From assembly GCA_035345735.1 (NCBI GenBank), contig DAORCZ010000024.1, forward strand, positions 1-22,380: a stretch of DNA of 22,380 bases, read 5' to 3'. The DNA comes from Pseudomonadota bacterium. Its GTDB lineage: Bacteria; Myxococcota_A; Polyangia; Palsa-1104; JAEUJZ01. The notes under the pieces are model-generated. The model was not told the DNA's origin and searched no databases. It saw only the letters and a program-made list of their open reading frames with translations. The position numbers and the translations under genes are program-made. Shown in pieces: positions 1 through 22,380 of the stretch (positions are counted from its first letter, which is position 1; every line of letters starts with the position of its first letter).

Positions 1-32
1 GCTGAGCTCCAGAGGCTGGGGCCGCAGCGGAT

Positions 33-65
33 CTCCTTTTTTCGACGCCCCGGCGAAAAAAGGAG
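33..65. terminator. Inverted repeat CTCCTTTTTTCG (33-44) / CGAAAAAAGGAG (54-65) with a 9-nt loop, 77 bp downstream of the minus-strand aminotransferase stop. Possible terminator hairpin, possibly bidirectional.
   Basis: Perfect 12-bp arms read directly from the sequence. A6/T6 tracts lie inside the stem and there is no separate U-tract, so the form is atypical for an intrinsic terminator. Confidence 0.3.
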
Positions 66-141
66 GCCGCGTCCGCGGGGGCCCCAGCCGTGCAGCAAGC
101 TCACGCCGAGGGCACCCGCAGCCCAATTTGTAAACACCTTC

Positions 142-1509
142 TCAGATCGCAGCCTGCGCCACTTCCCCCAGCGCCCCATCGAGGTGGTGCAAGAGCTCAT
201 CAATCTGCGACTCTTCCACCAGCATCGGCGGAGCAATGCGCAGCGTGTTGCCGTAAAGCCCGCCCTTGCCGATCAGCACGCGGCGACGCTTCATGACATC
301 GAGCAGCAGGTTGGCGCGCTTGCTCGCCGGCTGCTTGCTGCCGCGATCCTCGACGAGCTCAACGCCCTGCATCAGGCCCAGGCCGCGCACATCGCCGATC
401 AGCGGGTGCTTGTCCTTGAGCGCATCCAGCCCAGCCCGCAGTCGCTTGCCCAGCCGCTCGCTGCGCGCCGGGATGTTTTCGCGCTCCATGATGTGAATCG
501 TGGTCAGCGCCGCAATCGACGAGATGGGATTCCCGCCATAGGTGGCCAGCGTCAGGCCCTTGAACGCCCCCGCGATCTCCGGCGTCGACACTGTCACGCC
601 CATCGGCAAGCCCGAGGCCGTGGCCTTGGCAAAGGTCATGATGTCGGGCTTCACGCCGAAGTGCTCGATGCCGTTCCAGTAGGTGCCGGTGCGGCCCCAG
701 CCGGTCTGCACTTCGTCGCAGATGAACAGACCACCCGCCTTTTTGACCTCGGGCACGACCTTCTGGAAGTACTCGCGCGGCGGGACGACAAAGCCGCCGA
801 CCCCCAGCACTGGCTCGGCGATAAACGCCGCCGGCGCCCCGGTGGTGGTGGTGGCCAAGACTTCCTTGATGTCATCCGCGCAGCGGACATCGCAGCTCTT
901 GGGCGACAGACCAAAGGGACAGCGATAACAGTACGGCGCCGGCATCAGGCTGATGCCCGGCATCTGCGGCGGAATCGGCCGCCAGTTGGCGTGTCCCATC
1001 GCCGACACGGCGTACATCCCGCGGCCGGAATAGCTGTGACGCAGCGCGATGATCTCCTGCCGACCGGTGACGTTCTTGGCCAGCATCACCGCCATCTCGT
1101 CCGCTTCGGTGCCGCTGCTGCTGAAGAACGATTGCTTGAGGTTGCTGCCGGCCGGCATCTTCTGCGCCACCGCCTGCGCCAAGCGAACGATCCACTCGTT
1201 CTGGTACAGCGTCGAGGTATGCCCCAGCGTGCGCGTCTGCTCGGCAATCGCATCGGAGATCTCGGGCAGACAATGCCCCAAGCCGACCGTCAAGATGCCG
1301 CCGAAGCAGTCGAGGTAGGTGTTGCCCTCGGCGTCTTCGACGTGCAGACCCGAACCGCGGCGCAGCACCAGCGACTCGCTGAAGTAGTTGAACACTGCCG
1401 GCATCAGGTACTCGCGCGACATCGCGCGGACCTCTTGGCTGGACAGATTGGTGAGGACTTTGAGGTGGGTTTTTCCGTCGCTGGACTGGCTGGACACGGG
1501 GTTCGTCAT
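142..1509 (-). CDS. Class-III (omega-type) PLP-dependent aminotransferase, acetylornithine/GABA/beta-alanine-pyruvate transaminase family.
   Basis: ORF 142..1569, trimmed to ATG 1509 (MTNPVSS...) which is preceded by a GAGG. The DEVQTGWGRTG PLP-lysine region and the C-terminal LIGDVRGLGLM block are typical of class-III aminotransferases. Confidence 0.85.
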   Translation of the reverse strand: MTNPVSSQSSDGKTHLKVLTNLSSQEVRAMSREYLMPAVFNYFSESLVLRRGSGLHVEDAEGNTYLDCFGGILTVGLGHCLPEISDAIAEQTRTLGHTSTLYQNEWIVRLAQAVAQKMPAGSNLKQSFFSSSGTEADEMAVMLAKNVTGRQEIIALRHSYSGRGMYAVSAMGHANWRPIPPQMPGISLMPAPYCYRCPFGLSPKSCDVRCADDIKEVLATTTTGAPAAFIAEPVLGVGGFVVPPREYFQKVVPEVKKAGGLFICDEVQTGWGRTGTYWNGIEHFGVKPDIMTFAKATASGLPMGVTVSTPEIAGAFKGLTLATYGGNPISSIAALTTIHIMERENIPARSERLGKRLRAGLDALKDKHPLIGDVRGLGLMQGVELVEDRGSKQPASKRANLLLDVMKRRRVLIGKGGLYGNTLRIAPPMLVEESQIDELLHHLDGALGEVAQAAI

Positions 1510-1592
1510 GATCGGCCTCGCAAAGTCGCGCGACAGTATCACAGCGGCCCGTATAAGATGTGCGCTCAATAAATGGCGAAAGGACGATCCTA
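1510..1592. promoter_or_regulatory. Divergent intergenic region (83 bp) between the aminotransferase (-) and the isochorismatase-like gene (+). Likely a bidirectional promoter region.
   Basis: Locally AT-enriched (GTATAAGAT, TCAATAAAT) between two divergent starts. No specific sigma motif could be assigned. Confidence 0.3.
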
Positions 1593-2195
1593 ATGACGAC
1601 GGCGACGACCGTTCCAGCGATGAGCCCCAGCTCGCCCCCGCCGCTGCGACTGCTGCGCGATCAGGCGCTGTTCCTGTGCATCGATGTGCAGGAGCGCCTA
1701 GCGCCGGCGATGCATGAGGAGCTGCTCGAACGCCTGGTGCACAACGGCCGCATCCTCTTGCGCGGGGCGGCGGCGCTGGGCGTGCCGGTGCTGGTCACCG
1801 AGCAGTATCGCAAGGGCTTGGGGGAGACCGTGCCGGGCCTCGCCGAAGCGATTCCACCGAATGCCGGCCGACACGAAAAGATCGACTTTTCCGCCTGGGC
1901 CGATCCCGCCATCGCCAAGGCGATTGTCGACAGCGGTCGTACGCAGATCATCGTCTTTGGCATGGAGACGCATATCTGCGTCTACCAGACCGTGCGTGAT
2001 CTGGCGCATGTCGGCTATCGCGTGTTCGTCCCGCACGATGCCGTCTGCTCGCGCGATCCCGAAAACCTGCGCGTCGGCCTCGTACTCGCCGAGAGAGTCG
2101 GAGCCACCGTAACCGCCACCGAGACCGTGCTCTTCGATCTCCTCGGCCGCGCCGGTACACCGGAGTTCAAGGCCATCTCCGCCTTGGTGAAGTAG
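1593..2195 (+). CDS. Isochorismatase-family cysteine hydrolase (YcaC/nicotinamidase-like).
   Basis: ATG 1593 with AAGGACGA upstream. The D...K...C catalytic triad context is present (LFLCIDVQ, YRKGLG, GMETHICV). Confidence 0.8.
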   Translation: MTTATTVPAMSPSSPPPLRLLRDQALFLCIDVQERLAPAMHEELLERLVHNGRILLRGAAALGVPVLVTEQYRKGLGETVPGLAEAIPPNAGRHEKIDFSAWADPAIAKAIVDSGRTQIIVFGMETHICVYQTVRDLAHVGYRVFVPHDAVCSRDPENLRVGLVLAERVGATVTATETVLFDLLGRAGTPEFKAISALVK

Positions 2196-2296
2196 GCGAC
2201 GGAAGCGTCCTTGATGTCACTAAGCCGCGGCGCGGTCGCGACACAGTCGAGGCTGACATGCGGCACTGGCTGGCATCGCGCTAGCCACAACCCGCC

Positions 2297-4768
2297 TCAA
2301 ATCTTGATCTCGTAGCGCGGTCGCGGATCCCGATCGCTGCCATAAAGCCATCGCGCGTCCGGCTTCCAGCTTCCGTTTACCTCCTCACGGCGACGGGTCT
2401 CGACCGTCAGCTTGTCCCCCTGGAAGCGTAGAAGCTGATATTGGAGCGGATAGCCTGGGACCCACTCGCGAGTGGGCGCCCCGAACGTCCCAGCACCGAT
2501 CAGGCTGATGCGGCGTCCAGCCTGCTCGACGTCATACTGGTAGCTATTGGGCTGGGCTTTGTGTGTGTGGCCGTGCAGCCCCAGCCGAAAGCCTGTCTGC
2601 GCCAGCTGTTCCAGGAAGCCCGTGCTGGTGATGCGGTCCTCGCCGGTAGAGGTCTGCACTGGGTGGTGCCAGACCGCGATCTTCAGCGCCTGGCTGAACG
2701 CTGGGTTATTGCGGATGCTCTTCAGCGGGTTGACGAGCGCGCCATCTTGGATGCTGGCGCGACTGCGGTAGTGATGGTCACACTGCCAAGCCGAGTTGAG
2801 TCCCAGGAACAGGACGTTCTGCGTCGAAAAGTGATGCAGCGTCGCCTGCTCTTCGTACTCGAGCGGATAGATCTCGCCGCGCACAGCGGCATAAAATTTT
2901 GCCCAGGCCTCAAATCGTAGCTTGTAGTCGGCGTCGTTGCGGACTTCGACATAGTCGCCATCCTGGTCGATGTCGCGCTCGGGGACCAGCGTGCCCTTGT
3001 AGCTCTTGCGGCGCACAGGAACGTAGGCTCGCTCGCTACGCTCCCAGTTCACGTCGTGATTGCCCGGAACCAGGATCAGCTGATGCGGCGACAGGTTGAA
3101 CTCGCCAGCTAGGTCGAGCAGGAAGTTCCGGGCTGCATCGTACTCAGCGGGCTCCGCGCGGTTCCCGACATCGCCGGAGACCACAACGGCCATAAGACCG
3201 TGCGGCTTCACTTCATACTTAAGATCGCTCACGAGCTGCGAGTGCCACATTCGCGCCTGCTCCGGCGTGCCGAAGTGGAGGTCGCTAAGGTGCAGGACCG
3301 AGAATTCGGTCACTTTCACGCTTCTGGCGACCGCTGCGCTTGGCTGCGTCTCTACGGGCGTCTGAGCCGGGGTGTTAGACGACGGCACACTGTCCCCGCC
3401 GGTCGGCTTGCTGCGACGCACGAAGAACGGCCCCTTCTCCGCATCCCAACGCTCGACCGTATGTCCGGTGGCTCGGCCGAACTCCGGCCAACGCAGGTGG
3501 TTCAGGTAAAAGATCAGCAAGAGATCTTCAACGCTCAGCACCGTGGCACCCCGATCGTAGTGGAGGATGTTCGAGAGCAGCGGCACGTCGTCATAAAGCC
3601 GCGACAAGTTGCTCTGCATCAACCACTCGAAGGCCGGCATCAGCGTCGGATCGCCGTCCAGGTGCTCGTTAAGCAGCACCATGCCGTCATCGGCGCGGGC
3701 AAGCAGCCACAGGAGCTTCAGGCAAGCGCCACGCGGCGGCGGTGCTGCATCGTAGCGGGCGAACTGGACCAGCAGAGCATGAAACTGCGCCTTCAGCTCC
3801 TCGCGCGCTTGGGCAATCGCATCCTCGGGGGTCGCCTCCACCTGACGTACCTGCGACGTCACCTCCGTGATGCGGCGGTCCCCATCCGCGCGAGTGTTGT
3901 GAACAGTGATCGCAGCACGGCACAGCCGCTGGCCCGCCAGGAAGCTGCCGCAGGCCGCCTGCGCGAGCCTTTCAGGCTGCAGGAACTGCAAGTGCGCCTT
4001 TTCGCCACCGCCGCGAATAAGCTGCTCAATGAGCCGCGCCGGCTGACGCCCCATGGACACCGTCTGCAGGCGGTTCATCACGTCCGGCACATCGACAGCC
4101 AGCGCGGTCTTCAGCTGATTGATGCCGATGAGTGTGAACTTGATATCGCGCCGCTTCTTGTCCACTAGCAGGCGGATGAGCCGCAGCAACCTCGTCAGAA
4201 GATCACGCGGTAGGTAGTGGGCGTTGTCGATGACGTAGTAGCCAGACGGCGGGTCTTCGCTGTCGGCCCACTCGCGTAGCTTTGCCGCATCGGCTTTCGC
4301 GTTTCCCTGCAGCCAACCCGCACGGTCGGCCATTCGCAGCTTCTCCAGCGCCTTGGTCACCGCCGTCGTCTTGCCGACCCCGGATGGCCCTTGGACCAAC
4401 AAGCCTTCGCCCATGGTCGGCAGGCTCATCTCCAGCTGGGCTGCCTCCGTCGGAGCCACATAGGTGTGCTCCGGCACTCCCGTGATAGGGAAAATCTCGT
4501 CGATCTTTAGAGCCGGCCCCTGCTGAAGTGAGAATCCTGCGCGGTCGAGCTGGTGCGAGTATCCGGCCCGCAGCGCCAAAAGGATCTGCTCTTGCTCGGT
4601 TAACGCAAGGAGCAGACTCTCTTTCGAGAGCCGATCCATGCCGCTGGCGAACCTCATAGCGACCTGCGGAAAAAAATCTATGCAGAAGGCTTCGAAGTCT
4701 GAATCGGTCGGAAAGATCCGGTTCAAGAGTCTTCGAAGTTCCGGGCGCGAGATGGGTTCGTTCGCCAT
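2297..4768 (-). CDS. Multidomain protein: N-terminal death-like/effector-associated-type helical domain, P-loop AAA-type ATPase, helical middle region, C-terminal calcineurin-like metallophosphoesterase (CpdA/Icc-like).
   Basis: Start ATG 4768 (MANEPISRPELRRLLNRIFPTDSDFEAFCIDFFPQV...). Walker A is GPSGVGKTT; Walker-B-like is YYVIDNAHYL. The C-terminus carries all metallophosphoesterase motifs: LHLSDLHFG (DxH), VVVSGDVGN (GD), LVPGNHD (GNHD), VWHHP (H), LHGHTHK (GHxH). The ORF upstream of 4768 is open to 4981, but that extension is Pro/Arg-rich and not protein-like. Confidence 0.8.
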   Translation of the reverse strand: MANEPISRPELRRLLNRIFPTDSDFEAFCIDFFPQVAMRFASGMDRLSKESLLLALTEQEQILLALRAGYSHQLDRAGFSLQQGPALKIDEIFPITGVPEHTYVAPTEAAQLEMSLPTMGEGLLVQGPSGVGKTTAVTKALEKLRMADRAGWLQGNAKADAAKLREWADSEDPPSGYYVIDNAHYLPRDLLTRLLRLIRLLVDKKRRDIKFTLIGINQLKTALAVDVPDVMNRLQTVSMGRQPARLIEQLIRGGGEKAHLQFLQPERLAQAACGSFLAGQRLCRAAITVHNTRADGDRRITEVTSQVRQVEATPEDAIAQAREELKAQFHALLVQFARYDAAPPPRGACLKLLWLLARADDGMVLLNEHLDGDPTLMPAFEWLMQSNLSRLYDDVPLLSNILHYDRGATVLSVEDLLLIFYLNHLRWPEFGRATGHTVERWDAEKGPFFVRRSKPTGGDSVPSSNTPAQTPVETQPSAAVARSVKVTEFSVLHLSDLHFGTPEQARMWHSQLVSDLKYEVKPHGLMAVVVSGDVGNRAEPAEYDAARNFLLDLAGEFNLSPHQLILVPGNHDVNWERSERAYVPVRRKSYKGTLVPERDIDQDGDYVEVRNDADYKLRFEAWAKFYAAVRGEIYPLEYEEQATLHHFSTQNVLFLGLNSAWQCDHHYRSRASIQDGALVNPLKSIRNNPAFSQALKIAVWHHPVQTSTGEDRITSTGFLEQLAQTGFRLGLHGHTHKAQPNSYQYDVEQAGRRISLIGAGTFGAPTREWVPGYPLQYQLLRFQGDKLTVETRRREEVNGSWKPDARWLYGSDRDPRPRYEIKI

Positions 4769-4775
4769 GGCCGGC

Positions 4776-4781
4776 AGTATA
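4776..4781 (-). promoter_or_regulatory. TATACT -10-like hexamer, 7 nt upstream of the ATG of the ATPase-phosphoesterase gene (candidate leaderless start).
   Basis: The reverse complement of 4776-4781 is TATACT. There is no convincing Shine-Dalgarno between it and the ATG. Confidence 0.2.
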
Positions 4782-5016
4782 TCCGAACCCCTTGAGGGAA
4801 CCGACGGGCGGTGCCTGGGGACCGATGCCGGCGACATGTGTGGGATCGCGGGGCTGGGCATCGCTTGCGGCAGCCACGCGAGCGGGAGCGTAAAAACAAA
4901 GAACACTTCCCTCCAGGCAGCATGTGCCCGGCTGCGGTCGTGGCTTTGTGTTGTGGGGGATAAACGATCGGGCGGGGGCACGCGGGGGCGCGCGCGGTGG
5001 GCTTAGGCGATCGCGG

Positions 5017-6177
5017 TTAGCCGATGATGACGTTGCATTCGAGGAGGAATTCGATCTTGGCGCCGCTGTCGGCCTGGACGTCGGTGCAGGTCGTGCCGCA
5101 GAGCTGGACGCGATTGTTCAAGAAGTAGAACGAGTCCGGCTTGCACGAAGCCTGGTCGGCGACCTGATTGAAGATGCGTGGTGCCCCGCCCCCGCTCGGC
5201 GTGAATTCCAGCTGCGCCGTATCCAGCTTGAAGGTCTGCATCGGCGGCGGCGGCGGCAGAGCAAAGTCGCAAGCCACCTTGGCGCCCTTGATCACGCTGT
5301 CAGCGACGGCCTTGAACACTGGGCTGTAGTCATCCGTGTTGCAGATCGGATAGCGCAGGCCACCGGTCTTAATCGCCATATTCTGGTGCTGGGTACCAAT
5401 GTTGACGGCACTCGTGCACTTGGTGTTCACCAGCGGGGCCGTCGCAGGGTACGGCTTCAGGCGATCCGTGGGATCGGCCACCACGCCGACGATGGCGTGG
5501 AAGGTGTAGTTCCGCTTGGCCGCCGTACCAAAGTGGGTCGCCGACAGCGCCAGCAGCTTGGTATCGAAGTTATCCGCGCTGGCAGCCATACCGTCTGGGA
5601 AGTTGTTTTCGTTATCATCGTCGGTGATCTCGACGAAGGTCTTGTATGCACCATTGCGCAGCTGCGCCGACCAGTTGGGATAGCTGGCAATAATCTTCTG
5701 GTACGAATCCTTGCTGCGAATCTGCAGGCTATGCTGGAAGAACGTTGCCGTATTTCCGGGTTGCGCCGGAATCGGACTGCAAGTCGTACTCGACAACGGG
5801 GATTTGACACAGATCATCTGATTCGCAGAATCACCGTGTGATGACACAACGATAATCTTATAATCAACCCCGCTATTTTTGATAATAGTCGCGAAGCTAT
5901 CGTTGATACGCTTCTCGACCTCGACGATCTCCGCCGTCATGCTGCCCGAGTTGTCGATGACGAAGATGACGTCCACCGGCGACTTCTGCAGCGTCGCAGC
6001 CGCCCGCACAGAGGCGCAGGCCGCGTCCGAGTCAATGCGGCCCTTCATATCACTGCCATTGCCGCCCAGGTCCTCGTTCGGGTTATCTCCCCCGCCACCC
6101 AGCACGTCGCTGTTGCAGTTCAACCCCACCACCGCACCCAGAACGCCAGCCGAAAGCATAGCCGCGATCTTACGCAT
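5017..6177 (-). CDS. Secreted (signal peptide, possibly lipidated Cys) von Willebrand factor type A (vWA) domain protein with a Cys-rich C-terminal region.
   Basis: N-terminus MRKIAAMLSAGVLGAVVGLNC... is an h-region followed by Cys. The MIDAS motif is present: DVIFVIDNSGSM (DxSxS). A strong RBS (AAGGAAAAGGGGG) precedes the ATG at 6177. The 5' half of the gene is about 45% GC against about 69% background. Confidence 0.8.
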   Translation of the reverse strand: MRKIAAMLSAGVLGAVVGLNCNSDVLGGGGDNPNEDLGGNGSDMKGRIDSDAACASVRAAATLQKSPVDVIFVIDNSGSMTAEIVEVEKRINDSFATIIKNSGVDYKIIVVSSHGDSANQMICVKSPLSSTTCSPIPAQPGNTATFFQHSLQIRSKDSYQKIIASYPNWSAQLRNGAYKTFVEITDDDNENNFPDGMAASADNFDTKLLALSATHFGTAAKRNYTFHAIVGVVADPTDRLKPYPATAPLVNTKCTSAVNIGTQHQNMAIKTGGLRYPICNTDDYSPVFKAVADSVIKGAKVACDFALPPPPPMQTFKLDTAQLEFTPSGGGAPRIFNQVADQASCKPDSFYFLNNRVQLCGTTCTDVQADSGAKIEFLLECNVIIG

Positions 6178-6378
6178 AGTTGCCCCCTTTTCCTTACGTC
6201 TATCAGGTATCTAATTAGTCTCCCGGTCGATCCAAACCTTACAGTTTCTTTATTCTACTAGATTCGAGCGCAGTGCACATATCGAATGTGCATATTATTT
6301 TTCGTAATGATCTAGCCCCCCTAGCCCGCTCGCCGTCCCAGCCCCCGCGGGTCAGCTGCATCCCCAGACGCGGTCTGC
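6178..6378. promoter_or_regulatory. AT-rich (about 40-45% GC) intergenic region upstream of the vWA gene containing the dyad TGCACAT-ATCGA-ATGTGCA (6274-6292). Candidate promoter plus operator.
   Basis: Perfect 7-bp inverted repeat with a 5-bp spacer, read directly. A strongly AT-rich island in a high-GC genome. No U-tract follows, so a terminator is less likely. Confidence 0.35.
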
Positions 6379-7674
6379 TTAGTACAGCTTGAACTGCAGC
6401 AGCCGACCTTCCAGTGGGCCGTTCCACAGGATGTGGCGGGCGCTGGGGCGCAGGCCGATCTGCTTCGCCAGGTCCAGGTTGGCGGTGTAGACGTAGGCGG
6501 TATAGCCGGTGAAGCGGCGCTTTAGCGTGTCGCCAAGTGCGCGATACAGCCCGACAAGGTCCTCGGAAGATCCCATGCGCTCGCCGTAGGGCGGATTGCA
6601 CAGCACGATGCGCGGGGCGCTGACATCGGCAGGCGCCGGGGGCAGCGGCGGGGGTGCGACCTCGCGCAGGTCGGCCAGGCTGATCTGCGAAAACGGCGAC
6701 AGGCCAGCGGTGCCCAGGTTGCGTCGTGCTGCAGCGACCGCGTTGCGATCCAGGTCGTAGCCATAAAGGAAGACGCCGCTGCCGCGCACCGCCTGGGCGA
6801 TAAGCTCGTCGCGCACGCGGCCAAAGCCTGCAGTATCGAAGTCGCGCCAGCCCATGCAGCCGAGGTGCCGCGGCTTGCCGCCGATGCGCAGCAGACCAGG
6901 ACTGCGACGCAGGATGTGCAAGCCCGCTTCGACCAGCAGGGTGCCGCTGCCACAGCACAGATCGACGACCGTCGGCTGGCTGGCCGGACTCCCCGCGGGG
7001 GTCGCGCTGCCGTGCAGGCTGCCGAGCGCGATCTCGACAAAGGTCGCGGCCAGCGTCTCTTTCAGCGGCGCTTCCACCGAGGCGATGCGATAGCCACGCT
7101 CGTGCAGCGGCGTATCCGAGCTATCCAAGGACAGCACCATGCGCGGCACGCTGCGCCCACCGCGACCGCCCGCCGCTCCGCCCGCTGCGCCACTGCTCTC
7201 GGGCCGGTTGTACAGCTGAACATGGATGCGCAGATCCGGACTCTGCACCGAGACATCAGGACGCCGGCCGGCCCGCGAGCGAAAGCGATCACAGATCGCG
7301 TCTTTGACGCGCAGCGCAACGAACATGCTGTTGCTCAGGCCGCACTCCGGCAGCGTGCCGTGCGCCGACACCGCGAGCGTGCCATCGACCGAGAGGAATT
7401 CCTCCCAAGGCAGCGCGAACGCGGCGGCGTAGACATCTTCCGGACCGCGACACGAGACATCGGCAAGCTGCAGCAAGACGCGCGAGGCGCAGCGCAGCTC
7501 TAAGTTCGCGCGATACATCGCCGATCGCGAGCCGGAAAAGCGCACGCCGCCTTCGGGTCCAGCCGGCAGCACGTCTTCGATCTCGGGCAGTCGTGAGAGC
7601 TCAGCCGCAAGCTGCGGTTCGACGCCACGTGGACACAGCGCGCGCAGCTGCAGGTGCTGACGATTGATCTGCAT
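6379..7674 (-). CDS. THUMP-domain class-I SAM-dependent RNA methyltransferase (RlmL/COG0116-like, rRNA m2G-type).
   Basis: Catalytic motif LCNPPYGER (N/DPPY), SAM-binding DLCCGSGTLLVEAG, N-terminal THUMP-like region. Start set at the ATG at 7674 (MQINRQHLQL...) where family-like sequence begins. The ORF stays open to 7821. Confidence 0.7.
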   Translation of the reverse strand: MQINRQHLQLRALCPRGVEPQLAAELSRLPEIEDVLPAGPEGGVRFSGSRSAMYRANLELRCASRVLLQLADVSCRGPEDVYAAAFALPWEEFLSVDGTLAVSAHGTLPECGLSNSMFVALRVKDAICDRFRSRAGRRPDVSVQSPDLRIHVQLYNRPESSGAAGGAAGGRGGRSVPRMVLSLDSSDTPLHERGYRIASVEAPLKETLAATFVEIALGSLHGSATPAGSPASQPTVVDLCCGSGTLLVEAGLHILRRSPGLLRIGGKPRHLGCMGWRDFDTAGFGRVRDELIAQAVRGSGVFLYGYDLDRNAVAAARRNLGTAGLSPFSQISLADLREVAPPPLPPAPADVSAPRIVLCNPPYGERMGSSEDLVGLYRALGDTLKRRFTGYTAYVYTANLDLAKQIGLRPSARHILWNGPLEGRLLQFKLY

Positions 7675-7962
7675 GCGCGGCGTCTCGCTCGCCCGCGAGC
7701 GGGCCAGCGGGCGCGGCTCTGGAACATACTCCTCACGGCGAGTGGGAGCGGGGCGCGAGTCGCGATACGGACGATAGGGATTGGGAAAAGTCATGTGGCG
7801 ATCCGGTCGCAGCCGTACCACATCGCCGCGCGCGCTGTCACCGCTTTGTCGGCCTGCGGATCGGGACTACGAAGCCCGTTCTGCGTCGAGAATTTGCCCC
7901 GCCCCGGCGGTCATTGACCCCACCTGCAGCGCGGGAGGAAAATCCACCCGGAGGCAAAGAAC

Positions 7963-16566: not shown

Positions 16567-17454
16567 ATGGAAAACCCAGCCGATGCCGGGAGCAGCAAGC
16601 GCGGCCTGGCCGAGATGCTCAAGGGCGGCGTGATCATGGACGTGGTGAGCGTTGAGCAGGCGCGCATCGCCGAGGATGCCGGGGCAGTGGCGGTCATGGC
16701 CCTAGAGCGTGTCCCCGCGCAGATCCGCAAAGAAGGCGGGGTGGCACGCGCCGCCGATCCCGCCCTGATCACCGCCATCAAAAAAGCGGTCAGCATTCCC
16801 GTCATGGCCAAGTGCCGCATCGGTCACTTTGTCGAGGCGCGCATTCTGGAAGCGCTGGCCGTGGACTTCATCGATGAGAGCGAGGTCCTGACGCCCGCCG
16901 ATGAAGAGCACCACATCGACAAGGCCAGCTTTGCCGTGCCGTTTGTCTGCGGCTGCCGCGACCTGGGGGAAGCCTTGCGACGCATCGCCGAAGGGGCGGT
17001 GCTGCTGCGCTGCAAGGGCGAGCCCGGCACCGGCAACATCGTCGAAGCGGTGCGTCACCTGCGGGCGCTGCAGGGGGCGCTGCGGCGGCTCTCAGCGCTG
17101 CGGACCGAGGAGCTGCCCAAAGAGGCCAGGCGTCTGGGCGCACCACTGCCGCTGGTACGCGAGGTGGCCCAGAGCGCGCAGCTGCCGGTGCCGCTGTTCG
17201 CGGCCGGGGGCGTGGCCACTCCAGCCGATGCCGCGCTGTGCATGGCGCTAGGCGCCGAGGCGGTCTTTGTCGGCAGTGGCATCTTCCTCAGCGAAGACCC
17301 ACCGCGCCGCGCCCAGGCGATGGTCACCGCCGTCACCGGTTATCAGGACCCGATGCTGCTCTGCCAGGCCAGCAGCGGCCTGGGGGCGGCGATCCGCGGG
17401 ATTGAACTGCAGCAGCTCGCACCGGCTGAAAAAATGGCCGCGCGGGGGTGGTAG
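16567..17454 (+). CDS. pdxS: Pyridoxal 5'-phosphate synthase lyase subunit PdxS (Pdx1/SNZ).
   Basis: Strong RBS GAGGAGG. Highly conserved PdxS blocks ([27 protein letters not shown]). Confidence 0.95.
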
Positions 17455-18000
17455 ATGGAACCGGTGGGCGTGCTCGCGGTGCAAGGGGGCTTTGCGGCGC
17501 ATGCGCGGGCCCTGGAAGCCTGCGGCTGCGCGGTGCGACTGGTGCGCAGTCCGCCGCACCTGATGGGGCTGCGTGGGCTGGTGCTGCCAGGCGGCGAGAG
17601 TACGGCCCAGCTTCGCCTGCTGCGACGGCTGGGACTATGGGAGCCGCTGCGTGCGCGGCTTGCCGAGGGCTGCCCGGTGCTGGCCACCTGCGCCGGCCTG
17701 ATCTTGTTGGCGCGAGAGGTCCGTGACCCGCTGCAGGACAGCTTAGAGGCGCTGGATGTGACGGTGCGACGCAATGGCTATGGCAGTCAGATCGACAGCT
17801 TTTCGGCGCGCTCCGATGATGGACAGCGGCCGCTGGTCTTTATCCGCGCTCCGCGCCTGGTGGCGACCGGCTCGCAGGTCCAGGTGCTGGCGACCTGGCG
17901 AGGCGAACCCGTGCTGGTGCGGCAGGGCGGCCTCACCGCAGCCACCTATCATCCCGAGCTCACCGATGACCTGGCTCTGCATCGCGAGATCTTCGCTTAG
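17455..18000 (+). CDS. pdxT: Pyridoxal 5'-phosphate synthase glutaminase subunit PdxT (Pdx2/SNO).
   Basis: The ATG abuts the pdxS stop (TAGATG). Class-I glutamine amidotransferase motifs are present (LVLPGGEST, TCAGLI, YHPE). Confidence 0.9.
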   Translation: MEPVGVLAVQGGFAAHARALEACGCAVRLVRSPPHLMGLRGLVLPGGESTAQLRLLRRLGLWEPLRARLAEGCPVLATCAGLILLAREVRDPLQDSLEALDVTVRRNGYGSQIDSFSARSDDGQRPLVFIRAPRLVATGSQVQVLATWRGEPVLVRQGGLTAATYHPELTDDLALHREIFA

Positions 18001-18135
18001 CACATCGGCGCGGCGGCCGGCGGCGGGCGAGCTAATATTTTTCGGACGGCGCTGTCGGCTGCGCACGCCAATGCAGCGGGCCGGCCAAGCCACAAGCGGA
18101 CCGACGCGCGGGGACTTTTCGAGGATCGGCATCCG

Positions 18136-19134
18136 ATGATCTTTCATCTTGTGTTCGATGACGTGGCCGATGGCGGCATCGGAGTCGCTCTGGATGTTGT
18201 AGCCACCGCGACCCGCCTTTTGCGGGCCGGTGTCTGCAGCGCGCCCGGGGCGGGGCAAGCGCTGACGCAGCGCATCGTTTCGACGGATGGACAGTCGGTG
18301 CGGACCTTTGCCGAGCGCACGCTGAGCGTGGATGGCTCGCTGCCGGTCGAGCAGGTGGGGCCGGGGGATGTCATTGTTCTTGCGGGCCTCTCGGCGGCAA
18401 CCCCAGCGCAGATCGCCGCGCTGCTGCGGCGAGCCGATGTGCAGCGGGGCAGCGAGCTCCTGGCGCAAGCTGTGGCGCAGGGCGCGCTGGTTGCGGCCTC
18501 GTGCTCGGCCACCTTCGTCCTGGCGGCCTCTGGGGTTCTGCACGGACGGCAGGCGACGACCACCTGGTGGCTGGCCCGCCAGTTCAGCGAGCGCTATCCC
18601 CAGATCGATCTGCGCATCGATCGCATGGTGGTGGACGCGCAGGTGGCGATCACCGCTGGCGCAGCGCTTTCGCACACCGATCTGATGCTGGCCATCGTCA
18701 GCCGCATGGTCAGTCCCTCTCTCAGTCAGCTCATCGCCAGTTATCTCGTCCTCGAGCAGCGCGAGTCGCAAGCGCGCTACATGATTCAAGAGAGCCTGCG
18801 TACCCAGGACCCCTTGATCCAGACGCTGGAGCGATTCCTGCTGGCCAACCTCAGCCGGCAGATCAGCACGAGCGAGATGGCACGCGCGACGGCGACCTCG
18901 CCGCGGACGCTTTCGCGACGACTGGCTGAGCTGCTGGCCATGTCGCCGCAGCGCTTCGTCCAGCGTCTGCGCGTAAATCACGCCGTCTACTTGCTGCAGA
19001 CCACGCAGACCCCGGTGGAAGAAATCGCCGCCGGGGTTGGCTACGCCGATGCCGCAGCGTTTCGTCGCATCTTCCAGCGCGAGACGGGACAGACCCCGCG
19101 AGAGGCGCGGGCCCGCATCCCGCAGCGCGCCTAG
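18136..19134 (+). CDS. GlxA-like transcriptional regulator: N-terminal DJ-1/PfpI domain plus C-terminal AraC-type HTH.
   Basis: DJ-1/PfpI-like core (VIVLAGLS, ASCSATFVLAASGVLHGRQATTTW). AraC HTH (ISTSEMARATATSPRTLSRRLAE...VGYADAAAFRRIFQRETGQTPRE). Confidence 0.85.
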   Translation: MIFHLVFDDVADGGIGVALDVVATATRLLRAGVCSAPGAGQALTQRIVSTDGQSVRTFAERTLSVDGSLPVEQVGPGDVIVLAGLSAATPAQIAALLRRADVQRGSELLAQAVAQGALVAASCSATFVLAASGVLHGRQATTTWWLARQFSERYPQIDLRIDRMVVDAQVAITAGAALSHTDLMLAIVSRMVSPSLSQLIASYLVLEQRESQARYMIQESLRTQDPLIQTLERFLLANLSRQISTSEMARATATSPRTLSRRLAELLAMSPQRFVQRLRVNHAVYLLQTTQTPVEEIAAGVGYADAAAFRRIFQRETGQTPREARARIPQRA

Positions 19135-21158
19135 ACCCGCACGTCTTTCGCGCCGTACTTGCGATCGCAGAAGTCCGAGATGGCGCGCCCCAGCGCCTCG
19201 ACGTCGCCGTTCGCCGGGACCGAGATGCGGCAGATTTGAACGTTGTTTCGTTTCTGCGCTGCCTTGACCGCTGCCGGCAGCGAGCCCTGCGTCGACTCCT
19301 GCGGATTGATGACGTAGAAGACATCGGGGCGCCCGCCGCCGCTGGACTGCCCGTAGCTGACGCGATTGCGCACCCCCTCAGGGACGTTCGCCAGCAGGAA
19401 ATCCACGAATTCGTCGACGAGGTTTTCGTGATCCGTCGGCGCCGGGGGCAGGTAGAACGAAAGGATCCCCGTCGCGAGTCCGGCTTCGACCTGGGCTGGC
19501 GAGATCGCGTACAGCACGACCTCGTGGCCATGTCGCCGCAGCGCCGCGCGAATCGTTTCTGCCAGCTGATGCGTGCTGGCGGCGATCTGCGCCATGCGCG
19601 GACGCAGGTCCGACAGGCCTTCGATCAAGGCCGCCAGCTGTGACGGACGGGCCCCTGAGTCAGCGTCGCTCGCTTCGACCCGCGCCTGCATCAGGATGCG
19701 ATGGGCCAGCGGCTCGCCCGCGCCGGCGACCACGCCCAGCGTCGCCTTGCCCTTGGTGTAGTACTTGGACCCGCTCTTCACGAGCAGCAGCGGCCAATCA
19801 GCAGCGCCGTCCAGGGTGAACAGGGGATAAAGCGGCGCCAGGGTGGTGTCGACGAAAACCGGCACCTTCTGCCCCGTGCGCTGCAGGTGGGCGCGCAACG
19901 CCGAAAGGAGCCGATCAAAGTCGTGCACCTGTAGCTCGGGATTGGTCGGCGTCTCCAGAAACAGACAGGCCGGCGTCGTCCCCAGGTCGGCCAGCGCGGC
20001 GATGAACCGGTCAATCAGCGTCAGCGAGCGACCCTCTGCGTCTTGGCCCATGACCTGCAGCGGCATCGGCACCACCTGGGCCTGTCGCGGCAACAGCTCA
20101 GCAATCAGCTGACCGGTGCCGCCATAGCCGTTCTGGGCATAGAACAGCCGCATCCCCTCGGTGTGGCCCAGCACCTTGGCACAGGCGCTCAACACCGCGG
20201 CCTCGGCCGCGAGCCCGGTGCAGAAGTAGGCACACTCGGTCACTCCCGGGCAGAGCTCACGGAGCAGTCGATCACAGTCTTCGCTGCGCACGGCAGGGGA
20301 CGGAAGCGGCGGCAGGGCGGCGATGCGCCGTAGCTCAGCTAGGGCATCGCTGGCCAAAAGGGCCGCGCTCGTGCGTTTGCGAATCAGCTGCAGGCGCACC
20401 GGGTCAAAGCGTTCGAGGCGCCGGATCAGCAAGACACCGCCGCCGGGAACGGTGCAGCAGGTCGCGTCCGCATCGTGGCGCAGCGCATGGTCGGAAAACG
20501 GGCCGCTCATGACGTAGATCGCCAGGCTCTCGCCCGATGGAATCGGTCCGTCGTGATGCTCGTATAGCTCGACGGCCTGGCCCGCCAAAGCCTGCCGCAG
20601 GCCGGACGAAAGTGGCAGCTCCCCATCGGCGTACAGCCGAACCGGGATCAGGTCCTTTCGCGCCTCCAGGACGGCAAGGTAGGGCTTGGTCTGTGAGGCA
20701 AAGCTGATGGCGCGGGCGGCCCCGCTCTGCGCGGCCAGAACCAGCTCGTAGATCGTCGACAGCGGGTGGCCCAGACGCGCGTAGTCATAGGGATGGCCAC
20801 AGGCCACAAGCAGCCGGCGCAGCGTCGCTGGATCGTGGATGTCCTGGGCCAAGATCTCGTCTAACGCCCCCAGGAAGCGCGCGACAAACTCGGCCTCCGA
20901 ATGAAAGCGCGGCAGATCATAGGTGGTGGCTTCTGGTGCCCAGTCCTCTGGGAGGGCGAGCGCTTGTCCCAAAAGTCGCGGCAGGACTTGCACAAGGCGG
21001 CGGGCATCAACGGGATGGCTAGCGGTCGTGTTCGTCACGATGCCCAGAGTGTAATCGCAACTGGGGATCGCAGTCCGGCACATCCCGTGTGTTTTGTCGG
21101 CTCGCCAGGTTTCGTCCCTCCCGGCGGCTTCCACAGGGCCGGCGAAGCGACCGTTCAC
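19131..21158 (-). CDS. 675-aa protein. The C-terminal half is a complete Cys/Met-metabolism PLP-dependent (cystathionine gamma-synthase/lyase-like) domain. The N-terminal ~290 aa weakly resemble the start of the same fold.
   Basis: C-terminal half: LFLETPTNPELQV, FVDTTLA, LLVKSGSKYYTKGKATLGVVAG (PLP-Lys block, compare xSxTKYxxGHSDxxGVVxG), VQICRISVPANGDVEALGRAISDF (C-terminal LIRLSVGIED-like). N-terminus: YDYARLGHPLSTIYELVLAAQSG resembles the YxRxGNPT...LE..LA motif. The ORF start at 21158 is GTG. An alternative ATG lies at 21083. Confidence 0.7.
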   Translation of the reverse strand: MNGRFAGPVEAAGRDETWRADKTHGMCRTAIPSCDYTLGIVTNTTASHPVDARRLVQVLPRLLGQALALPEDWAPEATTYDLPRFHSEAEFVARFLGALDEILAQDIHDPATLRRLLVACGHPYDYARLGHPLSTIYELVLAAQSGAARAISFASQTKPYLAVLEARKDLIPVRLYADGELPLSSGLRQALAGQAVELYEHHDGPIPSGESLAIYVMSGPFSDHALRHDADATCCTVPGGGVLLIRRLERFDPVRLQLIRKRTSAALLASDALAELRRIAALPPLPSPAVRSEDCDRLLRELCPGVTECAYFCTGLAAEAAVLSACAKVLGHTEGMRLFYAQNGYGGTGQLIAELLPRQAQVVPMPLQVMGQDAEGRSLTLIDRFIAALADLGTTPACLFLETPTNPELQVHDFDRLLSALRAHLQRTGQKVPVFVDTTLAPLYPLFTLDGAADWPLLLVKSGSKYYTKGKATLGVVAGAGEPLAHRILMQARVEASDADSGARPSQLAALIEGLSDLRPRMAQIAASTHQLAETIRAALRRHGHEVVLYAISPAQVEAGLATGILSFYLPPAPTDHENLVDEFVDFLLANVPEGVRNRVSYGQSSGGGRPDVFYVINPQESTQGSLPAAVKAAQKRNNVQICRISVPANGDVEALGRAISDFCDRKYGAKDVRV

Positions 21159-21222
21159 GATCGCCGTGAGCCCTCGGACTTGCGCCGGGCTGTCGCGCAG
21201 CGGTCTGGCCCGGCCATCCTCG

Positions 21223-22263
21223 CTAAAGCTTCAGCTTGTCCATGTCGCGGGCCAGCGCATCGGGGGCCACGTGCGAGTAGATCAGCGTCATGTCGAGCGA
21301 GCCGTGACCGAGGATGTCCTTGAGGGCGACGATGCTGCCGCCTGATTCGACGAACAGCGAGGCGAAGGTGTGACGCAGCGTGTGCCAGGGCCGGATGGGT
21401 ACCGTGCAGCCTATCGCTTTGAGCAGATCCGCAAGCCAAGCCGCCGCGCGTTTGGCGCCGAGCGGACACACCAGACCGGCCGCAGACTTCGGACAGATCG
21501 TCCGCCATTGTGCAAGCTCATCGACCCAGGTCGCGGGCAGTGGCACGGTGCGCGGCTTGCCCGACTTGGGGGTGCGATCAAAGCTGCGGGCGACGGTCAA
21601 ACGGCGACGCGGCAGATCGACATCCACCCATCGCAGGCCAAAGATCTCTCCGAAGCGCAGCCCAAGGCGCAGGGCCAAACAGACCGCCACGTAACGGGCT
21701 TGCTGCATCGCATCGGTGCGCTGTGATCGCGCAAGATCCAGCAGTCGCCCCGCTTCTTCGGCGCTCAGGCGATCCGTGCTGGAGGTCTTGCGCGGCAGCT
21801 TGAGCCCGACCATCGGCGAGGCCGGGATCAGCTCTTGCCGCACGGCCCAGGTCAGCGCCGCTGCCAGCGGCCGGAGCGCTGCCGCCAGCGTGTTCGGTTT
21901 GTAGCGCGCCATCAGCTTGTCGCGCAGGCCTTCGAGGTCGCGGCGGCGCAGCTTGGACAGCGGGATCGCGCCGACCACCGGCAGGACGCGAACCAAGGAA
22001 TAGCCTGCCGCCTTGCGATACCGCTCGGCATCTTTCGCGCGCGGGTGAGCCGAGGCCAAGAAGCGCTCGCACAGTTCGGCCACGGTCATGGTGCTGGCAC
22101 TCGCCGCCGTGACCACGCCACGTGAAACGTCCGCTTCGGCCTGCGCCAGCAGCTTGCGCGCTTCGCTGTGGCTCATCGCGGCCGTCGTCTTCACACGCCG
22201 CTTGCCTTCGGCGTCGAAGTACCGAATCGCCCACTTCTGTCCCCGCTTCAGGATGTCGCCCAT
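21223..22263 (-). CDS. Tyrosine site-specific recombinase / phage-type integrase.
   Basis: C-terminal catalytic motifs HTLRHTFAS (H-x-x-R-H) and LGHGSLDMTLIYSHV (catalytic Tyr). The upstream Arg is in LRLGLRFGEI. ATG 22263 with GGGAGTGG lies 9 nt upstream. The ORF stays open to 22371. Confidence 0.85.
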   Translation of the reverse strand: MGDILKRGQKWAIRYFDAEGKRRVKTTAAMSHSEARKLLAQAEADVSRGVVTAASASTMTVAELCERFLASAHPRAKDAERYRKAAGYSLVRVLPVVGAIPLSKLRRRDLEGLRDKLMARYKPNTLAAALRPLAAALTWAVRQELIPASPMVGLKLPRKTSSTDRLSAEEAGRLLDLARSQRTDAMQQARYVAVCLALRLGLRFGEIFGLRWVDVDLPRRRLTVARSFDRTPKSGKPRTVPLPATWVDELAQWRTICPKSAAGLVCPLGAKRAAAWLADLLKAIGCTVPIRPWHTLRHTFASLFVESGGSIVALKDILGHGSLDMTLIYSHVAPDALARDMDKLKL

Positions 22264-22380
22264 GTTGATCCACTCCCTGATCCAGCCGTGCGGCGAACGG
22301 CTCGTCGGAGCCCCAAAAGGACGGTCCGGCGGTCGATACCGCCACCGTCGCAAACTCGCATTATTCCACATTTTTTTAGT

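Follow-up and report, generated by a model that had tools for sequence, protein, structure and literature searches.

An EAD7-like domain, an ORC/Cdc6-like AAA+ core and a Calcineurin-CE-type phosphoesterase in one myxobacterial protein: a probable stand-alone conflict protein

Introduction

The stretch of DNA analysed here (the window, 22,380 nucleotides in full) carries on its minus strand a gene whose product joins a P-loop ATPase to a metallophosphoesterase, which raises the question of whether it encodes a conflict-type effector with its own switch or a housekeeping enzyme under regulation. The original prediction described a single-polypeptide fusion in which the ATPase and the phosphoesterase follow an EAD-type N-terminal domain. 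One open reading frame does encode all three, and every sequence string quoted in support was located in its translation (the N-terminal string corresponds to residues 8-57). We consider the 823-residue product to be probably a stand-alone conflict protein, of the immune or abortive-infection type, made of three swappable modules, and we infer that it most likely functions as a variant of the known single-protein bacterial immune systems. This reading starts from the identities of the domains, the integrity of their motifs, the modular swaps among relatives, the absence of synteny and a cluster of adaptor-domain genes in one relative, all of which were observed directly.

Results

One open reading frame in a metabolic neighbourhood

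The gene and its linker were delimited as follows.

2297..4768, minus strand: whole gene (adaptor, ATPase core, linker and phosphoesterase) from the open reading frame and its translation, 823 residues plus stop codon
3323..3409, minus strand: Pro/Ser/Thr-rich disordered linker, residues 454-482, pLDDT below 50 in the AlphaFold2 model

The stop codon of this single frame lies at 2297-2299, and the frame is open as far as a GTG at 4981; starting at the ATG at 4768 gives the 823-residue protein. The exact protein was found on seven metagenome contigs, the three shown all having the 823-residue call and the same neighbours, and 27 homologs were found. The 5' end does have the predicted lower GC content, by a modest margin: 0.562 over codons 1-80, the gene as a whole standing at 0.622 and the window at 0.658. 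The AlphaFold2 model of the protein has a mean pLDDT of 85.5, and its sole long low-confidence stretch is residues 454-482, where a Pro/Ser/Thr linker had been expected ahead of the phosphoesterase. The model also bears out the predicted absence of C-terminal sensor repeats, and no sensor domain could be identified anywhere in the 823 residues.

The genes around it in the window are metabolic, its neighbours being an isochorismatase and an unannotated secreted protein, and the window contains no neighbouring defence genes. The upstream 386-residue gene was considered as a partner and rejected: it has no Pfam match, has the look of a secreted vWA-like protein and is missing from all other family loci. 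An integrase-bounded island was also considered; the integrase lies 16 kb off, past PdxS/PdxT and aminotransferase genes, and the search for tRNA genes and Rfam elements gave none. A scan for promoters and terminators gave nothing exceeding shuffled expectation.

The phosphoesterase belongs with those of DS-9A and DS-8

2300..3304, minus strand: C-terminal calcineurin-like metallophosphoesterase of the Calcineurin-CE type, residues 489-823, with five metal-binding motifs and the conserved segment GLNSAW..DHH

The Calcineurin-CE type was reportedly defined by Nicastro et al. in 2023. The C-terminal domain has the metallophosphoesterase fold of the PF00149 superfamily, Pfam Metallophos matching residues 490-737 with E = 1.4e-8 (35.8 bits against a cut-off of 21.5). 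Its motifs are LSDLHFG (D496, H498), VSGDVGNR (G532, D533), VPGNHD at residues 567-572 (G569-N570-H571-D572), AVWHHP (H701, H702) and LHGHTH (G733, H734, H736). The claim that every catalytic motif is intact thus holds, and DxH, GD, GNHD, H and GHxH are invariant in an alignment of 25 family sequences.

The best profile match of the domain was NCBIfam DS9_1 (E = 2.3e-25, 89.4 bits, residues 471-764), a domain-level homology only, since the DS9_1_antiphage equivalog cut-off is 420 bits. The DS8 model followed (E = 3.1e-21, 74.9 bits), matched over profile positions 1-235, i.e., its phosphoesterase part only, and far below its equivalog cut-off of 790 bits. None of the CpdA/Icc models among the NCBIfam profiles matched, and phmmer returned no solved relatives by sequence. 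The predicted closeness to CpdA/Icc enzymes therefore fails at the level of sequence profiles, DS-9 and DS-8 being nearer, and survives in structure, where Rv0805, GpdQ and Lmo2642 are the best solved neighbours. These three share approximately 20% identity with the window domain and are stand-alone enzymes, without ATPase, adaptor or conflict-type fusions. An assignment as a cNMP phosphodiesterase is probably too narrow.

The same phosphoesterase module, at 45-58% identity, was found on NACHT-HEAT proteins (Sorangium, Nostoc, Fischerella) and NACHT-HEAT-EAD8 proteins, as well as on NACHT-FGS (FGE-sulfatase), TPR-Macro-CHAT and WD40-Roc proteins, P0026 being the Macro fusion. In these proteins the domain fills the effector position across diverse conflict-system architectures; the NACHT, Macro-CHAT and Roc-WD40 fusions and the homology to the DS-8 and DS-9 enzymes agree with the effector role originally proposed. 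The structural neighbours, which are cyclic-nucleotide and glycerophosphodiester phosphodiesterases, could instead suggest a regulated enzyme of myxobacterial signalling or development, in which the ATPase and the N-terminal domain control housekeeping degradation of cNMPs and no immune effector is involved. We regard this as improbable, as the profiles favour DS-9A and DS-8 over any CpdA/Icc model, and both the module and the core occur in fusions with the vocabulary of conflict systems (TIR, SIR2, Macro, CHAT and NACHT domains).

The ATPase core is predicted to fold like Cdc6/ORC proteins

The central part of the protein was resolved into the following features.

3434..4510, minus strand: conserved ATPase core module, residues 87-445, common to TIR- and SIR2-bearing relatives by sequence comparison
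4451..4504, minus strand: conserved segment before the ATPase, IDEIFPITGVPEHTYVAP, residues 89-106, from the core alignment
4364..4390, minus strand: Walker A (P-loop) GPSGVGKTT, residues 127-135, with K133 in 77/77 core sequences
4217..4240, minus strand: Walker B YYVIDNAH, residues 177-184, with D181 in 77/77 core sequences
4064..4135, minus strand: sensor-1-like TLIGIN (N217, 58/77) and invariant R233 in VMNRLQ (77/77)
3890..4039, minus strand: AAA+ lid helices, residues 244-293, with GSFLAGQRLC, helical in the AlphaFold2 model
3434..3871, minus strand: C-terminal half of the core, residues 300-445, helices and short hairpins with PPPRGA and VEDLLLIFYL, pLDDT 83-93

Both strings on which the P-loop ATPase had been recognized, GPSGVGKTT and YYVIDNAH, are present. 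In the segment preceding them F93, G97, P99, V104 and P106 are each kept in at least 71 of the 77 core sequences; the lid helices span residues 244-258, 265-271 and 276-293 of the model, G274 and Q280 being almost invariant. From the ORC/Cdc6-like fold, R233 is a candidate arginine finger and N217 may act as a sensor-1-like residue. At Walker B position 182, 73 of 77 sequences have D and only three have N, the window protein among them, and four further near-invariant positions deviate in it (Q126, A183, R199, L416). With N182 in place of an acidic residue and these four deviations, the ATPase cycle of the window protein may be altered or weakened.

Around residues 118-221 Pfam AAA_22 scored narrowly above threshold (30.1 bits, cut-off 27), AAA_16 and nSTAND_NTPase5 remaining sub-threshold (the latter at 18.6 bits on the window protein, with a 34-bit cut-off); with an E-value limit of 0.01, 18 of 25 homologs matched nSTAND_NTPase5, the best at 4.6e-7. 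Sequence searches of solved structures with the core returned generic P-loop matches only, such as TnsC, VCP and RuvB. The structural neighbours are Cdc6, ORC1/2/4, RFC, clamp-loader subunits and DnaA at 9-20% identity, and the Foldseek alignments of the model to Cdc6/ORC extend over about 430 columns. The core shows the AAA+ base and lid (and winged-helix) fold of the initiator/clamp-loader clade, and the 823-residue protein has neither STAND-like structural neighbours nor a C-terminal repeat or large sensor region. The model thus supports a fold like that of Cdc6/ORC and clamp loaders, not of STAND NTPases, in line with the prediction of an AAA-type ATPase that is no canonical STAND protein.

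The C-terminal half of the core, residues 300-445, matched no Pfam family; R346 is kept in 67/77 and D415 in 75/77 core sequences. It is a candidate sensor or winged-helix part. The protein could also be a defence protein in which the ORC-like ATPase and winged-helix bind nucleic acid and the phosphoesterase is an Mre11/SbcD-like nuclease that cuts the DNA or RNA of the invader or the host, nucleotides not being depleted, a reading that we hold to be unlikely. The same neighbours, i.e., Cdc6, ORC1/2/4, RFC, clamp-loader subunits and DnaA, would suit an ORC/Cdc6/DnaA-like protein with a housekeeping role in replication or repair and an incidental phosphatase domain. That identity to them is no more than 9-20% speaks against this, as do the distribution and loci of the relatives described below.

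The N-terminal domain is related to EAD7

4559..4747, minus strand: N-terminal EAD7-like helical adaptor domain, residues 8-70, four long helices and one short in a death-fold-like topology

The domain is all-alpha and terminal, as in EAD7, and has death-fold structural neighbours. A bundle of six helices had been anticipated; the AlphaFold2 model instead shows five, of which four are long and one is short. The window protein's own N-terminus does not match Pfam EAD7 (PF19960, gathering score 32 bits) at E up to 10, and four of seven orthologous N-termini do so below threshold (E = 7e-5 to 2.5e-3, 18-23 bits). A profile built from the window domain retrieved 2784 cluster representatives and reached EAD7 proteins: of the 104 top matches scanned, 35 contain Pfam EAD7 (best E = 2.7e-19), the overlap of coordinates having been checked for part of them. 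Transitive homology of this kind links the window domain to bona fide EAD7, consistent with the EAD-type assignment. Among the scanned top matches the EAD7-like domain is fused to kinases, TIR, SIR2, nSTAND1/3, vWA and TRADD-N.

Partner proteins bearing the same domain had been expected elsewhere. They do occur at the locus of one relative (L115), where five adjacent EAD7-like genes, one of them EAD7-like-SIR2, surround a SIR2-bearing family member, and one metagenome-assembled genome (MAG-83) contains two proteins with the domain. No second copy was found in the window or adjoining the other EAD-bearing family members. Small stand-alone adaptor proteins were dismissed as a separate class, at least some being fragments; one of them, P0029, runs on into contig L066. 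L007 looks like an error-rich assembly.

Relatives exchange their termini and lack synteny

Within the family, the core is preceded by an EAD7-like domain, a TIR domain, a second helical domain with a TIR-like region, or nothing. In two relatives (P0057 and P0062) SIR2 replaces the C-terminal phosphoesterase, the core being 34% identical (E = 2e-50). A search with the core profile returned 52 relatives, mostly TIR followed by the core, with E as low as 1e-146. One viral contig encodes a core-TIR protein whose core is 29% identical (E = 7e-41), and core relatives of about 500 residues with a C-terminal TIR-like domain occur on 22 viral contigs of IMG/VR. Full-length family members were found in Myxococcota only.

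We compared the neighbouring open reading frames of 20 family loci all against all and found neighbours common only to closely related genomes. Across the family loci there are no conserved gene neighbours, and synteny with replication, repair or housekeeping genes is absent. A cluster present in four loci was rejected, as it is a myxobacterial Cys-rich repeat protein whose match was driven by composition. Among the grounds named for giving up the original prediction were an N-terminus of unrelated fold and a housekeeping ATPase, combined with homologs in conserved housekeeping synteny; the ATPase fold is indeed ORC-like, but no such synteny accompanies it. Patchy spread, restriction of the full-length family to Myxococcota, termini that vary between TIR, SIR2 and EAD, the lack of a conserved neighbourhood and core relatives on viral contigs together make the replication or repair factor very improbable, and the last two observations also count against a signalling phosphodiesterase.

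Discussion

The evidence favours a conflict protein, and its likeness to known systems is one of parts. Pfam, NCBIfam and PADLOC searches with the whole protein returned domain matches and no complete known system. As had been suspected, none of the defence systems that PADLOC-DB v2 names (Gabija, Septu, Lamassu, Avs, CBASS and Thoeris among them) was matched beyond the level of domains; the domain matches were to a phosphoesterase effector of CBASS type (4e-16), to PDC-S60 (3e-15) and, weakly, to P-loop models. The combination of EAD7, an ORC/Cdc6-like core and a phosphoesterase was not found in the literature examined, the paper defining Calcineurin-CE being left aside, and nothing was found there on nSTAND5.

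DS-8 and DS-9 are validated anti-phage systems. DS-8, the E. coli metallophosphatase-NACHT protein from DefensePredictor, similarly unites a homologous metallophosphoesterase and a P-loop NTPase switch in a single polypeptide. In DS-8, however, the phosphoesterase is N-terminal and the switch is a NACHT STAND module, whereas in the window protein the phosphoesterase is C-terminal and the switch an ORC/Cdc6-like AAA+ core, with no NACHT match in Pfam, no long C-terminal region and an EAD7-like adaptor added. DS-9A (PUA-Cal-HAD), source of the best sequence-profile match to the window phosphoesterase, has an effector activated by higher-order assembly; the window protein differs in that it lacks a PUA-like domain, has no HAD gene in its vicinity and uses an ATPase as its switch in place of a ligand-binding PUA. 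Catalytic mutations in the phosphoesterase abolish defence by DS-8 and DS-9A, and DS-8 also requires a NACHT ATPase residue (PMC13092281). The Calcineurin-CE of PUA-Cal-HAD converts dNDP to dNMP and NAD+ to NMN and AMP (preprint 10.64898/2026.01.15.699771).

The EAD-coupled NTPase conflict systems of multicellular bacteria, described by Kaur et al. in 2020 and 2021, likewise place an EAD7-type adaptor at the terminus of an NTPase, use calcineurin-type, TIR and SIR2 effectors, carry EAD copies on adjacent effector genes, as at L115, and are enriched in Myxococcota and cyanobacteria (PMC7159879, PMC8195603). They centre on MoxR-vWA, on GTPases or on STAND NTPases whose sensors are repeats or FGS (PMC7159879, PMC8195603), in contrast to the distinct ORC/Cdc6-like core of the window protein, its C-terminally fused effector and its lack of repeats. 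The core also occurs in PDC-S59-related proteins (TIR-core and core-TIR), which share all of residues 87-445 at 25-37% identity. Like the window protein they are single-gene and variable in context; they occur on viral contigs, have TIR in place of the phosphoesterase, lack the EAD7-like domain and are matched by Pfam AAA_22 or nSTAND_NTPase5. The window protein itself has no match to PDC-S59, a candidate system in PADLOC.

What we infer for the 823-residue protein is a trigger, ATP-dependent oligomerisation, a substrate and a defence phenotype, and these could fit together as follows. The AAA+ core (residues 87-445) would bind ATP through its intact P-loop and D181 and, by analogy with its fold relatives, oligomerise through the invariant R233, residues 300-445 being the only candidate sensor. 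Because the Walker B motif reads DN in the clade of the window protein, ATP may be bound but slowly hydrolysed, so that the core would act as a latch and not as a motor. Assembly would activate the C-terminal dimetal phosphoesterase, which shares its effector lineage with DS-8 and DS-9A and would most likely hydrolyse nucleotide pyrophosphate or phosphodiester bonds (in NAD+, (d)NDP or a nucleotide signal), thereby depleting a pool that the invader needs. The EAD7-like domain would be a homotypic adaptor, aiding self-assembly or docking other proteins with the same domain.

Most of the validated immune sensors that consist of one protein resemble STAND/NLR proteins. If our reading is true, an ORC/Cdc6-type AAA+ core serving as the switch would be a new kind of immune switch. 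A Calcineurin-CE phosphoesterase would take the place of SIR2 or TIR on the same core, and since that core carries each of them in a corresponding position, the three would be supported as functionally equivalent outputs that deplete nucleotides or NAD+. The family would also exemplify, in compact form, a death-fold-like adaptor of prokaryotes (EAD7), and with five adaptor-tagged genes adjoining in one relative, the long-predicted homotypic "EAD coupling" becomes open to experiment. None of this overturns current ideas, as both the domain vocabulary and its grammar were predicted earlier by comparative genomics.

It is tempting to go further and to see in residues 87-445 a distinct and as yet unnamed family of immune switches, ORC/Cdc6-like AAA+ proteins apart from STAND, sensing invaders through the winged-helix part, with interchangeable outputs that destroy nucleotides or NAD+ (Calcineurin-CE, SIR2 or TIR), and wired in myxobacteria through EAD7 to a network of adaptor-tagged kinases, SIR2, TIR and STAND proteins. 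We put this forward as possible, though somewhat doubtful. If true, it would represent a bacterial counterpart of death-domain signalosomes, built on a replication-initiator-type ATPase.

Gene model and domain architecture

The feature identified in the original prediction is real: the observation was confirmed and its interpretation supported. ORF calling and translation gave:

2297-4768 (-): stop codon at 2297-2299, ATG at 4768, 823-aa product

The frame stays open upstream of this ATG as far as a GTG at 4981. The exact protein occurs on seven metagenome contigs; in the three listed, which come from three sources and have identical neighbours, gene calling gave the same 823-aa protein. All strings quoted in the original prediction were found in the protein where it had placed them, and the lower GC content claimed for the 5' end was borne out, if modestly (0.562 in codons 1-80 vs 0.622 in the gene and 0.658 in the window). 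A homology search returned 27 proteins, 25 of which cover at least 74% of the query, with identities of 40-100%. An AlphaFold2 model built on the homolog alignment has a mean pLDDT of 85.5, and its sole long disordered stretch is the Pro/Ser/Thr linker (residues 454-482). The protein comprises an EAD7-like adaptor (EAD, effector-associated domain), an ATPase core and a metallophosphoesterase; the catalytic residues of the phosphoesterase and the nucleotide-binding residues of the core are intact.

A conserved ATPase core with interchangeable termini

Pfam places residues 118-221 among the P-loop families, with AAA_22 barely above its cut-off and AAA_16 and nSTAND_NTPase5 below theirs. Our key finding, drawn from sequence comparison, is that residues 87-445 behave as one conserved module. 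This core matches the middle of two homologous proteins, P0057 and P0062 (34% identity, E 2e-50), in which two EAD7-like domains are followed by a TIR-like region, the core and a C-terminal SIR2 domain. A search with a core profile (A5) retrieved 52 proteins, most of them ~500-550 aa long and consisting of TIR_2 and the core. Both termini swap around a fixed core. Relatives of the core are also encoded on 22 IMG/VR viral contigs, in all of which the frame continues ~140-170 residues beyond the core; two of these proteins, inspected over their whole length, have a tail that is TIR-like by eye. One viral-contig protein (L090) is 45% identical to TIR_2-bearing P0195 and 29% identical to target residues 89-444 (E 7e-41).

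The Walker A lysine K133 and the Walker B aspartate D181 are kept in at least 90% of the 25 aligned homologs. In an alignment of 77 core sequences, K133, D181 and R233 are each present in 77/77, H184 and Q280 each in 76, D415 in 75 and R346 in 67. Position 182 is Asn in the target vs Asp in 73 of the 77, and the target also departs from the consensus at Q126, A183, R199 and L416. AAA+ proteins that lack the second Walker B acidic residue can usually still bind ATP but hydrolyse it more slowly; we infer that N182 may likewise leave ATP bound and slow its hydrolysis.

For some A5-matched proteins the existing Pfam annotation includes nSTAND_NTPase5 or AAA_22, and A5-matched relatives reach E 9e-22 against the PADLOC candidate model PDC-S59, which the target itself did not match in a PADLOC search. 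The family's only footprint is at the candidate level of PDC-S59 and at the Pfam nSTAND5 level, both in relatives; we found no solved structure of the core family and, in the literature, no experimental study of it.

The phosphoesterase is related to anti-phage effectors

Pfam Metallophos covers residues 490-737 (E 1.4e-8), and the five phosphoesterase motifs are invariant across the 25-homolog alignment. The closest NCBIfam profiles are DS9_1_antiphage (E 2.3e-25) and DS8_antiphage (E 3.1e-21), both matched far under their equivalog cut-offs, and the closest PADLOC models are a phosphoesterase effector model and PDC-S60. DS-8 (a metallophosphatase with NACHT) and DS-9 (a metallophosphatase protein with a HAD protein) are validated anti-phage systems, each of which needs its phosphoesterase catalytic residues (PMC13092281). 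We infer that DS-9 corresponds to PUA-Cal-HAD, whose Calcineurin-CE domain, an effector-type phosphoesterase, converts dNDP to dNMP and NAD+ to NMN and AMP, acting after ligand-induced filament formation (10.64898/2026.01.15.699771). Homologs of this domain have been validated and biochemically characterised. A nuclease-type defence effector and a phosphodiesterase of cNMP signalling both seem unlikely readings of the target.

In a scan of GTDB species genomes the full-length family was confined to Myxococcota (Sorangium, Nannocystis, Kofleriaceae, Polyangiaceae), and the phosphoesterase module by itself, at 45-58% identity, extended to filamentous cyanobacteria, Desulfobacterales and other groups. 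The module is shared with NLR-like proteins and occurs in the following fusions:

NACHT-HEAT: Sorangium, Nostoc, Fischerella
NACHT-HEAT-EAD8: Cylindrospermum
NACHT-FGE-sulfatase: phosphoesterase N-terminal, as in DS-8
TPR-Macro-CHAT
WD40-Roc

In the Cylindrospermum sp. NIES-4074 protein (L029, 7346-11068 (+)), a NACHT-HEAT protein, the EAD8 domain (Pfam, 3.4e-13) is internal rather than terminal and separates the repeats from the phosphoesterase module at the C-terminus.

The N-terminal adaptor and its partners

The N-terminus had been proposed to be of the EAD type. The target's own N-terminus has no Pfam match, even at E values up to 10, but four of seven orthologous N-termini match EAD7 (PF19960; E 7e-5 to 2.5e-3, under the gathering score). 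We built a profile (A3) from the target domain and 22 short homologs; run with HMMER over 1.84 billion cluster representatives, it gave 2784 proteins at E <=1e-3 and 1462 at E <=1e-10. The domain lies at the N- or C-terminus of these proteins, sometimes in up to six copies. Among the 104 top matches scanned, 35 contain Pfam EAD7 (best 2.7e-19), and the domain is most often joined to protein kinases (15), TIR (12-16), SIR2, nSTAND1/3, AAA_16/22, vWA, TRADD-N and EAD1; nSTAND1-WD40 and CHAT-PNP proteins are examples. This partner spectrum is that published for effector-associated domains (PMC7159879, PMC8195603).

Partners carrying the same domain had also been predicted. A search of the window and of the surroundings of other EAD-bearing family members gave no second copy, but such genes are clustered at the locus of a relative, SIR2-bearing P0062 (L115, Logan SRR14092380):

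1677-12585: five adjoining genes with an EAD7-like domain
690-aa and 309-aa proteins: EAD7-like copies C-terminal
414-aa protein: EAD7-like-SIR2, directly upstream of P0062
P0062: two EAD7-like copies, TIR-like region, core and SIR2
498-aa protein: two EAD7-like copies

The adaptor-bearing partners without SIR2 have no Pfam annotation. The cluster shows the "EAD coupling" pattern of Kaur et al. (PMC7159879, PMC8195603).

A single MAG, JAEUKA01, holds both an EAD7-like-core-phosphoesterase gene (L008) and an EAD7-like-phosphoesterase gene of another build (L066, 1-2058 (+)), which has a homologous phosphoesterase and ends in a ~310-aa unannotated region. The EAD7-like domain of the latter is cut by the contig end; P0029 is the N-terminal part of the same protein.

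Genomic context

The target's neighbours encode an aminotransferase, an isochorismatase, a vWA-like protein, an RlmL-like methyltransferase, a major-vault-protein-like protein and further metabolic functions; no tRNA or Rfam element was found in the window.

142-1569 (-): class-III aminotransferase
5017-6177 (-): 386-aa ORF adjoining the target upstream, no Pfam match
7963-10128 (+): bacterial major-vault-protein-like gene, 721 aa, with Pfam MVP_shoulder (5.5e-14), Vault_3 and Vault_4 repeats
21223-22371 (-): phage-type integrase gene at the window edge

By eye, the N-terminus of the 386-aa protein is hydrophobic and its sequence includes a vWA MIDAS-like 'VIDNSGSM' string; it is probably secreted. 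Its GC content is the lowest in the window (0.587; 0.534 at 5501-6000). It accompanies the target on metagenome contigs reaching far enough upstream (three shown) and is absent from other family loci. Between the integrase gene and the target lie 16 kb that include PdxS/PdxT and aminotransferase genes. An ORF at 184-1572 (+), nearly coextensive with the aminotransferase gene, was rejected as a high-GC shadow; of the two, only the minus-strand ORF has a family match.

When the neighbourhoods of homologs were compared, no synteny appeared beyond close relatives: family loci of other organisms have no neighbours in common. The surroundings of core-TIR relatives vary between transposases with a type IIG-like methyltransferase, a PIN-MazE pair with a Schlafen-like gene, and housekeeping genes. 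The target gene therefore behaves as a single-gene unit. That it encodes a housekeeping ORC-like factor appears highly improbable.

A predicted ATP-switched conflict effector

The target follows the EAD grammar of conflict systems in multicellular bacteria and would work like DS-8, with an NTPase switch and a homologous phosphoesterase in a single chain. It belongs neither to DS-8 or DS-9/PUA-Cal-HAD nor to any named PADLOC system, and it is not a canonical STAND, as the original prediction had said; that prediction had likewise noted no match to well-known named defence systems. Its exact architecture may already be listed in the paper defining Calcineurin-CE. In the mechanism we propose, the ATP-bound core would assemble via R233 and assembly would activate the phosphoesterase, which would then hydrolyse nucleotides or NAD+; the adaptor would make homotypic contacts, and a trigger is likewise a putative part of the scheme. 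Any one particular substrate is less probable than the general statement, namely that the protein is probably a single-gene, ATP-switched conflict effector with a predicted function in hydrolysing nucleotides or NAD+.
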